DNA from: a virus
Virus genome (UHGV): UHGV-0369746
Reading direction: 5' to 3' (one strand)
Length of the DNA stretch: 25,632 nt
The notes under the pieces: generated by a model
Told to the model about the DNA's origin: nothing
Databases searched by the model: none
Seen by the model: the letters and a program-made list of their open reading frames with translations, nothing else
Translations under genes and position numbers: made by a program
Shown here: piece after piece, positions 1-25,632 of the stretch
Position numbering within the stretch: the first letter of the stretch is position 1
Layout: each line of letters starts with the position of its first letter

Positions 1-148
1 TGAATCTGAGGCAGCACCTGGCACGGCTGGGACGGAAGTCGCTGTCGTTCTCAAAATCGGTGGAGCTGCATGACAAAGTCATCGGGCATTATCTGAACAT
101 AAAACACTATCAATAAGTTGGAGTCATTACCTGTTTTCCGCTTCAGGG

Positions 149-197
149 AAAAAATAGCATCCAACCGCAGCACGTTCTTGCTTAAGACGTGCTGCGG
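149..197 (-). terminator. Candidate intrinsic terminator downstream of tfa
   Basis: Perfect 11-bp inverted repeat (165-175 / 187-197) with 11-nt loop, 15 nt past the tfa stop; on the minus strand it is followed after 10 nt by a 6-U run (plus-strand A-run 149-154). Stem-to-U-tract spacing is longer than canonical. Confidence 0.4.
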
Positions 198-211
198 CAT
201 AATCCCAATGA

Positions 212-796
212 TTACTCCCTGACAGGGTTCGTAGGCCACTCAATATCAGGTGCAGTTGATGTATCAACACGGTTCAGCAACACCCGATACTTTTTCCAGG
301 CTTCCAGCAATGAGGTTTCTTCCTCCGTTGCGATTTCCAGATCTACAGCATCCTGAAGTGGCGCAATATGCTCACTGGCTACCTGCATCAGGCTGTTTTT
401 TGTTTCTTCCGCCTCCCGGATCCGGAACAGTTTTTCTGCTTCTGCATCTTTCACCCAGGCTGTGCCGTTCCACTTCTGAAACTCCCCTTCCGGCGATAAC
501 CAGGTAACATTTTCCGGTAACGGACCGAGTTCAGAAATAAATAACTCGTCCCCTGACGCTACGTCATAAACCGTTTTACCCCGATGGTCTTCAACGAGAT
601 GCCACGATGCCTCATCACTGTTGAAAACAGCCACGAAACCAGCCGGAATATCTGGCGGTGCAATATCGGTACTGTTTGCTGGCAGACCTGTATGAGGCGG
701 AATATATGCATCACCTTCACCAATAAATTCATTAGTTCCGGACAGCAGATTATAAATTTTTATGGTCCGTGGTTGTTCACTCATTCTGAATGCCAT
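212..796 (-). CDS. tfa: Tail fibre assembly chaperone Tfa
   Basis: 194-aa ORF, near-identical over its length to lambda Tfa as recalled ([18 protein letters not shown]...); start ATG overlaps the stf stop by 1 nt (TAATG). Confidence 0.9.
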
Positions 797-3700
797 TATG
801 CAAGCCTCACAATATAGTTAAATGCGATGTTTTTGACGGTGTTTTCCGCGTTACCAGCAGCGTTAACGGTGATGGTGTGTCCATGTGAACCAATCGCAAC
901 GGAGTGCGTATGAGCACCAATACCGACAGTATGTGCATGTGCGCCTGCGCTTGCAGCAGTACCCGATACAGAGTGCGTATGAGCGCCTGCAGAAGAAGTG
1001 TTAACACTGTATTTAGAATAATCAGGTGATCCACTTCCCGGAGCACCACTGGAACCACCTGAAACAAATGTCATCGAATGGGTATGTGCACCGGCTGAAG
1101 CAGCCGTACCGCTAACACTATGGGTATGCGCACCAGTGTTATTCGTGGATTTAGTGCCGTAATCAAACGACGATGTGGTTTTCGTCCCCAAATCCGTACT
1201 GGATACGCTGGCGCTGTGGGTGTGTGATTTAATGCCGTCCTGTTCCTGAGACAATACGGCCCGACCACTGGCGGGCTTGCCCTTAATCGTCCAGCCACGC
1301 ATATCAGGGATCACGCCTGACGGATAAGCGGCAGCAAGTTTCGGGTAGGCAGATTTGTCAAAAGTCTGCCCCTGCATCAGGGCATAACCAGACGGAACGG
1401 TATCTGATGGCCACGGGATTGGTGCACCGACTGGATAAAACTCTGCAGGAGGATGAGCCGAGGTGTAAAGCTGCGCCCACGGCGACCAGTTTGCGTCGGT
1501 CGTATCCCGTCGTGAACGAATAAATGCCGGAGCATGAGCACCGCTTGTACCACTCCAGCCGATGAGTAACTCACCTTCGCCAACGGCTGTCATCCCTTTC
1601 AGGTGAATGATATTTCCATACGTTGTTGGATATCCGTTGTTATACACCTCGTATAATTCAAGACCTGCTGCCCCCTGCGTATTGTCTGTCAGCGCGGCTA
1701 CCCGACCTTTTGAAGCCAGATTAACTGATGATACTGCTGTTCCACCTGACGGTAGTGCCCCGATCTCTGATGCCGTTGGCTTATTTCTGGAGTTATAGTC
1801 CCTTCGCCAGCCAGGTGAATAATCTGTTCCGTGATTAATATAGGTAAACTGGGCGTTGGTTGTTCCGCCACCGCTGGATGTGGTCGGAGTGGTAATGCGG
1901 ATCGTCATCGCTGACTTTATCCCCATTACTTCAATGACAGCTCCGGCGAGATGAATATTACCGCAGCCAGTATCAGTAATGATTTTATTATTGCCATAAG
2001 ACCAGGAACCCTTGCACATCCAGTATGGATGGTTAAATGCTCCCTGAGAATCCAGCCACTCGATAAACTGTGCAGTCGTCCAGTTTCCTGTTGTTGTGCT
2101 TACTGACCCACCGAAGGCACGGCAGGCACCAATATTTTTCGTAAAGGTGTCTTTGCCAGGGATATCCGCACCGTTCTGATCTTTCTGCAGACGTTTCTCA
2201 GCATTGTCATTGGCTGCTTTTACTGCCTTTGGCGTTGCCGCCAGCGTTTCAGACGTGCTGTTGGTCGCGCTGCTTAGCTGGATTATCCCTTTCTGTGCTG
2301 TCGTTGCATCCTGTGCGGTGTATTTCCCGTTAGCCAGGTCATACGCGGCCTTAACGGCTTTTGGTGTTGCCGCCAGTGACTCGGAAGTGCTGTTAGTCGC
2401 ACTACTGAGCTGTACTATCCCCTTTTTCGTCGTGCTCGCATCCTCAAGCGCCACGGCGGATGCAATATCCTCTGCCCGTTTTGCCGCTGTCTCAGCGCGC
2501 GTTGCTGCAGATTCCGCCGTACTTTTGCTCTGAGCTGCTGCCTTCGCACTACCAGCAGCCTCTGTCGCCTTCGTGGATGCCGTCGTGGCGCTGCCCTTCG
2601 CTGCTGACGCCTGTCTGGTCGCCTCATCTTTTGAAGCAGACGCCGATGATGCCGATGACGCCGCCGAACTGGCGGACGATGCCGCTGCCGTTTTTGAGGA
2701 TTCTGCACGGGTTTCCGACGCTTTCGCGTTCGTTTCGGATGTCTTCGCTGCGGAAGCTGACCTCGCTGCTGCCGTGGCCTGCTCAGTGGCTTCGCCAGCC
2801 TTCGTTGTGGCTGTTGAAGCGGATGATGCGGCGCTTTCTGCCGATTTTCCGGCGGCGGTGGCACTGGCTGAGGCCTGCCCGGCACTTGTTGACGCGGCAC
2901 TGGCAGATGATGCAGCCGCTGTTTTTGAGCCTGCCGCAGCTGAGGCACTCTGTGCTGCTGCCGTTTCAGAGGACCTGGCGTTTGTCTCAGACGTCTTTGC
3001 CGCCTTCGCGGAATTTCCTGCCGCCGTTGCCGAGGAAGCTGCACTACTGGCGCTTGATGATGCGTTCGTTTCTGATGATTTTGCCGCCTCTTTTGAAGCC
3101 GACGCATCCCTGGCTGAGGTGGCAGCTTCTGACGCTTTCGTGGTCGCGGTGGATGCAGAAGTGGCTGCAGATTGTTGTGACGCTGCAGCATTCGTTTCTG
3201 ACGTTTTCGCCGCACCGGCACTGGTAGCCGCCGCGCTTTTTGAGGACTCTGCAGCGGCAGCACTTTTTGAGGCTTCAGTGGCCTTTGTTGATGCCGTTCC
3301 TGCGCTGGAAGACGCTGACTGAGCCGACGTCGCGGCCTGTCCGGCTGACGTGCTGGCTGCACGTGCTGAATCTGCAGCATCAGTCGCATGGGTTGCCGCC
3401 TCACTGGCAGATGTGCTGGCATCACTGGCTGACTTCTTCGCGGCTGCCGTGTTCTGTGCCACTGCGGACGCGTTACGCGCCACCTCTTCCACCATCAGTT
3501 CAAAACGTCGCAATGCCTCCGGACGGGCATCATCCTCCGTCATGGCACCGAGAAAATCATTCAGCGTACCGGGTTGAGAATCTTCATACACGGTGATGGT
3601 CCCGGCATGTGACGGCGGGAATCCCTCCACCAACAGAATAACGCTGTACTGACCGTACTCAACGTCCATGCTGTAACGCCCGGCTTCATCCGGATTTTCT

Positions 3701-3819
3701 GAGGCCAGCGTGTTCACCACCACAGTGGTACTGTTACGTTTTGCTTTCAGCTGGATTGTGCAGTTCTGTACCGGTTTTCCTGTGCCGTCTTTCAGTACAC
3801 CTGAAATCTTTACTGCCAT
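796..3819 (-). CDS. stf: Side tail fibre protein Stf
   Basis: N-terminus [27 protein letters not shown] matches lambda Stf as recalled. Long Ala/Ser/Thr-rich low-complexity middle; C-terminal GAHTHS/HxH repeats. Start placed at the ATG at 3819; the track ORF begins 2 codons upstream at a GTG. Confidence 0.85.
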
Positions 3820-3829
3820 ATTCACCCCA

Positions 3830-3857
3830 CAAAAAAGCCCGCCTGAACCGGCGGGCT
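3830..3857 (-). terminator. Intrinsic terminator downstream of lom
   Basis: On the minus strand: stem AGCCCGCC / GGCGGGCT (3836-3843 / 3850-3857), 6-nt loop, followed by UUUUUUGU (plus A-run 3831-3836). Lies between the lom stop (3884) and the stf start (3819). Confidence 0.6.
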
Positions 3858-3883
3858 GTCATAACACTGTGTTACCTGGCTAA

Positions 3884-4483
3884 TCAGAACTTATAACCGA
3901 CACCCATGATGAAACCGTCAGTGCGCCAGTCGCCACTGCCGGAGCCTTCATAAGCAATATCAATGGCCACGGATTCGGTCGGGTTAAACTGCACGCCAGC
4001 TCCCCACGCCAGAGACGTGTTGCTGTGGCGACCGTCATCACTTCCGGTCAGCACGTCGTGCGTTTTCCCCTTGTTGTCAGTTACGCGGAGATAATCCCCG
4101 GAGAAAGTCGACACACGGCTGTAAGCCACACCCGCCATCGCATACGCGCTGAACCATTCATTCACGCGCACAGACGGCCCCACCATCACGCTGAACCAGC
4201 GGTTACGAACGGAATCTTCATGCCAGCGGGTATCGCTGTAACGGGTCAGCTGGCGATTCTTGTCTCCTGCATAGCTGAATGACGTCACCAGCCCCAGTGT
4301 GTCCGTAAACTCATAACGGTATTTCACGTTAATCCCGTTCAGATCATCGCTGCCGGGAACGTTCGTCGAGGCATGAAGATACCCCGCGCTCAGCGTGGAC
4401 TGATGTTCAGACGCCCATGCAGGCGCACCGGATACGGCCAGACAAATGGCTGCGGACAAAATGGCGGCATAAAGTTTACGCAT
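3884..4483 (-). CDS. lom: Outer membrane protein Lom (Ail/Lom family beta-barrel)
   Basis: 199-aa ORF with N-terminal signal peptide (MRKLYAAILSAAICLAVSGAPAWA) and C-terminal aromatic residue (…GVGYKF); matches lambda Lom as recalled. GAGAGG Shine-Dalgarno 6 nt upstream of ATG. Confidence 0.9.
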   Translation of the reverse strand: MRKLYAAILSAAICLAVSGAPAWASEHQSTLSAGYLHASTNVPGSDDLNGINVKYRYEFTDTLGLVTSFSYAGDKNRQLTRYSDTRWHEDSVRNRWFSVMVGPSVRVNEWFSAYAMAGVAYSRVSTFSGDYLRVTDNKGKTHDVLTGSDDGRHSNTSLAWGAGVQFNPTESVAIDIAYEGSGSGDWRTDGFIMGVGYKF

Positions 4484-4507
4484 AATTACCTCTCGCTTTT
4501 CTGCAAT

Positions 4508-4531
4508 AAAAAAGGCGTCATTTCTGACGCC
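4508..4531 (-). terminator. Intrinsic terminator between J and lom
   Basis: On the minus strand: GGCGUCA-gaaa-UGACGCC hairpin (plus 4514-4520 / 4525-4531) followed by UUUUUUAUU (plus A-run 4508-4513). Confidence 0.6.
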
Positions 4532-4549
4532 CGTTATGGGTTATAAAAT

Positions 4550-7951
<3,402 letters not shown>

Positions 7952-7970
7952 TCATGCTCCATAAACGATA

Positions 7971-7990
7971 AAACCGCCCGGAGGCGGTTT
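7971..7990 (-). terminator. Hairpin plus U-rich tract in the I-J intergenic gap (terminator-like or mRNA stability element)
   Basis: Stem AAACCGCC / GGCGGTTT (7971-7978 / 7983-7990), loop cgga; on the minus strand followed by UUUAUCGUUUAU. Sits 23 nt upstream of the J start codon. Confidence 0.35.
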
Positions 7991-8008
7991 CACATAAAAC
8001 ATTTTGCA

Positions 8009-8680
8009 TCAGCGACCAATCACCACAACCTGACCACCGTCCCCTTCGTCTGCCGTGCTGATCTCCTGAGAAACCACGCGTGACCCCACGCGCATTTCAC
8101 CGTACAGAACCGGCAGAACATTGCCCTGGGCAACCATGTTATCCAGTGAGGAGAAATAGGTGTTCTGTTTGCCGTTATCCGTTGTCTGTGTACGGGGAGT
8201 TCTGGCTTTCGGTGCCAGCATCTGCGCCACACCACCGAGCACCATACTGGCACCGAGAGAAAACAGGATGCCGGTCATACCACCGGCCCCAATGGCTGCC
8301 CCCCATGCTGCAAGGGTGGCTCCGGCGGTAAAGAATGATCCGGCAATGGCGGCAGCCCCCAGGACAATCTGGAATACGCCACCTGACTTGGCCCCGGCGA
8401 CTCTGGGAACAATATGAATCACAGCGCCATCAGGCAGAGTCTCATGTAACTGCGCCGTTAACCCGGACGTGCTGACGTCCCGCCCGGCAATCCGTACCTG
8501 ATACCAGCCGTCGCTCAGTTTCTGACGAAACACCGGGAGCTGTGTGGCCAGTGCGCGGATGGCTTCAGCCCCCGTTTTCACACGAAGGTCGATGCGGCGG
8601 CCAAATCGTTGCAAATCCCCGTAAAGGCAGATGCGCGCCATGCCCGGTGACGCCAGAGGGAGTGTGTGCGTCGCTGCCAT
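8009..8680 (-). CDS. I: Tail assembly protein I
   Basis: 223-aa ORF matching lambda gpI in length and sequence as recalled; overlaps the 3' end of K by 103 nt, the same overlap length I recall for lambda. Confidence 0.9.
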   Translation of the reverse strand: MAATHTLPLASPGMARICLYGDLQRFGRRIDLRVKTGAEAIRALATQLPVFRQKLSDGWYQVRIAGRDVSTSGLTAQLHETLPDGAVIHIVPRVAGAKSGGVFQIVLGAAAIAGSFFTAGATLAAWGAAIGAGGMTGILFSLGASMVLGGVAQMLAPKARTPRTQTTDNGKQNTYFSSLDNMVAQGNVLPVLYGEMRVGSRVVSQEISTADEGDGGQVVVIGR

Positions 8681-9321
8681 TTGTCGGTATACCTCTCTCG
8701 TTTGCTCAGTTGTTCAGGAATATGGTGCAGCAGCTCGCCATCACCACAGTAAATGGCGGCATGATTCGGCACCGATGAACCAAAACAGCACAGCAGCACA
8801 TCGCCCGGTTGTGCTGATGACAACGGCACCTGATACAGCCCTGTGGCCTCCAGATTATCCAGATAGAGATTCTGACCGTGACGCCACCAGTCATCCTCGC
8901 GATGAAAATCCGGCATCTCAATCCCCGCCAGATGATAAGCATCCCGGAACAGCGTGTAACAGTCCGTCACCCCGTGCTCAAAGCGCCGCCCGGTGAGATG
9001 CGGCACACAGCGGAACTTATGAATCGTCCCCCGGCAGACCAGCCACCACGGCAAATCACTCTGCACCTGCAGCCGCCGGTCGGCCTCACTCAGCCAGGGC
9101 AGACCACCGGGGTGGCTGTGGACCAGCGCCACAATCTCACCCTGCATTTCTGCCTGCAGCCAGTCTTCCGGCGACATACGGAAATACGCCTCCGGCTCAC
9201 CGGAGATATTCACGCAGGGGAAATATCTTTCCCCCTCCGGCGTGCTTACCACGAAGCCGCACGACTCCGCTGGCGCACATCGCCGGGCGTGCGCCAGAAT
9301 CGCTGATTCTGTCTGTGTCAT
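8578..9321 (-). CDS. K: Tail assembly protein K (JAB/MPN-like plus NlpC/P60-like domains)
   Basis: 247-aa ORF containing the lambda K sequence as recalled; HSHP motif is typical of a JAB/MPN metalloprotease fold. Start at 9321 lies 5 nt after the L stop; classical lambda annotation uses a shorter internal start. Confidence 0.85.
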   Translation of the reverse strand: MTQTESAILAHARRCAPAESCGFVVSTPEGERYFPCVNISGEPEAYFRMSPEDWLQAEMQGEIVALVHSHPGGLPWLSEADRRLQVQSDLPWWLVCRGTIHKFRCVPHLTGRRFEHGVTDCYTLFRDAYHLAGIEMPDFHREDDWWRHGQNLYLDNLEATGLYQVPLSSAQPGDVLLCCFGSSVPNHAAIYCGDGELLHHIPEQLSKRERYTDKWQRRTHSLWRHRAWRASAFTGICNDLAAASTFV

Positions 9322-9326
9322 GGGAT

Positions 9327-10025
9327 TTACTGCGAAAGTTTGTTAATGGAAAGGAAGCCGCCAAAGTTGCCGACGTTATTGCGAAACTTACAGCCACTCA
9401 GGCATTTGCTGCATTTATCCTTCGTGATATCGGACGTTGTCTGGTCATATTCATCCGCGACCGCCGGACCGTGATAACCGCACTCATCGCCGCGATAGGT
9501 CCAGGTGCAGGTGTTGGCCAGCATGATACGTCCCGGAAAAACAGCGCCATCTGTTTCCGTCGGCGTGGACAGTACAAAGGAGGCACTCACCGCGCTCAGT
9601 TCGCTGCACTGCTCGATGCGCCAGCGGCTGATCACCTCCTGCTCCGGATCGGCGTCACTGTTTCCGTTAACGAAGTTCACCGCATCCAGAAAACGGGCGT
9701 AAACCTTACGCCGGACCACCGTTCCGCCGACCAGACTCTGCAGATCTTCCGCCATCCCGGTGACCATACCGTACAGGTTAGAAACCGTCAGCGTGGGGCG
9801 CGTACTGGTGCCTTTGCCATTCAGTTCAAAACCACTCCCCTGAATGGGATACGGCTGATACTGTCGCCCCTGCCAGGTGACCGGCTCACCTTTTTCGTTC
9901 AGCTCATTACAGAAAAAATAACGTTCTCCACCGACCTCTGTCAGGTCGATTTCCCAGAGCACCACGCCGGCCGACTGCTCCGCACGGGTGCATTCATTCA
10001 GTGTTTCCTGCCGGATATCCTGCAT
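9327..10025 (-). CDS. L: Minor tail protein L
   Basis: 232-aa ORF matching lambda gpL as recalled, including the C-terminal Cys-rich segment (CSKCLSGC); start overlaps the M stop by 1 nt. Confidence 0.9.
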   Translation of the reverse strand: MQDIRQETLNECTRAEQSAGVVLWEIDLTEVGGERYFFCNELNEKGEPVTWQGRQYQPYPIQGSGFELNGKGTSTRPTLTVSNLYGMVTGMAEDLQSLVGGTVVRRKVYARFLDAVNFVNGNSDADPEQEVISRWRIEQCSELSAVSASFVLSTPTETDGAVFPGRIMLANTCTWTYRGDECGYHGPAVADEYDQTTSDITKDKCSKCLSGCKFRNNVGNFGGFLSINKLSQ

Positions 10026-10354
10026 CAGTTCACCACCTGTTCAAACTCTGCGCTGAACTCAACACGCAGCATACTGACCCGCGACGACCATTTTGCGCAG
10101 GTCACCTTTATCTGCCGCCACTCATAAGGCGGCGTCCACAGAAAGGCTTTCCAGCCCCCGTGCTCTTCCAGAAACGACTCCAGTACCGTGGCCTCCTCAC
10201 GGGGGACAGAAAGCGTCACGCTGTACGTTTTCAGGTTGGCATTCAGCCCGGCAGGCGCTCGCTGGGAATAGCCATCACCAAAGCGCACCTTTCTTACAGA
10301 AGGGGCCGAAGCCACATCCATACCGGGTTTCACTTTCCAGCGGAAGGTTTTCAT
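10025..10354 (-). CDS. M: Minor tail protein M
   Basis: 109-aa ORF matching lambda gpM as recalled; ATGA overlap with the H stop. Confidence 0.9.
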   Translation of the reverse strand: MKTFRWKVKPGMDVASAPSVRKVRFGDGYSQRAPAGLNANLKTYSVTLSVPREEATVLESFLEEHGGWKAFLWTPPYEWRQIKVTCAKWSSRVSMLRVEFSAEFEQVVN

Positions 10355-12912
10355 CGTCCACCTCCGGAGAACAGGCCACCATCACGCATCTGTGTCTGAA
10401 TTTCATCACGGGCACCCTTGCGGGCCATGTCATACACTGCCTTCATCATCTGTGGACCTGGCAGACCATTCGTACCGTCGTTCTGAATCACCACGTGATT
10501 GTTCTGATTAAAATTAATGCCTTCAGCCCGCCGCATCTGCGCCGGACTTCCGGCACCGCCCACATAACCACCTTCCGCATAGCCCCGCATCAGGCGGTAC
10601 AGGTTGCCGACACCAATCCGGCTGGTTGCCTCCTTCGTGAAGACAAATTCACCACGGTGAACAATCCCCGCTGGCTCATATTTGCCGCCGGTTCCCGTAA
10701 ATCCCCCGGTCGCAAAATGGAATTTCGCCGCAGCGGCCTGAATGGCTGTACCGCCTGACGCGGATGCTCCACCACTGGCAGCACCGCCAATGGCGCTGCC
10801 GATACTCCCGACAATCCCCACCATTGCCTGCTTAAGCAGAATTTCTGTCATCATGGACAGCACGGAACGGGTGAAGCTGCGCCAGTTCTGCTCACTGCCG
10901 GTCAGCATCGCCGCCATATTCTGTGCAATACCATCAAAGGTCTGCGTGGCTGCACTTTTAACCTGCGACATACTGTCCGTGGCGCTCTCTTCCCACTCAC
11001 TCCAGCCGGACTTCAGGCCTGCCATCCAGCTCCCGCGAAGCTGGTCTTCAGCCGCCCAGGTCTTTTTCTGCTCTGACATGACGTTATTCAGCGCCAGCGG
11101 ATTATCGCCATACTGTTCCTTCAGGCGCTGTTCCGTGGCTTCCCGTTCTGCCTGCCGGTCAGTCAGCCCCCGGCTTTTCGCATCAATGGCGGCCCGTTTT
11201 GCCCGTTGCTGCTGTGCGAATTTATCCGCCTGCTGCGCCAGCGCGTTCAGGCGCTCCTGATACGTAACCTTGTCGCCAAGTGCAGCCAGCTGGCGTTTGT
11301 ACTCCAGCGTCTCATCTTTATGCGCCAGCAGGGATTTCTCCTGTGCAGACAGCTGGCGACGTTGCGCCGCCTCCTCCAGTACCGCGAACTGACTCTCCGC
11401 CTTCCACAAATCCCGGCGCTGCTGGCTGATTTTCTCATTCGCTCCGGCATGCTTCTCCAGCGTCCGGAGTTCTGCCTGAAGCGTCAGCAGGGCAGCATGA
11501 GCACTGTCTTCCTGACGATCGCCCGCAGACACCTTCACGCCGGACTGTTTCGGCTTTTTCAGCGTCGCTTCATAATCCTTTTTCGCCGCCGCCATCAGCG
11601 TGTTGTAATCCGCCTGCAGGATTTTCCCGTCTTTCAGTGCCTTGTTCAGTTCTTCCTGACGGGCGGTATATTTCTCCAGCGGCGTCTGCAGCCGTTCGTA
11701 AGCCTTCTGCGCCTCTTCGGTATATTTCAGCCGTGACGCTTCGGTATCGCTCTGCTGCTGCGCATTTTTGTCCTGTTGAGTCTGCTGCTCAGCCTTCTTT
11801 CGGGCGGCTTCAAGCGCAAGACGGGCCTTTTCACGATCATCCCAGTAACGCGCCCGCGCTTCATCGTTAACAAAATAATCATCCTTGCGCAGATTCCAGA
11901 TGTCGTCTGCTTTCTTAAACGCAGCCTCTGCCTTAATCAGCATCTCCTGCGCGGTATCAGGACGACCAATATCCAGCACCGCATCCCACATGGATTTGAA
12001 TGCCCGCGCTGTCCTGTCTGCCCAGGTCTCCAGCGTGCCCATGTTCTCTTTCAGGCGGCGGGTCTGGTCATCAAACCCTTTCGTTGCGGCTTCGTTCGCC
12101 GCCTGCAATGCCCCGGCTTCATCGCCGGAACGCTGCAACTGAGCAACATACGCAATCTGCTCCGCCGTCACGTTATGGAACTGGCGCGCCATCGCTGTCA
12201 GCCCTGACGTCGGGTCTGTGGTCAGCTTCCCGAAGGCTTCAGCGACCTTGTCCACCTCCACGCCGGATGCAGAGGAGAAACGCGCCACACTCTGGCTGAT
12301 GGACGCAATCTGAGCCTCACCGCTTACCCCCGCCTTAACCAGTGCGCTGAGTGACTCGCTGGTCTGGTTAAACGTCAGCCCTGCCGCCTGCCCGGCTCTG
12401 GACAGGACCAGCATACGATCTGCCGTCAGACCCGACTGATGACCGGAAAGGACCAGCGTTTTGTTGAAATCGGACAGGGTTGAGTTGCCCTGATACCAGG
12501 CATACGCCAGCGCACCGGTCGCTACCGCCAGCGAGGTGGCCCCCACCATCGGCAGGGTGAACGCACCGGCAAGCCCCCTGAACATGGGGATCATCCCGCC
12601 GAAGGAGTCCTTAACCTGACCACCCTGTTGCAGCAGGATCAGCCACGGACTTTGCCCGCCTGCAAGCTGCGTGGCCACGTCGGTGAACTGTGCAGGCAGC
12701 ATACGCATGGCGGCTTTGTACTGCCCGACGGAAATCCCCGCTTTCTGTGCAGCCAGCGCCTGTCGGCTCAGCGACTGTTCAACGACTGCCGCTGTTTTTT
12801 TCGCATCACTTTCCGTACCGGAAAAATGACGCCTGACTCTGGCCATCTGCTCGTCAAATCTGGCCGCATCCAGACTCAAATCAACGACCAGATCGCCTAC
12901 CGGTTCAGCCAT
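10351..12912 (-). CDS. H: Tail tape measure protein H
   Basis: 853-aa ORF, same length as lambda gpH; coiled-coil-rich middle and Gly-rich C-terminal segment; overlaps the T stop by 8 nt as in lambda. Confidence 0.95.
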   Translation of the reverse strand: MAEPVGDLVVDLSLDAARFDEQMARVRRHFSGTESDAKKTAAVVEQSLSRQALAAQKAGISVGQYKAAMRMLPAQFTDVATQLAGGQSPWLILLQQGGQVKDSFGGMIPMFRGLAGAFTLPMVGATSLAVATGALAYAWYQGNSTLSDFNKTLVLSGHQSGLTADRMLVLSRAGQAAGLTFNQTSESLSALVKAGVSGEAQIASISQSVARFSSASGVEVDKVAEAFGKLTTDPTSGLTAMARQFHNVTAEQIAYVAQLQRSGDEAGALQAANEAATKGFDDQTRRLKENMGTLETWADRTARAFKSMWDAVLDIGRPDTAQEMLIKAEAAFKKADDIWNLRKDDYFVNDEARARYWDDREKARLALEAARKKAEQQTQQDKNAQQQSDTEASRLKYTEEAQKAYERLQTPLEKYTARQEELNKALKDGKILQADYNTLMAAAKKDYEATLKKPKQSGVKVSAGDRQEDSAHAALLTLQAELRTLEKHAGANEKISQQRRDLWKAESQFAVLEEAAQRRQLSAQEKSLLAHKDETLEYKRQLAALGDKVTYQERLNALAQQADKFAQQQRAKRAAIDAKSRGLTDRQAEREATEQRLKEQYGDNPLALNNVMSEQKKTWAAEDQLRGSWMAGLKSGWSEWEESATDSMSQVKSAATQTFDGIAQNMAAMLTGSEQNWRSFTRSVLSMMTEILLKQAMVGIVGSIGSAIGGAASGGASASGGTAIQAAAAKFHFATGGFTGTGGKYEPAGIVHRGEFVFTKEATSRIGVGNLYRLMRGYAEGGYVGGAGSPAQMRRAEGINFNQNNHVVIQNDGTNGLPGPQMMKAVYDMARKGARDEIQTQMRDGGLFSGGGR

Positions 12913-13743
12913 ACCGGACTCCTCCTGCGATCCCTTCTGATACTGTCATCAGCATTACGTCATCCTCCGTCATGTCCGCCACATCCGGGGAAGCGGGGAT
13001 AACTTCATTCCCGTCCGGGCCAAAGCGGACACCTCCGGCAAGCCCTGCCGCTTTCTGCATCAGCACATCATCTTCAGGCTCTTCGTCAGCCTCGCGCCGG
13101 TTCAGCAGACTGAAATCCAGCGGATGCATATCCGGATCGCTGAAAAACAGGCTGAGCACGGTGTACGTCAGCCCGGAAAAGTGCATATCCAGCAGAACAT
13201 CATGAAAATAATGGGTACTGTAAAAGCGGTGCCAGTCGGCATACTCCGTGGATGACATCCCGGCAAGCATGGCACGCCAGTCGGGTCGCCCCATCTCACG
13301 CGCCAGTTTCAGGGCAAAACTCAGCTCACCGTCGAACACTTTCCCGCAGAAACAGGCTCTGCAGGCCCGGCGTCCTCTGTCTGTTCAGGGGCATTATTCA
13401 CAACAAACTCATACATACCAGACAGCCGGTACACCACGTTTTCAGCATGAGAAATTGCCTCCGTGGGCCAGGTGGTAAGCACTTCCTGCTCAATCTGTTT
13501 AACGGCTTCATTCATAGACGGCATCTGCGTCTTCTGCGGATGGTTATGCCACAGGGACATCGCCACCAGAAACGCGCCGGTTCTGATGGCGTCTTCCACA
13601 GTAAACTTCCGGTTGCTGTCTGACTCCGCCTGTTCTGCCTGCCGTTTCATCAGGGCGAGATGCTCAATACGCTGCAGGGCTGACAGTTCAGAAAGCGTGA
13701 CGGTCACACCGTTATGTTCAAATGATTCGGTTTTCAGGAACAT
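12905..13743 (-). CDS. T: Tail assembly chaperone G-T fusion, made by programmed -1 ribosomal frameshift
   Basis: T reading frame (track ORF 12905..13339) has no independent start context and overlaps the 3' end of G in the -1 frame; slippery heptamer GGGAAAG lies at 13339-13345 on the minus strand (plus CTTTCCC), 16 nt upstream of the G stop. This matches the well-known lambda G/GT arrangement. Confidence 0.75.
13321..13743 (-). CDS. G: Tail assembly chaperone G
   Basis: 140-aa ORF matching lambda gpG as recalled (…PAEPVSAGKCSTVS). Confidence 0.9.
   Translation of the reverse strand: MFLKTESFEHNGVTVTLSELSALQRIEHLALMKRQAEQAESDSNRKFTVEDAIRTGAFLVAMSLWHNHPQKTQMPSMNEAVKQIEQEVLTTWPTEAISHAENVVYRLSGMYEFVVNNAPEQTEDAGPAEPVSAGKCSTVS
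13339..13345 (-). other. Slippery heptamer GGGAAAG for the G to GT -1 frameshift
   Basis: Plus-strand CTTTCCC at 13339-13345 read directly from the sequence; reverse complement is GGGAAAG spanning the Gly-Lys codons near the G C-terminus. Confidence 0.75.
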
Positions 13744-13758
13744 CGCTGACTCTCCGGA

Positions 13759-14499
13759 TTAACTGGCGGTGACGTTGATTTCTGCAACCGCAGCAAGTTC
13801 ACCATTACCGGATACGACCGGAATGTTGACCTTGCCTGCAGCAACACCTTTCACGGTGATGGTCATACCACTGACCGACACGGTGGCTTTTGTTTTATCC
13901 GCTGACACCGCACGGAAGCTCTTGTCGGTTGCGCCTTCCGGCTGGAATGCCACGGTCAGCGTGGTGCTCTTCCCTTTCACTACGGAAGCGCTGGCTGGCG
14001 TCACGGTCATACCGGTTGCCGCTGTTACCGTGCTGCGATCTTCTGCCATCGACGGACGTCCCACATTGGTGACTTTCACCGTGCGGGTGATCACTTCCTT
14101 CGCCGTCACCGCCTTACCGATACTGCTGACCCAGCCGCGGAACACATCGACCGTGCCGTTCGGGAAGCGGATTTTATAGGCACGGGTATCACCTTCATTA
14201 AACCACGCCAGCAGCGCCTGCTGCCCCTGCTCTCCGGGCATCCACGCCAGCGTGAAGCTGGTATCTCCGGCAGATTTCTGCCCCTGTCCGGTCGCGGTCC
14301 AGTCCGCATCTTCATCATCGAGATAACTGTCGTCATAGGACTCAGCGGTCAGTTCGCCGGGCGTCAGGTCTTTAACCTTTGCCAGACGCGACCAGTCATT
14401 GTCTGAAAGCGGGTTTGCATAAGGGTCGCCGCTCCCGTTATAAACCCACAGTGTGGTCCCGGCCCCTTTCACCGGTGCCAGAGGATTTGGTGTTGGCAT
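13759..14499 (-). CDS. V: Major tail tube protein V (with C-terminal Ig-like domain)
   Basis: Matches lambda gpV as recalled (…[12 protein letters not shown]…[12 protein letters not shown]…); start set at the internal ATG at 14499 to give 246 aa like lambda. The track ORF extends 10 codons further upstream. Confidence 0.9.
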
Positions 14500-14506
14500 A
14501 TCGTCC

Positions 14507-14902
14507 TCACATTTCATAGGTAATGACATAAGTCAGATCGGCTGAACTCCACAGGCCCGCATCATCGTCGCGCCGGTAGTCATAGCCACTGGCCACCATA
14601 CTGGTGATCAAATCTGACAGTGCCGGGATATCGCTCATCACCGGATAAATCCGGGACTCCATCCACGAATCCAGCTCTGAATCCGGCACCTGAGCAGGCA
14701 GGAAAACTTCAATATGCAGCTCCGCCTGCCAGGTATCGCTGTCCAGCTCTTCGCCCGTGTATTCAGCGCCGGTGAGATAAACGGCAATTGCCGGAAAATC
14801 TTCCTCATCAAAAACAGCGGGGCGACCATCAAAAAGCGTCGCCCCGGTGTCATGCTTCTCCAGTGCATCCAGTACGGCTGCACGGAGTTCAGTATGTTTC
14901 AT
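14507..14902 (-). CDS. U: Tail terminator protein U
   Basis: 131-aa ORF matching lambda gpU as recalled; ATGA overlap with the Z stop. Confidence 0.9.
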
Positions 14903-15477
14903 CGCTTTATTACCATTCTCAGTTGATGCTGCAGCGCATAGCCCAGCTCTTTCGGAAGACGCTCACGCCGTATCCGCTCAATATTCTGTTTAAACGCCGT
15001 GGTCAGCGGCACCGCCATCGGGATTTTCACCACATCAATGGGGTAACGGTTTTTCCCGGCCACACGCTGCATGACATGCCACCGGCCATTTTTCAGTTGC
15101 TGAATAAACGCGCCGGGAATACGACGGTTTCCCACCACAAGCACGCTGCCGCCACCTTTCAGGGATGAACGCTGCCCCTTTTTACGACGCCTGCGGCGGG
15201 ACAGGACAACCCGCGCATTACCCAGCCTGATTACGGGCAAATCCCCCCGGTTAACCCTGATTCTGGCCTGCGGATTTTTGACCGTGGCCCTTTTCAGCCT
15301 GGCCCTTTCCTTTACCAGTTTCCGGCGTACCTTTGTCTCACGGGCAACCTGTGACGCAGACTGCGATATCGCGGATGACGCAACGCGGTTAATGGCCATT
15401 GCGGCGGCACCAGGCACCGCCGTTTTGCTGATACGGCTGAGGTTTTCAACGGCCTGCTCAAGACCTTTTATGGCCAT
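14899..15477 (-). CDS. Z: Tail completion protein Z
   Basis: 192-aa ORF matching lambda gpZ as recalled. Confidence 0.9.
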   Translation of the reverse strand: MAIKGLEQAVENLSRISKTAVPGAAAMAINRVASSAISQSASQVARETKVRRKLVKERARLKRATVKNPQARIRVNRGDLPVIRLGNARVVLSRRRRRKKGQRSSLKGGGSVLVVGNRRIPGAFIQQLKNGRWHVMQRVAGKNRYPIDVVKIPMAVPLTTAFKQNIERIRRERLPKELGYALQHQLRMVIKR

Positions 15478-15488
15478 ACATCCCCCTT

Positions 15489-15842
15489 TCAGCGGCGACG
15501 GTTAACGGCAGGCGGCACGCCACGCCCAAGCCAGAGATGACAGCTTCCGCCATCATCCGGCGAAACCCGGTCTATCCAGAAGTTTTCCTCACCGATGGTC
15601 AGCGTGTCTCCACGCCGCAGCTGCCGCACCTCATCAGTCCGGACAAACAGGGACGGGCTGGAGCCTTCAACGCGCACGCCCTGTCCGGCATAGCTGATAT
15701 TTTCAGGGTCATCAAAAACACCACGTATCACAGCACCGGACTGCTCACCGGATGTCATGGTGGCTGACGTTCCCATGTACCCGCGTATCGTTTCATCAGC
15801 GCGGGCAATGGCAGCATCGAACAGGTTATCGAAATCAGCCAC
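15489..15842 (-). CDS. FII: Head-tail joining protein FII
   Basis: 117-aa ORF matching lambda gpFII as recalled (MADFDNLFDAAIARADETIRGYMGTSA…). Confidence 0.9.
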   Translation of the reverse strand: MADFDNLFDAAIARADETIRGYMGTSATMTSGEQSGAVIRGVFDDPENISYAGQGVRVEGSSPSLFVRTDEVRQLRRGDTLTIGEENFWIDRVSPDDGGSCHLWLGRGVPPAVNRRR

Positions 15843-15853
15843 AGCGCCTCCCG

Positions 15854-16252
15854 TTATTGCATTCTGGCCAGGCCACGTTCTGTCATTTCGGCTGCCACAC
15901 CGGCAGAGACACGAAACGCCGTTCCCGGCAGCACAAATGCCACAGGTTTATCCCGCGTGGCGTGAAGTGCATCAGTATGCAGCGTCACCAGTGCCACGAC
16001 CGTGACCAGTTCAGCCGTATCCTGAATCACGGTATCCGGCTGCGCTGATATCACCTCATTTTCATGCCCGGTCAGCACATTTTCCCGGCTGAGAGGGGTG
16101 TCCTGACCGGCAGTTTCATCCGTGTCATCAAGCTCTTCTTCCAGCTCTGCCACACGAAGCGCCAGTTCTTCTTTCGTTCCCGTCAAACTGATATCGCGGT
16201 TCAGTTGCTCACCCAGCTCCTGAAGACGGGCAATCAGTTCATCTTTCGTCAT
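15854..16252 (-). CDS. FI: DNA packaging protein FI
   Basis: Lambda gpFI-like (MTKDELIARLQELGEQL…); start set at the internal ATG at 16252, which has a GGAGGAG Shine-Dalgarno 5 nt upstream. The track ORF start at 16291 falls inside an intergenic hairpin. Confidence 0.85.
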   Translation of the reverse strand: MTKDELIARLQELGEQLNRDISLTGTKEELALRVAELEEELDDTDETAGQDTPLSRENVLTGHENEVISAQPDTVIQDTAELVTVVALVTLHTDALHATRDKPVAFVLPGTAFRVSAGVAAEMTERGLARMQ

Positions 16253-16273
16253 GAACTCCTCCACAGAGAGAAA

Positions 16274-16291
16274 ATGGCCCCAAAGGGCCAT
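16274..16291 (-). terminator. Hairpin plus U-tract immediately after the E stop (terminator-like or mRNA stability element)
   Basis: Perfect 7-bp stem ATGGCCC / GGGCCAT (16274-16280 / 16285-16291) with 4-nt loop; on the minus strand followed by UUUUCUCUCU, then the FI Shine-Dalgarno. Confidence 0.35.
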
Positions 16292-16293
16292 GA

Positions 16294-17319
16294 TTACGCC
16301 AGTTGAACGGACACGAACTCATCAGGATCAGCCAGCAGCATCAGCGGTGCTGACTGAATCATGGTGAACTCACGCGCCGGATCGCCGGTGGTCACCCAGT
16401 TTTTCGGGTAACGGGCAGAGGCGTTAATGCCTTCGCGCTGTGCGTCCGCATCCTGAATGCAGCCATAGGTGCGCAGACCGCGAGCCTGAGTGTTCCCCAG
16501 CACCATCGTGTTGTCCGGCAGGAAGTTCTTTTTGACGCCGTTTTCCACGTACTGTCCGGAATACACGACGATGGCCACATCGCCATACATTCCCTTATAG
16601 GACACCGCTTTGCCCAGGTCTTTTACCGCTGTCTCCAGCTCGGAATGAGAGCCGCGACGGGTATCCAGCTTCTCCTTGACGGCTTTGAAGGAACGGAACA
16701 GCGCCCAGCCTTTCGGGTCAAACACGATGATATTCACCACACCGCTGGCGTTCAGCGCGTAGGCTTCGATATCGTCGGTCGGGTCATACGTGGACTTGTC
16801 ACGCTTGCTCCACTCCGTGCCGCCGGACTGCGTGATGTTATTCGCCGCACTGCGGCCCATATCCACCTCAACCGGATCGAAGGCTTCACCGGTCATGGTG
16901 TATTTGCCCTTAAGCACGGCAGAAACTGCCTGCATCTCTTCGACCTGGGCAATCGCCAGATTTTCATCCAGCATATTCTGCCGAATAATACGGCGACGAC
17001 GGTAAGCCGGGTCCGCCAGATTCTGCGGATCTTCATCCGGCAGGCGACGCAGGGTCATCTGCGGATTCACCTCATGCTTGGGTTTGACATATCCCGGCGT
17101 AAATTCAGAGGTGGAGCCGCCACGGGAACGGATAACCTCACCGGAAACAATCGGCGAAACGTACAGCGCCATGTTTACCAGTCCCGGAATTTGTGAGAGA
17201 TAGACTTTCTCCGTGGTGAAAGGATAGGTTTCACGGAAAAACAGGCGCAGAAACAGCGGATCGAACTTAAAGTGATGCTGGGTCGATGCCAGTAATTCTG
17301 CAGTTGTATATACAGACAT
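16294..17319 (-). CDS. E: Major capsid protein E
   Basis: 341-aa ORF, same length as lambda gpE; sequence matches lambda E as recalled (MSVYTTAELLASTQHHFKFDPLFLRLFFRE…). Confidence 0.95.
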   Translation of the reverse strand: MSVYTTAELLASTQHHFKFDPLFLRLFFRETYPFTTEKVYLSQIPGLVNMALYVSPIVSGEVIRSRGGSTSEFTPGYVKPKHEVNPQMTLRRLPDEDPQNLADPAYRRRRIIRQNMLDENLAIAQVEEMQAVSAVLKGKYTMTGEAFDPVEVDMGRSAANNITQSGGTEWSKRDKSTYDPTDDIEAYALNASGVVNIIVFDPKGWALFRSFKAVKEKLDTRRGSHSELETAVKDLGKAVSYKGMYGDVAIVVYSGQYVENGVKKNFLPDNTMVLGNTQARGLRTYGCIQDADAQREGINASARYPKNWVTTGDPAREFTMIQSAPLMLLADPDEFVSVQLA

Positions 17320-17332
17320 AAATTATTTCCAT

Positions 17333-17356
17333 AAAAAAAGCCGCACAGGCGGCCTT
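17333..17356 (-). terminator. Hairpin plus U-tract in the D-E intergenic gap (terminator-like or mRNA stability element)
   Basis: On the minus strand: AAGGCCGC-cugu-GCGGCUUU (8-bp stem including one G-U pair) followed by UUUUUAU (plus A-run 17333-17339); lies between the D stop (17375) and the E start (17319). Confidence 0.4.
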
Positions 17357-17374
17357 TGTTGATGAAGGGGAAGA

Positions 17375-17707
17375 TTAAACGATGCTGATTGCCGTTCCGG
17401 CAAACGCGGTCCGTTTTTTAGTCTCGTCGCTGGCAGCCTCCGGCCAGAGCACATCCTCATAACGGAACGAGCCGGACTTGTAGAACGTCAGTGTGGTGCT
17501 GGTCTGGTCAGCAGCAACCGCCAGAATGCCAACGGCTGCACCGTCGGTGGTGCCATCCCACACAACCAGCTTACGGGTAGTGCCATCCAGCATCAGCGGG
17601 GTCATTGCAGGCGTTTTCGCACTCAATCCGCCAGGCGCAATTGCTGTATGAGCCGGATCACTGTTACCCAGCGGCTGGTAATGGTTAAACTCTTCTTTTG
17701 TCGCCAT
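17375..17707 (-). CDS. D: Capsid decoration protein D
   Basis: 110-aa ORF; C-terminal two-thirds match lambda gpD as recalled, N-terminal ~25 residues carry several substitutions. Confidence 0.9.
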
Positions 17708-17716
17708 AACTGCCTC

Positions 17717-18334
17717 TTATACCGGTAAAGCTTCAGGTGTATTAAGTAATTCTTTATTGGTATCAGATGCCAGGTTACCTGCAGCCAGCGGTGCCGGTGT
17801 ACCTTGCATCAGACGATCCAGCGCAGTGTCACTGCGCGCCTGTGCACTCTGTGGTGCTGCAGCCAGAATGCGGCGGGCCGTTTCCACGGTCATTCCGGGG
17901 GTTTCTGCCAGAACGCGCGCCTGTTCTTCGCGTCCGTGAGCCTCCTCACAGTTGAGGATCCCCATAATGCGGCTGTTTTCTGCCGCAACCGCAGCGGTGA
18001 TCTGCGCGTTCACGTCCGGCTGCGCCGCGCTGGCGTTTTCGCCCTCCGTCGCTGGCACCACGTCAGTAACGTCAGCCTGCGAAGCAGTGGCTGAAACAGT
18101 TGTTGATTGAGTCTCTTTGGTCATTCGCCCTCCTGAGAGACGGGATTTACGTGCATCCAGTGCATCACGCATAACGGTGATCGCATCGGTGCTGTTGACA
18201 AGTTCATCAGCCAGTCCGGCATCAATGGCCTCCTGACCGCTGTACACTGCAGCCTCGGTATCCAGCACAGCCTGCACGGACAGGCCGGTATATGCCGACA
18301 CCTTCTGCGCAAACATCCGGCGGGTTGCATCCAT
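17717..18334 (-). CDS. nu3: Putative nested scaffolding protein Nu3, in frame with the C-terminal part of C
   Basis: In lambda, Nu3 is translated from an internal in-frame start in C. Here an in-frame ATG at 18334 (MDATRRMFAQKV…) is at the equivalent position, with a second candidate ATG 6 codons downstream. Start placement rests on recalled lambda annotation; no strong Shine-Dalgarno is visible. Confidence 0.4.
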   Translation of the reverse strand: MDATRRMFAQKVSAYTGLSVQAVLDTEAAVYSGQEAIDAGLADELVNSTDAITVMRDALDARKSRLSGGRMTKETQSTTVSATASQADVTDVVPATEGENASAAQPDVNAQITAAVAAENSRIMGILNCEEAHGREEQARVLAETPGMTVETARRILAAAPQSAQARSDTALDRLMQGTPAPLAAGNLASDTNKELLNTPEALPV

Positions 18335-19028
18335 CCGGGACTGCAGTGTCTCCCGGACGTCATCCGGAAGATGGCTGTAGGGGTTGCCATCCACCTTATG
18401 GCTGCCGCTGTAAATCAGCGTGATTTCCACGCCCTGTTTCTCCAGCGCAGCACCGTAATTACTGTGAGCCATCATGACGCCGATGGAGCCTGTCCGGGCG
18501 GTCTGCGTGACCAGACGCCGGGAGGCGGCGCTGGCAAGCAGCTGACCTGCACTGCAGTTCATGTCGTTGGCCAGCGCCCATACCGGTTTTATGTCTCGCA
18601 CACGGGCGATGATGTCAGCACAGTCAAATGCTCCCGCCACCATCCCGCCCGGTGTGTCCATATCGAGCAGAATGCCGTCCACCATCGGATCGCTGGCAGC
18701 CTGTTGCAGACGGGCGATAATGCCGTTGTAACCGGTCATTCCCGAATACGGCTGCAGCGCCCGCGTCCGGCTGACCAGCGTACCGGACACCGGCAGCACG
18801 GCGATGCCGTTCATGACCTGATAACTGCGGGCCTGTCGTGGTCCGTCATCATCACCGGATAACGCCAGCGCCGCGGGTGCCTCTCCGGCAGTCAGGCTGT
18901 CGCCGGACACCGCATCCGTCAGGCGACTGATCCCAAGCTGGCCTGCAAGCGCACAAAAGAAAACCCGCGCATAGGCGGGTTCAAGCATCAGCGGCTCATT
19001 AAAAGCCATGCTGGCAATATGCGGGAGA

Positions 19029-19048
<20 letters not shown>
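17717..19048 (-). CDS. C: Capsid assembly protease C (S49 peptidase family)
   Basis: Matches lambda gpC from VTAELRNLPHIASMAFNEPLMLEP onward; start assigned to the GTG at 19046-19048 (plus CAC), which gives the 20-nt overlap with the B 3' end that I recall for lambda. The track ORF continues upstream into B in another frame. Confidence 0.85.
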
Positions 19049-22729
<3,681 letters not shown>

Positions 22730-22755
<26 letters not shown>

Positions 22756-23275
22756 TCAGCAACCCCGGTATCAGTTCATCCAGCGCGGCTGCTTTGTTCA
22801 TGGCTTTGATGATATCCCGTTTCAGGAAATCAACATGTCGGTTTTCCAGTTCCGGAAAACGCCGCTGCACCGACAGGGGGAGCCCGTCGAGAATACTGGC
22901 AATTTCACCTGCGATCCGCGACAACACGAAAGTACAGAATGCGGTTTCCACCACTTCAGCGGAGTCTCTGGCATTCTTCAGTTCCTGTGCGTCGGCCTGC
23001 GCACGCGTAAGTCGATGGCGTTCGTACTCAATAGTTCCTGGCTGGAGATCTGCCTCGCTGGCCTGCCGCAGTTCTTCAACCTCCCGGCGCAGCTTTTCGT
23101 TCTCAATTTCAGCATCCCTTTCGGCATACCATTTTATGACGGCGGCAGAGTCATAAAGCACCTCATTACCCTTGCCACCGCCTCGCAGAACGGGCATTCC
23201 CTGTTCCTGCCAGTTCTGAATGGTACGGATACTCGCACCGAAAATGTCAGCCAGCTGCTTTTTGTTGACTTCCAT
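22730..23275 (-). CDS. nu1: Terminase small subunit Nu1
   Basis: 181-aa ORF matching lambda Nu1 as recalled (MEVNKKQLADIFGASIRTIQNWQEQGMPVLRGGGKGNEVLYD…), with winged-HTH N-terminus. Confidence 0.95.
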
Positions 23276-23299
23276 TGTTCATTCCACGGACAAAAACAG

Positions 23300-23412
23300 A
23301 GAAAGGAAACGACAGAGGCCAAAAAGCCCGTTTTCAGCACCTGTCGCTTCCTTTCTTTTCAGGGGGTATTTTAAATAAAAACATTAAGTTACGACGAAGA
23401 AGAACGGAAACA
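23300..23412. repeat. cosB: three copies of the 12-bp Nu1-binding R element (R1, R2, R3)
   Basis: Read from the sequence: 23300-23311 agaaaggaaacg (reverse complement CGTTTCCTTTCT), 23345-23356 cgcttcctttct (opposite orientation), 23401-23412 agaacggaaaca (reverse complement TGTTTCCGTTCT). An AT-rich segment between copies 2 and 3 is where the IHF site sits in lambda. Confidence 0.7.
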
Positions 23413-23452
23413 CCTTAAACCGGAAAATTTTCATAAATAGCGAAAACCCGCG

Positions 23453-23464
23453 AGGTCGCCGCCC
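23453..23464. other. cosN cohesive-end site
   Basis: AGGTCGCCGCCC at 23453-23464 is the reverse complement of the lambda 12-nt cohesive end GGGCGGCGACCT; the flanking sequence on both sides matches the lambda left and right genome ends as recalled. Confidence 0.8.
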
Positions 23465-23663
23465 CGTAACCTGTCGGATCGCCGGAAAGGACCCGCAAAA
23501 TGATAATAATTATCATCTGCATGTCACAACGTGCATCTACGCCATCAAACCACGTCAAATAATCAATTATGACGCAGGTATCATATTAATTGATCTGCAT
23601 CAACTTAACGTAAAAACAACTTCAGACAATACAAATCAGCGACACTGAATACGGGACAACCTC

Positions 23664-23897
23664 ATGTCAACGAAGAACAGAACCCGCAGAACAACAACCC
23701 GCAACATCCGCTTTCCTAACCAAATGATTGAACAAATTAACATCGCTCTTGATCAAAAAGGGTCCGGGAATTTCTCAGCCTGGGTCATTGAAGCCTGCCG
23801 CCGGAGACTGTGCTCAGAAAAAAGAGTTTCTCCTGAAGCAAACAAAGAAAAGAGTGACATTACTGAATTGCTCAGAAAACAGATCAGACCAGATTGA
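23664..23897 (+). CDS. Small basic putative DNA-binding protein, YlcI/DUF3950-like
   Basis: 77-aa plus-strand ORF; Arg/Thr-rich basic N-terminus followed by IRFPNQMIEQINIALDQKGSGNFSAWVIEACRRRL. Family assignment is from memory of a small ORF adjacent to cos/nu1 in lambdoid prophages; start codon has only a weak Shine-Dalgarno. Confidence 0.65.
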   Translation: MSTKNRTRRTTTRNIRFPNQMIEQINIALDQKGSGNFSAWVIEACRRRLCSEKRVSPEANKEKSDITELLRKQIRPD

Positions 23898-23953
23898 AGC
23901 AATTTAGATAATCGTGCAGACTACACCCCTCATATCACATGGAAGGTACTACA

Positions 23954-24364
23954 ATGGCTCAGGTTGCCATTTTTAAACAAATATTCGATAAAGTGCGAAA
24001 TAATTTAAACTATCACTGGTTTTATTCTGAACTAAAACGTCACAATGTCTCACATTACATTTACTATTTAGCCACAGAGAATATTCATCTTGTTCTTGAA
24101 AACGATAATACGGTTTTAATAAAAGGACAGGGTAAGGTTGTAAATGTAAGATTTTCAAAAAATAAATGCCTTATAGAAGCCACCTTAAAAGGATTCAAAT
24201 CAGGAGAGTTATCATTTTACGAATACAGGAAAAATCTTGCTACAGCAGGGGTTTTCAGATGGATTACAAATATCCACGAAAACAAAAGGTATTACTATAC
24301 CTTTGATAATTCATTACTCTTTACTGAGAACATTCAGAACACTACACAAATATTTCCGCACTAA
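23954..24364 (+). CDS. ybcV: DUF1398 family protein, YbcV-like moron
   Basis: Plus-strand ORF in a conspicuously AT-rich segment; motifs [36 protein letters not shown] and [27 protein letters not shown] match YbcV/DUF1398 as recalled. Start set at the second ATG (23954), 7 nt after a GGAAGG Shine-Dalgarno; the track ORF starts at 23939. Confidence 0.7.
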
Positions 24365-24623
24365 ATCATAACGTCCGGTTTCTTCCGTGCCAGAACCGGA
24401 CTCGCTGGCATGATGAAATATGTGTACCCGGTAACCCCGGTGTGCATCGTTTTTGATTATTCCCACACACTCGCGCAGAAGGAGTTCCCCGTCGGGCTAC
24501 GGTCTCTGTTAATACGGGAATACGGCGACGATACAGCGCATGATGTGTCAGGCTTGAATACCTTTATCCTTTAAAAGGGATATCAGTTAAGTTATCCCGT
24601 GTAGGGTATAAGCCATTATCAAA

Positions 24624-24647
24624 GCCACTCTGTAGGAAGTGGCTTTT
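24624..24647 (+). terminator. Candidate intrinsic terminator for the plus-strand moron transcript
   Basis: GCCACT-ctgtagga-AGTGGC hairpin (24624-24629 / 24638-24643) followed by TTTT (24644-24647). Confidence 0.45.
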
Positions 24648-24658
24648 GTAATGGCAAT

Positions 24659-24681
24659 AAAAAGCCCCGCGAATGCGAGGC
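24659..24681 (-). terminator. Candidate intrinsic terminator downstream of Rz/Rz1
   Basis: On the minus strand: GCCUCGC-auuc-GCGGGGC (7-bp stem with one G-U pair; plus 24664-24670 / 24675-24681) followed by UUUUUAUU (plus A-run 24659-24663). Confidence 0.5.
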
Positions 24682-24855
24682 TAAATCCTGGTATTTGTAA
24701 TGACTGGCTCTTATCTCAACGCAGCCCCTTACCGCGCGCAAAATGCTCAATATCAAGCATCAGCAATGAGATGTTTAATCTGGATTCACTCCAGAAGTGA
24801 GCACCACCCTGTCTACAGAGCCAGATGTGAAGGATGATGAGTAAAATTATCGCTA

Positions 24856-25323
24856 TCATCGAAGGCATTGCGTCCTGATGTATTCCTGAAGCGTTCTCAG
24901 TGCTGTTTGGTCGCGGATAATTCCGTCCCGGATACCGAGAACGTTTCGTCCAGCAACTGGAGAGAGTTCGACGGTGGCATCATTGCCCATGCCGGAGGCG
25001 CTGGAGGTTTCGGCTGAGGATGGCACAGGGCATTTTCCTTTGACGAGCACCCGACCACCATTATCAAGCTTGCGCCGAAGAGCATCATTTTCAGCTTTCG
25101 CATCAGCTAACTCCTTCGTGTATTTATCATCGAGTGCATCAGCATCACGCTGGCGCTGCTGCATGTCAGTAATGGTGGCGTTCGCCTTCTCCAGTTCACT
25201 GGCCTTGTTATCGCGCTGTTCTTTGTAGGCGATTGCATTATCACGGTAATGATTAACAGCCAATGACAGGCAGACGATGATGCAGATAACCAGAGCGGAG
25301 ATAATCGCGGTTACTCTGCTCAT
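24856..25323 (-). CDS. Rz: Spanin, inner membrane subunit Rz (i-spanin)
   Basis: N-terminal transmembrane segment [30 protein letters not shown] followed by a coiled-coil-like region; start ATG overlaps the stop of the upstream endolysin (ATGA); matches lambdoid Rz as recalled. The track ORF starts 4 codons upstream. Confidence 0.9.
24897..25103 (-). CDS. Rz1: Spanin, outer membrane lipoprotein subunit Rz1 (o-spanin), embedded in Rz in an alternate frame
   Basis: 68-aa ORF wholly inside Rz in a different frame; lipoprotein signal with lipobox (LIMVVGCSS) and Pro-rich mature part ([16 protein letters not shown]), as in lambda Rz1. Confidence 0.8.
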
Positions 25324-25632
25324 TGTTTCCCCCACAAACAGACTTCACGCTCAATCTCACGGCGAGTCATCAGTCCTTTCCATTGATTACCGCCAGCGTA
25401 TGTCCAGCGCCGTAGCTGATCACATGCGCCTTTAATATCACCCTGGTTTATTTTGCGAAGAAGCGTCGATGTTCTGAAATTGCCAGCACCCACGTTGTAG
25501 ACGAACGAGTAAAGAGCGCCGCGCGTTGTTTCCGGTATATCGACTTTGATGTACCGGTTAATTTGTCTGGCGACAGTGGCAAGGTCTTTATTCAGGAGGG
25601 CTTTGCACTCTGCTTCGGTATACGTTTTACCG
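25320..25632 (-). CDS. R: Endolysin R, C-terminal part (phage-21-type lysozyme; 5' end beyond window)
   Basis: Minus-strand translation of the window end gives …[99 protein letters not shown], matching the C-terminal half of the phage 21 SAR endolysin as recalled, not lambda R. Truncated by the window edge. Confidence 0.85.

Follow-up and report, generated by a model that had tools for sequence, protein, structure and literature searches.

Genes and cos elements of the segment

The window, that is, the whole stretch of DNA analysed here (virus genome UHGV-0369746, 25,632 nucleotides), is a lambda-like phage or prophage whose sense is reversed relative to the lambda map. Terminase A (20830-22755) and Nu1 (22730-23275) are both encoded on the minus strand. 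cosB lies between Nu1 and the cosN cohesive-end sequence AGGTCGCCGCCC (23453-23464), which was read directly and aligns with the cos regions of lambda, DLP12 and Qin; it is the reverse complement of the lambda left end GGGCGGCGACCT. The heptamer AGGACCC (reverse complement GGGTCCT) at 23488-23494 is also found at lambda 48473-48479, reportedly cosQ in work from the Feiss laboratory. A palindrome (23500-23516) lies 6 bp beyond this heptamer, and a leader of 147 bp separates it from the first of two plus-strand ORFs. This first ORF (23664-23897) is a ylcI/ynfO-type gene encoding a 77-aa protein of the DUF3950 family. The second, a ybcV/ydfO-type gene of the DUF1398 family, extends from 23954 to 24364 and encodes 136 aa, or 141 aa if translation starts at 23939; the start at 23954 is likelier, given a GGAAGG Shine-Dalgarno sequence 7 nt upstream and a RefSeq product of 136 aa. 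Both genes are enclosed by minus-strand genes, with Nu1 on one side and Rz (24856-25335), followed further on by the endolysin, also on the minus strand, on the other. The first-pass annotation, made from the sequence alone, had described two plus-strand genes opposing the late operon next to cos, and both the strand arrangement and the adjacency to cos are borne out.

The same annotation put the G+C content of the segment at roughly one third, which holds for ybcV (31.7%) and the leader (36.8%) and fails for ylcI (44%); positions 23501-24364 have 36.5% and the whole window 55%. Its description of an AT-rich accessory pair of the 'moron' type beside cos stands, as the pair varies in presence among related phages, with six alternative contents to the right of an identical cos (see below), and as ybcV, at 31.7% against 55% G+C, deviates in composition. 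No plus-strand intrinsic terminator was found after ybcV at 24365-24900, and an Rfam scan of 23200-24900 gave no credible RNA family.

Both family assignments made at first sight were recovered above the cutoffs in HMM searches. The 77-aa protein, hereafter YlcI, matched DUF3950 (PF13132) with an E-value of 4.9e-21 (74.8 bits against a cutoff of 25) and the NCBIfam model YlcI_YnfO_N (NF041551) with a score of 35.7 against a cutoff of 30, and it is 96% identical to K-12 YnfO. It is composed of a basic 13-residue N-terminal arm followed by NIRFPNQMIEQINIALDQKGSGNFSAWVIEACRRRL, which hhalign pairs with NLRWPREVLDLVRKVAEENG of Arc (pairwise E 0.022), the DNA-contacting strand being in register, so that NIRFP-x2-M-I-E-x-I...G of YlcI falls on NLRWP-x2-V-L-D-x-V...G of Arc, and two helices follow in a beta-alpha-alpha pattern. 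In the structure prediction that had been proposed for this protein, AlphaFold2 (AF2) modelled helices at residues 19-32 and 34-54, at a pLDDT of 68.7 and with no significant fold match. No significant sequence or fold match between YlcI and Arc/Mnt/MetJ-type proteins emerged from the searches run, and PHROGs returned a HicB-like match with an E-value of 0.007. Taken as a model, YlcI is probably a ribbon-helix-helix DNA-binding protein of the Arc/MetJ type, set apart from Arc, Mnt and MetJ by the basic arm at its N-terminus and by a C-terminal tail that varies; conservation among YlcI proteins covers the first 50 residues, and the tail is mosaic. Relatives of YlcI in species-representative genomes were found in Escherichia and Shigella, along with dozens of lambda control-DNA contaminants in unrelated 'species' and with no distant loci that could serve for footprinting, and within this genome set the family appears to be confined to Escherichia and Shigella.

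The protein encoded by the second gene matched DUF1398 (PF07166) with an E-value of 3.3e-43 (147 bits against a cutoff of 22) and has the fold of PDB 2HH8. Its model is confident (pLDDT 87) and contains two alpha-alpha-beta-beta-beta repeats; structural neighbour searches yielded nothing informative beyond 2HH8. The DUF1398 family is small, with 196 cluster representatives among 1.84 billion, and four distant members that were examined lie in non-phage neighbourhoods with no DUF3950 gene called nearby. The earlier statement that neither family has an established function agrees with the literature, which offers only expression changes and one overproduction report, known second-hand from the work citing it, according to which YdfO overproduction raises oxidative-stress resistance.

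The Fur box and the FNR box between cosQ and ylcI

The palindrome core TGATAATAATTATCA sits exactly at 23501-23515. It had been described as a repeat of 6-bp arms with a 3-bp spacer that matches about 13 of 19 positions of the Fur-box consensus; it is better read as a 7-1-7 element, TGATAAT-A-ATTATCA, that extends to a perfect 8-1-8 palindrome at 23500-23516. The motif scan for Fur sites succeeded, with the best alignment to the classical Fur box GATAATGATAATCATTATC (23496-23514) matching at 16 of 19 positions, the highest score in the window. The 7-1-7 Fur consensus TGATAATnATTATCA, reportedly from Baichoo and Helmann, is matched without mismatch over its 14 specified positions, and this is the sole exact match in the window. 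The palindrome was also considered as a statistically unusual inverted repeat, and this was rejected, as shuffled windows hold a mean of 1.8 perfect palindromes with 8-bp arms. The non-random part is the match to the Fur consensus together with the identity with tested Fur sites, rather than the palindrome per se.

In alignment, the DNA between Nu1 and ylcI is nearly base-for-base the same as that of the K-12 prophages DLP12 (nohD-ylcI) and Qin (nohA-ynfO) and of the lambda right end. The box in the window is the DLP12 'nohB' version, from which the Qin 'nohA' and lambda versions differ by 1 nt, at the central unspecified base, and after coordinate conversion the palindrome centre maps exactly onto the two published Fur sites nohB and nohA. 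Chen et al. (2007) predicted the 'nohB' site at 579824 with 25.3 bits, the third strongest Fur cluster given, and listed the 'nohA' site at 1634624 with 22.3 bits; a nohA oligonucleotide was shifted by purified Fur at 150 nM (PMC2189734). The same paper cites Vassinova and Kozyrev for the earlier recovery of a nohA fragment by in vivo selection for Fur binding. In strain CFT073, the Fur ChIP-exo peak P53 (1424699-1424711) was detected under iron-replete conditions (PMC10164565 supplements), and sequence comparison places it exactly on the Fur box beside cosQ of a related locus (type B below). The suggestion of a host-regulator site, which concerns the same or 1-nt-variant DNA as the published K-12 sites, is better supported than the first-pass annotation supposed, and by sequence identity the window palindrome is a Fur site.

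Further along, within the leader, lies a second element that the annotation had overlooked. The sequence TTGATCTGCATCAA at 23590-23603 is a perfect FNR box (TTGAT-N4-ATCAA) and the sole match in the window, with its centre (23596.5) 67.5 bp upstream of the ylcI ATG. The same 24-mer is an in vivo FNR ChIP-chip target at 'nohB' and 'nohA/ydfO' in K-12 (PMC1802558), and it underlies two FNR ChIP-seq peaks, one at ylcI/nohB and one at nohA/ynfO, that every data set called positive and for which the PWM score is 16.68 (PMC3688515, Tables S5, S6).

The ownership of the two boxes was resolved by comparing 126 sites with the lambda cosN-cosQ sequence, taken from viral contigs and from the other loci of the analysis. 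Six kinds of sequence lie to the right of cosQ among them. Type A (101 loci) carries the Fur box, a lambda-type leader and ylcI, and type C (4 loci) carries the Fur box, a diverged leader and a ylcI gene of 80% identity, without ybcV. The Fur box is also present in type B, the CFT073 type (11 loci; CGAGAATAATTATCA), which has a small secreted protein and a TonB-family lipoprotein without ylcI or ybcV, and in type D (3 loci), in which a convergent 127-aa gene follows immediately and no gene reads away from cos. Types E and F (7 loci) have neither the Fur box nor ylcI, so that about 6% of otherwise identical cos sites are without the box. The Fur box is thus kept 5-8 bp from cosQ in four different right flanks, with or without ylcI, and its variation falls at the uncontacted central base. 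All leaders with ylcI (types A and C) contain the FNR box, always at the same distance from the ATG, and none of types B, D, E and F has it. Between the two boxes there are 88.5 bp in the window and 96.5 bp in type C, a difference of 8 bp. As judged from this comparison of sequences, the Fur box is part of the cos-proximal module, and the FNR box goes with ylcI.

The 126 loci bear on the gene pair as well. In 34 type A loci and 4 type C loci ylcI is present and ybcV is missing, and ybcW can come between the two genes; the pairing of ylcI with ybcV is not obligate, and the two are separable within phages. A toxin-antitoxin or two-gene defence pair was considered and rejected, since the pairing is not conserved; PADLOC gave no credible defence-system match for the cassette.

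Ribbon-helix-helix proteins bind short inverted repeats upstream of their own genes, and the resemblance of YlcI to such proteins speaks for the idea, raised at first, that the palindrome is an operator of the small protein. The box is, however, kept next to cosQ in type B and type D loci without ylcI, one such box coincides with the CFT073 ChIP-exo peak, and its presence in phages without ylcI marks it as a host-factor site that need not be a YlcI operator. Moreover, it fits the Fur consensus exactly, is proven as a Fur site and stands about 150 bp away from the ylcI ATG, on the far side of the predicted FNR promoter. The operator reading is therefore abandoned as very improbable. An 8-bp inverted repeat, ATCAATTA/TAATTGAT at 23562-23569 and 23587-23594, flanks and overlaps the FNR box and, from its sequence and position, would be a better candidate for YlcI binding than the palindrome.

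Promoters and expression of the cassette

The leader downstream of the FNR box contains GACAAT on the plus strand (23625-23630), which, taken as a -10 hexamer, predicts a transcription start at about 23637-23638 and places the FNR-box centre at about -41, a class II position. Type C leaders carry GATAAT at the same position, while the neighbouring bases differ. This geometry predicts a class II ylcI promoter at GACAAT, most likely dependent on FNR. Sigma-70 consensus scans of the plus strand of the leader detected no convincing promoter. We read the lack of a plus-strand -35/-10 match as what is expected of an activator-dependent class II promoter, yet it is no proof of one.

The best promoter score on either strand belongs to a leftward element, GTGACA-16-TATCAT, which runs from 23527 to 23500 on the minus strand, matches the sigma-70 consensus at 10 of 12 positions, has its -10 within the Fur box and points toward cosQ, cosN and Nu1. 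In the lambda/Qin variant (-10 TATCAC) the element is weaker, and in CFT073 type B it cannot be recognised. Publications on K-12 put the Fur site in the nohA/nohB promoter, and the published FNR position of -85.5 implies a nohA start about 4 bp from the Fur-box centre.

Published expression data do not support simple Fur repression of the cassette, since deletion of fur in K-12 gives no derepression of ynfO, ydfO, ylcI or ybcV. In MG1655 these genes are near-silent, with very low read counts, with or without fur. No peak is listed near the cassette in the MG1655 Fur ChIP-exo data, in which mapping may hide one because the K-12 copies are near-identical repeats. In W3110, published data show that the fur deletion lowers the transcripts of ynfO, ydfO, ylcI and ybcV (log2 changes of -5.1, -2.0, -3.9 and -3.7, respectively). 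The gene ydfZ, which is FNR-activated, falls by 5.3 log2 in the same data set. Myers et al. reported an FNR peak and motif at ydfZ (PMC3688515). Under copper stress, ybcV is among the most repressed genes, along with hydrogenase genes, fdhF and dcuB, and iron-uptake genes are induced. The pattern fits that expected of an FNR-activated gene in cells with compromised Fe-S clusters, unlike that of a simple Fur-repressed gene. In K-12 grown anaerobically in glucose minimal medium, an FNR-dependent expression change is seen at neither copy (published Table S9). Ionic liquid induces ydfO more than 100-fold, and this induction together with the copper response of ybcV indicates that the cassette genes are not permanently silent. 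In CFT073, the genes on both sides of the type B box rise by 2.1-2.9 log2 on fur deletion (PMC10164565 supplements), with the plus-side genes beside the box most derepressed and the terminase-operon gene C_RS07370 up by 2.1 log2.

The reading that we favour, and hold to be moderately probable, is that the segment is a Qin-type ynfO-ydfO (ylcI-ybcV) accessory cassette of lambda-like phages, under two separable host-regulator sites that combine FNR activation with gating by Fur. The Fur box 6 bp from cosQ would bind host Fe2+-Fur over the leftward promoter-like element that leads into cos and Nu1, and the FNR box with the downstream GACAAT would constitute a class II FNR-activated promoter for ylcI. 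This promoter would also transcribe ybcV, as no terminator was found in the 56-bp gap between the two genes. Expression in a lysogen would then occur at low oxygen, when FNR is active, with Fur modulating the output by iron. YlcI might act as an autoregulator or regulator, and YbcV/YdfO as the effector, a small cytoplasmic protein with an orphan two-repeat alpha/beta fold. A feoABC-like logic of this kind, 'FNR activation masked by Fur', has already been proposed for the K-12 copy nohA: Category 4 of Myers et al. (2013), FNR activation masked by Fur repression, contains nohA alongside feoA and eight further operons (PMC3688515). Several results count against the favoured reading: the Fur-box centre is about 130 bp ahead of the predicted ylcI start, a distance at which Fur would not act by simple occlusion; K-12 showed no FNR-dependent change in glucose minimal medium; the MG1655 genes are near-silent with no Fur peak listed; no plus-strand sigma-70 promoter and no terminator after ybcV were detected; and the two genes do not always occur together.

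The distance of about 130 bp is one of several points in favour of a rather unlikely reading in which the Fur box governs the leftward cos/Nu1 promoter alone and the cassette is under FNR and other factors. The best promoter-like site on either strand is the leftward one with its -10 in the box, the literature puts the Fur site at nohA/nohB, C_RS07370 of the CFT073 terminase operon is derepressed without fur, and the box is retained in type D, which has no gene directed away from cos. On the other hand, this -10 is degraded in lambda and Qin and lost from recognition in the CFT073 type, nohD and nohA are not derepressed in fur-deleted K-12, the most derepressed CFT073 genes are those on the plus side of the box, and an iron-regulated terminase would be of no obvious gain to a lysogen.

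The silence of the K-12 copies raises a further reading, that the Fur and FNR sites are bound with high affinity yet regulatorily inert, carried along with the conserved cos and ylcI modules, and that the cassette is essentially silenced, for example by H-NS acting on its AT-rich DNA. The absence of an FNR-dependent and of a clear Fur-dependent change in K-12, the very low read counts, the low G+C content of ybcV and the H-NS occupancy reported at the neighbouring ybcV/ybcW region are in line with it. We nevertheless regard inert sites as improbable: the Fur box is retained in four unrelated flanks with variation at the uncontacted central base, diverged leaders keep the FNR-box spacing unchanged and type C has an improved -10, the genes beside the box are derepressed in CFT073, and the responses of ydfO to ionic liquid and of ybcV to copper stress speak against permanent silencing.

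The position of the box beside cosQ in four unrelated flanks, one of them without a gene reading away from cos, also allows a very doubtful role in which Fur bound 5-8 bp upstream of cosQ would serve as a roadblock that slows the incoming terminase or blocks leftward transcription across cos. If it were true, cosQ packaging termination or the integrity of prophage cos would respond to the iron status of the host. Under the favoured reading of FNR activation with Fur gating, anaerobic, iron-limited growth as in the gut is the condition in which to seek a phenotype of DUF3950 and DUF1398.

Occurrence and closest known systems

The closest known system is the Qin locus nohA-ynfO-ydfO of K-12 (b1548, b4533, b1549), which has the same order and strands, with a Nu1 homologue on the minus strand, the 77-aa YnfO on the plus strand and YdfO directly after it, also on the plus strand. 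Its intergenic DNA is nearly identical, including cos, the FNR box and the Fur box, the central base of the latter being G in Qin and A in the window. The YbcV-like protein of the window has diverged from Qin YdfO (about three quarters identity, by eye from the alignment), and the window is an apparently complete phage with full terminase and structural genes, whereas the Qin locus is a cryptic remnant. The DLP12 locus ylcI-ybcW-ybcV-borD of K-12 and the lambda right end (48109-48502) share the leader and the ylcI core with the window, lambda having its Fur box at 48452-48466 and its FNR box at 48364-48377. DLP12 and lambda have an insertion of ybcW, on the opposite strand, between ylcI and ybcV, and bor comes after these genes; the window has neither ybcW nor bor, and its YlcI has a different C-terminal tail. 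Reference lambda carries an unannotated ylcI gene beside cos.

In its proposed control logic, the segment resembles feoABC, where FNR and Fur sites also occur in one control region and with whose feoA nohA shares Category 4. It differs in having 88.5 bp between its two sites, with the Fur box well upstream of the predicted promoter, and FNR activation and Fur repression of the cassette are proposals. For the K-12 copies of the cassette, the two gene families and both regulator sites had been described before; new here are the corrected anatomy of the control region, the assignment of the Fur box to the cos module and of the FNR box to ylcI, the dismissal of the palindrome as a YlcI operator and a condition in which to seek function. 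The top-scoring 'nohA/nohB' sites on K-12 regulon maps are accordingly features of the lambda cos-proximal region.

In practical terms the gain is a modest one, a corrected reading of a very common segment that lambda shares. Of 5426 complete E. coli genomes, 4898 contain a match to some portion of the 1.58-kb segment, the median number of places being two per genome; in 1013 of the 5426 a match covers at least 80% of the segment, and in 518 records the best match has at least 99% identity. The segment also matches 259 phage records, lambda included.

Fur-like sites in the window and Fur-box occupancy in related prophages

In phages of the CFT073 type, the genes that adjoin the Fur box (1655-1981 and 2345-2665 in the CFT073 prophage locus L006, with like content in a second phage locus of this type, L007) have two products: a small secreted protein (MKIRNILAISLATSSFSCLA...) and a lipoprotein whose annotation is TonB family protein. 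Iron-related cargo in these phages adjoins a Fur site that is bound in vivo. FNR ChIP-seq summits have been reported at K-12 positions 579825 and 1634625 (PMC3688515, Table S9). Compared with the K-12 coordinates, both summits fall on the Fur box, that is, on the sites known as 'nohB' in DLP12 (579824) and 'nohA' in Qin (1634624), whereas the FNR motif is 85-95 bp off. Many further 'FNR peaks without FNR effect' in the same table are situated at Fur-regulated promoters; this pattern may reflect either cross-reaction or co-occupancy.

A scan of the whole window showed that, besides the main Fur box, only one site scores at least 15/19 against the Fur consensus: the minus-strand 19-mer GATAATTTTACTCATCATC at 24833-24851 (15/19), immediately beyond the Rz stop and within a small ORF. 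This 19-mer does not match the 7-1-7 Fur core. The only perfect 8-1-8 palindrome in the window other than that of the main Fur box is GCGCAGTGTCACTGCGC (17821-17837), which lies within the structural gene region.

Putative control elements of ylcI and ybcV

The ylcI leader carries a perfect 8-bp inverted repeat, ATCAATTA / TAATTGAT (23562-23569 and 23587-23594), with 17 bp separating the arms. Its right arm shares bases with the left FNR half-site, and the repeat is kept in the leaders of type C, one of the ylcI-carrying kinds of sequence found right of cosQ. This repeat is a candidate operator for YlcI. At the 3' end of ylcI, a PdhR-like site, AACAGATCAGACCAGAT (23876-23892), is the counterpart of the K-12 PdhR SELEX site AAcaGGTcagACCAgaT, which has been reported between ynfO and ydfO; the window site has one additional mismatch. 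AACAGATCAGACCAGAT may be a separate control point for ybcV.

Small ORFs between the cassette and Rz

The 24432-24565 segment, between the accessory region and Rz, contains a 54-aa ORF (..PVCIVFDYSHTLAQKEFPVGLRSLLIREYGDDTAHDVSGLNTFIL) and is found again in types D, E and F, which lack ylcI, despite clearly different neighbouring content; it is a conserved element. Further on, a hydrophobic 50-aa ORF on the minus strand (24716-24868), labelled a hypothetical protein in RefSeq, shares 13 nt with the stop-codon end of Rz. It is conserved in further lambdoid loci and may encode a small membrane protein that closes the lysis cassette.

Annotation of lambda and contamination of public assemblies

In the lambda reference (NC_001416), no CDS is annotated for the 64-aa YlcI homologue (48109-48303, complement), and the DUF1398 gene lambdap78 carries the label 'head protein', which is that of PHROG 413. 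This label is almost certainly wrong, because the lambdap78 product is a non-essential accessory protein. This lambda segment is present in dozens of 'genomes' of unrelated species, including Streptomyces, Pseudomonas, Cohnella, Flavobacterium and others (loci L133-L168), often on contigs of ~3.5 kb or ~48 kb. These are assemblies contaminated by lambda control DNA, and the protein match lists are likewise inflated by such contamination.
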